Positions 1 to 64,000 of a stretch of 64,000 nt of DNA are shown in pieces. The notes below the pieces were generated by a model. It was given only the letters and a program-made list of their open reading frames with translations. It did not search any database and had not been told where the DNA came from. Numbering within the stretch: the first letter of the stretch is position 1; every line of letters begins with the position of its first letter. The stretch is from an uncultured virus (IMG/VR IMGVR_UViG_3300027732_000008). Lineage: Duplodnaviria; Heunggongvirae; Uroviricota; Caudoviricetes. The DNA is taken from the IMG/VR virus record IMGVR_UViG_3300027732_000008; one strand, written 5' to 3'. Position numbers and translations under genes: made by a program.

Positions 1-8
1 TATGTTTG

Positions 9-73
9 TGGTGGACCTGGGGGGATTCGCACCCCCGTCCAGAACACTTTTCTCTTTGCTTCATACAGCAATA
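9..73 (-). ncRNA. ssrA: tmRNA 3' (acceptor) piece, probably circularly permuted/two-piece; remainder expected beyond left edge
   Basis: Minus strand reads ...GTTCTGGAC-GGGGG-TGCGAAT-CCCCC-CAGGTCC-A-CCA: T-arm, acceptor 3' strand with U at position 70, and CCA, the typical tmRNA 3' end. It starts only ~65 nt after a perfect promoter, with no pairing 5' strand upstream. Confidence 0.75.
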
Positions 74-79
74 ACTTGT

Positions 80-108
80 ATTATAGCACTAGTCTATAAT
101 TTTGTCAA
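80..108 (-). promoter_or_regulatory. sigma70-type promoter for tmRNA-like RNA
   Basis: TTGACA (108-103), 17 bp, TGcTATAAT (-10 at 85-80). Confidence 0.9.
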
Positions 109-118
109 GTCTTGAAGT

Positions 119-679
119 TTATGAACCGTCGCTGGTAAAACCAACTGGTGGATTACTACCACCTTTACGGTCCATGTCGCCAAAGTCATAATTGCCCGCA
201 CCCCAAATTAACACGGCACTCACTATATAAAACAAGTATGACAGAACACTACCGCCTGCGCTTTGCAACGCATTGCCAATGGTGTTACCAGTTATCAAAT
301 CTAAGATACCTACAAGTGGTAGAATATTAAATACTCCAGTTAACACTTTGCTTTTTAACGAAGTGCCTGTACCAAACAGTACTTTATCCAATGGATCGTT
401 CATGCCTGCTTCTTGCGTGCCAGCCTGTTTGGCCAGTGGTGCTAGATCTTGTTTTGTAATTCCAATCAGCGCCATCATTTTATCTTTGTCGCCACCTGAT
501 TGGTCATAGGCTTGTTTTAGTCCTTGTAGAGTTTCTGGGTCTAATTTTGACATCAAGGCTTTGGCAGCTTTTTGGATATATGGCTTTAGCATGTCCATAA
601 TGCCCTCGTCGAGTTGGGTGTTTGCCTGACTATTTTCATTGATTATATCAATGTATTTGCGAAAATGTTGTGTGCTCAT
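119..679 (-). CDS. hypothetical membrane protein, possibly virion-packaged
   Basis: 186-aa ORF with AGGAG SD and TAAATA motif (699-704); C-terminal hydrophobic segments; N-terminal INE/LDE motifs. Confidence 0.6.
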   Translation of the reverse strand: MSTQHFRKYIDIINENSQANTQLDEGIMDMLKPYIQKAAKALMSKLDPETLQGLKQAYDQSGGDKDKMMALIGITKQDLAPLAKQAGTQEAGMNDPLDKVLFGTGTSLKSKVLTGVFNILPLVGILDLITGNTIGNALQSAGGSVLSYLFYIVSAVLIWGAGNYDFGDMDRKGGSNPPVGFTSDGS

Positions 680-742
680 TGGCTACTCCTTAAAGTTGTA
701 TTTATTGATTGACCTATTAAATCATTTGCAATATATGCTTAT

Positions 743-898
743 TTAACTTATGTTGTTAGATTTACTTTTTATTTTGTCTGATGCGTATGTTGTAAACAAG
801 GGCGGAACAAGTCCATGTACTAAAAGTGCCAGTGCCATGCTCCAAGCGAACCATAAGTGTTCAAAGTAACTCATGTTGTTTTCTTCAAGATGCTTCAT
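743..898 (-). CDS. small hypothetical protein (DUF6356-like), not in ORF track
   Basis: Hand translation MKHLEENNMSYFEHLWFAWSMALALLVHGLVPPLFTTYASDKIKSKSNNIS*; HL..N.MSYFEH..FA / LVH...P.LF...AS pattern. Confidence 0.65.
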   Translation of the reverse strand: MKHLEENNMSYFEHLWFAWSMALALLVHGLVPPLFTTYASDKIKSKSNNIS

Positions 899-901
899 AT
901 A

Positions 902-2779
902 TTAAATTAATTTAAACAATCCAAAAATGCTACCATCTCGATTGCTGTAGGCCAAATAATTTACATTGATTTCAGCAGGATTGTAACTTGAACCATACCA
1001 GGTGTCCTCACGGTCCTGGTCTGATATTGGAATCCATTGACCACCACCAATATCATCTGGAAGCCAGCGATGTGTTTCCAGAGTTTCTGGATTGTACCAC
1101 CAAATGTCTTTGTCAGGATACAATGGCTGATCAGTGCCAGTATGTCTGGTCTGTTCAATTGAAAAATACATGGTGGTGCCCAATGGATTTTCTTGTCTAC
1201 GATTGATTCCTTCTGGCCCGTCTATGCCTGGCAAGTTAACAATTACCGGCTCGCCGTCGATAATTTCTTCATGCTCTGAATCGCTTGGCAACCAACCATT
1301 AGCATCTTCTAGCACTTCAGATGTTTCAAGTCTGCTCAGGCCTTTGTTAAATTTAACAATTTCTCCATTCAAAATCTTTGGTTTTAAATTGGTACCTACT
1401 TTGCATATAAAAAACTCTGGTGCTAGAACAGGCGGAATAGGTGATGGCTTTGCATCTGGGTCGCCTGGATCGTAAGAAGGAATGCTGAGAATATGATTGT
1501 ATGCACGATGCAATGTAATTTCTGGACAACGGGTAAGATATATGCCTTGACGACCTTTATCTCTACCTATATCTATAAGCTGTTCACTTTGTATGCCGGT
1601 CACTGCCCAACACTTACGATCTTCAATCCAAAGAAATTCAAAATTTGTTGTAGGAGGATTAATAACTGCGTCGGCCGTGGCATCACCGCCTTTGTAATCT
1701 GAGTCTCCGGTGATGACTGTTTCGTTGTAGCCAACAAATTTTCCGCAGTAGTCGTACAGTGGATCCTGTTGCACAAACAATGGATCCTGTGGACTCATTG
1801 CGGCCACTGCCATGGCATATAAATCTGGTCCCAGTACACCTGGCCAAACATTTGCACTTGCAATGCCATTGACAGTGGAAGGATAACTTGCAGTTTTTTT
1901 CATTCCACTGATCAGTGTCTGCGCTGTGCCAACTGCGTCTTTGAGACTGGAGTCGCCAGGCGGATATGATGCTACAATTTCTTCAGCACTGGCACCGGGC
2001 ATGGCTGAAACCTGTTGCCAAGCAAGAAGCCCTGCAGGTGTGCCGGAATCTGTTCGAATTTTTGTAAAGAGTTTTTGTTGTTCGGCCTTGCTGGCCAATA
2101 TCACTCCGGCACCACCTTTGCTGTATTTCTTGCCTGTTGTCAAATCTGCTTTGTGTCTAAAGTCTGGAAACAATTGTCTGTTGACACTGGCCTTTAGTCC
2201 AGCACTGACTTGAGTCAATCTCTTTTTTAATACATTCAACTGTTGGCCAGGAATGGCAGTGGCCGTTTTTAATTTTTTTTGTATGCTACCAAGAATACTT
2301 TTGGGATTGTAACTGCCAGTATTAAGGCCGCCTTTGGCATCAATGCATAACTTGGGTTTGGTCAGTTTGCCAATGTCATTTAGAATGGCGTTGGCATTGT
2401 TAAATTCTGCATCAATGATTGAATTTAAAATGTCAGGAATTTTTGGAGCCTTCAATGGAATTTTACATAAGCCATCCAACGCCAGCAAGTTTTGCACTTC
2501 AGCAACAGCTTGATTTACTCTGCCAAGTACATCTTTAATGCCGGACAGTTCTTCCAGTGCTTTGAGATCATTTTTCAAATCCAACAGTTCAGCTTTTAAA
2601 TCTGCAACAATTGGTTCGTCCAGCAACTGCTCAAGATCCAAGTTTACACACAGCAAGTTTCCCTTGAGCATGTTGTTGATGCCACCAAACAGAATGGCAC
2701 AAACAATGTCTTTGATCGGTTTGTTGAGTATGCCCATTGGGGTAACTGAAACACCGGGTATGATCGGGATATTTGCCAT
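902..2779 (-). CDS. hypothetical (likely virion/baseplate) protein
   Basis: 625-aa ORF co-oriented with PAAR and peptidase genes; coiled-coil N-terminus, aromatic/Pro-rich C-terminus. Confidence 0.55.
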   Translation of the reverse strand: MANIPIIPGVSVTPMGILNKPIKDIVCAILFGGINNMLKGNLLCVNLDLEQLLDEPIVADLKAELLDLKNDLKALEELSGIKDVLGRVNQAVAEVQNLLALDGLCKIPLKAPKIPDILNSIIDAEFNNANAILNDIGKLTKPKLCIDAKGGLNTGSYNPKSILGSIQKKLKTATAIPGQQLNVLKKRLTQVSAGLKASVNRQLFPDFRHKADLTTGKKYSKGGAGVILASKAEQQKLFTKIRTDSGTPAGLLAWQQVSAMPGASAEEIVASYPPGDSSLKDAVGTAQTLISGMKKTASYPSTVNGIASANVWPGVLGPDLYAMAVAAMSPQDPLFVQQDPLYDYCGKFVGYNETVITGDSDYKGGDATADAVINPPTTNFEFLWIEDRKCWAVTGIQSEQLIDIGRDKGRQGIYLTRCPEITLHRAYNHILSIPSYDPGDPDAKPSPIPPVLAPEFFICKVGTNLKPKILNGEIVKFNKGLSRLETSEVLEDANGWLPSDSEHEEIIDGEPVIVNLPGIDGPEGINRRQENPLGTTMYFSIEQTRHTGTDQPLYPDKDIWWYNPETLETHRWLPDDIGGGQWIPISDQDREDTWYGSSYNPAEINVNYLAYSNRDGSIFGLFKLI

Positions 2780-2789
2780 GGTACGATAC

Positions 2790-3464
2790 TTATGCTAAAT
2801 CTGGGGGGAGGCCAGCGCCGCTTCTGGCGTGCCAACTTGAAAAGTTTCTGCCATCTCGAGCAACTCCAATGGCACTGGCCGCATTGGAGCCACCACCCAA
2901 GGACACATGTGTCCAGTTACCTTCAAACAACAATTGACTAAATGGTAAGTTATTTTCTCTTATGAATTTAAAGATTTTTCTTGCTCCCTCTGGGCCACCA
3001 CCAAGTGAAAGATCTGCGGCTTTGCCAAATGTATGATCTCCTGAGCCACTGCCACCAAGGCTTTTGTCATGCACAATGGTGCGGTATGCAGAATTTATGT
3101 TCAACGCAGGAAATTGGGCTTTGAGTGGATCCAGCACTTGTTGACACAATCTTTGCCAATTACAGGCAATTTGTACAGCTGGTGCAGATCCTTGTCCATC
3201 AACAGGCTTGTATTTCATGTCAGAGAATCGATAACTTTTACTACATCCGGAATCCCATTGGGCATCTGTGTATGTCGAGCAATCTTTAAGATCATCTGGG
3301 TCAGCCTTTTTTGGTGGATCAGGGCGGCCTTTGTCGCCGCCGCCACCTGACTTGTTCATGTCCTCTGTTGCCGCGGCATTGCCAGCTGGTGTATTTGGAT
3401 AAAAAATTCTGCCAGATTCTGTAGTTTGCCTAGCCCCAGAATTTGTTGGCTTTACTGAACACAT
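2790..3464 (-). CDS. Peptidase M15A-family Zn peptidoglycan hydrolase
   Basis: INSAYR...DHTFGKAAD...QLLFE..WTHVS motifs (H-x6-D and terminal H zinc ligands). Confidence 0.8.
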   Translation of the reverse strand: MCSVKPTNSGARQTTESGRIFYPNTPAGNAAATEDMNKSGGGGDKGRPDPPKKADPDDLKDCSTYTDAQWDSGCSKSYRFSDMKYKPVDGQGSAPAVQIACNWQRLCQQVLDPLKAQFPALNINSAYRTIVHDKSLGGSGSGDHTFGKAADLSLGGGPEGARKIFKFIRENNLPFSQLLFEGNWTHVSLGGGSNAASAIGVARDGRNFSSWHARSGAGLPPDLA

Positions 3465-3514
3465 TGATTAAAACTCCCATGTCTAAGCCTATATTTATGG
3501 AAGTTTTACGAAAT

Positions 3515-4081
3515 TTAGCCAGGCTGGTAATTTGGGTCTACTTTTGTTGGCATTCCTTCAGCCCATTCAGGTGGATCATATTCAATTTGAGGTTCTCCTC
3601 CATCCGTTAGATTGGTTACTCTGACTTTAAACAGGGCAAAGTCATACTCAGCGAAAGAGTATAAATGAGTAGCATATCGCTTGGCGCCGGCTAGCGATTC
3701 ATCTGCTAAAAGCCCTTCGGCCAACAAGCTTCCGCGGGCCCGTGCTATAGCCCTTCCTCTGTAGCCGCCTATTACCATTGGTCCATTAGAATATCCATCA
3801 AAACTAAGGCCGTTAAAACTAACATAATATCCATACTCCATAAAAGTTTCTTTAAGAAAGTCTTTGACATTTTGTGGCAGGCTCGCGGCAACTTTGTTAA
3901 ATTCTTCGAAGAAATCCATCAAATATTGATGCGCTTCGACTCTGTTGAACGCAAGTCTAGGGTACGCTTGCATAAATTTATCTTGGGCCGCTCTACGGTT
4001 TTTACTGATTTCTAGGTAATAATCAGCCGTGCCGTTCTCGTATTCTGCCAGTAATTCTACACCAGTTGCTGGTTCACTCAT
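3515..4081 (-). CDS. hypothetical protein
   Basis: 188-aa ORF, ATGA overlap with the upstream PAAR gene. Confidence 0.55.
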   Translation of the reverse strand: MSEPATGVELLAEYENGTADYYLEISKNRRAAQDKFMQAYPRLAFNRVEAHQYLMDFFEEFNKVAASLPQNVKDFLKETFMEYGYYVSFNGLSFDGYSNGPMVIGGYRGRAIARARGSLLAEGLLADESLAGAKRYATHLYSFAEYDFALFKVRVTNLTDGGEPQIEYDPPEWAEGMPTKVDPNYQPG

Positions 4082-5037
4082 ACATCATCTCCTACAAACG
4101 GTAATAATTTTTCTTCAGGCAACTTACCATCTTTGGTTATTGCTTCTATAATTTTCTGTGTATACCATGCTTCTCCAATTGCCGGTAGCGCAGAACTGGT
4201 CATATAGTTGGTATCCAACACTTGATCTTCAACATTGTTACTTATAGATGCAGATGCATTGTTTAAATCTAAATTGTTGCTGAATGGCAATATTTCTTCT
4301 TTGATCTCGGGTACTAGATCTATAATTTTTTGCCTATACCATGCTCCAACAGCGGCCAAAGCAACATTGGATACTTCAGGTGTGGCAATGCCGCTTGCAA
4401 GACTTGCAAACATCCTTGCAGATGCTGTTGCAACCACTGGAGGCACGCCGCCTGCAAACGGCAAACTTGGGGGTGCTGCCGGTATGACACCAGAATTTAT
4501 CATAGTCTGTATTATTTTATCCTCGACAGCCGCTCTAGCACTTGCTGTTGCAGGCAAAGGTATGCTCTTTAAACCAACTGGTCGGTCAAATGGTAATCCT
4601 GCCGCTGGTGCCGCTATAAAGGCATTCTCCAATATGGTACTGATCACTGCCGCATTTACTGCCGCAATGGCCGCATTGGAAATATTAGGAGGTGTTATCA
4701 CTGGAGATGGCGGTGATGTATTGCCTGCACCGGCATTGTCCGATTGACTGGCGGTTGCGGTTGCGGCTTTACCAGTGGCATCACCATCGTTGACATATAC
4801 ATTTGGACTGCCTTGGGCTCTGGGAGTGCCGTCTGAATCCTCATCTCCTAGTCGATTTACTGGAATACCCCCAATAAACACAGTAGGGCTACCGTTTGCA
4901 GTAACAGTGGGTCCACCTTCTACCAAGCTTCCATCAATACTGACCAGGAGTTCGTTTGCAAAAACAGTTCCCTGAGGAATATCGGTAATTATACCGTCTT
5001 CATCATTGGGATCTCCTAGTCTATGTACTTGCGGCAT
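4078..5037 (-). CDS. PAAR-like spike-tip protein with long C-terminal extension
   Basis: MPQVHRLGD...TVFANELLVSIDG...GSPTVFIGGIPVNRLGD...GSPNVYVN, gp5.4/PAAR repeats; start reassigned to ATG at 5037. Confidence 0.75.
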   Translation of the reverse strand: MPQVHRLGDPNDEDGIITDIPQGTVFANELLVSIDGSLVEGGPTVTANGSPTVFIGGIPVNRLGDEDSDGTPRAQGSPNVYVNDGDATGKAATATASQSDNAGAGNTSPPSPVITPPNISNAAIAAVNAAVISTILENAFIAAPAAGLPFDRPVGLKSIPLPATASARAAVEDKIIQTMINSGVIPAAPPSLPFAGGVPPVVATASARMFASLASGIATPEVSNVALAAVGAWYRQKIIDLVPEIKEEILPFSNNLDLNNASASISNNVEDQVLDTNYMTSSALPAIGEAWYTQKIIEAITKDGKLPEEKLLPFVGDDV

Positions 5038-5038
5038 T

Positions 5039-5359
5039 TTAGTTGAAGACCATGCCTTTAGGAGCAACTTGAATTCCGCTCAGAGCAGAAGTATACTGAT
5101 CGGCCAATTGCGTGTCAGTTGATGCCACAGTGACCACAAGGTTCTTGTTAATTTTTAAATTTCTAGTCCTATCTGGACTGACAGTCATAAGATAAGGAGT
5201 CAGTGCTGGCCCACCTTTGGGGCCAACAGTCAATGTAACTGGACGATCAATAGTGTAGTTGGCATTGTCTTCTTCAACATACATGCCAATGAGTTCTTCG
5301 CCCGAACTCATTTTTAAACTTACTACATCGCCATTTTTCTTAATATCAAGTAACATCAT
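5039..5359 (-). CDS. Sm-like small protein conserved in T4-like phages
   Basis: GDVVSLKMSSGEELIG...IDRPVTL...PYL pattern. Confidence 0.6.
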   Translation of the reverse strand: MMLLDIKKNGDVVSLKMSSGEELIGMYVEEDNANYTIDRPVTLTVGPKGGPALTPYLMTVSPDRTRNLKINKNLVVTVASTDTQLADQYTSALSGIQVAPKGMVFN

Positions 5360-5630
5360 TATCCTTTATAAATTTTGCAATTTCAACACTACCGCCAATG
5401 TATTGGCCTTTATACCAAAATTGTGGAACACTATTTGGATTCTTTCCTAATCTATGTTCCCATACCTCAAAGGCCTGTTTCATATTATGATCGTCTAAAT
5501 GGATAATATCAAATTCGTAGCCGGCGTCAATGAGTTTGGTTATAGAGCTTTTGCAAGCCGCACAACCTTCCATTGTATATAGTTCAGAAAACTCAGAGCT
5601 TGAAGCCAGCGAAGGTACTTTTGCTAACAT
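5346..5630 (-). CDS. glutaredoxin (NrdC/NrdH-like)
   Basis: LYTMEGCAAC and SVPQFW..GQYIGG motifs; probable ATG at 5630 with GGAGGA SD, overlapping the nrdB end. Confidence 0.85.
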   Translation of the reverse strand: MLAKVPSLASSSEFSELYTMEGCAACKSSITKLIDAGYEFDIIHLDDHNMKQAFEVWEHRLGKNPNSVPQFWYKGQYIGGSVEIAKFIKDNDVT

Positions 5631-6693
5631 CTTGCTTAATTCCTCCAATGACATAACTTTCAATTTCGGTTTCTTGTGGGGCCACTTGAAGTCCCTTGCT
5701 ACTTGTCCAATGCTCTGTCCAAGGTAACGGATTATCGTTAGCACTTCGGTCATATCGTTGTTCAACTCCTAGCCCTTTAAGGCGGCGATTACCAATGTAT
5801 TCGACATACTGGTGTAATAGGCGTTCATTTAAACCAACAATAGCACCTCGGCTAAACAAATGGTCTGCCCAATCTTTTTCTTCAGCAACGACTTGGTCAT
5901 AGATTTCACCAATGGCTGAATAATTCTCTTGTGCAATTTCTTGCATTTCAGGGTCATCTCCTCTTTGCCAATTCTTAATGATATGGCTAGTGATGCTTAA
6001 ATGTTGACTTTCGTCTCGGGCAATCAAACTAATAATTTTAGCAGAGCCTTCCATTTTTTTCAGTTCGCCAAAAGCAAAGCTACATGCAAAGCTGACAAAA
6101 AACCTAAGTGCTTCAAGTGCGTTTACATTTACCATGGCCAAGAACAGCTTCTTCTTGACATCTCGCATTGTACCTTTGCCTGCTACTGTAAATTGCTGTG
6201 CCGCGGCAATGAACTCATCGTATGATTTGGTCACTGATTTAGCCCTGGCAATAATCTTCTCATCATCCAGCATGGTATCAAATACTTCGCTTGGATCACT
6301 GTAAACATTTTTAATAATATGTGTGTATGACCTGCTGTGAATGTTTTCAAAGAATTGCCATGCGTTCATACATCCTTCAAGTTCGGGCAACGAACAATAT
6401 GGCATGAATGCCATTGCTGGCGCACGACCTTGTACGCTGTCAAGCAGTATTTGATACTTTAGATTGGCAGTGAAAATAAACTTCTGTTCATCACGGAAGT
6501 CCATGTAGTCACTACGATCTTTTTGCAAACTCACTTCTTCGGGTCTCCAGAAATATCCAAGCTGTGTTTGTGTAAGTTTATCAAACACCGGATACTTGAA
6601 CACATCAAACCGTTGGGCATTTAGAGCCTCACCAAAAAACATTGTTTGTTTGGTAAAGTCTACCTTATTCTGATTAAAAACTGTTGCTGACAT
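5593..6693 (-). CDS. nrdB: ribonucleotide reductase class Ia beta subunit
   Basis: FWRPEEVSL, DSVQGR, ENIHSRSYTHI, RDESQH, VAPQETEIESY. Confidence 0.97.
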   Translation of the reverse strand: MSATVFNQNKVDFTKQTMFFGEALNAQRFDVFKYPVFDKLTQTQLGYFWRPEEVSLQKDRSDYMDFRDEQKFIFTANLKYQILLDSVQGRAPAMAFMPYCSLPELEGCMNAWQFFENIHSRSYTHIIKNVYSDPSEVFDTMLDDEKIIARAKSVTKSYDEFIAAAQQFTVAGKGTMRDVKKKLFLAMVNVNALEALRFFVSFACSFAFGELKKMEGSAKIISLIARDESQHLSITSHIIKNWQRGDDPEMQEIAQENYSAIGEIYDQVVAEEKDWADHLFSRGAIVGLNERLLHQYVEYIGNRRLKGLGVEQRYDRSANDNPLPWTEHWTSSKGLQVAPQETEIESYVIGGIKQDVSKSTFAGFKL

Positions 6694-6701
6694 CTGTATC
6701 C

Positions 6702-9014
6702 TTAAATTGTGCAAGCTTCGCAAGCTTCGTCACTATCGGGTATCAATAGTGTTGGTTGTAAATTATGATGGATATCTGACACAGATTGTATGTTGTCTTC
6801 ATCTTCACCTTTCATGTCGTATGTATTTTGATAGTAACTGGTCTTCCAACCCATTTTATAAGTGGTCAACAAGTCGTTAAACATCACACTCATTGGCACT
6901 TCGTTGTCTGGATAGTGTTTTGGATTGTATGACCAATTTCCACTGATGGCCTGATCAAAGTATTTTTGCATTGCGGCCACAATGCGAACATAACCTTCTT
7001 GCACACCTTCTTCATACAGATATGAGTAATCATTTTTCAATGAATTATATTGAGGAACAATTTGTTTCAACGGACCTTTCTTGCTCTTCTTTGTACTCAT
7101 TGCGGCTCGCGGTGGCTCAATACCATTTGTTTCATTGCTGGACACACTACTTGATTCACTGGGCATTTGTGCGCTCAGTGTGCTGTGACGCATGCCATGC
7201 TCTGCAACTTCTCTGCGTAGGGCTTCCCAATCGTAATGTAATTCAGTGCCAAGGAACTCGTCAACTTCACGCTTGTATGTGTCAACTGGTAAAATGCCTT
7301 GGCTGTATTTTGTACGACCAAAGAATTCACATGGACCTTTTTCCTTGGCCAACTGCACACTGGCCTTGATCAAATAATACTGGAATGCTTCTGTTAAACG
7401 ATTGACTGACCTGGCGGCTTCTGGGTCGCTGTACTTTAAACCTTTCTTGGCCAGGTAATGTGCCATACCAATGTAACCAATTCCAAGACTGCGACGAGCC
7501 TTGGTACTGCGCTCTGCGGCCGCAACTGGGTAACGCTGATAGTCAATGATCTGATCCAGGGCACGAACCGCCAGTTCTGTTAGATTTTTAAGATCATCTA
7601 ACTCTTTTAGATTGCCAACATTGATTGCACTAAGAATACAAAGGGCAATTTCTCCTTCAACATCATCCATGGATTGAATTGGATCTGTTGGCAATGTAAT
7701 TTCTTGACACAGGTTGCTCATGCGAATCATATCTTGAAAGCTACTGTGACTGTTACAGTGGTCAATGTTCATGATATAGATGCGGCCGGTTTCGGCTCTT
7801 TCTTTCAGCATCTGTCCAAACAATGCCATAGCCTTCACAGTCTTCTTTGGAATCTTAGAATTGTTTTCGTATTTTACATACAGCGCATCAAATACATCGT
7901 TGTTGCCAAATGCTTCGTACAGGCCAGGAACATCATGTGGTGAGAACAATGTGATGTCACCATCAACAATTAGTCGCTCATAGAAAAGTTTGCTTAACTG
8001 GATTGAATAATCCAACTTGCGAACACGATTATCTTCTGTTCCTTTGTTGTTCTTCAACACCAGTATGTCTTCAATTTCTTTGTGCCAAATTGGGAAATGC
8101 ACAGTGGCACTTCCGCCACGCACACCATTTTGTGTACAGCTACGCACCACTGACTCAAACACTTTTAAGAAGGGGACAACACCAGTGTGTGCCACTTCGC
8201 CGCCTCGAATCTTTGAATTGATGGCACGAATGCGACCAAGATTTAGACCAATGCCAGCTCGTTGTGCAATGTAATAACCAACGGCGGTAGAACTATTAAA
8301 GATACTAGGTAATGTGTCATCAACATCGACCAACACGCAACTGGCAAATTGTCGAATAGGGGTACGCACTCCGCTCATTACAGGAGTAGGAATATTAATT
8401 TTGAATGTAGAAATTGCATCATAGTAACGACGAATGTAACTCAGACGCTTGTCAGCTGGATAGGTAGCAAACAATGTTGCCGCAATCATCATGTACATGT
8501 ACTGTGGTGTTTCAAACACACGACCATTTGAACGATCTTGAACCAGATACTTGTCCACAACTTGGCGCATGCCAGCGTAGGTAAATTCTAAATCGCGTTC
8601 GTGATTGATATAGACATCTAGCTGACGCCATTCTGCTTCGGTATATTGAGTCAACAATTCGGCATCATATACACCACGCTCAACATTCTTGTTAACTAGA
8701 TCATACAATGGAATATAATCAAATTTCCCAAAGACATCTTTGCGTAAACCGTATAGCAATAAACGGGCCGCGGCATACTGATATTTTGGCTTGTCTAGAC
8801 TAATTAAATCGCTGGCACTACGCACAAGGATTTCTTGGATGTCAGCAGTGGTAATGCCATCATTGAACTGCAAATCTGCATTCATTTCAACTTGACTTAC
8901 GCTGACTCCTGCTAACCCTTCACAAGCCTCTTCTACCATTAAATGGATTTTGTTTATGTCCAACGGCTCTCGGTGCCCGTCTCTCTTTACAACATTTATT
9001 ATACTTTTGCTCAT
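6702..9014 (-). CDS. nrdA: ribonucleotide reductase class Ia alpha subunit with ATP cone
   Basis: VVKRDG ATP cone, PTPVM, QFASCVL, SNLCQEI, C-terminal CEAC; start 9014 or 9035. Confidence 0.97.
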   Translation of the reverse strand: MSKSIINVVKRDGHREPLDINKIHLMVEEACEGLAGVSVSQVEMNADLQFNDGITTADIQEILVRSASDLISLDKPKYQYAAARLLLYGLRKDVFGKFDYIPLYDLVNKNVERGVYDAELLTQYTEAEWRQLDVYINHERDLEFTYAGMRQVVDKYLVQDRSNGRVFETPQYMYMMIAATLFATYPADKRLSYIRRYYDAISTFKINIPTPVMSGVRTPIRQFASCVLVDVDDTLPSIFNSSTAVGYYIAQRAGIGLNLGRIRAINSKIRGGEVAHTGVVPFLKVFESVVRSCTQNGVRGGSATVHFPIWHKEIEDILVLKNNKGTEDNRVRKLDYSIQLSKLFYERLIVDGDITLFSPHDVPGLYEAFGNNDVFDALYVKYENNSKIPKKTVKAMALFGQMLKERAETGRIYIMNIDHCNSHSSFQDMIRMSNLCQEITLPTDPIQSMDDVEGEIALCILSAINVGNLKELDDLKNLTELAVRALDQIIDYQRYPVAAAERSTKARRSLGIGYIGMAHYLAKKGLKYSDPEAARSVNRLTEAFQYYLIKASVQLAKEKGPCEFFGRTKYSQGILPVDTYKREVDEFLGTELHYDWEALRREVAEHGMRHSTLSAQMPSESSSVSSNETNGIEPPRAAMSTKKSKKGPLKQIVPQYNSLKNDYSYLYEEGVQEGYVRIVAAMQKYFDQAISGNWSYNPKHYPDNEVPMSVMFNDLLTTYKMGWKTSYYQNTYDMKGEDEDNIQSVSDIHHNLQPTLLIPDSDEACEACTI

Positions 9015-9100
9015 ATCTCTTATTTGATTATCCATTGTTTGTAGTGCTCCATAGTCATAAAACGGTCAAATACTTAACCAGGACCACTGACGTAATATCT

Positions 9101-9547
9101 TTACACTTTAACCAGCCTAGCCAGGTCGCTAGACGTCCATGTTTTTAAAATTTGGAAGTCTGCATTTTTCATGTCAACTGTTTCTCCGTCATAATAATTT
9201 AACAAAGTTTTGTTTGGTAGTAACACCATAAGCCGGGGTTTGTCTTCCAAAATAACTAACATTAACTCGCAATCTATGCTGGTCAACACTAGGCTATAAA
9301 AAATTCCTAGGCCTTGTGCATTGGGACAAAAGCTTCCATTGCCCACCAATGACCAAGGATCAGGCCAAGTTTCTTCTCTCCAAGGATCAAAGGTTTTGCT
9401 TACTAAAGGAACAAATTTCCACCAGGTAGCGGCTTCGTTGTAAGCAGATTCAGTATCCATTGCAGATAACTGTTGTCTCCACTCGCGCCAGGCTGATAAC
9501 TTTCCTTGCTTGTCAAGGAACCAATGTTCTAGGGTTCTATGTTCCAC
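9101..9547 (-). CDS. hypothetical protein
   Basis: 148-aa Trp-rich ORF, GTG start 5 nt after TAAGTA motif. Confidence 0.6.
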   Translation of the reverse strand: MEHRTLEHWFLDKQGKLSAWREWRQQLSAMDTESAYNEAATWWKFVPLVSKTFDPWREETWPDPWSLVGNGSFCPNAQGLGIFYSLVLTSIDCELMLVILEDKPRLMVLLPNKTLLNYYDGETVDMKNADFQILKTWTSSDLARLVKV

Positions 9548-9555
9548 GGTACTAC

Positions 9556-10227
9556 TTATTGTAGTTTGTAGTACTGTTCAACTCGTTGCAACCAAAGATC
9601 GCTGTAATGTTTAAATTCTGCACCTTCGATGATGAATGTTTCGTATGCACCTTCTCTATCAGCCATAAACAGCACACCTTGTTGGATATCAGTGCCATGT
9701 ACTTCATTGTGTGCCAGTGCGTAGGCTGTAGTTTGGATAAAGTAATCCTGCATCCACTCGGGCTTTTTCATTTTCTTTGCTGTCTTATGGTCCATGATAC
9801 TGGGCTTGCCCTTGTACACGCCGCACAAGTCTGTGGTACCAGCATACAATCCAGGGTAGTAAAGACTTGCTTCCATGCCCCATACTTCATCAACACCTGG
9901 AAGTCCTTGATTGATGATCATGTCAGACATGCTACGAGCCAGCACATGGATAGGAGTACTACCTGGTGGACGCTCTATACCTTCAATGAAGTTTTCAACA
10001 TGCTTGTGAACCAGTGTGCCAAGCCCTGCACTTTCTGTACTGATGCGTTGAGCTTCTGCTTCGCCCACTCGCTTGCGCCATTCAATTAAGAATGTTTTGT
10101 CTGCGGTACCACTCAGGATTGTTGTTACACTAGGAACCCGAGAACCATCGGGGGTAGCATAAAGACGACTAGGACCATCGATCCTAGTTAATTTTTCGTA
10201 TTTGTATTTGGGATTAAAAGTTATCAT
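9556..10227 (-). CDS. PD-(D/E)XK exonuclease
   Basis: PSVTTIL, GTLVH, E..LY...YAGTTD, IMDHKT, Q..AY. Confidence 0.88.
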   Translation of the reverse strand: MITFNPKYKYEKLTRIDGPSRLYATPDGSRVPSVTTILSGTADKTFLIEWRKRVGEAEAQRISTESAGLGTLVHKHVENFIEGIERPPGSTPIHVLARSMSDMIINQGLPGVDEVWGMEASLYYPGLYAGTTDLCGVYKGKPSIMDHKTAKKMKKPEWMQDYFIQTTAYALAHNEVHGTDIQQGVLFMADREGAYETFIIEGAEFKHYSDLWLQRVEQYYKLQ

Positions 10228-10235
10228 TGTCGTTT

Positions 10236-10264
10236 AGTATAAACGAAACAACGACAGATGTCAA
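10236..10264 (-). promoter_or_regulatory. sigma70-type early promoter
   Basis: TTGACA-17-TATACT upstream of the exonuclease. Confidence 0.8.
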
Positions 10265-10272
10265 TGACTATT

Positions 10273-10764
10273 TTACCAGGCTCTGCAAGACCAATAACGG
10301 GCTTTCCATCTTGGTCCAGGATCGCTACAGTTGTGTCTTGCTCTAAAACTCTTACGACGAGCAGGATTGCTTTTCTTAATACGCATGTTAGGATCGCCAA
10401 AGTTTACCTTGACCACATTGCCCTTGTCATTGCGTACATATACCTTGCTTTTCTTAACATCGCCTGCCATTGGTTTGCCAAGTGCAACATCGCGGCCTTG
10501 GTATTCTGCTTCTTCAACCTTTTCGCAGGAACCAGATTCACCACGCTTCTTACCTGGAACTTTTTTATAACCAGTCCAACATTTGTCGTAGATTTTACTA
10601 TTGCCGTGTGCTTCAGTTAATGCTGTGTAACCAGTTTGACTAAATTCGTATATGTAACCATCTTCTGTTACGGCAACGATCTTACCTTCTACCACAGTAT
10701 CTGGATCTGTTTCAAATTCAACAATGTCACCAACGATGGGTTGTTCAAGTTCAACTATCTTCAT
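10273..10764 (-). CDS. hypothetical protein, likely internal head protein with basic C-terminal domain
   Basis: MKIVEL N-terminus; CWTGYKK and KVNFGDPNMRIKKSNPARRKSFRARHNC modules seen in T4-like phage hypotheticals. Confidence 0.65.
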   Translation of the reverse strand: MKIVELEQPIVGDIVEFETDPDTVVEGKIVAVTEDGYIYEFSQTGYTALTEAHGNSKIYDKCWTGYKKVPGKKRGESGSCEKVEEAEYQGRDVALGKPMAGDVKKSKVYVRNDKGNVVKVNFGDPNMRIKKSNPARRKSFRARHNCSDPGPRWKARYWSCRAW

Positions 10765-10773
10765 GGGTGTTAA

Positions 10774-11124
10774 TTACCAGCTGATGTACCACTGGAATGT
10801 GGCATTTGATACCAAATTGGTTTGTCTATCAATTGTGTATCCAAGGTCGCTGAAGTATTGAACAACCTTGTTCATTTGCAAAGTCTTTTGACGATCATCT
10901 CTATCGCCTTGCCATGTGTTGAAATATTCTGCGGCCACAGCATAACCAGGAGTACTTGCAGTTGGCTTGGCCATTGTGGTGGTAATGCCAAGTATCACTG
11001 ACATAGCACCATCTGAACTTGCTTCAATAATTGCTTCTTCGATATCTCGAATTTCTCGAATAACAATAATATCTTGTAAAGATTTAACTCTGGCCTCACC
11101 GGCAGTTAACATTATTCTACTCAT
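10774..11124 (-). CDS. hypothetical protein
   Basis: 116-aa ORF, coupled to neighbour. Confidence 0.6.
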   Translation of the reverse strand: MSRIMLTAGEARVKSLQDIIVIREIRDIEEAIIEASSDGAMSVILGITTTMAKPTASTPGYAVAAEYFNTWQGDRDDRQKTLQMNKVVQYFSDLGYTIDRQTNLVSNATFQWYISW

Positions 11125-11462
11125 AGTCCCAGTGCCTTTCTTGCTTGTCCAACTGCATCTTTGCTGACTTTTTCTTTGTCTTGTTTTACCTTGTCTTGGT
11201 TATCAGCAGTTGGCATGGTTGTTAACATAACTTGATCGTTATTGACATCGGCTACTAAGTTGTTGTTTTTTGCTTTGAAAGTAGAAATAAGCTGACGGAC
11301 TGCATCTACATTATTGGATGCATTATAGCCCATGCGACTTAAATCACTGGTCAACTGTTTCATGGGAATAGTCGTCAAGCCGTCGTTTTGACCTTTGATG
11401 ATCAACATCTTAACGGCGTTGGAAAATTCGTTATCGAAACTAGTTAGTTCAAGCAATATCAC
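11121..11462 (-). CDS. hypothetical protein
   Basis: 113-aa ORF overlapping neighbours. Confidence 0.6.
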   Translation of the reverse strand: MILLELTSFDNEFSNAVKMLIIKGQNDGLTTIPMKQLTSDLSRMGYNASNNVDAVRQLISTFKAKNNNLVADVNNDQVMLTTMPTADNQDKVKQDKEKVSKDAVGQARKALGL

Positions 11463-12066
11463 TCTTCATCTCCCTGCCAGTAGTTTCATCTTCTGGGCCA
11501 GTACTGCTTGGGTAGATTGGAGCTTCTTCTGCACCAGGCTCGGCGCCCATGGCATCCGCTGGTTGAATTTGTCCTGGATTGGTTAAACCTGTAATTGCGC
11601 TGTCTAACGAATCTTTTGTAGTTGTCAAAGTATCAATTGCTGTTTCTAACGCACCTTTAACATTTTGTGAATATTGTTCGCCTGCGCCATCGCCAAATCG
11701 TTGTTTCATTTGGTCAACCAAGGTAATCATATCACTGCCAAGCATATCAGCTACATCTTCAATCATGTCTTGGAATTTCTTATTCATTGCTTTGGCGGCG
11801 ATAATGACTTCGGCTTGTTCAATGCCTTCTTCATCTAAATCAGCTTCAAGCAATGCACTTTCATAGACTTCTTTGTGTAAAATAGCGCGAGCATACTCAG
11901 CGCCGCCTTTACTTGAAAGAATGTCGATTTCTTCACGCACACGCTGTAATTCTTTGTGTAATTTATAACCCGAAAGATTCTCGTCGATGACAATGCTTTC
12001 TTTAAGCAATGCTTCACGAGCCGCGTTTGCTGGCGTTTTTGTTAATGTAATGTCATTAAATTTCAT
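11449..12066 (-). CDS. hypothetical acidic helical protein (putative prohead core/internal protein)
   Basis: 205 aa; TAAATA (12084-12089) and GGAG SD; LKE/LLE/LDE sites. Confidence 0.6.
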   Translation of the reverse strand: MKFNDITLTKTPANAAREALLKESIVIDENLSGYKLHKELQRVREEIDILSSKGGAEYARAILHKEVYESALLEADLDEEGIEQAEVIIAAKAMNKKFQDMIEDVADMLGSDMITLVDQMKQRFGDGAGEQYSQNVKGALETAIDTLTTTKDSLDSAITGLTNPGQIQPADAMGAEPGAEEAPIYPSSTGPEDETTGREMKSDIA

Positions 12067-12116
12067 ATTGTTCTCCGATGTGCTATTTAGTGTCTTTTAG
12101 TTTTAATCGTAACCAC

Positions 12117-12410
12117 TTATTTTGGCAAGTGTAAAACAACATATCCTAACATTCCAATTAACGCAACAATAACTGTGGCAGTTGCAGTCACCATAGTTTT
12201 AAATTTTTCGTCTTTTGCACTACTCAGCATGTTTTTAATTTCACTTAAATTTTTAGAATTTTCACCCTTAAAACTAGTAAAGTCGCCGTGCAAATGACCC
12301 AATCGTTCTTCAACCAAATCAAACTTTTCTTCTAAACGCTTGTAGCGTTCTGCACATAATTCCACATGCATTTCCAAGCTTGTTGACTCAGTAATTTTAC
12401 TGTCACTCAT
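12117..12410 (-). CDS. coiled-coil protein with C-terminal transmembrane helix (holin/XhlA-like architecture)
   Basis: Heptad region followed by TMVTATATVIVALIGMLGYVVL. Confidence 0.55.
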   Translation of the reverse strand: MSDSKITESTSLEMHVELCAERYKRLEEKFDLVEERLGHLHGDFTSFKGENSKNLSEIKNMLSSAKDEKFKTMVTATATVIVALIGMLGYVVLHLPK

Positions 12411-12531
12411 AAACTTATATTACCCAATATTAAACCACACCCAAGTTCATACTTGAGGTGAATCAGAATACAATGAGCCAGGATGAGTTGTGTTAATACG
12501 GGTTGTTTATATTAGTGATATTTAGCCGATC

Positions 12532-12948
12532 TTAGAAAGAATCGTGCCGAATAAAAAAGGTGTTTGTGTCGGGACCTTGTGTTAAAACTTGGCCATCTAT
12601 GTTGGCTGTTTCTTCTAAACCAAGTTCCAAAGCAACATTGTTGAATTCTTTAGATAAGGAATCTTCACTCATCAAACCTTGACGATCTGCAATCCACTTC
12701 AAGCACCAAACATTATGATTACCTGTATGATTTTCACCAAACATGCCACCGGCCAGGTCTTGATCCAACAGTTGTTCAACACCAGCAATTAACGGTTGAC
12801 CATGTCCACTTATCAATGCAAAGAACTTGCTTAAATTTCGTGCACCGCCTTTGTCGTTTGGACTTATGTCAAACAATGTCCAAGCTGTAAAAAAGTCAGG
12901 GTCTGCACCAATTGAAGATCCGGGAATCATCCACGAATTTCTTGACAT
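12532..12948 (-). CDS. hypothetical protein
   Basis: 138-aa ORF with AAGGA SD. Confidence 0.6.
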   Translation of the reverse strand: MSRNSWMIPGSSIGADPDFFTAWTLFDISPNDKGGARNLSKFFALISGHGQPLIAGVEQLLDQDLAGGMFGENHTGNHNVWCLKWIADRQGLMSEDSLSKEFNNVALELGLEETANIDGQVLTQGPDTNTFFIRHDSF

Positions 12949-12956
12949 ATGATTCC

Positions 12957-13730
12957 TTACTTGTTATGCACTGGACCGCTGAGTGCTCGTTGTGCAACAT
13001 GGCCAGCCAAGGCTCCTGCGGCCACAGCGGCTAAACTACTTAAAAATCCATTGCCTGAACTTGATCCAACAATTGCACCTGCTCCAACATCACGCAACTC
13101 GGCATTGCCTGCGTCTGTGAGTTCCCAGCCTTTATTTTGTGACAATGTGGTCAGTACTGGAAACAATTCGCTTCTACGGCCGCGAACTCTGTAATACTGT
13201 AATAGCCTAGTTATGCATAGCTGTTTTTGGTATGTACTGATTTTATCCCAATCAGTGACCAGTCTACGCAGACTTTTATAGTTGCTGATGTTGATGCCAA
13301 GCTGACTTTCAATCCTATACATCAAACGAATAGCAGTGATAGAACTCATGCCAGATGTAATTCCACGCAAGAAATCTTTGAACATTTTTTGTTGTGGATG
13401 TATCTTAGACGCAAGGATTGCATTTTGTGTTTCTGCATTTAGTTTCAAAGCAGTTTCGCCATGTGGATTCAAAACAATATGAATGCCTTGATACAAGTCT
13501 GTGCCGCCAACTCGTGCCACTTGAAAATTACCAAACATTCCTGTTTTATTAGCATAGGTCTGTGCAAAGCCAGCAGTTTCAAATTCCTTACTCAAAAGGT
13601 ACAAAGTAATCATGTTTAAAAATACGCTGTCAGCAGTATCTCTTAGAGTCATTTGCTCCAAGTATGCGTTACGAAACATTTTACTTTCGTTACAATTTTC
13701 TCTAATGAAACTAAAGCTGTTGTCTTCCAT
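12957..13730 (-). CDS. hypothetical protein
   Basis: 257-aa ORF with GAGG SD; Gly/Ala hydrophobic C-terminal tail. Confidence 0.6.
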   Translation of the reverse strand: MEDNSFSFIRENCNESKMFRNAYLEQMTLRDTADSVFLNMITLYLLSKEFETAGFAQTYANKTGMFGNFQVARVGGTDLYQGIHIVLNPHGETALKLNAETQNAILASKIHPQQKMFKDFLRGITSGMSSITAIRLMYRIESQLGINISNYKSLRRLVTDWDKISTYQKQLCITRLLQYYRVRGRRSELFPVLTTLSQNKGWELTDAGNAELRDVGAGAIVGSSSGNGFLSSLAAVAAGALAGHVAQRALSGPVHNK

Positions 13731-13731
13731 A

Positions 13732-14886
13732 TTATTCCTCTTTCATAAACAGTGGTCTGTTTACAAATTTAATTTTACCATGTGGTGTGTCTGACACAAA
13801 TCCTTCGTGACCAGTTTCGCCGTTTATATCTGCCATAACATCACTACCAGGATGAGAATCCAATTGACCCTTCATATGCATTTTCAATGCTACCAGTGCA
13901 TTTACCAATTTCCACATTGTTTTGTAAGCAGGTTGATTGCCTTCAATGTGTGCAATGACATTTTGTCTTTTGTTTTCTGTCAACTTACTTAGTGCTGGAT
14001 CATTTACCCAATTGATAAACTCCTGCGCGGCGCCTGTCAGGTCCATGTCGCCTTTTCTTGCCTTGTAATTCAAGTAGCTCTTGCATAAGTCACCAAGATT
14101 GCTAATCTTCAATGATCCAATGGTATACGGATCAAGGAACTTTTCAATTGGCTTGCCTTTGGCAATCAAACCAGCCACTGCCTGCACATAACTGTCATCT
14201 AATGCATGTGTGGTGCCTTGTTCAATTTTCATTTCTGGGTTTAAAATTAACAACTTGGCTGTGGGTGTTAATCCAAGAGATTTTACCGATTCAATTGCTC
14301 TAGGTTCTTCGTCTGTGCGGCTTTCAAATATGCTATGCACAACAACGCCTGCGGTGCTGAGTTTAATAGTGTCGCCAAGGTTGCTGTCTTTTGGAATACG
14401 ATATCTGACCTTGTTGGGTTTGAATACAAAATTACCTTCATCGTCCAAAGGCGGGCGATTCATCCACATTACATCGCCTTGGATGTAACCTTGAAACTTT
14501 TTAGGAACTGCCTTTTCAAGCATGGGATACAACTTGGCAAGATGGCCGGCGTAGTCTAACCGACCTGGCTCATCTGGCTTGCGATTATAAATCATATCTC
14601 TAAACATTGATTGACTACGAGCCATGCCATCATACTTCTTTGCACCAAATCCAGCCTTGTCAGTGAATACAAATCCACCTTCGTCGCGGCCAAATATAAT
14701 TGCTGGCGTGCCATCCCACTTTACTGATGTGCTGATTGGATTGCCTGCGGCATGTGTGATTGCATCAAGTGCTCGCTGTGCCCCAGCAAGCCCTTCATCA
14801 AAGATAATATCTTCAGGATGGTCAATACGGGCCTTGGCCTCAGACAGCATACGCTTACCATTGATTGCTATTTCAAATATTTTCAT
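13732..14886 (-). CDS. ligase/capping-superfamily nucleotidyltransferase-like protein (DUF6267-like)
   Basis: SVKWDG (motif I), QGD (III), HEGFV (IV), KIKFV (V); MKIFEI...LSE N-terminus. Confidence 0.6.
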   Translation of the reverse strand: MKIFEIAINGKRMLSEAKARIDHPEDIIFDEGLAGAQRALDAITHAAGNPISTSVKWDGTPAIIFGRDEGGFVFTDKAGFGAKKYDGMARSQSMFRDMIYNRKPDEPGRLDYAGHLAKLYPMLEKAVPKKFQGYIQGDVMWMNRPPLDDEGNFVFKPNKVRYRIPKDSNLGDTIKLSTAGVVVHSIFESRTDEEPRAIESVKSLGLTPTAKLLILNPEMKIEQGTTHALDDSYVQAVAGLIAKGKPIEKFLDPYTIGSLKISNLGDLCKSYLNYKARKGDMDLTGAAQEFINWVNDPALSKLTENKRQNVIAHIEGNQPAYKTMWKLVNALVALKMHMKGQLDSHPGSDVMADINGETGHEGFVSDTPHGKIKFVNRPLFMKEE

Positions 14887-16094
14887 GGTGTTGGGTTTGC
14901 CTTCAAGTACTCTGTTCTTGCTCTGTCAGATTCTGCATAGCCTCTGGCAATAAAGTCCTCGTTAGATTCGCCTGCGTTTTTTCTAAGAGCACTACGAGCC
15001 GCGTCTCCTGCTTCGTCTGCCTTTTTAAAGGTATCCTCAACTTCAGGTGGTGTGGTTGTTGGTGCGTCTCCTGGTTTCCCGCCAGTAAGATTTAAATTAT
15101 CCAATGAAGTCATAATTTTTTGGCCCCAAGGCTGTACCAATTGTTTCCAAGAACGATCAGCGGATCCAGTTGCTTGTGCTTCTAGTGCGGCAGAACTTAA
15201 AAATGCTTTTGTTAAATTTGTAATTTGTAAGTTCAATTTCCTGGCCGCATCCTTTACTACTGCAACATCTACATTGATATCATGCCCACCCAATGCAGTT
15301 TCAATCTGTGCCAGGCTGACCAATTTTGGGCTGACTCCAGCGGCTTGTATTTCCTCCACTGACTTGTCAGTAAATTCCAGTAACTCGTTGACCAGGTTTG
15401 CAACCAAGTTTTCTAAGTTGTCTTTGTATTGTGGCGTTGGTTTCAATGACCGTAGCACAGGCGATGTTGGGTTTACCAATGTGGTGATAATTTGCTCGCC
15501 GCTGTTGTTGAACTTACTCAACAGCGTTGGATCTATTTTAAAACCAGCGCCTGGATTATCTTCGGCCTGAGTTGAAATATAAACCAATGCGGCCGCCACA
15601 ATCATACCAACCGTTTTAATTGTTACATTGATATCATTTGCAAATGTTATTTCTGGAGTGCCTGATTGAATTGCATTGTACACTTGTGTCACTATATCAT
15701 CACCAGCGGCATCACCATTCAGCACAATTTTTAAAAGCTCATTTCCTTTGCTTGAAATAGTTGCTTTAATTTGCGCTGGATTGAACTTGGCACCTTCTTC
15801 GCCGTTGGCAATGTTACCGGCAACAGCCAGTGCTTGCTGGAAAATAAGTCCAATTGGTGTTGGTGCTGTTCCATTCTTGATGGCATTGATTTGATTGCCC
15901 AATCTGGTGAGTATTTTACTTCTGGCATTGTTGGCAATTTCGTCTGCTAATTTGTTTAGGTTGGGCGCTTGGCCCATCAAGCTTCGGACAATTCCAGTGG
16001 GGCCATCTCCGCCAGCCATGTCTTTGACCTTAGAAATTAAATTGTCTAAGAAGCCTTCTTTTAATTTTTGTCTTTGCAATTCACGAATTTTCAC
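14883..16094 (-). CDS. hypothetical protein, likely internal virion protein
   Basis: 403 aa; MKIREL...LKEG N-terminus. Confidence 0.55.
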   Translation of the reverse strand: MKIRELQRQKLKEGFLDNLISKVKDMAGGDGPTGIVRSLMGQAPNLNKLADEIANNARSKILTRLGNQINAIKNGTAPTPIGLIFQQALAVAGNIANGEEGAKFNPAQIKATISSKGNELLKIVLNGDAAGDDIVTQVYNAIQSGTPEITFANDINVTIKTVGMIVAAALVYISTQAEDNPGAGFKIDPTLLSKFNNSGEQIITTLVNPTSPVLRSLKPTPQYKDNLENLVANLVNELLEFTDKSVEEIQAAGVSPKLVSLAQIETALGGHDINVDVAVVKDAARKLNLQITNLTKAFLSSAALEAQATGSADRSWKQLVQPWGQKIMTSLDNLNLTGGKPGDAPTTTPPEVEDTFKKADEAGDAARSALRKNAGESNEDFIARGYAESDRARTEYLKANPTP

Positions 16095-16342
16095 AGTTCG
16101 TTTTCCTTTATTGAGCGTACACCGCGGGTAAATTTAGCAGGATCACCATTTTTGATGGCCAATTGCAATCGTCGAATTAACTCCTCAGACTGATGTTGAG
16201 GATAGTTTTGTTGTATTACTTCTACTAGATTAATTACACGGGCAATGGCCTGTACAGCTAGACCCTCAATTAGCAAGTGCTTGTCTTGCTTGGGTACTAG
16301 ACCGGTAATTTCATCTAATATACTACGAGTGTGTTTACGCAT
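16091..16342 (-). CDS. hypothetical protein
   Basis: MRKHTRSILDEI... 83 aa; true start ATG 16342 after TAAATA (16351-16356). Confidence 0.65.
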   Translation of the reverse strand: MRKHTRSILDEITGLVPKQDKHLLIEGLAVQAIARVINLVEVIQQNYPQHQSEELIRRLQLAIKNGDPAKFTRGVRSIKENEL

Positions 16343-16350
16343 GATTAAGT

Positions 16351-16365
16351 TATTTATGGTAAATA
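16351..16365. promoter_or_regulatory. back-to-back late-promoter-like TAAATA motifs
   Basis: tattta-tgg-taaata between divergent genes. Confidence 0.65.
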
Positions 16366-16389
16366 GAATTGAAATAGGAGATCTAAAAA

Positions 16390-16836
16390 GTGGAACTATC
16401 ACCCAGCGCACAGGAATTGCGTAACTTAGCCAACAAGCTAGAACAAATTTCCGAATACAATACACACAGCGATACTGGTGAACCTGACCACGACATATCC
16501 ACTGGTGACCTGTTGAGATTAAAAGTTGCACTTCGCCCGCTGGTTGATGGCAAAACAGCCAGCCGTTTCATGCAAATTTTGAACAAAATGGCAGACCAAC
16601 AGCCAGTTAGTACTGCTGAAGCAAAGACAATTACCTCTGCATTTACCAGTATGATTGATATTATTGCAAGTGACAATGGGCTAATGAATCGTTTAAAAAA
16701 TGACATTGCAAAATTCAACGCTGACAATGAGAAACAACTAGACAACGATCCAGATGAAACAGACGATCGATATGTTGGATTTGACATTGACGATGAAGAG
16801 CCAAAAGCCCCCAAAGACCCGTTTGAATTAAAGTAA
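16390..16836 (+). CDS. hypothetical protein
   Basis: 148 aa; AGGAG SD, GTG start; acidic C-terminus; abuts the helicase stop. Confidence 0.65.
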   Translation: MELSPSAQELRNLANKLEQISEYNTHSDTGEPDHDISTGDLLRLKVALRPLVDGKTASRFMQILNKMADQQPVSTAEAKTITSAFTSMIDIIASDNGLMNRLKNDIAKFNADNEKQLDNDPDETDDRYVGFDIDDEEPKAPKDPFELK

Positions 16837-18351
16837 TCAAGTTTCACGACTGACAATCGCTCGTAGTGCATCTCTATTGGCATTACTGGCAACTGGCACA
16901 GACGCAGGTGTCACTCTTCCATTTGCACCAGAATTATTTGGTGGAATATCCCAAGCATGTGTACCTCCCTGCGGCTTCTCTAAATCAAATCCTTCTTTGG
17001 CCTGTGGCTTTTCCCATTTGGTGGACAGCGTTGGTGTTACTGTTGTTCCTAAATTTGTCCTAGACTTGATCTTTTCATATACATCACTGGCTCTAGATGT
17101 ACTGGCACTATTGTCGCCAGCCATGTCTGTGATACGCAAGGTATCCGGATTAAAACTCAAATCAATCTTCTGTCCAACAGCACCGGAACTACGAGTTTTC
17201 ATAAATTGTATTTGTACCATACAACGCTCACGCATTGTTGGAGTACTGTAGATACCAAACACATTGTCAGCAGTTTGAATCTTACTTAAACCACCTGCAA
17301 TCATACTATGGTCAAACTCCACACTTTCAACTGCACTACGATTTAACTGTGACGCTGTTGCCAATAACAACTGCTCATTGACCACTAGGTTACGCAGTTC
17401 CTCTGCCACCAACTTGTCTTTGACAAACATGTCACTGACACTGATCTTTTGTCCAGCTGGCATCATCAAGTCAAGATAATCAACCAAGATTGCATCTACT
17501 TTAATCTTGCGCTGAGTTTGAAATTCTCTTACCCAGGCCAACAAGTCATTTGGAGTTACACCATTTGTCAACTGTACAATTTGTAGGATGCCAGCTTTCT
17601 TACCTGCCATACGCACTTTGAGATCCACATGTTCTAATTTCTTAAACACTTCTCTAGTGGGAGTGTCTGACAACATGGCATCCATACGCATGGCACATAA
17701 ACCCTCGCTGAGCTCCAAACTAAAGTAAACAGTATTCAATCCTGTCATTGCCCAGTTGAGTCCTAAGTTTTGCAAAAACAAACTCTTACCTGCACCTGAT
17801 GCTCCCGCAAAAATGTTTAACTCACCTCTGTTGAACCCGCCATACAGTTTATCGTCTAGTGATTTCCATCCGGTACTCAACTGTCCATTATTATCTTTCA
17901 GTGCTGTTAACCTGCCCTGTGGATCAGCAAAGTAGTCTGTACCAAATGTCTTTGGCAATCCAATTTGTACTGCATCTCTAATTAACTTTTCAACTGTGCC
18001 ATACATGCCCTTGTCGAGCATGTCAGCACTCTTAAGAATTGCACCTTCAATTGCCTTGTGTCTGCTGAAGCCTTCAAACTCGGTCAAGAACCAACTGCTG
18101 TGTTCTGTTGAGCGTTCTTCTAAGTTTTGTAACTCTGTATTTGTTGTTGCTTTTACTTGCACAACATCCGGAATGTTACCATGTTCGTTTACATAAGTCT
18201 TAATAAATTCTGCCGCGGCTCTGAGTCGTCTGTCAAAGTGTTCTGGATCCAGCACATTCTGACATCTTGCCGCCAAGTCTCTGTTGCTTACTAGAAACTC
18301 TAAGAACAGTTTCTGTAGCTCAAACCCATACTCTTTAATTTCATCTGCCAT
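16837..18351 (-). CDS. replicative DnaB-like helicase (T4 gp41-like)
   Basis: GASGAGKS Walker A, SLEL, VDYLDL, TASQLNR, KTRSS. Confidence 0.92.
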   Translation of the reverse strand: MADEIKEYGFELQKLFLEFLVSNRDLAARCQNVLDPEHFDRRLRAAAEFIKTYVNEHGNIPDVVQVKATTNTELQNLEERSTEHSSWFLTEFEGFSRHKAIEGAILKSADMLDKGMYGTVEKLIRDAVQIGLPKTFGTDYFADPQGRLTALKDNNGQLSTGWKSLDDKLYGGFNRGELNIFAGASGAGKSLFLQNLGLNWAMTGLNTVYFSLELSEGLCAMRMDAMLSDTPTREVFKKLEHVDLKVRMAGKKAGILQIVQLTNGVTPNDLLAWVREFQTQRKIKVDAILVDYLDLMMPAGQKISVSDMFVKDKLVAEELRNLVVNEQLLLATASQLNRSAVESVEFDHSMIAGGLSKIQTADNVFGIYSTPTMRERCMVQIQFMKTRSSGAVGQKIDLSFNPDTLRITDMAGDNSASTSRASDVYEKIKSRTNLGTTVTPTLSTKWEKPQAKEGFDLEKPQGGTHAWDIPPNNSGANGRVTPASVPVASNANRDALRAIVSRET

Positions 18352-18547
18352 ATTCATTCCCCCATCGCAATGCGGCTATCATTGCATTTTCTTTTTCTTC
18401 AAAATCAAATATCATATAATCTTCTGTTAGTTCTGTTTTATACTTGTCACCTGGAAGACCAAATTCTTCTATCATCCAAATACATGCCATGTTCCACCAG
18501 TCATCAGTGTCCTGATCCAGTTTCCAATTTATCTTTACTTTATACAC
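18341..18547 (-). CDS. small hypothetical protein
   Basis: 68 aa, coupled between primase and helicase; W..E.FG...F.F....A..A.LRW pattern. Confidence 0.6.
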   Translation of the reverse strand: MYKVKINWKLDQDTDDWWNMACIWMIEEFGLPGDKYKTELTEDYMIFDFEEKENAMIAALRWGNEYGR

Positions 18548-19508
18548 ACCATCGCCTACATAGTAATTTAATCTTCAATGGCGAGCTCTCAATCGCCGAT
18601 AACACGCTTTGTACCACAGCAACTCTTCCAAACCTCTGAGCGGCTTCGTTTGCGTCTTTGATACCATCTGGCCATTCTGGAAAGCTGACACTCCAACCCA
18701 GTTCTGCCGCTTGCATTGCCAAGGTCATACCAGCACGATCTCTGTCTGGTAGCACAACTGGTTCGTTGTCAATGTCTTCAATGATCTTGGCCTGTTCTGG
18801 ACTAATACTATTGGTCATGATTGCAACGCCATCCAGTGTCAGTGCATCATACTCGCCTTCGGTTACAATTGTATACTTACGCAAATGGCTTTGTCTGTCT
18901 AGGTTGAATACAAAACTTGGTGGCCTGCTGGTAATCATCTTTGCAGTTTTTTTGTCTGGTACATCACCAATCCATCGGGCTGTATATCCAACTATCCTTC
19001 CGTTGCTGGTATAGGGTAGTATAACACGACTATCCATGCTTTGTAAAGGGCTTGTACTGGTATACCAGTCACTTAGTTCTAATACACCTCTACTGTCTAG
19101 ATACTCTGCGGCTTCAATGGTCAAGTCTCTAACTGTCCACGGCCAAGTTATTTCTGGCCAGTCTGGCTTCTTAAATGGTTCTTCAATTATGGTATCGTCT
19201 GCAACTACCTGATCCCATAGTTGTATTTTTAATCTTTGTATTTCGCCTTCGTCAATGCCCAGCACTCGCATCAACTTGATTAGTTTAAATCCCAATCGTT
19301 GACCTGGGCGCCAGCCAGTTGTATAACTGCAATTGAAACAATGATACCCTGCCCTATCATGTTCGAATTTGAAACCGCCCCTGTGTTTGGTGTCAGGTCT
19401 TGCTTGTCCATTCTGCACACACATAGGACAGTTCATGGTCAGCCAACCATTGGAACTTGATTTTAATGCAGGTAGGTGCGCCCGTAATGTGTTTTCAACT
19501 AGACTCAT
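18540..19508 (-). CDS. DNA primase (T4 gp61-like)
   Basis: CPMC...CFNC zinc finger; TOPRIM VTEGEYD and PDRD. Confidence 0.9.
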   Translation of the reverse strand: MSLVENTLRAHLPALKSSSNGWLTMNCPMCVQNGQARPDTKHRGGFKFEHDRAGYHCFNCSYTTGWRPGQRLGFKLIKLMRVLGIDEGEIQRLKIQLWDQVVADDTIIEEPFKKPDWPEITWPWTVRDLTIEAAEYLDSRGVLELSDWYTSTSPLQSMDSRVILPYTSNGRIVGYTARWIGDVPDKKTAKMITSRPPSFVFNLDRQSHLRKYTIVTEGEYDALTLDGVAIMTNSISPEQAKIIEDIDNEPVVLPDRDRAGMTLAMQAAELGWSVSFPEWPDGIKDANEAAQRFGRVAVVQSVLSAIESSPLKIKLLCRRWCV

Positions 19509-19517
19509 ATAGAGTTT

Positions 19518-19546
19518 AGTTTACACTCTTATTTGGACTTTGTCAA
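19518..19546 (-). promoter_or_regulatory. sigma70-type promoter for primase-helicase
   Basis: TTGACA-17-TAAACT embedded in the end of the upstream gene. Confidence 0.7.
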
Positions 19547-20330
19547 GGGTTCCAGCGTTCAATGCGTCCGTGTGTCTGACCACACGCAACCATCTAACAC
19601 CAGCGTAGTAGTTCCACGGGTCGATACCAGTGAAGCCGTTGTATGTCAATACGGCTGTGGTATCAGTTTGTGGTTTTAAATTTGCCCACAATGTTGAACT
19701 GTTTATTGAATTGTCCAATGTGCCTTGTACAATTAATGTTCCTGTCCAATTGCTTGCATATACTGCAACAGAGAACAATGAAGTTTCTTTTCGATAGTAG
19801 GTTGGTCCATCAAATCCAGACGATGCCCATACTGAACCCAAGTTCTCAGCCACATAGGTATAGTTGGTAATTTCATATGTGCTACGAGTTGTTGGAACAG
19901 GTGCGTCTTTTACTTCAACATCAAATGCGGCAACTCTGGCACGGTTCCAAGTTAGGGCAGTTTCTAATCCTCTATCATCTACAAAGGTTGCGGCAATGGT
20001 ATAAAGGCCTTGACCAAGCATCATAAGATCTCTAGCAAAAACGGTTAGGCGGGCCTGTCCGTTTTCTGGACTTGTTGAAATTGCACGGCGACGGAAAATC
20101 ACGCCGCCAGTTTCTCTATTCCACATTGTCATTGTGACTTCTCTGTGTAATAGGCTAACTGGCCTGCGATCTGAACCTATGATTGTGATATCCATCAAGT
20201 TGTCTACACCCTTAAACCAAGTCATGCGTTGGTCGGTGTAGTCTGAAACATATCGTGTACTGCTTGGGCCGGTACCTGCACCCGCATAGTTCAAAGATAC
20301 CGTTGGAATTGTTAAGTTTAAAGTGGCCAT
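19521..20330 (-). CDS. hypothetical beta-rich structural protein
   Basis: 269 aa from ATG 20330, 5 nt after TAAATA; Ig-like/beta-strand composition. Confidence 0.55.
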   Translation of the reverse strand: MATLNLTIPTVSLNYAGAGTGPSSTRYVSDYTDQRMTWFKGVDNLMDITIIGSDRRPVSLLHREVTMTMWNRETGGVIFRRRAISTSPENGQARLTVFARDLMMLGQGLYTIAATFVDDRGLETALTWNRARVAAFDVEVKDAPVPTTRSTYEITNYTYVAENLGSVWASSGFDGPTYYRKETSLFSVAVYASNWTGTLIVQGTLDNSINSSTLWANLKPQTDTTAVLTYNGFTGIDPWNYYAGVRWLRVVRHTDALNAGTLDKVQIRV

Positions 20331-20377
20331 GTCATTATTTAGCAACAAGTGGATCTTTAAAATGCTAAGTAAATGCA

Positions 20378-20752
20378 ATGGATCCTAAAGTAAAAGAATT
20401 TCTAGAACGATTCCCTTTCATGAGCTTGGTTCGTTACGGCGACCAAGAATTAGTTGGAATTATACAAAACAGCGATCAAACGGTTGTTACAATGTATGTT
20501 TATAACTCATTAAAAGATGAAGAAGACAAGCTTCTATTCGTTGCGTGTGGCGAGGAATGGTGGTGGGGGAGTAATCGAGTTATACCAATCAACATAGTGC
20601 TGAAAGAGCCTATGCGAAGATTTGCCTACACCCTAAAAACCTACAGCACAAAGGACTTTGAAATGCTGTATGGGTATCAGACTAGTCTAACAAATGTCAT
20701 TACTAAACGGACAAAACGCCGTCAAATTAGCCTTATTAGAAAGCTAGATTAA
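20378..20752 (+). CDS. hypothetical protein
   Basis: 124 aa; ATG 6 nt after TAAGTA; WWW.SNR.IPI motif. Confidence 0.7.
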   Translation: MDPKVKEFLERFPFMSLVRYGDQELVGIIQNSDQTVVTMYVYNSLKDEEDKLLFVACGEEWWWGSNRVIPINIVLKEPMRRFAYTLKTYSTKDFEMLYGYQTSLTNVITKRTKRRQISLIRKLD

Positions 20753-21333
20753 CTGTATCCATAACTGATCTTTTCACAGATCAGATTCATTTGAGCCACA
20801 ATGGCCACTGCATAGGCTGTTGCATGGCTCTTCTTAAAGAAATAATCACCACTCTCTGGCTTCGTCCACACTTCCTTCATAATCGTCGTCCATGGCTTCC
20901 CAATCAGATAGCGTTTGGCGGGGCGTATCATTGCCAGGACCGCAGACAATTGTTCCACGGAAATCGGCTGGGTCCTCCGGAGAATATCTCCATGCCCGTT
21001 CAAATGAAATAACAGATTTACAAAGTCGTCCTGTAACAATAAATCCCATAATGGCTCCTGGTTGGCTAGACGATCCAAATGTTCTTTACTTTGGATTCCA
21101 TTGTACAAACTTACATTAAGCAAGTCCACTTTAAAAAATCCCAATGCTTCTGCTTCTTTATAATCTACATCGCACCAACCAGTAAAAGGGTTCACCGGCA
21201 CAGGATGAAAGTACACTCCTGTTTTGTGCTTTTGTGTTCCTTGGTTGGACTTTTGTGTTGCAGGTATATGCGGCAACAATTTAAGTACCTGTTCTCTGTC
21301 TGCAAAGTCAATGTCTACGTCAGGCAAGTTCAT
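20749..21333 (-). CDS. minimal DNA polymerase III alpha (DnaE)-like catalytic module
   Basis: PDVDID, KHKTGVY, GFFKVDLL, LAMIRPA and YFFKKSHATAYA match DnaE PDIDID/HAAG/GLxKxDxL/LYRPG/FNKSH motifs in 194 aa. Confidence 0.8.
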   Translation of the reverse strand: MNLPDVDIDFADREQVLKLLPHIPATQKSNQGTQKHKTGVYFHPVPVNPFTGWCDVDYKEAEALGFFKVDLLNVSLYNGIQSKEHLDRLANQEPLWDLLLQDDFVNLLFHLNGHGDILRRTQPISVEQLSAVLAMIRPAKRYLIGKPWTTIMKEVWTKPESGDYFFKKSHATAYAVAIVAQMNLICEKISYGYS

Positions 21334-21491
21334 TTTTTTAATTTATCTTTAACCATTTTTATTAAGTCGTTTTGTTGTATCCTAATTCTTTCCATTTCTA
21401 TTGCAACTATTTCTAGTTTATCAATGAACTCAGCAAGCTTGGCCTCTAACTCGACAAACCGATCGCCTGTTGCATTGTTGTGTTTATCCAT
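21330..21491 (-). CDS. small coiled-coil protein
   Basis: MDKHNN...LEAKLAEFIDKLE...; ATGA coupling to the mini-DnaE gene. Confidence 0.4.
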   Translation of the reverse strand: MDKHNNATGDRFVELEAKLAEFIDKLEIVAIEMERIRIQQNDLIKMVKDKLKK

Positions 21492-22135
21492 GTCGCTTCT
21501 TGCGGGTTTTCTTTTAATTTCTTTTTCCACCATTCTGTGTCCACATGTTTTGTTACTGTTTCAATTTGACCTGGTTCCATACGGTCCAGCAATAATTGAA
21601 CGGCGTCTGAAGAATAAATAATCCAAGGACTAATTTTTCCCATTACCACCATATTCATTGCGGTTGCGGATGGGACTTTTTTAAAAAAGTCCTGCCAATC
21701 TTCTCCAGCTACTTCACTCCATTCTCTCATTGAGATGATAGTTTTTTCTAGTGCTCTTTCTGCTGTTTCTAATTTAGAACTCTCCTGTATAAAAAGTTGA
21801 TAGGTTCCTGGCTTTTGCCAATCACTCATTCTGACACCCATTTTAAAAAGCCAATGGATAAACTTTTCAGACTCCATTGGCTTCAGCACAATTATATAGT
21901 TAGCAAATTTTATAAACCCAATGTAGTCCGGACTCTTTATAAAGTCGTCGACTGTTTTAACTTTCTTTGCATTAGGACTAACATACTTTAAAAAATTTGT
22001 CCATACACTAAACGCAATTCTATCAGCAATTTCATCTTTACTCATCCACCTGCGTTTCTTCTCGCACATGTGACTACTTAAAGTTCGTTCTCTAGTGAAT
22101 GCGTTGTTGCAAAATTTGCATTGATAGTCAGTCAT
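21446..22135 (-). CDS. hypothetical protein with N-terminal zinc finger
   Basis: YQCKFCNNAFTRERTLSSHMC. Confidence 0.7.
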   Translation of the reverse strand: MTDYQCKFCNNAFTRERTLSSHMCEKKRRWMSKDEIADRIAFSVWTNFLKYVSPNAKKVKTVDDFIKSPDYIGFIKFANYIIVLKPMESEKFIHWLFKMGVRMSDWQKPGTYQLFIQESSKLETAERALEKTIISMREWSEVAGEDWQDFFKKVPSATAMNMVVMGKISPWIIYSSDAVQLLLDRMEPGQIETVTKHVDTEWWKKKLKENPQEATWINTTMQQAIGLSS

Positions 22136-22137
22136 GT

Positions 22138-22629
22138 TTATTTAAACAATTCTTTGAATTCTTTATTACCCATGTTTTGTGACCGGGCAATGTCTTCCAA
22201 GTCTTCTGTGCTGTTGATGGATTTGAACAATTCTATTTCCTCTGCGCCAAGTTGTGGAAACTTCTCAATCAGCCATGCTGTCAGTTTGTCTTTCTTTACG
22301 CCAATGGGTGGAATGAATTCGTGCCTGAGTTTGACTCCCAATCCAACCAATGCCAGGGCCTTCCACCGAAGTTCTTCATGTGCGCTGGTTGTTGCAATGT
22401 AGTCAACATTGCTGTAGGCATTTACATCTATTAAATATTGTTCCTGTACATCTCTGGTGCCTTGTACTTGACTGGCCCAACGCTGTGCCATAAAAGTGCT
22501 TAGAGATTTACGACCATCGTCATCTAACTTGTCATAGAAAGTGCCCTTGCGTAGGTCAACGGCAGTCATCACCTGATCAATTGGCAGTTGATATTTTGCT
22601 GAAACTGGTTCTTTCTTTTTGGTGGCCAT
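22138..22629 (-). CDS. putative clamp-loader small subunit (gp62-like)
   Basis: 163 aa; FMAQRWAS...VN helical pattern and replication-cluster context. Confidence 0.45.
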   Translation of the reverse strand: MATKKKEPVSAKYQLPIDQVMTAVDLRKGTFYDKLDDDGRKSLSTFMAQRWASQVQGTRDVQEQYLIDVNAYSNVDYIATTSAHEELRWKALALVGLGVKLRHEFIPPIGVKKDKLTAWLIEKFPQLGAEEIELFKSINSTEDLEDIARSQNMGNKEFKELFK

Positions 22630-22638
22630 ATGTGTATT

Positions 22639-23145
22639 TTAAAACCAAATCTTGTTTAAGTCAAGTACTTCTGGAATTTTATTTGTTTCTTTTAGGAAGA
22701 ACGCACACACTGGTTCCTTTGTATGTTCCAAGGGAACTGCCAACACATGACCAAACTTCAACTTGGGCACATACCATTTGACTTCTTGATAGATGTTGAT
22801 TACTTCAACCTTCATCCACTCGGGCTTGTAGCCGTTGATTGGGTTAAACACAAATGTACTAAAGCCTCTATCATTGAGACTCATGACATTGATAATCTCT
22901 GGTTCGCCGTGATCAGGTTCACCAATGATCAGTGACCAATCCAATGGCACTTTGAGTTCATGTTTCCCGATACGCAATACTGCCGCAGGACAACTGAAGC
23001 TTTCTAAGAAAACAAGTGGTACAAACATATAGTCAACATCAGCTGGGTTGCTGTAGTCAAGTACTCCGTAGCGCAAGTCTTCGTCAATTTCTTCTGGTAA
23101 ACGATCTAGGTCGTATGACAGATTATCAACTGTTAATATTCTCAT
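22639..23145 (-). CDS. hypothetical beta-rich protein
   Basis: 168-aa ORF coupled to uvsW. Confidence 0.65.
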   Translation of the reverse strand: MRILTVDNLSYDLDRLPEEIDEDLRYGVLDYSNPADVDYMFVPLVFLESFSCPAAVLRIGKHELKVPLDWSLIIGEPDHGEPEIINVMSLNDRGFSTFVFNPINGYKPEWMKVEVINIYQEVKWYVPKLKFGHVLAVPLEHTKEPVCAFFLKETNKIPEVLDLNKIWF

Positions 23146-24599
23146 TTATAAATTACCTTTTCAGTTTGATATGGATAGTTTGCTTCTTCATAAAATTTCT
23201 TGCGCTTGGTCAAGTGTCTTTTGGCAAACTTTGCTGTGCTTGTTATGTCCCATATCTGGACAAAGTCTTTGTCTTCTGCTTTTCTAATGCCTCGCCCGAT
23301 ACTCTGTATAACCCTAACAAAGCTCTTTCCAGGTTCAACCAAAACCAAGTTAAAGATCCTAGGTATATTAATGCCCACAGAAGCCACACCATAAGTGGCC
23401 ACAATAATTTTATTTGTTGCAAGGGTAACTTCATCATATTCGTCTTTCCTATCCTTTGACTTCATTGCTCCAGATACAAACACACTCTCTGGTAGCCGCT
23501 CCACCAGCATCTTGCCCGATGCAATGCGATCAACTAGTACTAGAGTATTTCCACCTTGACTAATTGCATCAATTGTCTTGGCCAGTTCGTCCAGCCTGCG
23601 TTCATTGCTGGTCAGGTATGTCAATTCTTCTTGATAGGTTTTGTATTCCACCTTGTCATCAAACTGTAGTACCTTTACATGGCAATTGCTCAGTACACCA
23701 ATGTCTTGTAGTTCACTGGCCTGTAATCTGTGTAGAACATTTCCAAGGCTGGCCAGTAGGCTAACATACTCATGTTCTTCTTTGGGAATAGTGCCTGTCA
23801 ATCCCCAACGGATCGGCACCTGGGCAAACGGGCCTGTTAACATTGTTTTAAGCACATCTGCTTTGGCCATGTGTACCTCGTCAACAATGACTGCAATCAA
23901 GTCATCAGTGATGGCTTCAATGCCAATTGCACTGGTACCTTCTTTGCTTCGTTTAATCAATGAATTAATACTTTGCCATGTTGCAATAGTATGTGTATGC
24001 CCAAGGTCTTTCTCATCACCAAAGTATACACCAACATCTAGTCCCATGTTGACATAGTCAGCATGTGTCTGCCGTACCAGATCCTTGTTGGGTACAATAA
24101 CAACTGTTCGACCATACGGTTCGCAAGTTAGACTCATGGCCGCTGTCATTAATGTCTTGCCTGCGCCTGTGGCAATCTCTTGAACACCATGTGGGTTGGC
24201 AAGGAAGCGATTGATACATTCCACTTGGTAGTCCCTAATTACAATAGGCTGGCCTTGTGCAGGATGTCCTTTGGGCCAAACTATATGACTAAAGGTGTCT
24301 TCGGTAACTTCTTCAAATGCAAAATTATGTGCTTGTCTTTTATCGTCAATCTCAACTTGCCAACCTTCCTCATCAAGTATGGGTAGCACTCGATCCAACA
24401 AGTTTAAATATGTTGATCCAGCAGTGGTAAAGAAACTTATCTTACCATCCCACCTACCTAACCTAAATGCAGGCACATGGTATGCATAAGGTAGTTGGTA
24501 CTTTAATTTGGTTTCGCATTTGCGACGAGTGCTAGGGTCAAGGTCGTGGAACTTAACATTCACTTCATCGCGGATTTCTAATCTAGTTATTCCAGGCAT
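23142..24599 (-). CDS. uvsW: SF2 helicase UvsW-like
   Basis: RDYQ, ATGAGKT, DEVH, GLTGT, QSIGRGIR. Confidence 0.9.
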   Translation of the reverse strand: MPGITRLEIRDEVNVKFHDLDPSTRRKCETKLKYQLPYAYHVPAFRLGRWDGKISFFTTAGSTYLNLLDRVLPILDEEGWQVEIDDKRQAHNFAFEEVTEDTFSHIVWPKGHPAQGQPIVIRDYQVECINRFLANPHGVQEIATGAGKTLMTAAMSLTCEPYGRTVVIVPNKDLVRQTHADYVNMGLDVGVYFGDEKDLGHTHTIATWQSINSLIKRSKEGTSAIGIEAITDDLIAVIVDEVHMAKADVLKTMLTGPFAQVPIRWGLTGTIPKEEHEYVSLLASLGNVLHRLQASELQDIGVLSNCHVKVLQFDDKVEYKTYQEELTYLTSNERRLDELAKTIDAISQGGNTLVLVDRIASGKMLVERLPESVFVSGAMKSKDRKDEYDEVTLATNKIIVATYGVASVGINIPRIFNLVLVEPGKSFVRVIQSIGRGIRKAEDKDFVQIWDITSTAKFAKRHLTKRKKFYEEANYPYQTEKVIYK

Positions 24600-24604
24600 A
24601 GTCT

Positions 24605-24633
24605 ATTATAACATTATACAACAACAATGTCTA
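24605..24633 (-). promoter_or_regulatory. sigma70-type promoter for uvsW operon
   Basis: TAGACA-17-TATAAT. Confidence 0.75.
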
Positions 24634-24734
24634 ATTGTATGTTGCCATAATGGATGTCGTGCAGTTGGTTGGGCGACTAATATTTATCTGAAAAACCACG
24701 ATTTTTTAATGGCCAGGAAAAATATATTTTAGTC

Positions 24735-24762
24735 AAAAAAAAGGACTCCTAAGAGCCCTTTT
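24735..24762 (-). terminator. intrinsic terminator after RNA ligase
   Basis: AAAAGGGCTC-TTAG-GAGTCC followed by a long T-tract. Confidence 0.8.
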
Positions 24763-24809
24763 CCCCACCGACCACATTCCACGCAAATAGTCAGCTGTCG
24801 GTGTTGAAC

Positions 24810-25856
24810 TTAATCCTTGCTTTTCAACAAGAACCTGTTGCTGATGGCCTTAAAGGATTGATCAAGTGAGTGTGCTTTAAACACAACTCCTTCTCTTTCC
24901 GTTTGAGCATTAAGGTCACTTTTGCCTTCTGCAAATTTCAACATGTCAGCAATGGTCACAATGCCAAGTGTGTCATATGGCTCAGCTTTAAATGCCACCA
25001 CAGGTACATGCATTAGCTGGTACAGCTCACAAAACTCATTGCGTTCTACTGGATTGAAATAGCGTTTGGCATCTATGTCATAAATGTCAAAAGTGTAAAA
25101 ACTTTGACCTTTAATTTTGTAAGGATTCCCCTGAATGCCTTCGCCTACAATTTCACCTTGTACAGCAAGATTGCGACCGCTTTCGTCAATGGCCGTAATG
25201 ATCTGATCACGGTGTGCCACTTTCCAAAGTGTATTGCCTTCTGTGTCTTTGAGATTTAGGTTACGGCTACATACTCCATGATCGTCACCATTGACATACA
25301 CTGTCATTGACGAGCCATCCAGCTTCTCGGTAACTTCCCAATTGACTCGGTCAGCCTGCCATTGTGCAAACTCTGTGCTTAGGTTTTGAACACGCTCTTG
25401 GTCTGTCTTTGGAATAAATGTTGGGAACAGACCACGCACTTCGCCTGCCAAATGTGCTGGCACTGGTGGATCGTATTTTACAATGCCTAAAATTTCAGTG
25501 ACATCAAACGGCTCATCAGATGCCAAGCGAGTCTTATGAAATGCCTCTACCACTTTGGGAAAATCCCAGTACCTAAGAAGCAGGCCTTGACTCAACTGTC
25601 CGCGAAGTTTTACTGTACGCAGGCGCTCACCCGGAATGCCATCGTACACTCGAGGCTCTTGGCCTTTGCTGAGGAACGGAGCAAGTGCTGTAGGAATCCA
25701 GCTGTCAATTTCACAGTAGACAGCTACATCGCCTACTTTGAATTCATCCTTTTTAATGACCACAGTCCAGCCACCAACCACTGCACATTCAATTGCGTCA
25801 GCATCTAGGATTGCCCGGATTTCGTCAATCGTTCTCATGGTTGCTAGTTTACGCAT
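24810..25856 (-). CDS. RNA ligase, DRB0094/Rnl2-like family
   Basis: MRKLAT...ADAIE N-terminal domain, YCEIDS, LRGQLSQG, PKTDQER, TEKLDGSS, QGE, REGVV, SFKAIS. Confidence 0.9.
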   Translation of the reverse strand: MRKLATMRTIDEIRAILDADAIECAVVGGWTVVIKKDEFKVGDVAVYCEIDSWIPTALAPFLSKGQEPRVYDGIPGERLRTVKLRGQLSQGLLLRYWDFPKVVEAFHKTRLASDEPFDVTEILGIVKYDPPVPAHLAGEVRGLFPTFIPKTDQERVQNLSTEFAQWQADRVNWEVTEKLDGSSMTVYVNGDDHGVCSRNLNLKDTEGNTLWKVAHRDQIITAIDESGRNLAVQGEIVGEGIQGNPYKIKGQSFYTFDIYDIDAKRYFNPVERNEFCELYQLMHVPVVAFKAEPYDTLGIVTIADMLKFAEGKSDLNAQTEREGVVFKAHSLDQSFKAISNRFLLKSKD

Positions 25857-25906
25857 ATCATATTCCTAAATACGGGAGACACAATGCCTCCCGGTAACTT
25901 CAGCTA

Positions 25907-26965
25907 TTATTCTGCTCGCTTCATTACAGTAGTTTCTGCAAGACGCTTCCAACGATCGCCAGCACCTGACATCTTCTTCAAGTCTGCAATCTTAATAACA
26001 CTACGCAAGCTCAACTCGCGCAAGCGATCCTTGTTAGTGTCAACATACTCATAAATTTCTTTAGTAGCACCTTCTTCAAAATCATACGCATCCAACATAC
26101 CATCCATGGTGATTTGTTTGATACGCAACATTTTGTCACGGGTGGTATCCATTGTCAAGTCCAGATAGTGACAACGGCTCTCCAGTGCTGTCAAGTGGTC
26201 TTTGAGTTTGGCAGACCTGACATGCTCAAACTTGATGTTGGTAATGAAAATTGCACTGCCTTTGAAGTCAAACTTGTCTGGCACACCTTCTGAACGCAAC
26301 ATGCGGCTGTCAGTGTTCCAGCTGATGGTACGCTTCTTGCTGGTATCCAAAGCGGCTTTCAAAATGTTCAAGCTCAAGTCGTCAAGCAAGATGCTGTCAC
26401 AGTCGTCAAACACTAGCACATTGCCTTCGTCGCTGAACTGGTACAGTTTGCAATACAAGCCAATGGCGCTCATTGCACCTTTGACCACTTCGTAGCGAGG
26501 ACGCTTGCCACCAATCTTGTCAAACATTGCGGCCTTGTTGAGAACTTTCTCAACGCCAAAGCTCTTGCCAACTCCTGGAGGGCCAACAACAATCATCGCA
26601 CGGACTGAGCCGTCAACAGCGCCTTCTGTCATTTCTTCCAAAATGTCAAAACGCTCACGGATACGGGTAATTGCTTGTTCGTCTGTTTCTAATTGCATTG
26701 GCTTTTCTTTGCGCTTGGGTGCATCGTAGTTAGCTTCAATGCTGGTTGTGGCGCAATCCGCGGCACTGGCTGGCTCAACGTCACGCATGGAAGCCACTTT
26801 AATACGCACTTCGCGGCCAGCAAACTCACCAAGGCTTTCGTCACCTAGTACAGTAACATAGCCACCTTTGGTGCCTTCTTTGTAATCTGCAATCAACTGG
26901 AAAGTCTGATTGTTAATGTTGAAGCTACGGTATGTACCGTTCTTAATTGTAATGTATGCTGACAT
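25907..26965 (-). CDS. AAA+/P-loop ATPase of unknown function
   Basis: GPPGVGKS Walker A, VFDDCD Walker B, FITN, ALESR; start ATG 26965 with AAAGGA SD. Confidence 0.8.
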   Translation of the reverse strand: MSAYITIKNGTYRSFNINNQTFQLIADYKEGTKGGYVTVLGDESLGEFAGREVRIKVASMRDVEPASAADCATTSIEANYDAPKRKEKPMQLETDEQAITRIRERFDILEEMTEGAVDGSVRAMIVVGPPGVGKSFGVEKVLNKAAMFDKIGGKRPRYEVVKGAMSAIGLYCKLYQFSDEGNVLVFDDCDSILLDDLSLNILKAALDTSKKRTISWNTDSRMLRSEGVPDKFDFKGSAIFITNIKFEHVRSAKLKDHLTALESRCHYLDLTMDTTRDKMLRIKQITMDGMLDAYDFEEGATKEIYEYVDTNKDRLRELSLRSVIKIADLKKMSGAGDRWKRLAETTVMKRAE

Positions 26966-27005
26966 TTTTGGGTTCCTTTGCGTGGAATGATTAAACACAA
27001 ACTCT

Positions 27006-27034
27006 ATTATGCTACAAAACAGACTACTTTGCAA
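27006..27034 (-). promoter_or_regulatory. sigma70-type promoter P2 of ATPase/RNA ligase operon
   Basis: TTGCAA-17-CATAAT. Confidence 0.65.
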
Positions 27035-27105
27035 CCTCTTTTTTTGCTTTGTTGCATTTTTGCAACACGGGTTGTTTTAGTAGTGTTTTTCTGCATCATG
27101 TATGT

Positions 27106-27134
27106 ATTATATGCTGGCTAGGCCCAAAGGTCAA
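27106..27134 (-). promoter_or_regulatory. sigma70-type promoter P1 of ATPase/RNA ligase operon
   Basis: TTGACC-17-TATAAT. Confidence 0.8.
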
Positions 27135-27160
27135 CCTTTTTGTTGCACTTTCTGGTGCTG

Positions 27161-27173
27161 TAAGTCGTTGATT
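27161..27173 (-). promoter_or_regulatory. IHF-consensus site
   Basis: AATCAA-CGAC-TTA matches WATCAA-N4-TTR. Confidence 0.55.
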
Positions 27174-27249
27174 TTGTTGGAGTTTTTATATTTTCAGCTT
27201 AAAAAGTGTGGGATTTTTGCACTTTCTGCTGATTTTTAGTTAGTACGCA

Positions 27250-27711
27250 CTAACTTAACTCTGCATCTTCCATGCCTGCCACACGAAGCTTGATCACATT
27301 GCTCAATTGCCATTGCTTGATGTCAATGCCTTTTATTAGACCCAAGTACTTGTTCCTGACCAGTGCAAACTCATTGACGATTGAATCCATGTCGGACACT
27401 TCGGGTTCACCGTCCACATACTTTTCAGCATCCCTGCTGGTCAGTGCGCGATTGTAGTGTTCTGTAAATTGTCGGAACTTGGCACTACGGAGTTTTCTTA
27501 ATTCAATATTTAGATGCTCCAGTATTGCTTCTATCTCTTGCAATTGATTGAAACGATATTCTACAATACCTGGCATATCTCTACTGGCTCGCTCTAGGCT
27601 ACCAGACATTTTTAATTCGGCACGAGCTTCGGCCAATTGGTTTTCAAAGTAGGCAATACAATCAGGCAACTGACCGATATCGCCGGCTACTTTTCTATAC
27701 CATTGACTCAT
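27250..27711 (-). CDS. uvsY: recombination mediator UvsY-like
   Basis: Helical ~153 aa; DAEKYVDGE, KQWQLSNVIKLR. Confidence 0.8.
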   Translation of the reverse strand: MSQWYRKVAGDIGQLPDCIAYFENQLAEARAELKMSGSLERASRDMPGIVEYRFNQLQEIEAILEHLNIELRKLRSAKFRQFTEHYNRALTSRDAEKYVDGEPEVSDMDSIVNEFALVRNKYLGLIKGIDIKQWQLSNVIKLRVAGMEDAELS

Positions 27712-27944
27712 CAATATTCCTCTTCGTCATCTGATTCAGCTTCTTCATCTTCGCCTAGAATTTCCGAGAATGCATTGTCTAATGCAGAGTCTGATCCTTT
27801 GGCATCTTTACGGCAACCTTCTAAGTCTACAAAATTCTCTGCCACTCTTAAAAAGGCCAGAGCCGCATCTTGTCTTTCTTTCTTATCAATGTAAGGTTTA
27901 AGAGCCAACCATGTTTCGGCTAACATTTCTCCGGATTCTGTCAT
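27711..27944 (-). CDS. small acidic hypothetical protein
   Basis: 77 aa with GGAG SD. Confidence 0.65.
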   Translation of the reverse strand: MTESGEMLAETWLALKPYIDKKERQDAALAFLRVAENFVDLEGCRKDAKGSDSALDNAFSEILGEDEEAESDDEEEY

Positions 27945-27998
27945 GCTAATTAATTCTCCAAAAAGTGTATCGTTTTGATACTGCGATACTTAGTCGCA

Positions 27999-28457
27999 TC
28001 AATTATTTTGTTTTGCCATTTGTGAAAGGTATTCTTCGTTGTGAACCCATTTATTCTTAACTAGGAATCCCCACTCTCTTTGCTTTGGTCCAGGCATGAA
28101 CAATGACCAACATGTGACATCCGGATCAAGCTCGATGCGATGATAAGACCTACTGCTACAGATCCTAAAGTGGCCAGGTTTTCTCCAATGGGCTAATTCG
28201 CCAAACTTGTTGCCGTGTTTGTCAAATTGAGGAATCCATTCATAGTATCCACCCTTTAAAATCAATGTAAAATACGGCCACGGATGATCATGTACATCAT
28301 CTGGATCACTTTTGCAAAACTTGTGTACAAAGATGTTGAACGGAAACCATGTACGGTCTCGAAGAAACACATAGTAGCGTTCTAGTAAAGGTTCACTGCT
28401 TCGACGATCTAAAATAATTCTGTGTCGTCCAAGTCTTTGCATTAGTTTTTTAATCAT
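27999..28457 (-). CDS. cupin-fold protein
   Basis: HDHPW...LKGGYYE...YHRIEL...REWGF. Confidence 0.7.
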   Translation of the reverse strand: MIKKLMQRLGRHRIILDRRSSEPLLERYYVFLRDRTWFPFNIFVHKFCKSDPDDVHDHPWPYFTLILKGGYYEWIPQFDKHGNKFGELAHWRKPGHFRICSSRSYHRIELDPDVTCWSLFMPGPKQREWGFLVKNKWVHNEEYLSQMAKQNN

Positions 28458-28662
28458 CTACAAACCCACTTAATATTGCGTATACTCCATCTGCGCTTCT
28501 TTCAATCCTTACTTGATTGCTAAAGCCAGCATACTGAAATACGCCTTGCTCAACTCGTTTAAAACAGTCAATCATAATTTCTGGTTCACCCATAACATCT
28601 GCGTGAATCATTTCTGCTTCGTACAATGTTTGAAGCTGTTCGATCAAAGTTTTTATCAGCAT
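28450..28662 (-). CDS. hypothetical protein
   Basis: 70 aa; ATG 5 nt after TATAAT (TTGGCC-17-TATAAT, 28696-28668). Confidence 0.6.
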   Translation of the reverse strand: MLIKTLIEQLQTLYEAEMIHADVMGEPEIMIDCFKRVEQGVFQYAGFSNQVRIERSADGVYAILSGFVDD

Positions 28663-28686
28663 AGCATATTATAACATAAAATGTTG

Positions 28687-29070
28687 TCAAGGCCAATAGG
28701 TATCTTGTCCAAGCAAGGCTCTTATGGATTGAAACTCTTTCCAGGCTTCTCTATACATGGGATTGTTTACCATCATGTCGTTGTGTTTGGCTCTGTTGTC
28801 AAGGTAAAAACTTGTTGGAGAAGTATCCTGTTTGTCTGCATATCTAATTACATGATCCAGTCTGGCCTCACACATCTGCCATTTTTTAAGCATTGCGCCC
28901 GTGACTTCAATTTTATAAAGATGCTCTTCATGTTCACTGTATGTAATTGCCATGTCAATGTCAGGCGATTCCCTAAAAGATAACGGCTGGAACAATGCAC
29001 GGCGTAAGGGTCGCTTTTCAATGACCCTTACTCCTTGTTCCTGCAACCATTCATCATGGCTGTCAGACAT
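28687..29070 (-). CDS. hypothetical protein
   Basis: 127-aa ORF directly after uvsX. Confidence 0.6.
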   Translation of the reverse strand: MSDSHDEWLQEQGVRVIEKRPLRRALFQPLSFRESPDIDMAITYSEHEEHLYKIEVTGAMLKKWQMCEARLDHVIRYADKQDTSPTSFYLDNRAKHNDMMVNNPMYREAWKEFQSIRALLGQDTYWP

Positions 29071-29072
29071 TG

Positions 29073-30167
29073 TTACGCCTCGGCTACTTCTGCGTCTATT
29101 TCGCCATTGGGGCTAATAGCGCCTTGATAGGCCAAATCTGTACCACGAGCCACAATGTCTGTCATGATCTTATCTAAAATTCCATCGGAGTAACCTTTAC
29201 GGAATTCTTTAATAATCTCACCATCCAATGTGGTATACACCAGTTTGTTGCCTTCTTTCTTAAGCCAACCGCGAGCTTCAAACAAGTCTACTAGGCCGCT
29301 GTATGGATCCATACCAGTGGTCCACGGAATTTCTACTTGCACACTTTCAAAGGGTTTTGAATAGCGTGTTTTCATAATTTTACAAGCGGCACGAATACCA
29401 TTTACTGTGGTGGTCTTGTTGCCATCAGCATCAACTTTAAGTTTGAGCTTTTTCATAGCCACCACCATTGAGCTGGCATAAACAAAGCCCGATCCGCCGG
29501 TGATTTTGTCATCGGGGTCAAACATGTCTTGACTTGCGTAGGTGTGGTTGGTAACAACCAAGCCAACCGGATGCGGAGCAATACGATTAACAGTATTCTT
29601 AATAAGAGCTGTCAATGCCTTGGCCTTACGACCCATGTCACCTTTCATGTCACCTGCTTCAAACTGGTTAATGTCTGTTGGAGTCAACAACATACCAACA
29701 GAGTCAATCACAAACAATACTTTCTTTTGTTCTTCGTATGGAAGATCTGCATAGGCTTCTTTGTATTCTTTCATGAACTCAGAGATAAACTTTGCCACTT
29801 CGTCAATCATTGATACGCCAAAGCGCATCAACTTGTCTGGTGCAGTATCAATGCCCAATGACCGTAACCAGTCTTCATCCAGTGCATTTTCACTGTCTAG
29901 TATAACTGGAAGTATGTCCAGCTTTTGTGCATGTCGAACCAGGTTACCCGAACAGATATAACTTTTGCCCGAACCGGATTCACCAGCAAACATAGTAACC
30001 TTACCAAGTGGAATGCCACGACCAAAGTCGCCGGTCATCAAATAGTTAAGTGTATGATTGCCTGTACTGATCCAATCTCGTGGATCGTTAAAGCCAGAAC
30101 TCATTGCTGGAATGGCTTTGGTTAAGTTTTTACGAAACTTAGAAACGTCAAATGCTTTTTGCGCCAT
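29073..30167 (-). CDS. uvsX: RecA-like recombinase UvsX
   Basis: AGESGSGKS, DSENA, IDS, DMGRKAK, NHTY, KTRY. Confidence 0.92.
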   Translation of the reverse strand: MAQKAFDVSKFRKNLTKAIPAMSSGFNDPRDWISTGNHTLNYLMTGDFGRGIPLGKVTMFAGESGSGKSYICSGNLVRHAQKLDILPVILDSENALDEDWLRSLGIDTAPDKLMRFGVSMIDEVAKFISEFMKEYKEAYADLPYEEQKKVLFVIDSVGMLLTPTDINQFEAGDMKGDMGRKAKALTALIKNTVNRIAPHPVGLVVTNHTYASQDMFDPDDKITGGSGFVYASSMVVAMKKLKLKVDADGNKTTTVNGIRAACKIMKTRYSKPFESVQVEIPWTTGMDPYSGLVDLFEARGWLKKEGNKLVYTTLDGEIIKEFRKGYSDGILDKIMTDIVARGTDLAYQGAISPNGEIDAEVAEA

Positions 30168-30188
30168 GTTATCCTCTAGTAGAAATTA

Positions 30189-30216
30189 AGAGGGTAGAAT
30201 CGCTCTACCCTCTTTC
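30189..30216 (-). terminator. hairpin/terminator between ssb and uvsX
   Basis: AGAGGGTAGA-gcgat-TCTACCCTCT. Confidence 0.6.
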
Positions 30217-30221
30217 AGCAA

Positions 30222-31205
30222 TTAAGTTGTGCTACGGTTACGAATCATCTTTAGGATGTCGTCAACGCTTGGCTTAGCTGTTCCACTATCAGATGGTGTT
30301 GCTGTTGCAGTTACTTGCGCTGGTGCAGGCTTACTTGCCACTGGTGCAGGCTTACTTGCCACTGGTGCAGGTGTATCTTCATCTGCATCAGCCGCGGCTC
30401 CTGTGGCGCCAACGATCTGAACGCCACTTGGACGATAGAACTTGCTCCACTTGTTAGGATCATACAACTGACCGTCAACGCTGGCTTCAAACATTTCCAT
30501 GATGGCACGGACTTCGTCAACACCTGGACGCTTGGGCATAAAGTCGTTGAGATTAAACAAACCATGTTGTGCAATTGCTTGCAGTTCAGTTTCGTTTAAG
30601 CCACGCTCTTTACGAGCCCAACCGCTTGTTGAGTAGTCTGCGTATCCACCCTTTTGGGTTTTGTTTAGACGGAAGTCTGTGCCACGCTGATAATCAGTTG
30701 GCAATTCTTCCATGTCTGGATCCATCAATGCTTGCTTGATGATTGTAAAAATCTGTGGGCTGATGATGAATCGGCGTACTGGATTTTCCGGAGTGCTTTG
30801 TTCTTCCATTGGGCTGTTGACAACAAAGCCCTGAAAAACATAACTGCGTTTCTTCCAATATGTACGACCTAGTTTTTCTAGGTTAGGGTCCTTGAACCAA
30901 GGACGAATTGTAGCGTGAACTGGGCATGTTTCGCCCCACATTTCAACGCAAGGTACTTGTACAACAACTTTCTTAGTTTCGTCCTGACCTGCTACTCCGC
31001 TGAACGGAATACGAATCATCTGACGCTCACGCCAAAAGAATGTATTTGTGTCATCTCCATCTGGGAGAAAACGCATTGATGCGGATGTACCTTCGGGGAT
31101 GTTCCAGTGTGCGTAAATTGCGTTATCACCGGTGCTGGTGTTAGAACCACCAGACTTTTGTGCTTGCTCGGCTAAGCGAGCGCGGATTTCTGCTAAAGAT
31201 GCCAT
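30222..31205 (-). CDS. single-stranded DNA-binding protein (T4 gp32-like)
   Basis: RFLPD, C..W...CPV, YWKKR, G.DFRL.K..KGGYADYSTS.W. Confidence 0.88.
   Translation of the reverse strand: MASLAEIRARLAEQAQKSGGSNTSTGDNAIYAHWNIPEGTSASMRFLPDGDDTNTFFWRERQMIRIPFSGVAGQDETKKVVVQVPCVEMWGETCPVHATIRPWFKDPNLEKLGRTYWKKRSYVFQGFVVNSPMEEQSTPENPVRRFIISPQIFTIIKQALMDPDMEELPTDYQRGTDFRLNKTQKGGYADYSTSGWARKERGLNETELQAIAQHGLFNLNDFMPKRPGVDEVRAIMEMFEASVDGQLYDPNKWSKFYRPSGVQIVGATGAAADADEDTPAPVASKPAPVASKPAPAQVTATATPSDSGTAKPSVDDILKMIRNRSTT
30320..30371. repeat. 21-bp tandem repeat (~2.5 copies; PAPVASK linker)
   Basis: ctggtgcaggcttacttgcca repeated. Confidence 0.9.
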
Positions 31206-31424
31206 GATAAATTTCCTTTATGTATTAGCCAATATTAGTGTTAGACCCTATTGGGTCAAACAACACACGCTTCAATTGTTTGGGCATGTGTTGTATTATA
31301 CTTATGATTGCGGTCAAAGAGCAATAGCCAAATCAATCTATTTTTGCCATTTTGGACAAATGCGTTAAAATTCATGTTTTGGTAAATACTTCAAAGCCAC
31401 GACCCTGGCAAAAAGGAAAATACA

Positions 31425-34352
31425 ATGTCAACTCGTAAAATTAATACCATCAAGCTAACTGACGCAACACCAAGCGACCACTTGGGACGCTGGGGCGAAA
31501 TCACCTACAGGGACGGATACCTGTACTACCATGATGGTGTTACCCCAGGTGGTGAACTGATTGGGGGTGGTGGGAGCGGTGGTGGAGGCCCTACTACATG
31601 GACCAGCATTACAGGCATGCCCAGCTTTGCCGCTGTTGCTACAAGCGGTGCGTATGCTGACTTAACAGGCAAGCCGGCAACAACTAGCGTTTTTAATACG
31701 GGCACAACAAGATCAATAAGTGGTGAGTATGGTGTATCGGACTCCTCTGGGACAACCGTAGTCGCTGGCGGAACAGGCACTGGTACTAATATGTTTTATT
31801 GGGGTCCTAATGGTTCAATTGCAAATTGCACAGCATTAATTGATGCATTAGCTTCTTCGTTAGGAATCACTGTTGCAGGTTTGATTGGAACGAATGTTTC
31901 TAGTCCTAATATGGTAGGTGGTGCAACAATAGTTGGTATGGGTTATACAGATCGCGGTGATGGTACATTTACTCCAGTATGTTGGATCAGCGGAGAAATT
32001 ACCAGTTCAGCAGGAGGAGTAGCAACCTTTGGTGGTGGCCTAACATTTCAAGATAATACTGTACAGACAACTGCTTACACTGGAGAACATGATCACGAAG
32101 CCTATGAAATAACAAACACAAGTGCCTCAGGTACGACACATTCAGTTAGCGTAGGCACTGATGGAATGATTTCATTCCCAGTAATAGATGGCGAAAGAAC
32201 TCTATGGGGTGCGGTTGACGAAGATTTCAATATTAAAACAACCAGAACCGAGCCTGGAATTGATGCCGACATTAGTATACTAAGCGCAGACGACATATGG
32301 ATGGAAGCAGGCGACGATATTGATCTTAAGGCAGACGGCACGGTTCGTATTACATCTGATAATGCTGCCGCCGGCCCCCAATGGAGCTTTGGCACAGATG
32401 GTACATTAACATTACCAAGTGGCGGAGCGGTAGATGGCAACTTTGTCGATGGTCAATGGTTAGATGTTTGGTTGACAGCACCAGAAGGAGCAACTAAAAC
32501 AGCAGGTGTTCGAGATTTCTTTGGTAAGACAGTGGCTTATGTCAACGAAGATAGTTTTATAATACAAACCAATCGAGCAGTATCTACTAGATCTTGGATC
32601 TTTGGTGAGGATGGTATCCTAACATTACCAGCAGGTGGTACTATCACAGAAGGTGGCGGACTCACAGGTGCTATTCGACTAACGCCAGCAGGTGGAGCCA
32701 ATGAATATCAAGCATTGGTAATTTACCCAACCGCAGGAGATGGTGATCACATACACTTGACCGCAGGTGGTGGCACCACTGACCTGTATCTAGGCAATGA
32801 TAATCAGTATGTCCAGATTCAGCATAGTGGTCATGTAGTAGTACAAGCCGCTGATGGCGTAGACTATAGTCAATGGCTGTTTAACAAAAATGGTGACCTA
32901 ACATTGCCAGCTGGTGGAGACATTAAAGACAGCAACGGCGCAAGCGTATTAGGCGGCGGCGGAGTTGGCACTTTAGATTCAGTAACTGACACTGGTTCAA
33001 CCACTACCAACGGCATAACAGTTGGTTCAGTGACACTGACAAACGGAGCAGTGATTCGAGACACTACGGGTAATGCAGTGGCCATTGGTAAAGATGCTGG
33101 CCTAACCACACAAGGCACTCAAGCAGTGGCAATTGGTATCAATGCTGGAGTGACCACACAAGGCAACAACTCAGTGGCCATTGGTCCCGGTGCCGGCGCC
33201 AGCACACAAGGCACAGAAGCAGTGGCAATTGGGACCGGTGCTGGTGAAACCATACAAGGTAATAGTGCTGTGGCAGTTGGCTACAATGCTGGATTAACCA
33301 CACAAGGTCAAAACTCAGTGGCCATTGGTAAAGATGCTGGCTCAAATAGTCAAGGCATCTTCGCAGTGGCCATTGGCAGGGATGCTGGCCATACCACTCA
33401 AGGCGGTGGTGCAGTGGCCATGGGCCGCAGTGCTGGCGGCAACACACAAGGCACCTCGGCTGTGGCCATTGGCGAGCAGGCTGGCGAAACCACACAAGGC
33501 AACTACTCAGTGGCCGTTGGTTCTATTGCTGGCTCAAGTGACCAAGGCGTCGGTGCAGTGGCCATTGGTACAGCCGCTGGTTCAATCACACAAGGCCAAA
33601 ACTCAGTGGCCGTTGGCTACAATGCTGGCGCAAATGCCCAAGGCGAACAAGCAGTGGCCATTGGCTTAAATGCTGGACTGACCTCACAAGGCAATTACGC
33701 AGTGGCCGTTGGTCATGGTGCTGGTCAAACTAGTCAACCTGGGTACACGATCATATTAAATGCCACTGGCTCAGCAGTCAACGGCGTTGAGGCTCAAACT
33801 GATAGTTTTTATGTGGCACCAATTAGAAGTGCCACAGCAACAGCCAATGTGTTATATTACGACACCACAACCAAAGAAGTAACTTATGGTGCAGGTGCTG
33901 TTTCATTTGATGGCAACTACAATAGTTTAACTAACAAACCAACTATCAGAATAGCTGTGGCAGCTGGCTCAGGCCCCGGTGGCAACTTGCAAGCAGATTC
34001 GTTGGCATTGGCTGGTCTTAACCCCACTGAAAACATACCTTCAACCTACGGCGGCGACTTGATACTTCAAGGTGGTGTAGGTGGCGCCAACGGCGACTTG
34101 TATGGTGAAGTTAGAATCAAAAGTGGAACTATTGGTGCAAACTATGAATGGCACTTTACCACTGACAAGAAAATTAAACTGCCAGCAGGTGGTAGCATTG
34201 TTGACAGCACAGGTACCAGTGTATTGGGTGGTAGTGGTAGCTATGCTCCGGCGGTTCCAGCTAACTGGGCAAGTCCAGCTCCTACTACAATAGCTGAAGC
34301 CTTGAATCGAATAGCTGCCAAGCTGTTAACTTTGGGCGGTGACCTGCCTTAA
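31425..34352 (+). CDS. tail-fibre/adhesin-like protein with YadA-like beta-roll repeats
   Basis: 975 aa; 14 x 16-aa xxAVAIGxxAGxxxQG repeats; repeated W.F..DG.LTLP.GG modules; own TAAATA (31383-31388) and terminator. Confidence 0.8.
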   Translation: MSTRKINTIKLTDATPSDHLGRWGEITYRDGYLYYHDGVTPGGELIGGGGSGGGGPTTWTSITGMPSFAAVATSGAYADLTGKPATTSVFNTGTTRSISGEYGVSDSSGTTVVAGGTGTGTNMFYWGPNGSIANCTALIDALASSLGITVAGLIGTNVSSPNMVGGATIVGMGYTDRGDGTFTPVCWISGEITSSAGGVATFGGGLTFQDNTVQTTAYTGEHDHEAYEITNTSASGTTHSVSVGTDGMISFPVIDGERTLWGAVDEDFNIKTTRTEPGIDADISILSADDIWMEAGDDIDLKADGTVRITSDNAAAGPQWSFGTDGTLTLPSGGAVDGNFVDGQWLDVWLTAPEGATKTAGVRDFFGKTVAYVNEDSFIIQTNRAVSTRSWIFGEDGILTLPAGGTITEGGGLTGAIRLTPAGGANEYQALVIYPTAGDGDHIHLTAGGGTTDLYLGNDNQYVQIQHSGHVVVQAADGVDYSQWLFNKNGDLTLPAGGDIKDSNGASVLGGGGVGTLDSVTDTGSTTTNGITVGSVTLTNGAVIRDTTGNAVAIGKDAGLTTQGTQAVAIGINAGVTTQGNNSVAIGPGAGASTQGTEAVAIGTGAGETIQGNSAVAVGYNAGLTTQGQNSVAIGKDAGSNSQGIFAVAIGRDAGHTTQGGGAVAMGRSAGGNTQGTSAVAIGEQAGETTQGNYSVAVGSIAGSSDQGVGAVAIGTAAGSITQGQNSVAVGYNAGANAQGEQAVAIGLNAGLTSQGNYAVAVGHGAGQTSQPGYTIILNATGSAVNGVEAQTDSFYVAPIRSATATANVLYYDTTTKEVTYGAGAVSFDGNYNSLTNKPTIRIAVAAGSGPGGNLQADSLALAGLNPTENIPSTYGGDLILQGGVGGANGDLYGEVRIKSGTIGANYEWHFTTDKKIKLPAGGSIVDSTGTSVLGGSGSYAPAVPANWASPAPTTIAEALNRIAAKLLTLGGDLP
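33069..33740 (+). repeat. 48-bp period coding tandem repeat, 14 copies
   Basis: cagtggc(c/a)(a/g)ttgg recurring every 48 nt. Confidence 0.9.
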
Positions 34353-34356
34353 AATA

Positions 34357-34383
34357 GAAAAAGCCCCGCAAGGGGCTTTTTTT
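34357..34383. terminator. bidirectional intrinsic terminator
   Basis: AAAAAGCCCC-GCAA-GGGGCTTTTTT between convergent genes. Confidence 0.9.
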
Positions 34384-34397
34384 GAAGTTAAATTAAG

Positions 34398-35249
34398 TTA
34401 ACCTAGCAACTTGTTTAGTGCATCATCAAGTTCTTTGATAGACTCACTGACCATAGACTGCTCAACAACTGAATCCTTTGGTGGTAGTTGGTATTCAAAT
34501 ACACCCACCAAGTCTCCTGTGCGGGCCGCTCTTTCCATTGTGCGCTTTAGTGCTACAACTTCAGCTTGTCCTCGTTCACGGATCTCATCAATTTGTTGAG
34601 TGTTATCCAGACGCTTGCTCCAACGAAGCAGTTCCATAATGTCCTTGCGTCTACGACTAATTTCTAATATCTTAGAACCGTTGTTGTCCCAAGGCTTGCC
34701 ACCGCTTTCAACATGTAGTGCCATGACACGGGCACCTAGTAAATGATTATAAGGATAGCGGAAACGCTCGCCGTCTTTCTCAACAAATATTGCACCAATA
34801 TTGCGACTGCGAGCACCTGGCTTTTCTTCAGTGACAGGTTTATTGTGACGAAGAATTAACTTTGTGCCACCCAGTGGCTTGTAGCTTGTTTTTGTAGTGT
34901 TACGGCTTTCTGCAACATCTGTACGGTGAATCAATTTCTTAGGAGTAATGCCGCCGGCATAACTTCTGATCACTATTCCGTATAAGTTTCTATGTGCAAT
35001 TTCTTCCACTGTGGGTTTGAATGTTTCTTCAAACCATTCTTTATCTGTTTTGATTGGATCAAACCAAATTTCAACATTATTCTCATCGTGATTAATCATT
35101 ACCATAACTGATTGTTCTGGTAGATATTGATAGATAGCGTTCTGCTGTTTCAGGGTAGCGGCACCATCGGCATCTGTATAGTGTGCCATGTGACTAACGC
35201 CCGCAACTGCGGCGGCTATTTCGCTTGAAAGATCTTGTTCTGTTGCCAT
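34398..35249 (-). CDS. hypothetical protein (virion-associated candidate)
   Basis: 283 aa; ATG 5 nt after TAAATA; ARSRNI..IFVE..GERF. Confidence 0.65.
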   Translation of the reverse strand: MATEQDLSSEIAAAVAGVSHMAHYTDADGAATLKQQNAIYQYLPEQSVMVMINHDENNVEIWFDPIKTDKEWFEETFKPTVEEIAHRNLYGIVIRSYAGGITPKKLIHRTDVAESRNTTKTSYKPLGGTKLILRHNKPVTEEKPGARSRNIGAIFVEKDGERFRYPYNHLLGARVMALHVESGGKPWDNNGSKILEISRRRKDIMELLRWSKRLDNTQQIDEIRERGQAEVVALKRTMERAARTGDLVGVFEYQLPPKDSVVEQSMVSESIKELDDALNKLLG

Positions 35250-35257
35250 AATTGTAT

Positions 35258-36817
35258 TTAGTTTAAAAAGCCAATAGGCATGGGCTTCATCATCTCTTCT
35301 GATCCATAATCAACCAACTTTTCGTAGGTTTCAACATCCCATGTCATGACAACTTCTACTATTCTGATTACCAGCAATGTTGCCATTACCAAGTCGTCTG
35401 TTTCACCATCTTTTGCGGCAAAGCTGGCTCCACGAGCAATGAAGTTCTTTAGTTCTCGTAGCAAGTTATGACTACGAATTGTCATTTTATCAGCTTCTAC
35501 ATAGTTCTTTAAACGCATGCATGCTGATATTTTTGTCTTGTGTGTGGTAGCGAAACCACGGCGCCCTCGGCTCTGTCCTGCTCTGCGTATTTCTTGTACA
35601 AATGTACCTGGAATGTTTTCTTCGCCAAATTCTCGAATACTAATAAGCGCGGCTTCACCAATGGTATTGTTTTCAACACTCCAGTACAATTCTGTATTGT
35701 TGCCTGTTTCATCGCTTAACCATTTTAAAATAGACACAAGTGTACGCAATTGTCCTTGCATGTCTGTTTTATTATGTTGCCATTCTGCAATCTGTTCCAT
35801 CTCTGGAATCTTAAAGATCTGTATAGCGGCAGGATCTCCACCTGTGCCCAAACTTGGATCCCATCCAATGACATAAGATCCATTGCGCTCTGGAAATTTA
35901 TAAACTCTGACCTGGCCCATTTTGTTGCTTGGGTCTTTGCCTTCCATGCTAACAAGCTTCATTGGATGAATCAATGTTTCATCTGCAATAATAAATTCAC
36001 ATTCGTGCTCGCGTAAGAATCGTTCTTCTCCAATCTTACTGCGCTCAACTTGTGCCCATACTATATCACGGTCTGGATGCTTGCTCCAAATAAATTTAAT
36101 GTGTGCAAATCCGTTGCGGCCAATGCCTGTGGTATTTGTGTTACCGTACTCGTCGACATTCTTTGTTGCTTCTTTCCAAATACGGGCAAATTGGTCATCG
36201 TCCTGATTAGGTGTGCTTGTAATAATACACTTGCCACCTGTTGACAATGTTGGACTGATTGATGTCCAGAACTCAGTTGCAATCCTAGGCTTGACGAAAG
36301 CAAACTCGTCGCAATAAATCAATGACAGTGACATACCACGAGCTGTTGTTTCTGTTGTTGTGGCACTTACAATACGACTGCCGTTGTCAAAGTCAATGCT
36401 ACCTTTGTTATAACTGACTGCTCCAGCTTTTAAAAATGTTGGAAGAGTTTCGTATGTAAATCGTACTCGTTGCATAATTTCTTGAGCACCTGCATACTTG
36501 TGTGCCGCAATAAGAATTGTTTGATCTGCCATGAACATGGCTCGCCATACTAGGTATGCCGCGGCACATGCTGTCTTGCCCATCTGTCGACCCAGCATGT
36601 TGATACTGTAACGATTTTCATGATAGCAAGTGATTAGTTCGCGTTGATAATCAAACAGTTTAAAAGGAACTTTACCTCTGGTTGGATGCTGTACCCAACA
36701 GTAGGTATCAATAAAGTAAACTGGATCTTGGGCACACAAGGCAAGTTCACGGACATTTTCGTCCGTGAACTTTTCTACTTTGAACGGTGCCTTGACAAAA
36801 TTATTTTCAAGTGCCAT
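35258..36817 (-). CDS. terminase large subunit (gp17-like)
   Basis: DPVYF, YQ, RQMGKT, DEFAF, STPN, nuclease GWDPS...DDLVM. Confidence 0.95.
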   Translation of the reverse strand: MALENNFVKAPFKVEKFTDENVRELALCAQDPVYFIDTYCWVQHPTRGKVPFKLFDYQRELITCYHENRYSINMLGRQMGKTACAAAYLVWRAMFMADQTILIAAHKYAGAQEIMQRVRFTYETLPTFLKAGAVSYNKGSIDFDNGSRIVSATTTETTARGMSLSLIYCDEFAFVKPRIATEFWTSISPTLSTGGKCIITSTPNQDDDQFARIWKEATKNVDEYGNTNTTGIGRNGFAHIKFIWSKHPDRDIVWAQVERSKIGEERFLREHECEFIIADETLIHPMKLVSMEGKDPSNKMGQVRVYKFPERNGSYVIGWDPSLGTGGDPAAIQIFKIPEMEQIAEWQHNKTDMQGQLRTLVSILKWLSDETGNNTELYWSVENNTIGEAALISIREFGEENIPGTFVQEIRRAGQSRGRRGFATTHKTKISACMRLKNYVEADKMTIRSHNLLRELKNFIARGASFAAKDGETDDLVMATLLVIRIVEVVMTWDVETYEKLVDYGSEEMMKPMPIGFLN

Positions 36818-36829
36818 TAGGCCTCCGTA

Positions 36830-38371
36830 TTACTTCTTACCAGTAATGCTCTCTGAAACAAATTTTCGATATTCGCCCATTGCAATTTCAAATGCTTCTT
36901 CAACACCAATGTCTGTTGTGCCCATTGGGTTTTCGCCTTGACCGTTTGCACGATTTTGACCATAGTCAGCGTGTCCGCCACCTGTGCCGGGTTTGCTAGG
37001 TAATTTGTCAAAAGTAGTACCTTTGTCGTCTGCTTTACCCTGTGGACTATTTGCCCATTCGTTAATGCCGGCCAATGCTAAAATACGACTGTATTCTTGT
37101 TGTCCTTCATATACGCCTTGACCGTACACATTGCTTGCAGTTGCTGGTGCATCTTCTTTGACTTCTTTGTCTTTGTCTGCCCAATCAGGAATTCCATCAC
37201 CGTCGGCATCTGGCTTCTTGTTGTCGTCTTTGTCATCAGCTTTGGCATCAGACTTGCCACCATTTTTCTTGGCAATCATTTTTGCAAATGCGGCCTTTTG
37301 TGCGGCGCTTTGTGCTTCGTTGGTAACACCAGCCAATTGAAGAATACGAGCAGACGACTCATCAACATAATAAAACAATTCTTCGAGCTCTTCCTGAGTT
37401 GGTTCTTGGTCAAAATATGTAAACTTTGAATGATTCACTATCTTACCAGTAGTTTTATCAAAAATATGAATACTATTCATATCGTCGGGGCTACCCACTT
37501 TGTAGCCCAATGGACCATTTTCTGGGAATTCAAAATCATCCTGTGACATTTTAGGGTCACCAGACGACTCATGTAAACTGTCAAATGCCAGTTCGTTTGC
37601 AATTTCACCGTGTTGATCATTGAGTTCATTCATTTCATCTTCACTTAGGTCTGTGCCATCAGTAAACGAAGCTTGGCTAATGTATGCATCACTGAAATCT
37701 GGATAGTCTCTGGAATCCACACCATCAACTTGAAGACTGGCTCTGTCAACTTCTTTACCAGAAATCATAATGCCTGACGCTTCTTTAACATAACCAGATT
37801 CTTTAACTTCTTCTTCTTCTTCTTTTTCAGGAACTGCGCCTGCCGGAACTGGTGTGTCATCTTCATGATCTTCTTCTGACCCGCCGTAGTTGCCAGGGCC
37901 TGCTTTGTGAACTTGTCCTGTTGCAGTTTGTGTAACTGTTCCGCCTTTGGAAGTTCTTGAAACATCACCTGCCGCTTCTTCAACATCTGGTTCTGCACCA
38001 TGATCTTGCATGTCATGATCGCCGTCGCCATCAGCATCTAGCCTTGGATCCATTGGAGGTTGTTGACCCATTGTTTGTGCGCCCATTGGTGGCAACTCGG
38101 CTTCTGGAGCCTCACCGCCCATGGCACCTGGTTCAACTGCAATGGCAATTTCTGGTTCAGCACTTGCGCCACCAACATTGATACCAGCTAAACGAAGGAT
38201 GTTTCCAATTTCGTCTGCGCTGTCTGTGGTGACACTAATATTCTTGCCAGGCATAGAAATAGTCACTGACATTTGTTCGGATTGTCCGCTTTGTTGCATG
38301 GCGTCTGTATAGCATTCAGCAACGCCTTCTTTTGCGCCGCGGATACCTTCAGTTAATTTGTTATTTCTCAT
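36830..38371 (-). CDS. acidic low-complexity protein, putative prohead core/internal protein
   Basis: 513 aa; three IL.LAG motifs, DADGDG motifs, many VKE/VEE/LHE sites. Confidence 0.6.
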   Translation of the reverse strand: MRNNKLTEGIRGAKEGVAECYTDAMQQSGQSEQMSVTISMPGKNISVTTDSADEIGNILRLAGINVGGASAEPEIAIAVEPGAMGGEAPEAELPPMGAQTMGQQPPMDPRLDADGDGDHDMQDHGAEPDVEEAAGDVSRTSKGGTVTQTATGQVHKAGPGNYGGSEEDHEDDTPVPAGAVPEKEEEEEVKESGYVKEASGIMISGKEVDRASLQVDGVDSRDYPDFSDAYISQASFTDGTDLSEDEMNELNDQHGEIANELAFDSLHESSGDPKMSQDDFEFPENGPLGYKVGSPDDMNSIHIFDKTTGKIVNHSKFTYFDQEPTQEELEELFYYVDESSARILQLAGVTNEAQSAAQKAAFAKMIAKKNGGKSDAKADDKDDNKKPDADGDGIPDWADKDKEVKEDAPATASNVYGQGVYEGQQEYSRILALAGINEWANSPQGKADDKGTTFDKLPSKPGTGGGHADYGQNRANGQGENPMGTTDIGVEEAFEIAMGEYRKFVSESITGKK

Positions 38372-38988
38372 TTTTTAGCTCCTGACTTGGTTGGATATGG
38401 AATATCCTGTTTCTTTGTTCCCACTGGACTAGTTTTGCCATCTGCTGGCTCTTCCCAAGTTGGGCTTGTTTTTGCTGACTCTTTAGATTGTGTGATATTC
38501 TTACGAGCTTCGGCTCGGTTATTATCTAAATCTTTTAATAGACTTTGATTATACTTATCTCCAGAAGCATCATCTGCTGAAACAGCATTTGCTTCTTCTT
38601 TGGTGTAATCTGTACAAAGTTTGGCCTCATAATTTGGCTCTTTGTCATCTTCTATTTGTTGTTCAATTGGTTCGTCGCGTCCAAATACCTTAATGGTTCC
38701 TTCTCGACAAAATAGTAGTCCACGAAGCTCTGCTTCTAATGTGGGTGTACTAATTGGTAAGCGGGTCACTACATCAACAATAACAATTTCTGCTCCACCA
38801 TATTGTGGAAAATCCATTGGTAATGCTTGTAGCATTAATTTTTCTGGGCGACCTACCTCTAACGCATCATATTTTTTCATATGGCGTTCTAAACATTCTA
38901 ACTGTGCTTCAGATGGCCGAAAAACCATCTTAATACGGTAGCGATGTTCACGCTGTAACTTGCTGATATACTCTAGTAGGGTTGGCAT
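38368..38988 (-). CDS. hypothetical protein
   Basis: 206 aa; MPTLLEYI N-terminus; TAAATA at 39010-39015. Confidence 0.65.
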   Translation of the reverse strand: MPTLLEYISKLQREHRYRIKMVFRPSEAQLECLERHMKKYDALEVGRPEKLMLQALPMDFPQYGGAEIVIVDVVTRLPISTPTLEAELRGLLFCREGTIKVFGRDEPIEQQIEDDKEPNYEAKLCTDYTKEEANAVSADDASGDKYNQSLLKDLDNNRAEARKNITQSKESAKTSPTWEEPADGKTSPVGTKKQDIPYPTKSGAKK

Positions 38989-39008
38989 AATTAAATCCTC
39001 TTATAAGA

Positions 39009-39512
39009 CTATTTATTGTGACCAACACGGTTTAGGATGGCTTTGACAATATCATTACGGTTTCCAATCATGCCAGAGTCTGTTGCATCGAGGATATTGC
39101 TATCGTTGCCCTTTTCTCCGTCCATTCTTGCCTTTCGCAATTGTAACTCAACCATTTTGAGCTTTTTATCCAACTTTGCAGTCTTGGCATCCACTGCTGT
39201 TTTTAACAATTGCGCGGCAACTTCAAAAATCTTGCCCGCATTTCTATCATCTACATTAAAGCCTAAATCCATCAAGCGTTCGCTTTGTTCTTGGGCTTTG
39301 TTTGCAAGCCCATCCAGCTCTCGCTCTGCTGAAGCCATGTCTGTCACAGTAGGCAACGCAATATCTACACGAGTTGCCATGTCAATGGTCGCCAGTGCAG
39401 TATCTATTTCCTCCTGTATTTCCGCAGGAACTTCAGTTGATTGTGTGTCTAGTAAAGCATTGGCTTCATCAATCGGTGCAAAGCCAAACACTTCTTCTAA
39501 TTTTTTAGTCAT
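39009..39512 (-). CDS. putative terminase small subunit (gp16-like)
   Basis: Helical LMDLG...IFEVA.QLLK.A..AK pattern, near terL. Confidence 0.55.
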   Translation of the reverse strand: MTKKLEEVFGFAPIDEANALLDTQSTEVPAEIQEEIDTALATIDMATRVDIALPTVTDMASAERELDGLANKAQEQSERLMDLGFNVDDRNAGKIFEVAAQLLKTAVDAKTAKLDKKLKMVELQLRKARMDGEKGNDSNILDATDSGMIGNRNDIVKAILNRVGHNK

Positions 39513-39525
39513 GAACTACTTATGA

Positions 39526-39975
39526 CTATTTGCGTCTCTTCCGAGTCGGATTTACATTGTTAAAAATGTCTTCTTCTGTTAGAATACGGAATGTGGCACC
39601 CATGCGCTGGCACCATGCTTTGGCGGCTTGCCACTTGCACATGTTGAGAGCAACAGCGGCCTTTTCTTGTTGGCTACGGGCAAGTTCCATCAATGCTTGT
39701 GACTTGGGTTTAATTTCAACCAGTTCAGCATGTCTACCATTGGCATTTTGATATACAACAAAAAAGTCTGGCACATAGAATGTATCTTTTCCCGTGAAAG
39801 GATTGCGATAAGGTATGCGTACATTTTCACTTGCCCACGAAACTACACCTGGATGATTATCGCAGAAGCGCATGAATGTTAGTTCCCAGCCACTGCGATA
39901 TTTAGGAGTGCCTTTGCCCACATATTTTTCAGGGTGTGTTGGAGTAAAGAACCCTTGTGAGTAGTTGTTGGCCAT
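39526..39975 (-). CDS. head completion nuclease (T4 gp4-like)
   Basis: PEKYVG, YRSGWE, WASE, YVPDF, EIKP, F.ILTE. Confidence 0.88.
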   Translation of the reverse strand: MANNYSQGFFTPTHPEKYVGKGTPKYRSGWELTFMRFCDNHPGVVSWASENVRIPYRNPFTGKDTFYVPDFFVVYQNANGRHAELVEIKPKSQALMELARSQQEKAAVALNMCKWQAAKAWCQRMGATFRILTEEDIFNNVNPTRKRRK

Positions 39976-40259
39976 TATAGTTCACGAGCAATTACAGTAC
40001 TCAATTTGGCCGGCTTGTCTTTGTAATATCTGACTGTGTTGGGCAAAGTTAAATTGATATAATCCAATATGCTTTGATCAACATCTATTTTACCTGTGCT
40101 GGTGGCTTTGTCAACAAATTGTTTAAAGTTTAAATCTTTTTCCACACACACATTCCAAAAAACAATCACAATGTTTTCTGCGGCAATCCTGGACAGTCCA
40201 ACTGATAAAATCTTTTGAACTGCTTTGTCAAAGTCCACTTGTGGAATTACTTTTACCAT
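39975..40259 (-). CDS. hypothetical protein
   Basis: 94-aa coupled ORF. Confidence 0.55.
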   Translation of the reverse strand: MVKVIPQVDFDKAVQKILSVGLSRIAAENIVIVFWNVCVEKDLNFKQFVDKATSTGKIDVDQSILDYINLTLPNTVRYYKDKPAKLSTVIAREL

Positions 40260-41698
40260 ACTGTTGAATTACCCTTTAATGGATTGTTTGCTTGATAGCT
40301 TTGTTGACGGGCGGCCTGTTGACTTGATAGTGCATTGCTCTTGGTGTCGTTGGCGTTGACAGGTGCATATCCGTTGACAACAGCTGGACCAATTGCTTCT
40401 TTTTGTTGGTTTAGCGCAGTATTATAGATTACTTCTCTATCAACCACTCTGACCTTAGGTGCATATCTTTGTGTTGATGTGTTGGCTTCCAGTTGAGCTT
40501 GCTTGACTGCTATTTGTAAATCCTTTGGAGAATCGCTGGCAGGATTAAAATTGTTCTTAAATGCTGTTTGCCATTCCGTAGTACTTGACTTGAAGTCGGG
40601 CATGTTTTCTAGCCTAGACAAAAAGTCCGTCTGCTTGCTGGCCTCATCACGAGTTGGAAAAGTGCCACTGGTTGCTGGCGAAACTGTACCAGTGCTTGCA
40701 TCATACAAGATTGGCTGTGCTGTATTATTATCCAATGGAATTGTAACTGTGTCTACAAATTGTGGTGTAGTTGAACTGGATGCGCTAAAGAGTCTGGCCG
40801 CAAAAGGTTCTGGTGCTGGTGCTGGTGGTCTAGGGTTCGGCGGCAAAGCCTGTGTGAGACGACTTCTTAAACTTCCTGGTCTGACTGGATTTATATTTGG
40901 ATTGTATCCAACATCACCAGGTAGCTTGTTTAAGCCAGCTCTTCCTCTCGGAATTCCAAATGCCGCTGAAGTTGGATCACCGTCATTGGCAGAACCGCCA
41001 CCATTTTGTACCCAACCGTTGACTGGTTTGTCTGGTTTAACAACAGTTGGGTCAATTGGCTTGGTCAGCACAGGTGGTGGAGTGGGCTTTGCAACAGCAA
41101 CACCAGTAGTGACATCTTGGGCTTGGCCGTCACAGAACTCTGATTCCATATTTTCATATCTGATTGTCACAGTCCATAACACTACATCGCTGGTTGCATA
41201 ATCCAAGGTATCGTGCTGTGCATCTGTAATGAATGCGTTCTTCAATGTGTATATTTTATCGACGTCGTTGCCGCCACCGCTGTCTGCCAGGCTCATGCCG
41301 ATCCCGCCACCGCCTAAAGTCCTTTGCGTAATTTTTACTTCAATTGGTTCAAAGTTTGCTTTTTTACTGCCGTCTGTACAATCAAACTGTCCATGCACAA
41401 ATTTCCAAATCACTGAATCTGCAACCTTGTTGCATTGATCATAGAAGCTAATGGTAATTGGTTCGTAGTTGAATTTTGTTTGTACAATTGTTTTATGGTT
41501 ATAAACATTAATAATTTGTGTGTCAGTTGACCAGCGTGGCAACTCACAAGTTTTAGCAACCAACGGAGGACTTGAACCAATACCTTCACCACTGAGAACA
41601 ACATCCCATGCAAATTTTAGGTAAGGAAATCCACCTTCAAGAGGAAGTCCATTTTCCTGCCGGCCAATGAGTTGTGTTGCTAAATTTGAATATGCCAT
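40253..41698 (-). CDS. tail tube-like/tube initiator protein with Pro-rich C-terminal extension
   Basis: ELPR...YN....Q....YEPITISFYD...LDY...V.IRYE tube fold in the first ~185 aa. Confidence 0.7.
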   Translation of the reverse strand: MAYSNLATQLIGRQENGLPLEGGFPYLKFAWDVVLSGEGIGSSPPLVAKTCELPRWSTDTQIINVYNHKTIVQTKFNYEPITISFYDQCNKVADSVIWKFVHGQFDCTDGSKKANFEPIEVKITQRTLGGGGIGMSLADSGGGNDVDKIYTLKNAFITDAQHDTLDYATSDVVLWTVTIRYENMESEFCDGQAQDVTTGVAVAKPTPPPVLTKPIDPTVVKPDKPVNGWVQNGGGSANDGDPTSAAFGIPRGRAGLNKLPGDVGYNPNINPVRPGSLRSRLTQALPPNPRPPAPAPEPFAARLFSASSSTTPQFVDTVTIPLDNNTAQPILYDASTGTVSPATSGTFPTRDEASKQTDFLSRLENMPDFKSSTTEWQTAFKNNFNPASDSPKDLQIAVKQAQLEANTSTQRYAPKVRVVDREVIYNTALNQQKEAIGPAVVNGYAPVNANDTKSNALSSQQAARQQSYQANNPLKGNSTVW

Positions 41699-41709
41699 TT
41701 GTTATAATG

Positions 41710-41735
41710 AAAAAGGGCGATTTCTCGCCCTTTTT
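41710..41735 (-). terminator. intrinsic terminator-like hairpin
   Basis: AAAAAGGGCGA-tttc-TCGCCCTTTTT. Confidence 0.7.
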
Positions 41736-41801
41736 ATTTCTCCTAATAAGAGCAAGCATTTCTGCTTACACTTACTTATCACTTGATATTAAAGCTAGTT
41801 A

Positions 41802-42416
41802 TTAACCGCCGGAATCACCACCTGTTGATGGTCCTAATACGTCAGAAGGCGCATCGCCTTCTAACACTGGTTCATCTATCACAATGTGGTTAGCATTATC
41901 GTACTTGATAGCTATGGTAATATTCAATGGATCACTACTCGAATAGTTGTTCTCACCGTAGTTGACGTTTTGAATATATGCGCCAACCAAGTGCCATCCA
42001 TCTAAAACAACTTCAGAGCCACCTGAGCCACCATCTAAGTTTTCAATACGCAAACCAAACTTGTAGCCTTCACCAGATGCCGCTGAACTTTGTTCAGCAT
42101 GGTTAAGTTGTCTTTCAAGTTGTGCGGCAATTGCTTTTGCAACTAGACCAGTTACATCGTCTTTTACAGTGATTGTAATTGGATCCCAAGTGTGTTTACC
42201 TGCCAAGAAAATTCTCGAATTGTAAACATCAACTGTGATATCGTCGTGCGTTACGCTTGGACGAGTTACACTAACAACCTGACTTGTTAGTTCAAGGGTT
42301 TCAGCACCATTGCCAAAGTTGTTTAAGACTACACGAAAACGATAACCTAACTTTGGTTGAACAAGAGCACCTGTGCTACCACCTGGTACATTAAATTTGT
42401 CTAATTGGACCGCCAT
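41802..42416 (-). CDS. tail tube protein (gp19-like)
   Basis: PK..YRFRV, RPSV, YNS..LAGK.TW.PITIT..DD, I.YDNA. Confidence 0.85.
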   Translation of the reverse strand: MAVQLDKFNVPGGSTGALVQPKLGYRFRVVLNNFGNGAETLELTSQVVSVTRPSVTHDDITVDVYNSRIFLAGKHTWDPITITVKDDVTGLVAKAIAAQLERQLNHAEQSSAASGEGYKFGLRIENLDGGSGGSEVVLDGWHLVGAYIQNVNYGENNYSSSDPLNITIAIKYDNANHIVIDEPVLEGDAPSDVLGPSTGGDSGG

Positions 42417-42433
42417 TTTATTTCTCCTTGTCC

Positions 42434-44815
42434 TTATTTAGTGCCGCCGGCAATCGCGCCAGTGTTTACTACCCTAACAGGAATGTAGATGAATTCTGCG
42501 GCTTTGACTGGCTCAATTGCCACATCAATGTACAGTTCGTTTCTATCAATTCTAGCTGGTGTATTATTTGTTGAATCACAAACTACCAAGAAGTCATATA
42601 CAGCTCTTTTGCTATACAAATCTGCTAAGAAGCCATTGAATACAGAAATAATACGATCGCGGGTCTTTTGATCGTTTGGTTCAAATATGAACGGACGAGC
42701 AATAATATCAAACTGTTTACGCAAGTAAGCTAATAAACGGCCTACATTGACACGATCCAATGCTGTGTCTGCTGGGTACAATGTTTTCTGTCCCCAGATG
42801 TACAAACCCTGGCCTGGGAAGTTGACCAATGGGTTAATCTTGTCAAGATACAATGTATCTCGCTGACCTTGATTCAATGCTATTGGCATGAATTCGTTTT
42901 CAGCAGTTACCAAACCTAAGTTACTGATACCACTTAACGCACCGCGAGTTAAACCAGCTGGAGCAAACCAAGGATAAGCAACTTGGTCGTTGTAGGCAAT
43001 ACCACGCAATACTGCATGACTTGCTGGAACTGCAACATCATTACCATCCAAGTCTGTTGACAAAGCACTTGGATAATAAATTGCGGCACCACCACTTCGA
43101 GTTGTTAGACCATCAGCACCGTTACTGCCTGCTTCTGTGCCCAATGCCCAAGTATGTACATCACTCATTCTACTTGATAACTTCATCGGAGTGTCAGCAA
43201 TAATAAATGCTGTTTCCTTACGATCAAAGTTCAATGTGATCATTTCGTCTAGACATTCAACATATCCTGGAGTTGCAATAATATTGAAATCTAATGTTTC
43301 TGCACGAAGAGCTGGATTGTCTGTCAATGCTTCTTGTAAACGCTTGACAACTACACGGCGTTGTGCTTTGTCAAACATGTAAGGAGCACCGGCTTTGGCA
43401 CCTGCATCAATATTGCCAGACTCTGTGGTCCAACGACTGTTGTCTCCGTCTTCTACCCATTTCTTAACATTGCCAGAACTCATTGCGCTGTTCCATAATA
43501 GCATATCGTCTGGGTAGTAAGCTGGGTTTGGTGCTGTGTCTAATGCTGTTGCACCATTTTCTGTTCCTGTGGTGTCACCTAATGTTGTTGTTAAATCAGC
43601 AAACAAGCAACCTTCTTCTGTGGTCTGGTCTGCATTGTCACGAGCGACCCATGCACTACCATCATATACTTTTAGTAATGGATAGTTGGCCATGTCATTT
43701 GTGTCAACCCATACATCACCAAAGCTTGGGTTTGCTGGTTCTTCAGTGTTGACATCAACTTGGCTGACTGCTTTCCAAATTGGAGTGCCGTTAACTGTAT
43801 CTTTTACATAGATGTCCACTGTGTCGCCGGCATCGTACCATAACTTACCATCTGGAGTTGCACCTGCTGGTTTGTCATCACCTGCTGATGGATCAATTAC
43901 AACCCAAGCATCACCATTGTAACGCCTGATTTGAAATTTTGCTTCGTTGGTATCTGGAAATTCAATGTAAAGATCATTTACATTTAGTGCATCTCCAAAT
44001 TCTGTAGTTGCAACTGTATTGTTTGCGTAACCAATTCGCATGTCAGTTTTGTTTGGACCAATTACTTGTTTTGTCCATGTCTCTGTGCTTGCATTGTATT
44101 TCTTAATGACTGGAGCAAAGCCTGCATTTGGACTTGTTACTTTAAACCAAACATTTCCAGCAGTTGGAGTCGGACGGTTATAGTGAGCACTAATTGTAAC
44201 AGTGGCAGAAATTGCACCTGAACTTAAAACAACCCAGGCACCAGCTAATTTTTTATAGAACTGTCGCATTGTGGTGCTGGCATCTACTGCATAGTCTCCG
44301 TTAGCACCAACGCCATTGCCTGGCGCACCAACAGTGACTCTAACTTTTTTCTTGATCCATTTAGTGCCATCGCCTTCAAAGATACCCCAAGATGTAAACA
44401 ATGTATCCAACCAGTATTGACCGTTGGTTGGAGGTCCAACTGGTGCAGATGCTGATGGCTCTAATTCTTCCATCTTTAAATCTGCTCGTACTAGGATAGC
44501 ACGGTTGGCAATGCCTAGATAATAGTAAGCGGCCAACAAGCCGTATTCGTTTAATTCGTGTCCGTGTACTGGTGTGCCGTCGACGATGGTGAAATTTGGT
44601 TCACCATATAATTGTACTAATTCTCGTTGGCTTGTGAGCATTAGTGGTTTAAGGGCAAAGGGTGCTGTAGTGTAAGTTGCGCTTGTTCCGTCTGGTGCTT
44701 TCTTGTTAGAAGCACTTGCTAAAACAATAACAGGTACAGTTCCAGTGCCTGCAGATGCGTATGCACTTTCATCAATGATCGATACACTTACGCCTGGGGA
44801 AACTAGCTGAGCCAT
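42434..44815 (-). CDS. tail sheath protein (gp18-like)
   Basis: SPGVSV, PWFAPAG.RG, INP, WGQKT, LDRVNV.RL, FEPND, EPVKAAEFI. Confidence 0.95.
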   Translation of the reverse strand: MAQLVSPGVSVSIIDESAYASAGTGTVPVIVLASASNKKAPDGTSATYTTAPFALKPLMLTSQRELVQLYGEPNFTIVDGTPVHGHELNEYGLLAAYYYLGIANRAILVRADLKMEELEPSASAPVGPPTNGQYWLDTLFTSWGIFEGDGTKWIKKKVRVTVGAPGNGVGANGDYAVDASTTMRQFYKKLAGAWVVLSSGAISATVTISAHYNRPTPTAGNVWFKVTSPNAGFAPVIKKYNASTETWTKQVIGPNKTDMRIGYANNTVATTEFGDALNVNDLYIEFPDTNEAKFQIRRYNGDAWVVIDPSAGDDKPAGATPDGKLWYDAGDTVDIYVKDTVNGTPIWKAVSQVDVNTEEPANPSFGDVWVDTNDMANYPLLKVYDGSAWVARDNADQTTEEGCLFADLTTTLGDTTGTENGATALDTAPNPAYYPDDMLLWNSAMSSGNVKKWVEDGDNSRWTTESGNIDAGAKAGAPYMFDKAQRRVVVKRLQEALTDNPALRAETLDFNIIATPGYVECLDEMITLNFDRKETAFIIADTPMKLSSRMSDVHTWALGTEAGSNGADGLTTRSGGAAIYYPSALSTDLDGNDVAVPASHAVLRGIAYNDQVAYPWFAPAGLTRGALSGISNLGLVTAENEFMPIALNQGQRDTLYLDKINPLVNFPGQGLYIWGQKTLYPADTALDRVNVGRLLAYLRKQFDIIARPFIFEPNDQKTRDRIISVFNGFLADLYSKRAVYDFLVVCDSTNNTPARIDRNELYIDVAIEPVKAAEFIYIPVRVVNTGAIAGGTK

Positions 44816-44919
44816 TTTAATATCTCCGTAATCTTAAGGGATTCTCATTACCCTTCATGAAGATATTTAGCTATAAAACGAAAAATGACGATATTTAGCG
44901 GTACAACTGATTTTATAAT

Positions 44920-45540
44920 TTACTGGACAACCATTTCTAGCTGTTTATATAGATTATCCACAGTACTATTGTTGTCAATTATTGCATCAAACTTGGTACC
45001 AACCCACGCCCATTCGCTGGCATGTACATCCGAGTAGGCAGTGGCCATGTGGTTGAAAGTACCAGCATTTGTACTTATGGCAATATCGTACCATTCTGGA
45101 TCTTCTCCTCGCACTACCCTGATCACTTGTCCGCCAGCATTTCTAATTGCTTTGATTTCATTGGGAAACCTACAGTCGGAAATTACAATGTTATCTGTGG
45201 TGTTTCGCAGGCGGGCTTCTAAACTTGCAATCCAAATGTCGTCATGAAAGCTTTTTCGGCAAACTTCAGTTCCCCACCACTGTAAGACCCAACGAGGAGT
45301 CAAGTTAGGCATGTCAAGTCTGGTACTCCACCAAGGATCAACTTGTTCTCGCCATTCGCGGGCTTGTTTGGTGCGGCCTTCCAGCATTTCTCTATCCCAG
45401 CCAAACACAGCGGCCACTGCATCTTTAAGGGTTGAGGCAAACGAATCTCTGCGAAATTCGTGAAAGTTAACCAGATAGTCTGCGGCTGTGTCTTTGCCAG
45501 AACCTATAAAGCCACATACGCCAATAATTTTTGTAGTCAT
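44920..45540 (-). CDS. deoxynucleoside monophosphate kinase (T4 gp1-like)
   Basis: G.IGSGKDT, SFA..LK, TPR.VLQ..GTE, ISDCRFPNE, HASE; start ATG 45540. Confidence 0.9.
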   Translation of the reverse strand: MTTKIIGVCGFIGSGKDTAADYLVNFHEFRRDSFASTLKDAVAAVFGWDREMLEGRTKQAREWREQVDPWWSTRLDMPNLTPRWVLQWWGTEVCRKSFHDDIWIASLEARLRNTTDNIVISDCRFPNEIKAIRNAGGQVIRVVRGEDPEWYDIAISTNAGTFNHMATAYSDVHASEWAWVGTKFDAIIDNNSTVDNLYKQLEMVVQ

Positions 45541-45545
45541 AGCTA

Positions 45546-45574
45546 AGTGTAGCACAACTATGACACTAGGTCAA
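45546..45574 (-). promoter_or_regulatory. sigma70-type promoter for dNMP kinase
   Basis: TTGACC-17-TACACT. Confidence 0.7.
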
Positions 45575-45581
45575 CTATTTT

Positions 45582-46337
45582 TTAGCCAATTATGAAGCCT
45601 AGTGGAGTTCCGCCATCTGAATACTTTGACAAGTCATCTTCTAGCTTTTCTATTTCAGCTGACGCTTGTGTGATCAGATCATTGCCGTTCAACTGTACTC
45701 CGCCTTGCGGGCCAGCTAAACTTGCAAACTTGCTACGGGCTTGCCCTAATATCATTTTTGCATTGGCCAAACTGTAATTTCTAAGCCATTGCCTGCAATG
45801 CGTGTCGGCCAATAGAGATTCGTCTGGACGATAATTGAAGGTATGTAAAATAACTGGTTCATCGCCTTTGATATTTCTGTGTAATGTCAAACGCTTTGTT
45901 TCAGAACTCCAAGTAAACATCAAATTGGCGCCAAAAAAGTATCCAAGCATCTTGCGTTGACCCATGTACAACTCAAAAGTTGCAAGTCCTGCTCCTCTTG
46001 TGGCATTTAGCATGTACATGTTAAGATAGCCAGCTTCAAACGGTTCAAACGATGCGGCAGTGGTACCAATTCCGCCACCACTGGATCTGTAAACATTGGT
46101 AACTTCATTGATTTCATTTGGCAAATAATATGTGCTTTCAGCAGTTTGTAGATTTAAAATCATAAAGCTTTCTTCTACTGCACGACTGCTTCGCTGGCGG
46201 TAGTAATCAATGGATTTATCAATTACAAGGTCGTAATGTTCTTTGTCTAGTTCAATATCAACCATTCCACCGCCGAGACTAAGCTCAATGAATCGTTGTA
46301 CTTTTGATCGTTCGGATGTTTTTGTGTCGTCTGCCAT
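45582..46337 (-). CDS. neck protein (gp13-like)
   Basis: LGG..VDIEL, WLRNY..A..K..LG..RSKF..L.GP.GGVQLNG. Confidence 0.85.
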   Translation of the reverse strand: MADDTKTSERSKVQRFIELSLGGGMVDIELDKEHYDLVIDKSIDYYRQRSSRAVEESFMILNLQTAESTYYLPNEINEVTNVYRSSGGGIGTTAASFEPFEAGYLNMYMLNATRGAGLATFELYMGQRKMLGYFFGANLMFTWSSETKRLTLHRNIKGDEPVILHTFNYRPDESLLADTHCRQWLRNYSLANAKMILGQARSKFASLAGPQGGVQLNGNDLITQASAEIEKLEDDLSKYSDGGTPLGFIIG

Positions 46338-46379
46338 ATAGTGTCTCCGAGACTATTTACCGGAGACGCTCTACAAAAC

Positions 46380-47633
46380 CTACTTGATTGCTCGGAGCAA
46401 GATTGTTTCTGGACTAATGCGTCCTTTTAACCTGGTTTCCACTGACCTAATGGTATCCATAAACTTACGCAATCCGGGCTTGCCTTGTGTCTTAAACTCT
46501 GCCAGCTTTTCTGCGGGTTTACGCAAGGTCTTGCAGGTGCTCTTGATCTCATCAAAGCCAATGATAGCAGAGCCCTTGACGCCCAACTGTCCCACTACCA
46601 TGTCGCCATGCATGGCTACAACAAAGCGACCCAGCTTACGAGTCTTGGTATTGTAAGTCCACAGCTCACTCATTTCTAGAATCTCAGTTGGATTGATACT
46701 CTTAAGACCAAGCTCAGCAAACTCTCTAAGATACTTTAGACCTTTAACTTGGCGCTCGGGTGGCACTGGCTTGCGCTTGGGTTTGGCACGGGTGGCTATT
46801 TTACTAGTCTTGTATGCACTGGCATCATTGATGATTGCCTCGTAGAACTTGATTAATGCTTTGACGTCACGCTTGTTCAGGTGTTTGTAACCTTCCATGA
46901 GCTGGCTGTCTCTTCCTTCTAGCAATTCATTTAGTTCGTTAATTTTAGGTTGGATGAATTCGGCCACTTTGGCAATGTACTGCACAGAAATATTTTGCCC
47001 TTGTAAGAATTTGTAAGCAGAAAATTCTTTGCCTTCGGTCATAAACTCGTCAATTGCTCCTTCAATCTCGCCCATTGCTTCGCTGAACTTTTCAGCAAGC
47101 CTGTCTTGGATTGTTTCTTTTTTGACCACTGGTACTGCTGGATCAACTACCACAGTTTTCTCAGATGCAAGACGAGTTTCCAAGTTTCCAATCAACTGAT
47201 GAATGTGACGCTCCTCATCATTTTGCAGTTCAAATCCTGCCAGAACCATACGGCACACCCAACCAACTGTTAAAGTATACTGGCTGTCATTGACTGCTTT
47301 GAACTTGGCAGGATAATGTGCCAATTCTTCTTTGGTGGCACAGTATGCTTCAAAGAATGCCCTGGCATCTTTATGGTCACAAGAGTAGTTGTACCAGTTA
47401 AACGCACGGCTCATTTGAATTCTGCGTTGTACTTCATCCCATGTGGCTTGTTCGGTCCATTCTGGTTCGTGCCCCATGCGATGGATGTCGGTAACTTGGA
47501 TAGCTTTTAGCTTGGGCTTGCCACTGGCATCAAATTTTACTGTACCAGAGTCTTTGGCAGTACGGGTACTTCGGCCCAGTGTTTTTTTCTTTTTAGGGGG
47601 TTTTGCGACTGTGCGTTTAGTTGCTGTGGCCAT
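46380..47633 (-). CDS. hypothetical early protein with Lys-rich N-terminus
   Basis: 417 aa; LWTYNTKTRKL, KTLRKP, GRI..ETILL; GGAG SD. Confidence 0.7.
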   Translation of the reverse strand: MATATKRTVAKPPKKKKTLGRSTRTAKDSGTVKFDASGKPKLKAIQVTDIHRMGHEPEWTEQATWDEVQRRIQMSRAFNWYNYSCDHKDARAFFEAYCATKEELAHYPAKFKAVNDSQYTLTVGWVCRMVLAGFELQNDEERHIHQLIGNLETRLASEKTVVVDPAVPVVKKETIQDRLAEKFSEAMGEIEGAIDEFMTEGKEFSAYKFLQGQNISVQYIAKVAEFIQPKINELNELLEGRDSQLMEGYKHLNKRDVKALIKFYEAIINDASAYKTSKIATRAKPKRKPVPPERQVKGLKYLREFAELGLKSINPTEILEMSELWTYNTKTRKLGRFVVAMHGDMVVGQLGVKGSAIIGFDEIKSTCKTLRKPAEKLAEFKTQGKPGLRKFMDTIRSVETRLKGRISPETILLRAIK

Positions 47634-47665
47634 GTTTTACTCCAAGTTAGTAGCGTATAGATGCT

Positions 47666-47694
47666 ATTATAACTTATCTTTGCAAACCTGTCAA
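47666..47694 (-). promoter_or_regulatory. consensus sigma70 early promoter
   Basis: TTGACA-17-TATAAT; divergent late TAAATA at 47710-47715 (+). Confidence 0.9.
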
Positions 47695-47753
47695 GCGACA
47701 TCTAAGCGGTAAATAGCATGATGAAATAGGTCCATAATGGGCCTGAGGAAATT

Positions 47754-48848
47754 ATGCCTAGAATCTCACTTTGGAAAAACGCTAAAACGCAAGACTATTA
47801 CTATCAGGACCGTGTGATCCGTGACATGGTAGATGCCAGCGGTACCAGCATGTTGGTCCACAAATATTTAGGTCCAGCGGCAGTGGAGGATGGATCAGAT
47901 CCGGCCAAGCCAAATTTAGCGGCCCAGACCGAAATTAACGAAATGGACATACAAGACATCTTGTTCATGGAAAACCGCGATCGTGTGTATGACACCACCA
48001 TCTATGAATTGCGTGGTACCTATAATGTCAACGACCAAGACTTTGACTTGAGCCAATTTGGACTGTTCCTAAACGCTGATACCTTGTTTATCACATTCCA
48101 TACCAATGAGATGGTCAAACATCTGGGTCGAAAATTAATGGCAGGTGATGTCATTGAGTTGCCGCACTTGAATGACGATTTACTGTTGGATGCCAACGCA
48201 AAAAGTATTAACAAATTTTATGTAGTACAGGATGCATCAAAAGCCGCAGAAGGTTTTGGTCCAACTTGGTGGTCACATCTCTGGCGCATCAAAGTGGCAC
48301 CAATGAATGATGCACAAGAATATCGTAGCATCTTAGGCAATCCAGAAGATGAAGACAGCTTGAAAAATGCATTGAGCACATATCAGAAAGAAATTCAAAT
48401 TAGCAATGCCATTGTAGAATCAGCAAAAGTGCTAACTCCAACCACTGGTTATCTTAATACTCCACTTGGTAACATTACAAATGTCCCAGTAATAAATGTA
48501 ATGAGCGGGCAGAGCACAAGTATTATTCATGTTGCTACCCCTGAAAATTCCAGTGATCGTACAGGCGTTGACAGTGGCTTATCTTTTCCAGATGCACCAA
48601 ACCAAGGCATGTTGTTTCAAAGAGCAGACTTTACTCCAACAAGATTATTTGTATATCGTGGAAATAAATGGCATAGGGTTATGGACAACTTGAACGAAAT
48701 GCAATGGACCAACAATACTGTCAATGCTGGCTATTTTATAAACAATACAAATACCACCACTACACAAGGCGCAGGCGGTACTGTTAATACTGTTCCTGAG
48801 CGACAGGCACTGAGCAAGGTGTTTACTAAACCAAAGGCAGATAATTAA
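47754..48848 (+). CDS. neck/head-closure protein (gp14-like)
   Basis: F.ENRDR.YD, DLSQFG, GDVIELPH; adjacent to gp13- and gp15-like genes. Confidence 0.7.
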   Translation: MPRISLWKNAKTQDYYYQDRVIRDMVDASGTSMLVHKYLGPAAVEDGSDPAKPNLAAQTEINEMDIQDILFMENRDRVYDTTIYELRGTYNVNDQDFDLSQFGLFLNADTLFITFHTNEMVKHLGRKLMAGDVIELPHLNDDLLLDANAKSINKFYVVQDASKAAEGFGPTWWSHLWRIKVAPMNDAQEYRSILGNPEDEDSLKNALSTYQKEIQISNAIVESAKVLTPTTGYLNTPLGNITNVPVINVMSGQSTSIIHVATPENSSDRTGVDSGLSFPDAPNQGMLFQRADFTPTRLFVYRGNKWHRVMDNLNEMQWTNNTVNAGYFINNTNTTTTQGAGGTVNTVPERQALSKVFTKPKADN

Positions 48849-50212
48849 TGGCACAGCAATATTTTTATGATCAACAAATAAGACGCTGGCTATTGCAGTT
48901 CATGCGTGTGTTTGGCGGCTTCAGTGTTCAGATGGGCAAAGATGCAAACAATGATGATTACTATCATCAAGTGCCGGTACGCTACGGTGATACAAATCGT
49001 ATGAGTCAACACATCCTTCGCAAAAACAGCGAGAACACAATTCTTAGTGTACCTGCCATCAGTTGTTATATTGCAGAGCTTGTGCCCAGTGCCGAGCGGC
49101 GACTAAATCCGTCGCATCAAGATTCTGTGCAAATTTATGAGAAGGCAGTTGATCCACAGGGAAATATATTAGATAGCATTGGTGAAACTTACACCTTAGA
49201 AAGACATGCTCCTATTCCGTTTGATCTAACAATCAATGTGGACATTTGGACCAGCAATACAGAACAGAAACTACAGTTGCTTGAACAAATTTTGTTATTG
49301 TTCAATCCAAGTGTTAACTTGCAAAGCAGTCAAAATCCATATGACTGGACCAGTTTAGCAGTGGTAGAACTCGTGAACATTACTTGGACTGCTCGCAGTA
49401 TTCCGCAAGGAACAGACGATATCATTGACGTTGCAAGTTTGATTTTCTCCTTGCCAATTTACTTGTCGCCACCGGCCAAAGTAAAAAGGCAAGTGCTTAT
49501 CCATAGTATTCTTGCCAACATTAGTGCTTTCAATAGTCCAATTGATGCTACCACATTCCTGGACAACATTGTGCTCAATGAGCAGACTGCAAACAGCAGA
49601 CAATGGATTACTTTTAAAGATCGCCATATCAAAGTAAACGAAGATTTTGTTCAATTGCTCAACAGTGACAATACTGCAAAAGACAATGATGACAGCACTG
49701 GTGCTAACCTAAGTTGGAAATCACACTTTGAGATACACGGCGGTATTAGAAATGGCATAACCGAACTTCGATTGAAATTAGGCGATGCACTGGATCCAAA
49801 CGAAATAATTTTGCGGGTCGTTGAAATTCCTGGAAATGAAAATGTACTTGGCTATTCCATGGATAACAGCACTTTGCCAACTGATACAATTCCAATGATC
49901 AATGGTGTAATTGATCCAGAACGATCTTCTCCGGGCACAGCCAATATTCCTACATCAGCTGTTGGACAACGATATTTGTTGGCCAACAACATGGTTATGA
50001 ATGGCCTATGGGGCAACTTAGAAGCATCTACCAATGACATCATTGAGTACAACGGAAGTTCGTGGATTGTTTCTTTTAATGCACAGGCCGTCAACACCAG
50101 TGGTTATACCACCAATGCCAACACAATGAAAAAGTTATACTTCAATGGCACAGATTGGGTATTGGCAATTGAAGGAATATTTGAACAAGGCTGGTGGCGC
50201 ATAGTCAACTAA
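48848..50212 (+). CDS. tail terminator/sheath stabiliser (gp15-like) with C-terminal extension
   Basis: YFYDQQIRR, VPV.YG, PIPFDL...DIW...Q.LQ..EQI...FNP. Confidence 0.8.
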   Translation: MAQQYFYDQQIRRWLLQFMRVFGGFSVQMGKDANNDDYYHQVPVRYGDTNRMSQHILRKNSENTILSVPAISCYIAELVPSAERRLNPSHQDSVQIYEKAVDPQGNILDSIGETYTLERHAPIPFDLTINVDIWTSNTEQKLQLLEQILLLFNPSVNLQSSQNPYDWTSLAVVELVNITWTARSIPQGTDDIIDVASLIFSLPIYLSPPAKVKRQVLIHSILANISAFNSPIDATTFLDNIVLNEQTANSRQWITFKDRHIKVNEDFVQLLNSDNTAKDNDDSTGANLSWKSHFEIHGGIRNGITELRLKLGDALDPNEIILRVVEIPGNENVLGYSMDNSTLPTDTIPMINGVIDPERSSPGTANIPTSAVGQRYLLANNMVMNGLWGNLEASTNDIIEYNGSSWIVSFNAQAVNTSGYTTNANTMKKLYFNGTDWVLAIEGIFEQGWWRIVN

Positions 50213-50221
50213 CTATAAGAT

Positions 50222-50653
50222 ATGAGAGCAGTAGGCGCACTAATCGTAAGTAAAAAAACAGGCAGAGCAATGATGCAGTTGCGAAGCCCTAGTGAATCAC
50301 ACAGCATGTGTTGGGGCATATGGGGCGGAAAGCTTGAAGGTAACGAAGGTGACCTCAATGGACTCAAAAGAGAACTGTGTGAAGAACTAGGTTTTCCTGG
50401 TGTTCCAGAAACCATTGCAATCAGCCATGTGTACACTTTCACCACCAGAGACAAACGCTTTAGACATGTCAGTTATCTAATCTTATGTGAAGACGAATTT
50501 GTACCCATCATTGATTCAGAGAGTGCAGGTTATTGTTGGGTAAACATGTGGGAGTGGCCACAGCCATTGCATCGCAATACAGCCAAGATGTTTAACAGTA
50601 GAGGTTTTAAAGAAACGCTCGAAGGGTTATTGAACAATGTTAAGAGTAATTAA
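50222..50653 (+). CDS. NUDIX hydrolase
   Basis: GGKLEGNEGDLNGLKRELCEELG Nudix box. Confidence 0.88.
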   Translation: MRAVGALIVSKKTGRAMMQLRSPSESHSMCWGIWGGKLEGNEGDLNGLKRELCEELGFPGVPETIAISHVYTFTTRDKRFRHVSYLILCEDEFVPIIDSESAGYCWVNMWEWPQPLHRNTAKMFNSRGFKETLEGLLNNVKSN

Positions 50654-51068
50654 AGCACCAAATAAAAAATTACTTGACATTTATACAGGACCCCACCACC
50701 AACTGGAGTATCAACATTGTTGGGAGCCCTGGCTTAACAACCCTCTTCTAAATAATCTGTATAAAAATTCCATCAGTCACACAGAAAGATGGTACTTGGA
50801 AATTCGTCGTCTTATCAATGAGGAATTGTGGTACCATCCGTTGCTCAATAGTATAATTTTAGACCAAAGTCTCAAGACTAAACTTGTAATGAGCTCAGTG
50901 TTGGATGGTGCAAGTATGCGTAATGTGCTGGCCAATGATATGTATCCAGAATATCATATTTCTGCGGGTATCAATCTTAAAAAATTAAATCGCTGGTGTT
51001 CGTTTTTTATTAGCTTGCCTAATTCACACGAAACTCTTGTGTCCCTAAATGCCCTATCTCCCGACTAA
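50637..51068 (+). CDS. hypothetical protein
   Basis: 143-aa ORF overlapping NUDIX stop. Confidence 0.5.
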   Translation: MLRVIKAPNKKLLDIYTGPHHQLEYQHCWEPWLNNPLLNNLYKNSISHTERWYLEIRRLINEELWYHPLLNSIILDQSLKTKLVMSSVLDGASMRNVLANDMYPEYHISAGINLKKLNRWCSFFISLPNSHETLVSLNALSPD

Positions 51069-51663
51069 GATCTAAGTCGCAAAATATTTTAACATTGTTC
51101 TGCGAAAGCACTTCGCAAAAACCCATATCTTCACCGTGCCAAGTTGAACTGGGTGCATGCCATTTAAGTGGGAAGTGTGGGCTTGGAATTTCATTGACGA
51201 TACTGGCCTTGATTAATACACAGCCCATTCCTGTGTATTTTATTTCAGTGAGTCCGTGTCCGCTGACATCCACTGGTTCCACTGGATCAATGTTGTAAAA
51301 AGCAGTGGTATGAAATGGTTCTACTCTCTTGGAGTATGTTGCACAAACAACATTTTTATTGTGTTCAAGTAATCTGACAATGACATCTTCTGGAAATGTC
51401 ATGTCGCTGTCAAACCACATGATGTGATCTGCCTGATGTGTGTTTATAGCACTATCTAACAATACTTGTCGTTGATTGCTCAATACTGTACCTGCATCCA
51501 TTTCTAATACCACTGGTATACCTTGCTTTTCAGTGAATCGTATTGCGTTGGTCAGGCAAAACGCACTCAATGAATGCATCATTCCGTTTGTTGGAATGCA
51601 GATTACAACCTGCTCACTCAAAGCAGGTTGTTTATCAAAGATAGTTTTTCCGGACTTTAACAA
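51019..51663 (-). CDS. GT-A fold glycosyltransferase (GT2-like)
   Basis: ICIPT, WFDSDM (DxD), GMGCVLI, GEDMGFC, IGH. Confidence 0.8.
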   Translation of the reverse strand: MLKSGKTIFDKQPALSEQVVICIPTNGMMHSLSAFCLTNAIRFTEKQGIPVVLEMDAGTVLSNQRQVLLDSAINTHQADHIMWFDSDMTFPEDVIVRLLEHNKNVVCATYSKRVEPFHTTAFYNIDPVEPVDVSGHGLTEIKYTGMGCVLIKASIVNEIPSPHFPLKWHAPSSTWHGEDMGFCEVLSQNNVKIFCDLDLSREIGHLGTQEFRVN

Positions 51664-51666
51664 GTT

Positions 51667-52179
51667 TTATTCACCTACATCACTTGGCACATTAGATAAA
51701 TTTGCCTTGCGTTCTGCTAACCTAGTGGTCTTATTAATGACATTAAGGAAACTTTGGCACTTGGTAATTGTTTCTTCGTACAGTTCAGCTGGTAATTTTA
51801 ACATCTGTTCCATATTTTCAAAACTAAACTTTTGTGTCAATGCTTCAATTGCGGCTTTTCTGGCCAATGCTTCTACCCAGAATTCTGGTTCTGCATTTTC
51901 CAAGGCTGTTGCAATGTCTGTGCCAATTTCGGCTTTTAGTTCATTGATTTTTTCTAAAATAATGTTCATTTCATTCAGCACTGACGCTAGTTCGTCTTCA
52001 TTGCTGGTTTGCTCGAACAAATTATTCAACGCTTCAATTTCTTGGCAAAGAACAACTAATAGTCTTGGACCGCTGGCCGACCCGTATAGAAAGTTTTCTC
52101 TTTCAAACTTGGTACGGAATGGTACATTCTTCAATAACGCTCTAGAACTGGCTAGAACTTCAACATGTGACAGTTGCAT
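51667..52179 (-). CDS. hypothetical coiled-coil protein
   Basis: 170 aa with AAGGAG SD. Confidence 0.65.
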   Translation of the reverse strand: MQLSHVEVLASSRALLKNVPFRTKFERENFLYGSASGPRLLVVLCQEIEALNNLFEQTSNEDELASVLNEMNIILEKINELKAEIGTDIATALENAEPEFWVEALARKAAIEALTQKFSFENMEQMLKLPAELYEETITKCQSFLNVINKTTRLAERKANLSNVPSDVGE

Positions 52180-52235
52180 GGGTAAACTCCTTTAATAACT
52201 TACTATGTATCAAAATATTTTCTGAAATCATAACC

Positions 52236-52266
52236 AAAAAGAAAGGGCGTTGCCGCCCTTTCTTTG
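52236..52266 (-). terminator. intrinsic terminator
   Basis: AAAGAAAGGGCG-gcaa-CGCCCTTTCTTTTT. Confidence 0.85.
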
Positions 52267-52277
52267 TTTAACAACGA

Positions 52278-52469
52278 TTAAATGTTGTGTGGTGTACTTC
52301 GACCACCAAATGTAGAACTTAAACTGACGGCGCCTGAACTGATGCTAATATAAGCACCAAGTGTACCGCGTAATGCGGTATTTGAGCCTGCACCTGGGGC
52401 CGCATTGCTGTAGCCCTTTTTGACATTAGTAAAAGTCATTGCTGATCCAGTTGCTGGAAGGGTTGGCAT
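52278..52469 (-). CDS. small tail-fibre-associated protein
   Basis: 63 aa; MPTLPATGSAMT...SLSSTFGG; AAGGAG SD. Confidence 0.65.
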   Translation of the reverse strand: MPTLPATGSAMTFTNVKKGYSNAAPGAGSNTALRGTLGAYISISSGAVSLSSTFGGRSTPHNI

Positions 52470-52498
52470 AATATATCTCCTTTGCTAGTTACCTGAGC

Positions 52499-55123
52499 TT
52501 AAAGTTCGGTTGTAGCCGAACCGCCTAGCCTAGCAATTTGAGCTGTCAAGGCATCAAGTTGTAGCTGTTGGGCTTTAATTGCTTCGAGCAACAATGCTGT
52601 CAACTTCTCATACTTAACAGTTTTAAAACCTTCAAATGCACTTGGAGCAACCAACTGTGGCAATACTGCTTCAACTTCTTGAGCAATAACACCAACTTCT
52701 TCTTTGTCAGTAATGCCTAAAGCCAACGCTGTATCATTTGGACGGAAAGTAACACCACGCAAACTCATTACCTTGGCAATAGGATCTGTAATTGCTTCAA
52801 TATCTTTCTTCAAGTTAATGTCTGAGTAGTAAGCTGTAATTTCACCTGTAGCAGTGATGCCACCAGAAACTGTTAAAGCACCTGTTGATGCTGTACCAAA
52901 GCTGACGTTAGAACCTGAACTATAAAAACCGTTACCGTTGGTCAACTGGTTGTTGTTAGTTACATTGGTAGCGCCTGCGGCAATACCATTTAACTTAGAA
53001 GCAAATGTACTTGTCATGTAACCATCAACTGAAGCTGTAGCGGCTGGCATAGAGATTACAGGAGTTGTGCCACCACTTGATGCTACAGGACCAGTTGCTG
53101 TAACTGCTGTAACACCAGAACTTGTAACATAACCAGCACCGTTAGTGATTTGGTTATTGTTAGTTGGAATAGTGATTACACCAGTTGTGCTGTTGTAAGC
53201 ACCACTACCAGCTACAAAGCTGTGTGCGGCACGAGCCAATGCGTCTGTGTACTGAGTGATTGTGTTGGTTAAGGTAATTGTACCACCTAAACTTACAGCA
53301 CCGCCACCACTTAAACCTGTACCAGCTGTAACTGTAACAGAACTGTTTGCTAGTTTTGCGTTGGCAATACTACCAGCCAACATTGCGTTTGTAACTGCTA
53401 AAGCAGAAATTGTCAATGCTGTTGAAGCACCTGTTGTACCTGAACCTGTTACATCACCAGTAAATGTCAATGCGCCACTTGGAATAGAAACTGCTGATGT
53501 TGTAACTGATGTTACTAGACCTTTTGCATTGACTGTAACTACTGGAATAGATGACGCAGAACCAAATGTTCCAACATTGCTGTTAACAGTGGCCAATGTA
53601 GATGCTGATGATACGCTACCAGATCCATCAAATGCCAAACTTGTCCAAGCTACATCGCCACTCATAGCAATAGTTCTTGCTGTTGCCAATGCTGTTGCTG
53701 TACTTGCGTTACCAGTTAATGCACCAGTAAAGCCAGTTGAAGTAACTGAAGTTAAACCAGCCAATGTGGTTGATGTTGCACCCAGTGCAGTTGATGTTGA
53801 ACCAATTGTAACTGTTGTGTTTGTCAATGAAGTGTTGGGAATACTACCCAAGCTAAAAGCACCAGTTCCACTGCTGTAACTGATACCAGTTCCACTGCTT
53901 CCACTTACTGCGCCACGAGCACGAGTGTTTGTGAAGTATACATTGGTTGTTCCTTCAGCTAAGCCGTCAGTGTTGACTGCGATTGGGTTGTATGTTGCAC
54001 CATCATTTGTAAATTGCCAAATGTCTGAACCTTCATTCCAACGAATTGATACATTTGTGTCATCGCCGCGTTCAACTTCAACGCCAGCGTTTTGTGTTGC
54101 GGCACCTGTTGCATCACTGTTTAAAGTGATAATGTTGTCAGCTAGGTTAATTGTGTTTGAGTTAACACTTGTAGTTGTACCGCTGACTGTAAAGTCACCA
54201 GCAACTACCACACCACTGGCATTAACTGTAAGAGCTGTTGAACCGTCAACTGTGACTGTTACAGTACCTGTACCGCTGTCAACCACTGCAACGCTTGAGT
54301 TACCTTGTTGAATGCTTGTTGTGCTGATGTTGCTGATAGCTGTGTCAACATAAGTCTTAGTGGCCGCATCGTTAGCACTGCTTGGAACACCAAGACCGAT
54401 AACTTTGTTACCGTTCATTTCAATGCTGTCACCAAAGTTAACTTTGATACCTGCGCTGTCAGTAATGTTCTTACCGGCTGCGATTTGCATTGTACCGTCA
54501 ATGTTGACGTTTGTTGAGCTTGAACCCAACTGTAAAATACCTGTACCAAGTGTTTTGATACGGATGTTTTGGTCCTGATCAGCACTGAATGTGATTGTAC
54601 CTGTGTCGTCTTCTAGAACTTTACTACCGTTAACATACAAAGAACCTGGACCAACATAGATATCTCTCCATTGGAAGCTTGCACTACCTAGGTCATATGT
54701 GATGTCTGAACTTGGAACAATGCTACCAGTGATACCGACATTGCCAGTTAATGTTAAACCAGCAAATGTTGGGCTTGCACTTGTTGTAAGTGATTGTGTG
54801 GTTGTAATAACACCAGTTGATGAATTGTAGCTGATGCTACCTGTTCCACTTAGTGCGGCTCTTGCGCGAGCATTGGTGAAATATAAGTTACTTGGTGCTG
54901 ATGCTTTTTCTAATACATCATCTGCATTTAGAACTACAGCGCCGCCGTATGTGTTGACGGTTGTTACACCACCAATTTCAACAACTGATGCTGATCCGTT
55001 ATTTTTCTTGATAAAAATTCTGCCGTCATATGTATTGATAGCAATTTCGCCTAATTCTAACTGGCCGGTTGTTGGTATCTTTGCCGGTGTTGAACTACGC
55101 TTTAAAATGATTTGATTGGCCAT
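52499..55123 (-). CDS. tail fibre with C-terminal intramolecular chaperone (peptidase S74)
   Basis: N-terminal IILKRS...L..GEIAIN; C-terminal YSDINLKKDI...GVIAQEVE..LP...V.Y..L. Confidence 0.88.
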   Translation of the reverse strand: MANQIILKRSSTPAKIPTTGQLELGEIAINTYDGRIFIKKNNGSASVVEIGGVTTVNTYGGAVVLNADDVLEKASAPSNLYFTNARARAALSGTGSISYNSSTGVITTTQSLTTSASPTFAGLTLTGNVGITGSIVPSSDITYDLGSASFQWRDIYVGPGSLYVNGSKVLEDDTGTITFSADQDQNIRIKTLGTGILQLGSSSTNVNIDGTMQIAAGKNITDSAGIKVNFGDSIEMNGNKVIGLGVPSSANDAATKTYVDTAISNISTTSIQQGNSSVAVVDSGTGTVTVTVDGSTALTVNASGVVVAGDFTVSGTTTSVNSNTINLADNIITLNSDATGAATQNAGVEVERGDDTNVSIRWNEGSDIWQFTNDGATYNPIAVNTDGLAEGTTNVYFTNTRARGAVSGSSGTGISYSSGTGAFSLGSIPNTSLTNTTVTIGSTSTALGATSTTLAGLTSVTSTGFTGALTGNASTATALATARTIAMSGDVAWTSLAFDGSGSVSSASTLATVNSNVGTFGSASSIPVVTVNAKGLVTSVTTSAVSIPSGALTFTGDVTGSGTTGASTALTISALAVTNAMLAGSIANAKLANSSVTVTAGTGLSGGGAVSLGGTITLTNTITQYTDALARAAHSFVAGSGAYNSTTGVITIPTNNNQITNGAGYVTSSGVTAVTATGPVASSGGTTPVISMPAATASVDGYMTSTFASKLNGIAAGATNVTNNNQLTNGNGFYSSGSNVSFGTASTGALTVSGGITATGEITAYYSDINLKKDIEAITDPIAKVMSLRGVTFRPNDTALALGITDKEEVGVIAQEVEAVLPQLVAPSAFEGFKTVKYEKLTALLLEAIKAQQLQLDALTAQIARLGGSATTEL

Positions 55124-55226
55124 TTGAGTATCTACTCCCTTTTTGGTCTATTGATGGGGTTTGTTCCATTCTTTCCAAAGCTATTTACCAGGACCAACCA
55201 ATAAACAGGAATAGTACTTAATTATT

Positions 55227-55727
55227 TTAGAATTCACCGCCGTCAACAGCTATGTCTGATTGGGCAATTGAGTCAATTTGGCCAGACTCGTTTAATGTTA
55301 TTGTTAGAGTTTTGGTAGAAGCACCGTAGGTTCCAGATAAATCAACTGGACCAATCCTGCTTTCTTTGGCAAATATAATGCTAGACGAACCAATTACAAC
55401 AGGCCCTGATGTAATCAGGATCCATGTTGTTTTTTCGTTGGTAGTTCCTTCTTCCACATACACTTTGGCACCAGAAGTCAGCTCTACACCGCTGTCTGCG
55501 TCAATTGATCTTGTGAGTCTACTGGTACTTGATGACCAGGAATAAATTCCATTGGTAGTTGCTGGACTTTGACCAGCCAATAATACCCTGTCTTTGTCGT
55601 TCAGCGTTATTCCGTCAATGATGGTCACTGTGTTGGCCAGGGTCAGTGGGGTTCGAAGTGCCACACGAACACTATCTTTGTAGTCAGTTACGGCACTGAC
55701 AAATTGTTTACCTCTGAATATTGGCAT
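55227..55727 (-). CDS. fibre/decoration-associated structural protein
   Basis: KDSVRVA...IDG..L...DRVLL.GQ....NGIY...R..D. Confidence 0.7.
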   Translation of the reverse strand: MPIFRGKQFVSAVTDYKDSVRVALRTPLTLANTVTIIDGITLNDKDRVLLAGQSPATTNGIYSWSSSTSRLTRSIDADSGVELTSGAKVYVEEGTTNEKTTWILITSGPVVIGSSSIIFAKESRIGPVDLSGTYGASTKTLTITLNESGQIDSIAQSDIAVDGGEF

Positions 55728-55795
55728 TATTGAGCAAATTCCTATGCTTCTTAGCGATAGCTTATTTAGTAAACTTTAGACAATGCAGTCATTAG

Positions 55796-55826
55796 AAAAG
55801 GTGCAAGTTTCCTTGCACCTTTTTTT
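55796..55826 (-). terminator. intrinsic terminator
   Basis: AAAAGGTGCAAG-ttt-CCTTGCACCTTTT inverted repeat. Confidence 0.8.
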
Positions 55827-55851
55827 AACTAAAATTAGATTTTATTCTAAA

Positions 55852-58800
55852 TTAGTATGTACCACCATCAATTGAGCTGGATTCGTTTAGAACGCCACCA
55901 GCTGTCAAGGTAGAAGTAGAACTTACACGAACAAAGATATAATCGTCTTGTTCCGGAGCCTCAGTCATAACAATACTTGATACACCACTAACTGTGCTTA
56001 GTGAGTAAGAGTATGTAGGTGCTTGGATTAAACCGTTAATAAACACTTGCGTGTTATCAATTGAGCTTACTTCAACGCCTGTACTGAATGATGTAGTTGT
56101 ACCGTTACCAGTGAAGTTTAATGTTGTGGCTGTAACAGCAATGTTCTGTGGAACAAAGTTTTGAGCCGCACTAGACCAAACCAGTGTGTAACCGTCTTGC
56201 AAACCATTTGTTAAATCAACGTCAGACAATGCACCAACGCTGGCGGCTGCAATACGAGCATCTGCACGATTATTCGTGTAATACAAGTTTGTTGCACCTT
56301 CGTCAATTGCATCAGTAGTTGGTGTTACAAAAGTTAATACGCCTGTACCGCTACTGTATGTTAAAATAGTAGCATCATCTGATGTTAATGTAATAGCTGA
56401 ACGAGCCTGAGCATTTGTAAACCATTTGTTTGTACGACCAACATCAGAAATGTCATCACTTGTCAATACAACAACGCCTGTTTGTGAGTTAACACTATGA
56501 ACTGCGGCCAATGTACTGATAACACCAGTGGCAGCATCATAAACAATGTTGCTACCGTTGCTGATGCTGTTGCGAGCACGGGCTGTTGTGAAGTACTGGT
56601 TAGTTGAACCTTCAGCTACATCATCTGTAGTTGAATTGGCCAAGTTGAATACAAATACACCAGTCGCACCATCATATGACAATACTGAGTTTTTACTTGT
56701 GGTCAAACTAACAGCGCCTCTAGCACGAGTATTGGTAAAGTATTGGTTAACTGGTGAAACACCTTCTGCTACATCATCAGTGACCAGTGAGTAACTGGCA
56801 CCCAATGCAATGGCATGACCATTGACTGTGACTGAACTATTTGTCAAACTTGCATTTGGAATACTTGCAAGAGCAATAACACCAGTTGCTGAGTCATATG
56901 TGACTCCGCTTGCTGTTGTTGCGCTTAGGGCTTGACGAATATTTGCATCTGTTACTTTGGCGTATGTGAACACACCTGCGGCATAAGTTAAATCACCCCA
57001 ACCAGTACCACTTGTTGCGGCACTAAAGTGAGCGCGAGCTTCGGTAGCACTTGGACCTGTGTATGTAAATGCACCAGTAGCTGAGTCATATGCAAAACTG
57101 CCATCACCGCCTGCATCAACTCCACTCACAGTACCACGGGCACGGGCCTGTGTAAAGTACATGGTGCCACTTGTTACTGTTGCGGCTGGATCTTCTGTTA
57201 GGTCACTGGTGTCATGATTACTAATATCACTTACTTGTCCAGTTACATTACCAGTTAGGTTACCAGTTACATTGCCAGTTACATTGCCAGTTACAGCACC
57301 AGTTAAATCACCAGTGAAACCAGTTGTAGCAGTAATGGTTGTACCTCTTACTGTTGATGCAGTAGTAGCGCCAACTGTTGTACCATCAATAGCACCGCCG
57401 TTGATATCAACTGTAGTGAATGTACTTGTACCTGTACTGGTGACATTACCTGTAACATTGCCAGTTAGGTCGCCTGTAACATTACCTGTAACATTACCTG
57501 TAACATTACCAGTTAGGTCACCAGTAAATGTAGGAGCTGTCAATGTAGTTGTTACACTTAAACCACCTGTAACAACAACAGACTTGTTGAAGTTCCAAGT
57601 ATCTGTACCACTTGCGTATGTCAATGTTGCACTGGCACCATCAACTGTTAAACCAGCACCGTTGGCAGCGGCAGCGTTTGCGGCACCTTTGGCAACTGTG
57701 ATGTTTAAGTCATTGATTTCAACAATAGTTGATTGAATAGATGTTAGTGTACCTTGAACTGTCAAGTCACCGCTAACTGTTACATCATTGAATGTGACGT
57801 CACTTGTTGTACCAACTGCTTGACCAATTTCAAAGACACCTGTACCAGCGGTGTATATTACACCTGTGCCACCACTGACATCTGCACGAGTGCGGGCTGT
57901 TGTGTAGTATAGATTTGAGCCTTCTGTCAGATTAGTAGTTGTCTTGGTAGCCAGTTGTGTATCAAATCTTGCTGTTGTGTAGTATAGATTTGAGCCTTCT
58001 GCAAGATCAGTAGTTGACTTGGTGGCAAGTCTTGTGTCCCATCGTGCGTCTGTCAAGTACTTGTTGGTACCACCAGCGGCTTCAGCAATGTCATCGGCGT
58101 TTAGTGTCAAACTACCACCCAATGCAAGAGCGTAACTGTTGACTGTGACTGAGCTGTTTGTCAAACTTGCATTTGGAATAGCGGCTAGTGCAATAACACC
58201 AGTTGCTGAGTCATATGTGACTCCGCTTGCTGTTGTAGCACTTAAATTACCACGAACATCAGCGGCTGTTACTTTTGCAAATGTAACTACACCGGTTGCT
58301 GAGTCATATGTTAATCCACCAAAGCCAGTTCCACTTGTTGCGGCACTTACTGCTTGGCGAATATTTGCATCTGTTACTTTTGCATAAGTGAACACGCCTG
58401 CGGCATAAGTTAAATCGCCCCAACCAGTACCACTTGTTGCGGCGCTTAGGTGAGCACGAACTTCTGTGGCACTTGGACCTGTATATGTGAAAGCACCAGT
58501 GGCCGAGTTATATGCAAAACTGCCATCACCACCTGCATCAACTGCACTAATTGCGGCTTGAGCACGAGCATTTGTAAAGTACATGGTACCACTTGATACT
58601 GTTGCGGCTGGATCTTCAATGACATCAGTTGTGTCTGGAGCAATAATGTCAATGACACCTGTTCCAGAAGTATAGCTTAGGTTAGCCCAACCTGTTGCAC
58701 TAATTGCGGCACGGGCTCTTGCATCTGTATAATATAAGTTTGTACCTTCAGCAATATCAGTTGTTGATGGCATTACAAAAGTAAACACACCAGTTGAACT

Positions 58801-59727
58801 GTTATAGGCTAAAATACTAGAGTTGCCAGTTGTTAAACTTACTGCGCCACGGGCTCTTGCATTGGTAAAGTATTGATTTGTTGAACCTTCACTGATGTCA
58901 TCTGTATCTAACACTACATCATGAGTTTGTGTGTTAACTGACCAAACTGCGGCTTGTGTACTGATAATACCTGTTGCTGAATCATAATCAACATTGGCGC
59001 CACTGCCAATACTTGTACGAGCACGGGCTGTTGTGAAGTACTGGTTAGTTGAGCCTTCAGCTACTTTATCTGTATTTTGCTTGGCAAAAGTAAACGCACC
59101 AGTACCGCTACTGTATGTTAAAATAGTAGCATCATCTGATGTTAAGCTTATTGCGGCACGGGCTCTTGCATCGCTGAAATATAGGTTAGTAGTACCTTCT
59201 AATACGCCATCGCTGGTAGGATGTGAGTATGTAAACACACCAGTGGTACTGTTATACGCTAATACTGTACCATTGTTAGATGTCAATGAAATGTCATTGC
59301 GGGCACGGCTTGACAAATAGTATAGGTTATTTGAACCTTCTGGTACGTCGTCTGTGCTGTTGATAGTGATTGAATTGATCAATGAATCAACATATTGTTT
59401 GGTTGTGGCACCTAGGTTAGCAACTGGATCGGCATTTAAAATCAGGAATCCTGACATTGTGTCGCCGGCTTTGGCCAGTTTACCAGCTAGTGCTGATGTA
59501 ATGGTTGATGTAAAACTTGCATCATTGTTAATTGCACTTGCTAATTCAGATAGTGTGTCTAACACTTCTGGTGCGGAGTTAATTAAGTTTGTTACGGATG
59601 TTCTAACATAGGCTGTTGTGGCAACCTGGGTTGTGCTTACTTGCTGGGCCGCTGTTGGCGCTGTTGGCGTTCCACGAAGGTCTACTGAACTTATGATCGA
59701 ACTTGACCGGGCTTTGATAATTGGCAT
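55852..59727 (-). CDS. long repetitive fibre protein
   Basis: 1291 aa; many TDD.AEG..N.Y(F/Y)T.ARAR and Y...TG.F repeats; GNVT/GDLT stalk repeats. Confidence 0.8.
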   Translation of the reverse strand: MPIIKARSSSIISSVDLRGTPTAPTAAQQVSTTQVATTAYVRTSVTNLINSAPEVLDTLSELASAINNDASFTSTITSALAGKLAKAGDTMSGFLILNADPVANLGATTKQYVDSLINSITINSTDDVPEGSNNLYYLSSRARNDISLTSNNGTVLAYNSTTGVFTYSHPTSDGVLEGTTNLYFSDARARAAISLTSDDATILTYSSGTGAFTFAKQNTDKVAEGSTNQYFTTARARTSIGSGANVDYDSATGIISTQAAVWSVNTQTHDVVLDTDDISEGSTNQYFTNARARGAVSLTTGNSSILAYNSSTGVFTFVMPSTTDIAEGTNLYYTDARARAAISATGWANLSYTSGTGVIDIIAPDTTDVIEDPAATVSSGTMYFTNARAQAAISAVDAGGDGSFAYNSATGAFTYTGPSATEVRAHLSAATSGTGWGDLTYAAGVFTYAKVTDANIRQAVSAATSGTGFGGLTYDSATGVVTFAKVTAADVRGNLSATTASGVTYDSATGVIALAAIPNASLTNSSVTVNSYALALGGSLTLNADDIAEAAGGTNKYLTDARWDTRLATKSTTDLAEGSNLYYTTARFDTQLATKTTTNLTEGSNLYYTTARTRADVSGGTGVIYTAGTGVFEIGQAVGTTSDVTFNDVTVSGDLTVQGTLTSIQSTIVEINDLNITVAKGAANAAAANGAGLTVDGASATLTYASGTDTWNFNKSVVVTGGLSVTTTLTAPTFTGDLTGNVTGNVTGNVTGDLTGNVTGNVTSTGTSTFTTVDINGGAIDGTTVGATTASTVRGTTITATTGFTGDLTGAVTGNVTGNVTGNLTGNVTGQVSDISNHDTSDLTEDPAATVTSGTMYFTQARARGTVSGVDAGGDGSFAYDSATGAFTYTGPSATEARAHFSAATSGTGWGDLTYAAGVFTYAKVTDANIRQALSATTASGVTYDSATGVIALASIPNASLTNSSVTVNGHAIALGASYSLVTDDVAEGVSPVNQYFTNTRARGAVSLTTSKNSVLSYDGATGVFVFNLANSTTDDVAEGSTNQYFTTARARNSISNGSNIVYDAATGVISTLAAVHSVNSQTGVVVLTSDDISDVGRTNKWFTNAQARSAITLTSDDATILTYSSGTGVLTFVTPTTDAIDEGATNLYYTNNRADARIAAASVGALSDVDLTNGLQDGYTLVWSSAAQNFVPQNIAVTATTLNFTGNGTTTSFSTGVEVSSIDNTQVFINGLIQAPTYSYSLSTVSGVSSIVMTEAPEQDDYIFVRVSSTSTLTAGGVLNESSSIDGGTY

Positions 59728-59805
59728 TTTTTTGTCCTCTTAAAGAATTCTATTGAACTCTGGTTTGGCATTTTTAAGTATGGTGCTAACCAACATGAGA
59801 ATATG

Positions 59806-60972
59806 TTATATTACTAACAGCCAATAGTTTTTCGTTATGTAAACGCTACTGTCACTGGCTGTAACTTTTATTTCATATCTGCTTGGACTACTGTTTTGAG
59901 GAGCAGTACCAACGATATTACCTCCACTAACTGATAGCCACGAAATTGCGGCTTCTCCATCATATGCTGGATCAATAGTAAAGTTTGTAGCATTATTTAC
60001 TCCAATTGGAAAAATAATGCTGTCTCCACCGGAAAATGTTCCGATATAGCTGGTGGAGTCTGTCCAATGTGGCTGATTGGTTCCTACCTTAATAAGGCCA
60101 GGGAACACAAACTCATTGCCACTGGTGTCGACAATTGTCAAATCTTGTGACTGTTGCCAAAAAGCAGTTGACATCAGTGATGTCTCAATCATGCATTGCA
60201 TGGTGTCTGACGTTGGATAGTCAATTCTAGTAACTGCCTTGCCTCCAATTTTCACTGACGTGCCATATGTTATGTCAGTTGCAACAATTGTGATGGTGGT
60301 AAAATTAGAAAGCGTGGCATAATACAATCCAACAATGTTGGGTCTAGGTCTGTCGCTTGAAACTGTGCTCTTCAACACCCTGACTAAAATTCTATCATTT
60401 TGTTCTGGAGGTTCATCAAATGCAAGTATGTGACCATCAATCAAATTAAAACTGTAAAATGGTTCTTGCTGTATTCCATTGATAGATACAACCAGGTTGT
60501 TTACACCAGCCACTGACATTTCAAGATCAAATGTCATTGTTGATTCATCACCAGAAAATATTTTTGTGATTGCACTGAATGCTTGTGTTTGAGTTCTAAA
60601 AAGGCCCAGAGCTGAGTCAAATGTAATTACTTGGCCGTCTGTTGGATTTGTAATGTTTACATCAGTCAATGCATTTAAATCTAAATTATCAATTTTAAGA
60701 TCTAACGCTGATTCTGCACCGGTGGCTCGAGTTAACTCTGTTGCAACCTTGTTGTCAACATAAACTTTGTCTGTGATTGTTTGCCAATTGGCGCCATCAA
60801 AGAATTCAGGTTTAGTTACAGTTTGATCAAATCTAACATATCCAGCGGCACTAATCACTGGGCGGTCTGCTTCGGGCCCACTAGGAAGCTTTAAGGCTCC
60901 AGTACCTTCAATTTTTAAAACACCAGATTGTGGTGTTAATGATTCCTGCGAGTGATTAATTTTAATTGTCAT
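59806..60972 (-). CDS. structural protein (fibre/baseplate-associated)
   Basis: LKLPSG...RP, L..LTDV.IT....GQV, V.INGIQQ.P and Ig-like C-terminus. Confidence 0.65.
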   Translation of the reverse strand: MTIKINHSQESLTPQSGVLKIEGTGALKLPSGPEADRPVISAAGYVRFDQTVTKPEFFDGANWQTITDKVYVDNKVATELTRATGAESALDLKIDNLDLNALTDVNITNPTDGQVITFDSALGLFRTQTQAFSAITKIFSGDESTMTFDLEMSVAGVNNLVVSINGIQQEPFYSFNLIDGHILAFDEPPEQNDRILVRVLKSTVSSDRPRPNIVGLYYATLSNFTTITIVATDITYGTSVKIGGKAVTRIDYPTSDTMQCMIETSLMSTAFWQQSQDLTIVDTSGNEFVFPGLIKVGTNQPHWTDSTSYIGTFSGGDSIIFPIGVNNATNFTIDPAYDGEAAISWLSVSGGNIVGTAPQNSSPSRYEIKVTASDSSVYITKNYWLLVI

Positions 60973-61517
60973 TACGCTTTACCTGCAATCTTTTCTTGAC
61001 TACGACCATATGCCGCTAAGCCTAGAACAGCACCCATTGCAATGTGGTACAACCCTGCGCCTTGTAAAGTCAGTGGCAACCATTGGCTTGTTACCTGTCC
61101 GCCCTGTATTGATTGTAATACTGACCATAACACTGGAAATATAATAAAGTCTGTGGCACATGTTAACATGTAAAGGACTGCCATCATTGGGCGCCATTTG
61201 CTGTTGATAAAGTCACCAAAGCCACCTGACACTTCAATTGTGGTAGTGCCGCCTTCCTGCATTGCTCCGCCTGCGGCTGAGTTATTAGATTGATTTGAAG
61301 ATCCACCAAAGCCACTGGAACTTCCGAAGCCACTAGAGCTTCCACCAAATCCGCTGGAACTTCCGAAGCCACTGGCTGGCGGTACTGCACCAAAACCTGG
61401 ACTGCTTGTTCCAAATCCTGCGGCAGGTGTACTACTAGCGAATTTATTTGTAATGGATGATTTTGCTGAGGCACTCACCGGTGCTTGACTATCATCATAA
61501 TCGTCTAATTTTGGCAT
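60972..61517 (-). CDS. putative holin (3TM/GTA-holin-like) with Gly/Ser-rich N-terminus
   Basis: KWRP.M...Y...DFIIFP...GAVLGLAAYGRSQEK. Confidence 0.65.
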   Translation of the reverse strand: MPKLDDYDDSQAPVSASAKSSITNKFASSTPAAGFGTSSPGFGAVPPASGFGSSSGFGGSSSGFGSSSGFGGSSNQSNNSAAGGAMQEGGTTTIEVSGGFGDFINSKWRPMMAVLYMLTCATDFIIFPVLWSVLQSIQGGQVTSQWLPLTLQGAGLYHIAMGAVLGLAAYGRSQEKIAGKA

Positions 61518-61527
61518 TGCGGCCTCC

Positions 61528-61731
61528 TTATTTAGGAGTATTTACCAAAGGGGATGTTTTTGCAGTATGTATTTTGGTCCATTTGCCTATTGGACAAGAT
61601 TCGCTTTCTAAAATTATTTTAAAATTTATAAAGCATCCACATTGCCTGCATTGTCTTGCAGGTCTATAGTACCATTCACATTTTTGACAATGGCTGGCTC
61701 GTTCTAATTTTGTTTTTGTGTTTACAAACAT
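61528..61731 (-). CDS. small Cys-rich protein (DUF6171-like)
   Basis: R..HC.KC......QC.QCGCF...K......CPIGKW. Confidence 0.7.
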   Translation of the reverse strand: MFVNTKTKLERASHCQKCEWYYRPARQCRQCGCFINFKIILESESCPIGKWTKIHTAKTSPLVNTPK

Positions 61732-61748
61732 GCTGTACTTATGCAATG

Positions 61749-61774
61749 AAAAAGGGCTCCGAAGAGCCCTTTTT
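61749..61774 (-). terminator. intrinsic terminator after major capsid gene
   Basis: AAAAAGGGCTC-TTCG-GAGCCCTTTTT (UUCG loop). Confidence 0.9.
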
Positions 61775-61798
61775 GTATAAACTTAACTAATCGGTAGA

Positions 61799-62998
61799 TT
61801 AGATGAAGCTTAATGCAGTTGCATCGATAGCAATTGTGTTAACATAATCAGAAGCGTTACCCAAAGAGTTTGACGCATTTGATAATTCAACATAACCGTA
61901 ACGAGTCATGAAGCTGACAGTTGGTTCAAATGTATTTGGATCCAAAACAACACCACTGCTCATCAAAGGAATGTATGGGCAATAGAATGCAGGAGCATCC
62001 ATTTCGTTAGCGCCTTTGTAACCAATTAGAACTGGGGCGGCATCGCCTGCGTAATGGTTAACATAAACACGAACTGAACTGTTTAGTGTACCAACAAACT
62101 TTGTATTTGTAGGAGCTTCAAATGTACCTTCTGTTGTACGAGCAAATGCGCTGGTAGTAGCAGATTGTAGAATTGTCAATGCTGTTGGGCTAATAACAAT
62201 GTAGTTACCAGCACCACGACGTGTACGGCTAGCGATGTCGTTAGCGGCACGGTTGATCAACACAGCCAATGCGGCGTGTTGGTCACCAACGAAGTTGGCT
62301 TGACCTGATACTGCTGACTGGTCGTATGTACCAAATGCACTACCTGCTAAACCAATCAATGAACCAATGATTTCTTGGTCAATTTCAGCAGTAATTTCTT
62401 GTGCTAGAGCGGCCATGATTTCTGCTTCAACGTCAACACCATGAATGGCTTGTGCGTCTTGAGCGGCTTCAAATGTCCAACGAGCTGATAACCTACGGCT
62501 CTTAGCTTCTACAGTCTCTTTCAAGATCTGGATGTTCATTCTCTTACCAGCAGTACCTTCTAATGTACCTGTTGTTTCAGCTTTACCAGCTGAGCTACCA
62601 GAATACTGAGTAGCAATGCTGAATGGGCTTAGAGCTTCATCGTTTGCTGTAACAGCTTTACCGATGTTGCCATCAGCGGCTGAACTTGCACTTACTGAAT
62701 CTGCATAACGCACACGCAATGTGTGGATCTGAGATACTGGACCTTGCATTGGTTGTACACCAACTAATTCGTTGGCAATGGTTGTTGGCATTACACGACG
62801 AATAACTGGTAAAATAACCTTGTTTAGAACAGCAACATTACCCTGTGCAGTTGCACCAGCAGTTGCAGTTTCTGTCAAATACTTTTTAGTATTTTCTAAA
62901 CAGACTTCCATTGTGGACTTGCGTTGTCCAGTTAGGCCTTCTGTTAAAGCCTGCTTGGTAGCAGACCAATTTTTAGCTTCAAATAGAGCTTGTGACAT
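61799..62998 (-). CDS. major capsid protein (gp23-like)
   Basis: VGVQPM.GP, EAKSRRL.ARWT.EAAQD, EI.AEID.EI, FYCPYIPL, MTRYG. Confidence 0.95.
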   Translation of the reverse strand: MSQALFEAKNWSATKQALTEGLTGQRKSTMEVCLENTKKYLTETATAGATAQGNVAVLNKVILPVIRRVMPTTIANELVGVQPMQGPVSQIHTLRVRYADSVSASSAADGNIGKAVTANDEALSPFSIATQYSGSSAGKAETTGTLEGTAGKRMNIQILKETVEAKSRRLSARWTFEAAQDAQAIHGVDVEAEIMAALAQEITAEIDQEIIGSLIGLAGSAFGTYDQSAVSGQANFVGDQHAALAVLINRAANDIASRTRRGAGNYIVISPTALTILQSATTSAFARTTEGTFEAPTNTKFVGTLNSSVRVYVNHYAGDAAPVLIGYKGANEMDAPAFYCPYIPLMSSGVVLDPNTFEPTVSFMTRYGYVELSNASNSLGNASDYVNTIAIDATALSFI

Positions 62999-63015
62999 TT
63001 TGTATGTCTCCTTAA

Positions 63016-64000
63016 TTAATTCTTAATTCCAGCGAGTTTACGAAGTTGCTGAATTGTTTCATCAGCTTCGGCTGGGGCAGTAACTGACTCATTAAGAGCT
63101 TTGTTACCTGTAACCACAGTCTTCTGTGATTGCTGTCCTTCAACTAGTTGTTTCTTCTCTCGACGAACTTCTTCGTTTAGAACAGATGGCAAGTATTTCT
63201 GGAATTGGTCTTTTAGTTTACTGGTATCAGTACCTTCTAATAACTCTTCCATAACGCCACGCTTGTCTTTTGACAATGGTGAACATAATTCTTGCATAAC
63301 GCGAACTCGCTGTGCTTGATCTTCCGCAATGCGCTGACGACGAAGCGACTCGCTAATTTGTACTTCTTTATGTGTTAGTTTTGTATTAGCCTCGGCCAAT
63401 TGGCCTTGAATTTCGATGATTGATTTGTTAAGCTGGCTAACGGCAGTGCCGTCTGCAAACTTAGATGCCATAAATTCTGCGGCAAAAGCTTCCATGATCT
63501 TACGACCAAAGTTGTTTTCTTTTGCTTCACGAATATCTGTTTTTAACTGTGACATTTCTTTCTTGAATGATTCTGTAACTAGACCGTTGATCTTGCTACT
63601 GGCTTTCTGGATGAAAGCTGTACGAGTTTCATTAATTGCTTTACGGCCTTCGGACACTAGTTTTACGCGAGCGTTTACCAATGCCTTGTGATCTTCATGC
63701 AATTCAGTTAATTCGCCTGTTAACTTGCGTAATGCAAATTCTTCTAAGCGAGAAATACTTTGTTTTTGTGCGTTACGATCGCCACGAAGTTCTGCAATTT
63801 CTTTGGCAAGTGTTTCCAGTACCAATTTTTGTAGCATTGTAGCATCTTCTTTGATCTTTGTAGCATACTTCACACGCTGAACAATTGCTTGTTCACGCAG
63901 TGATTTTAAATCTGTTGCTCCTGCATTGATAGTATCTTGCATTAACCTATCCATTGCTTCGATAAGTTGTCCTCTATCATGCTCGTAGCGTGAAGCAAAT
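63016..64000 (-). CDS. prohead core scaffold protein (gp22-like), 5' truncated
   Basis: Long coiled coil directly upstream of the capsid gene; FGRKI.EAF..E; frame open to the window edge. Confidence 0.8.
   Translation of the reverse strand, partial: FASRYEHDRGQLIEAMDRLMQDTINAGATDLKSLREQAIVQRVKYATKIKEDATMLQKLVLETLAKEIAELRGDRNAQKQSISRLEEFALRKLTGELTELHEDHKALVNARVKLVSEGRKAINETRTAFIQKASSKINGLVTESFKKEMSQLKTDIREAKENNFGRKIMEAFAAEFMASKFADGTAVSQLNKSIIEIQGQLAEANTKLTHKEVQISESLRRQRIAEDQAQRVRVMQELCSPLSKDKRGVMEELLEGTDTSKLKDQFQKYLPSVLNEEVRREKKQLVEGQQSQKTVVTGNKALNESVTAPAEADETIQQLRKLAGIKN

Follow-up and report, generated by a model that had tools for sequence, protein, structure and literature searches.

Pairing of the 5′ untranslated region (UTR) with the 3′ UTR of a single bacterial mRNA is, to our knowledge, described in very few cases (icaR and hbs), each established experimentally in one species, and autoregulatory 3′-end small RNAs (sRNAs) are known to us from a handful of bacterial operons. 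According to excerpts of the respective papers, the 3′ UTR of Staphylococcus aureus icaR carries a UCCCCUG anti-Shine-Dalgarno (anti-SD) motif that pairs with the ribosome-binding site (RBS), blocks the initiation complex and creates a substrate for RNase III (Ruiz de los Mozos et al. 2013, PMC3868564), and in Bacillus subtilis hbs a 14-bp helix linking leader and 3′ UTR modulates cleavage by RNase Y (Braun et al. 2017, PMC5737220). OppZ and CarZ of Vibrio cholerae are presented, in similar extracts, as autoregulatory 3′-UTR-derived sRNAs produced by RNase E, of which OppZ triggers Rho termination (Hoyos et al. 2020, PMC7398697). A 2025 preprint by Gill et al. (PMC12697547) reports, in the portion available, that an RBS complement hundreds of nucleotides downstream blocks initiation and speeds decay in vivo; the sequences concerned are synthetic 8-mers, which are generally selected against in genes. 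Full-text searches of the literature returned no phage case of such pairing, and what was found under T4 gene names consisted, judged by the search listing, of genome descriptions only.

Here we describe a phage operon of related design, located in a 64,000-nt stretch of DNA from an uncultured virus (IMG/VR record IMGVR_UViG_3300027732_000008), hereafter the window. The operon lies on the minus strand and encodes an AAA ATPase (352 aa, 25907..26965) followed by an RNA ligase (348 aa, 24810..25856). Two sigma-70-like promoters are predicted ahead of it: upstream P1 at 27106..27134 (TTGACC, 17 nt, TATAAT; 11 of 12 consensus matches) and proximal P2 at 27006..27034 (TTGCAA, 17 nt, CATAAT; 9 of 12 matches). 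Transcripts from P2 would start near 26999, about 10 nt ahead of the 13-nt sequence described below, and a −35/−10 pair stands at the same distance in all relatives. RNA-library contigs extend to 27099 and 27085, a weak hint regarding P1. In the ATPase leader, CATTCCACGCAAA (26989-26977) continues into the Shine-Dalgarno (SD) sequence AAAGGAA, whose GGAA core occupies 26973..26976, with the ATG at 26965-26963. The exact complement, TTTGCGTGGAATG (24787-24775), lies within a hairpin loop just ahead of the operon terminator, and a repeat search recovers the pair as a 13-nt, 100% complementary inverted repeat with 2.2 kb between the copies. The hairpin itself (24766..24803; RNAfold and RNAalifold), which we call the anti-RBS hairpin, has a 7-bp stem with arms CACCGAC (24803-24797) and GUCGGUG (24772-24766) and a 24-nt loop. 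It is followed directly by a predicted intrinsic terminator (24735..24765; RNAfold) with a G+C stem, a UUAG loop and a U-run, for which a consensus scan gave no entry. At the RNA level, leader sequence CAUUCCACGCAAA (26977..26989), adjoining the SD, and loop sequence UUUGCGUGGAAUG (24775..24787) would form helix A, and a second helix, B, would join GUCAGC at the start codon (26958..26963) to GCUGAC in the same loop (24790..24795). A separate hairpin, CGGGAG/CUCCCG, stands 3′ of the ATPase stop between the two genes (25873..25893; arms 25893-25888 and 25878-25873).

As far as the excerpts of those papers extend, the arrangement resembles icaR in that a 3′ UTR complements the RBS region of the same mRNA. 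However, icaR is a bacterial gene with a long 3′ UTR, whereas here a phage mRNA with a short 3′ UTR carries a hairpin loop abutting the terminator, the pairing in the window's clade is in two parts around the SD and supported by covariation, and there is no sequence relation between the two. Like OppZ and CarZ, described as inhibiting translation in a negative feedback, the element is an operon 3′-end RNA that shares the terminator and would pair with its own transcript, but the target here is the RBS of the first cistron, with the seed placed in the loop of a hairpin, and for OppZ and CarZ processed fragments have been demonstrated. With hbs, in the account available, it has in common a long-range leader/3′-UTR helix of similar size within one mRNA; in contrast to the hbs helix, which affects leader cleavage, the helices here flank or cover the SD and AUG and therefore point to a translational block. 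As in the excerpted work of Gill et al., a distant downstream sequence complementary to the RBS would fold back on it, although the complement here is a long one that is actively maintained and presented in a loop, and in the window's clade it largely steers clear of the SD core. Set against the two kinds of system, the seed pairs with its own operon and has no other obvious target when the exact 13-mer is considered, as for OppZ and CarZ, and the 3′ end complements its own RBS region, as for icaR, with natural compensatory change in place of mutagenesis.

The exact 13-mer is confined to these two places in the window, and the record of a 285-kb relative likewise holds two copies only. In that record copies with one mismatch number zero and those with two mismatches 13, compared with 6 for a reversed control; neither sequence contained further copies that could serve as targets in trans. 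When the 60 nt ahead of each of the window's 26 terminator-like sites were compared with the 6 kb upstream, this pair was the longest complement and the sole one lying before a start codon, and this position-free scan found no other operon in the window with a pre-terminator complement to a start region. The chance expectation is 60 × 6000 / 4^13, or about 0.005 13-mers per terminator. RNAfold assigns the two-hairpin fold of anti-RBS hairpin and terminator −30.7 kcal/mol (z −3.69; 1 of 200 shuffles equal), and the ATPase leader is unstructured (−4.3 kcal/mol, z +1.25). An Rfam search of 24500-27300 gave no match near its gathering score, the best being Atu_C8 (22.5 bits against 50, E 0.26), a sub-threshold match that covers the hairpin and terminator.

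Relatives of the operon were drawn from contigs of uncultivated freshwater phages. The closest database record is uninformative because it is 100% identical over the region, and a DNA search of the phage collection for close relatives returned short ligase matches only. The window's clade comprised 26 usable haplotypes and 38 loci, with ATPases 67–100% identical. The leader side of helix A finds its partner in the 3′ loop in 26 of 26 haplotypes. Within its 10-bp core, 257 of 260 cells hold a Watson-Crick pair, compared with 43–102 of 260 when the two sides are slid by 1–3 nt. The pair 5′ of CCACGC is U-A in 23 haplotypes, A-U in two and C-G in one; that on the 3′ side is A-U in 24 and G-C in two; and in 11 haplotypes a matched 1-nt deletion on both sides converts CAUUCC/GGAAUG to CAUCC/GGAUG. 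L013 has a single change from A-U to G.U, and one mismatch in L019/L020 shortens helix A to 10 bp. On re-dealing the 3′ partners, mean helix length dropped from an observed 11.5 to 9.8 bp across haplotypes and from 10.7 to 8.4 bp across 12 site-pair types; none of 20,000 permutations attained the observed mean in either test, a count that ignores kinship and is not a true probability, because the sequences are related. Of six stem pairs that RNAalifold predicts for the hairpin, five show changes on both sides, with the loop open in the consensus, and the terminator stem is covarying as well. Ahead of the hairpin stem stands a semi-conserved stretch rich in A/U, GUU(U)AAC. Across 27 aligned leaders the 5′ block is conserved and its flanks and spacer are variable, and part of this conservation has another cause, since the block includes the SD. 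In one locus (L115, ATPase identity 79.5%) the 5′ block is largely retained, yet the 3.5 kb downstream contain no anti-RBS hairpin. Judged by this covariation, the two UTR elements constitute a real RNA pairing under selection.

Helix B, in which loop GCUGAC matches the ATPase reading frame at +3..+8 (GUCAGC; 6 bp in the window), is present at 6–9 bp in 26 of 26 haplotypes; in L031/L032 it is AUGUCA, matched by a different loop sequence, UGACAU. RNAcofold predicts both helices, leaving the SD core of the window's clade unpaired between them, with a ddG of −14.7 kcal/mol, against a mean of −3.8 and a best value of −10.9 for 500 shuffled leaders. Because helix B is found alongside helix A, the SD appears clamped between two helices. 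Counting against the proposed pairing, 13+6 bp of pairing to a 24-nt loop with its stem closed is topologically strained, and the predicted duplex required the hairpin stem to be opened.

More distant clades (53–63% ATPase identity) have unrelated sequences of the same design, with a pre-terminator loop complementary to their own RBS, for example GGAGCCAACCAUG with UGGUUGGCUCC, GGGCUAGAAA with UUUCUAGCCC and GGAGCGCAA with UUGCGCUCC. Pairing with the loop takes in the SD core in most other clades and, in many instances, the AUG too (e.g. GGAGCCAACCAUG, CUAGGAGA and GGAGCG). Among 38 cluster representatives, the cognate 3′ element ranked first in 8 and within the top three in 10, and not one of 10,000 random re-pairings equalled the mean cognate energy. 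Watson-Crick runs of at least 9 occurred in 9 of 38 cognate pairs and 24 of 1406 non-cognate ones. The cognate run was shorter than 7 nt in 19 of the 38; it was at least 7 nt in 19, and in 14 of these it lay, as read from the folds, in the loop of a separate hairpin adjoining the terminator. Terminator calling by our scripts was crude, and the ‘first terminators’ of, for example, L033 and L049 are probably wrong, which would only have weakened the cognate signal. Longest-run, sliding RNAduplex and pre-terminator tests revealed no pairing in the clade at 63–68% ATPase identity or in that with leader gagggcaatATG. Eight cultured phages were inspected, with Pseudomonas phage 30-3 the only candidate (8 Watson-Crick and 4 G.U pairs, 18 nt past the stop): Vibrio V05 has a complement of 6–7 nt only, and no pairing was found in T2, Aeromonas Aes012, Escherichia G17, Acinetobacter DLP2 or Vibrio D527. 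A 10-mer in Klebsiella Phi_KR1 was rejected, being located within the next gene.

A preliminary description of this locus had placed the two 13-mers and the intergenic hairpin at coordinates that all check, and had noted a stem around the complement. RNAfold returns that stem as the 7-bp hairpin with the 13-nt complement displayed in its loop, and the scan for other copies of the leader 13-mer, which the description had proposed, yielded just the two known sites in the window. It had also held that the match should be conserved in homologous operons and covary in related phage genomes, as is the case throughout the usable haplotypes. Helix B at the start codon and the wider spread of the design had both been missed.

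The ATPase (P0001) matches phrog_1250 (E 1.6e-81, residues 5–349), has GPPGVGKS (Walker A) and VLVFDDCD in its translation, and scores 28.5 bits against Pfam AAA_16 (PF13191), under the cut-off of 32.6. A tblastn search matched 1304 phage records, including RB69 ‘NrdC.10’, and a CDS of Aes012 is annotated with the note NrdC.10; the sequence search gave no relative of solved structure. By its P-loop core and full-length likeness to the family, the protein is classed as an NrdC.10-like phage AAA ATPase. The ligase (P0002) matches PF09414 (E 1.2e-29), PF21189 (E 2.9e-27) and, over its full length, the Naegleria gruberi RNA ligase (PDB 5cot, E 1.2e-86), and carries EKLDGSS as its KxDG lysine motif. 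On these matches it is an NgrRnl-type ligase, presumably of the family labelled Rnl5, with an N-terminal OB domain and a nucleotidyltransferase domain containing KxDG.

The stretch that separates the ATPase from the hairpin is an insertion hot spot for genes. In four ATPase-only loci (L015, L016, L018 and L111) the hairpin site lies 20–22 nt past the ATPase stop; the hairpin is kept where an ORF of 114–118 aa (L008, L010) or 705–715 aa (L013, L023) follows the ATPase, and also at the other spacings that occur, staying at the 3′ end whichever cargo separates it from the ATPase. The intercistronic hairpin too is kept in place, with stems that are different yet complementary, where the ligase or a small ORF follows. 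Comparison of these loci indicates that the anti-RBS hairpin is associated with the ATPase rather than the RNA ligase, which is an interchangeable passenger gene.

We consider it probable, on the strength of these comparisons, that the pre-terminator hairpin is an anti-RBS element of the ATPase that exerts translational negative self-control. The loop would pair with the ATPase leader twice, through helix A (13 bp, ending at the SD) and helix B (6 bp, covering the G of AUG and five bases after it), and together the helices would clamp the SD and start codon such that the 30S subunit is unable to load. Once the 3′ end of the message had been made, ATPase translation would be shut down, and the RNA ligase would be a gene inserted between the ATPase and the ATPase's own hairpin. 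The predicted promoters lie upstream of the 5′ site and the terminator beyond the 3′ site; we infer that a single RNA carries both sites, that they pair in vivo and that translation is repressed. The concerted change of the two sides points to a built-in brake on the amount of ATPase. The intercistronic hairpin might terminate some transcripts. We lean slightly towards the loop acting in cis, as in icaR, rather than in trans, with action in trans possible after decay.

Nested within this explanation is a version acting in trans only, to which we give some, if limited, credence: the hairpin and terminator, ~70 nt together, would be cut off and act as an sRNA like OppZ and CarZ, repressing newly made ATPase mRNAs. 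Hairpin and terminator look like one module because they are never more than a few nucleotides apart, even in distant clades or where cargo has been inserted. An open loop presents the seed, the A/U-rich stretch stands before the stem, and the uniqueness of the target 13-mer in the 285-kb relative means that the sole target would be the hairpin's own operon. Against a dedicated sRNA, ATPase-only loci have no room for a promoter of its own, the stem beginning 5–6 nt past the stop, and no contig covers 24665-24768 in four RNA runs, compared as assembled contigs, which in themselves say nothing on a 3′ fragment; such libraries tend to lose short RNAs. Among RNA runs, 23 contain the stretch, all of them freshwater or lake metatranscriptomes. 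One RNA-library contig spans 24769-27129, which is not proof of a single transcript, and contigs of runs X1 and X2 both end at 24769, in the 3′ arm of the hairpin, a stop that does not equate to a transcript end, a cleavage site or a small RNA. In X2, pieces that overlap by 30 nt break at 26978/27007, a pattern resembling a node of the assembly graph rather than the end of an RNA. Held more tentatively is a broader proposal, that the module represents a phage-encoded 3′-end sRNA family autoregulating a conserved early AAA ATPase in trans, in which the seed would re-evolve to fit the RBS of each clade, the short interval between stop and module would be the standard site for docking cargo (RNA ligases, a large ORF or small ORFs) into a self-limiting unit, and a leaky intercistronic hairpin would set the share that is braked.

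A positive role, in which a real pairing stabilises the message by shielding the leader from endonuclease or 5′-end-dependent decay as in hbs, seems unlikely. Some 10 nt separate helix A from the predicted 5′ end, the SD core is unpaired between the helices in the window's clade, and the available text on hbs states that its 14-bp 5′/3′-UTR interaction can modulate RNase cleavage (PMC5737220). Set against this, the loops of most other clades pair with the SD core, often with the AUG, and must therefore compete with ribosomes, and helix B of the window covers +3..+8.

Co-change could also arise at the DNA level, were the 13-mers two protein or recombinase sites flanking a mobile or invertible cassette, a reading we regard as very improbable. 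The 13-mers are inverted repeats flanking 2.2 kb, the interval they span includes the insertion hot spot, and two sites of one protein would co-change too. However, the 3′ copy always lies in the loop of a hairpin with a covarying stem directly ahead of the terminator, L013 pairs through a G.U that would be a mismatch in DNA, and a separate second complementary segment exists at the start codon. The repeats moreover enclose the ATPase itself, a gene that never forms the variable part, and no recombinase gene adjoins it.

There is next to nothing to recommend a functionless chance match or passive remnant of an inverted leader duplication: in 64 kb some 13-mers will match by chance, with ~30 inverted pairs expected by arithmetic across the window, but the site pair is kept down to 67% ATPase identity among variable neighbouring leader and spacer bases, with compensatory changes and with the same design in unrelated sequences of other clades, and the paired bases alone are copied, to the exclusion of promoter and SD. 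That the pairing exceeds chance is settled, in our reading, by conservation and covariation in relatives. Just as implausible is pairing that joins the mRNA ends for the co-encoded ligase to circularise or repair its own message; the window's operon does encode an NgrRnl-like ligase, but hairpin and pairing are kept without it (in the four ATPase-only haplotypes, and in others with unrelated cargo), and the paired sites are internal, leaving 5′ and 3′ tails, and therefore form no ligatable nick. The 5′ triphosphate of a primary transcript is not a ligase substrate. Of the two roles offered in the preliminary description, translational feedback through the 3′ UTR is retained as the most likely function of what the covariation indicates to be a real and selected pairing; end-to-end circularisation is not supported, nor is the link to the RNA ligase, as the hairpin persists where the ligase is absent or swapped for other cargo.

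The natural covariation is strong enough for the pairing to be read from sequence alone, and it suggests that more such elements could be sought by a simple search for loops that precede a terminator and complement the RBS of the operon's first gene. Comprising ~40 nt of leader sequence and a 3′ end of ~70 nt, the module offers a compact system for studying the evolution of RNA-only feedback, next to which the RNA ligase appears as interchangeable cargo. The logic known from icaR and from autoregulatory 3′-end sRNAs would now extend to lytic-type phages, where it is tied to an ATPase that is widely conserved and has no known function.

The operon lies entirely on the minus strand. Because UvsY-, UvsX- and gp32-like genes and a helicase gene surround it and the contigs of relatives reach up to 285-356 kb, it is placed in the replication and recombination region of a large freshwater phage that has not been cultivated. 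The flanking recombination/replication cluster (minus strand, 27250-31205 and 23142-24599) comprises, by domain or PHROG match, a UvsY-like mediator (27714-27250), a UvsX-like RecA recombinase (30167-29073), a gp32-like SSB (31205-30222) and a DEAD/ResIII helicase (24599-23142), together with a phrog_4786 'cysteine dioxygenase'-like ORF (28457-27999; PHROG match), all on the minus strand. On the opposite (plus) strand, amid minus-strand replication genes, 31425-34352 holds an ORF of 975 aa that contains YadA-head repeats and weakly matches a tail-spike PHROG.

The first gene encodes a 352-aa P-loop ATPase (26965-25907), which has a full-length match to phrog_1250 (E 1.6e-81) and a Pfam AAA_16 match that stays under the cut-off. 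T4-like phages have NrdC.10-type relatives of it at about 35% identity; tblastn with the ATPase returned 1304 phage records, the RB69 match being annotated NrdC.10, and no solved structure related by sequence was found. The second gene (25856-24810) encodes a 348-aa RNA ligase with PF21189 OB and PF09414 ligase domains, matching Naegleria gruberi RNA ligase over its full length (E 1.2e-86). The hairpin between the ATPase stop and the ligase gene (25893-25873) keeps its position in relatives, with different yet complementary stems, and may be a leaky terminator because a U-rich run often follows it. The 3′ UTR folds as two hairpins (−30.7 kcal/mol, z −3.69): a predicted 7-bp stem (24803-24797/24772-24766) with a 24-nt loop, termed the anti-RBS hairpin as its loop complements the ATPase ribosome-binding region, followed by a predicted terminator (about 24765-24735). 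Across four freshwater RNA-library runs, contigs cover both genes flanking 24665-24768 (terminator and next spacer) and none covers that interval, from which, these being contigs only, nothing can be inferred; two runs end at the identical base 24769, which for the same reason implies no transcript end.

Two sigma-70-like promoters recognised by sequence, P1 (27134-27106) and P2 (27034-27006), precede the ATPase leader (...UAAUCAUUCCACGCAAAGGAACCCAAAAAUG). Between them lies a hairpin, GUUGCA-AAAA-UGCAAC (27063-27048, minus strand), whose stem GUUG(C)/(G)CAAC is kept in relatives while the loops vary; related words, TTGTTGCA and TTTTTGCACTTTCTG, recur at 27138-27231 (repeat families D6, D13 and D17). 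A 30-codon lysine-rich ORF (27099-27007, minus strand), with its TAA stop within the P2 −10 box, may be a leaderless small ORF, because the predicted P1 start coincides with the A of its ATG. One RNA-library contig ends at exactly 27099. Coding by this ORF appears doubtful, as its frame is cut short in L015, one of the loci from relatives (L numbers).

The preliminary description paired a leader 13-mer, CATTCCACGCAAA (26989-26977), with an exact complement at 24787-24775, and both coordinates and complementarity proved correct. The complement sits in the anti-RBS hairpin loop, and the 13-mer has no further copies in the window and no extra ones in a 285-kb relative. When the pre-terminator stretches of 26 terminator-like sites in the window were compared with the 6 kb upstream, this pair (helix A) was the longest complement and the only one standing before a start codon.

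We gathered 183 loci: 181 metagenomic or viral contigs encoding ATPase relatives, the nearest record and one named phage. The window's clade (ATPase 67-100% identical) comprises 39 loci, or 27 distinct haplotypes, of which L025, whose contig stops within the ligase gene, was left out of the pairing counts. As judged from the remaining 26, the 5′/3′ pairing is conserved and covarying in this clade: helix A, at 9-15 bp, is present in all of them, and its variable positions change on both sides. Leaders conserve the block CCACGCAAAGGAA and AUGUCAGC and vary between promoter and block and in the spacer between Shine-Dalgarno sequence (SD) and AUG. The 10-bp core is Watson-Crick in 257/260 cells, against 43-102/260 when the partner is slid by 1-3 nt. 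At the position 5′ of CCACGC, 23 haplotypes have a U-A pair, two an A-U (L031, L032) and one a C-G (L105); at the position 3′ of it, 24 have A-U and two have G-C (L105, and L032 as against its sister L031). L013 has a leader A to G change facing an unchanged U (a G.U pair), and in 11 haplotypes the loss of a single U from CAUUCC is matched by that of a single A from GGAAUG. Re-dealing 3′ partners lowered the mean helix among haplotypes from 11.5 to 9.8 bp and, among 12 site-pair types, from 10.7 to 8.4 bp; in neither test did any of 20,000 permutations attain the observed mean, a count that cannot be taken as a true probability because the sequences are related. The hairpin stem itself has both-sided changes in 5/6 RNAalifold pairs, and its loop is open in the consensus.

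A second helix (helix B) lies outside the 13-mer. Within the loop, the 5′ segment GCUGAC does not vary across the clade and complements GUCAGC, which consists of the G of the AUG and the five bases after it (26963-26958). Helix B, of 6-9 bp, occurs in 26/26 haplotypes; L104 keeps it through G.U after a synonymous A to G change, and L031 and L032 instead pair a UGACAU loop with AUGUCA. The ATPase leader alone is predicted to be unstructured. When the leader and the 3′ UTR are folded together in RNAcofold, the predicted structure contains both helices and leaves the SD and spacer between them as a 13-nt internal loop; the ddG is −14.7 kcal/mol, against a mean of −3.8 and a best of −10.9 for 500 shuffled leaders.

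Clades at 53-63% ATPase identity have leaders unrelated in sequence, and many of their 3′ UTRs carry a terminator-adjoining hairpin whose loop complements the clade's own RBS. The leader/3′-element pairs are GGAGCCAACCAUG/UGGUUGGCUCC (L054 group, L063, L069, L076), GGGCUAGAAA/UUUCUAGCCC (L072, L086), CUAGGAGA/UCUCCUAG (L061), GGAGCCUAGACAA/UUGUCUAGCUCC (L064), GGAGCGCAA/UUGCGCUCC (L141), CUAGGCAAU...AGGAG/AUUGCCUAG...CUCCU (L129) and CUACUGCAAAG/CUUUGCAGUAG (L124). Among 38 cluster representatives of 94 non-redundant loci with a terminator call, the cognate element ranked first by RNAduplex energy in 8 and within the top three in 10; the cognate mean, −15.9 against −12.4 kcal/mol overall, was matched in 0/10,000 random re-pairings. 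Watson-Crick runs of at least 9 occur in 9/38 cognate and 24/1406 non-cognate pairs, and of at least 10 in 6/38 and 4/1406. Nineteen representatives have a run of at least 7, and in 14 of these a separate hairpin immediately preceding the terminator holds that run in its loop (folds judged by eye). On these sequences the design is not universal among ATPase loci: no RBS-complementary 3′ element was detected in the 63-68% clade or the clade with leader gagggcaatATG, and L115 has lost the hairpin. Among eight cultured phages examined, only Pseudomonas phage 30-3 (L024, LC727698.1, 284 kb) has a candidate pairing (2975-2990 and 4135-4175). Its GGAGUAGCAUUU, which extends from the SD to just short of the AUG, could form a duplex of 8 Watson-Crick and 4 G.U pairs (−21.5 kcal/mol) with GGAUGCUACUUU, located 18 nt past the ATPase stop; the latter segment also forms the 3′ strand of a local hairpin. 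This may offer a testable cultured analogue.

Across relatives the hairpin goes with the ATPase, not the ligase. In ATPase-only loci (L015, L016, L018, L111) the loop complement lies 20-22 nt past the ATPase stop; a small ORF intervenes in L008, L010 and L106, and an ORF of 705-715 aa overlapping the ATPase stop takes the ligase's place in L013 (1522-3639) and L023 (450-2597). In the remaining loci three ligase alleles (57-100% identical) intervene, with or without an extra small ORF. The ligase is thus cargo. AGUUACC comes after the ATPase stop almost everywhere (window 25894-25900, minus strand, before the intercistronic hairpin) and, where the ATPase stands alone, forms the start of the hairpin; cargo genes have therefore been inserted repeatedly at one spot behind that stop.

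The pairing is explained most economically as translational self-control: the 3′ loop, acting in cis or in trans, would pair with the ATPase initiation region and block 30S loading, resulting in negative self-control of the ATPase. This agrees with the mRNA self-repression reported in cis for icaR (PMC3868564) and in trans for OppZ/CarZ (PMC7398697), and is in line with reported in vivo repression by distant RBS-complementary 8-mers (PMC12697547). That the pairing stabilises the message, as described for hbs (PMC5737220), is less likely, because in most clades the pairing takes in the core of the SD and, in many cases, the AUG as well. Action of the site pair at the DNA level is unlikely given helix B, the G.U pair in L013 and the display of the 3′ site in a hairpin. 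The mRNA circularisation earlier tied to the RNA ligase is without basis, because the hairpin tracks the ATPase and is kept in ligase-free loci; moreover, the pairing joins two sites in the interior of the RNA.

Full-text literature searches found no phage case of 5′/3′-UTR pairing and no phage autoregulatory 3′-end RNA, article listings yielded nothing on nrdC.10 regulation, and no Rfam family matches the element. The underlying principle is already known; what stands out is the phage setting, the bipartite loop-displayed form and the unusually clear natural covariation.
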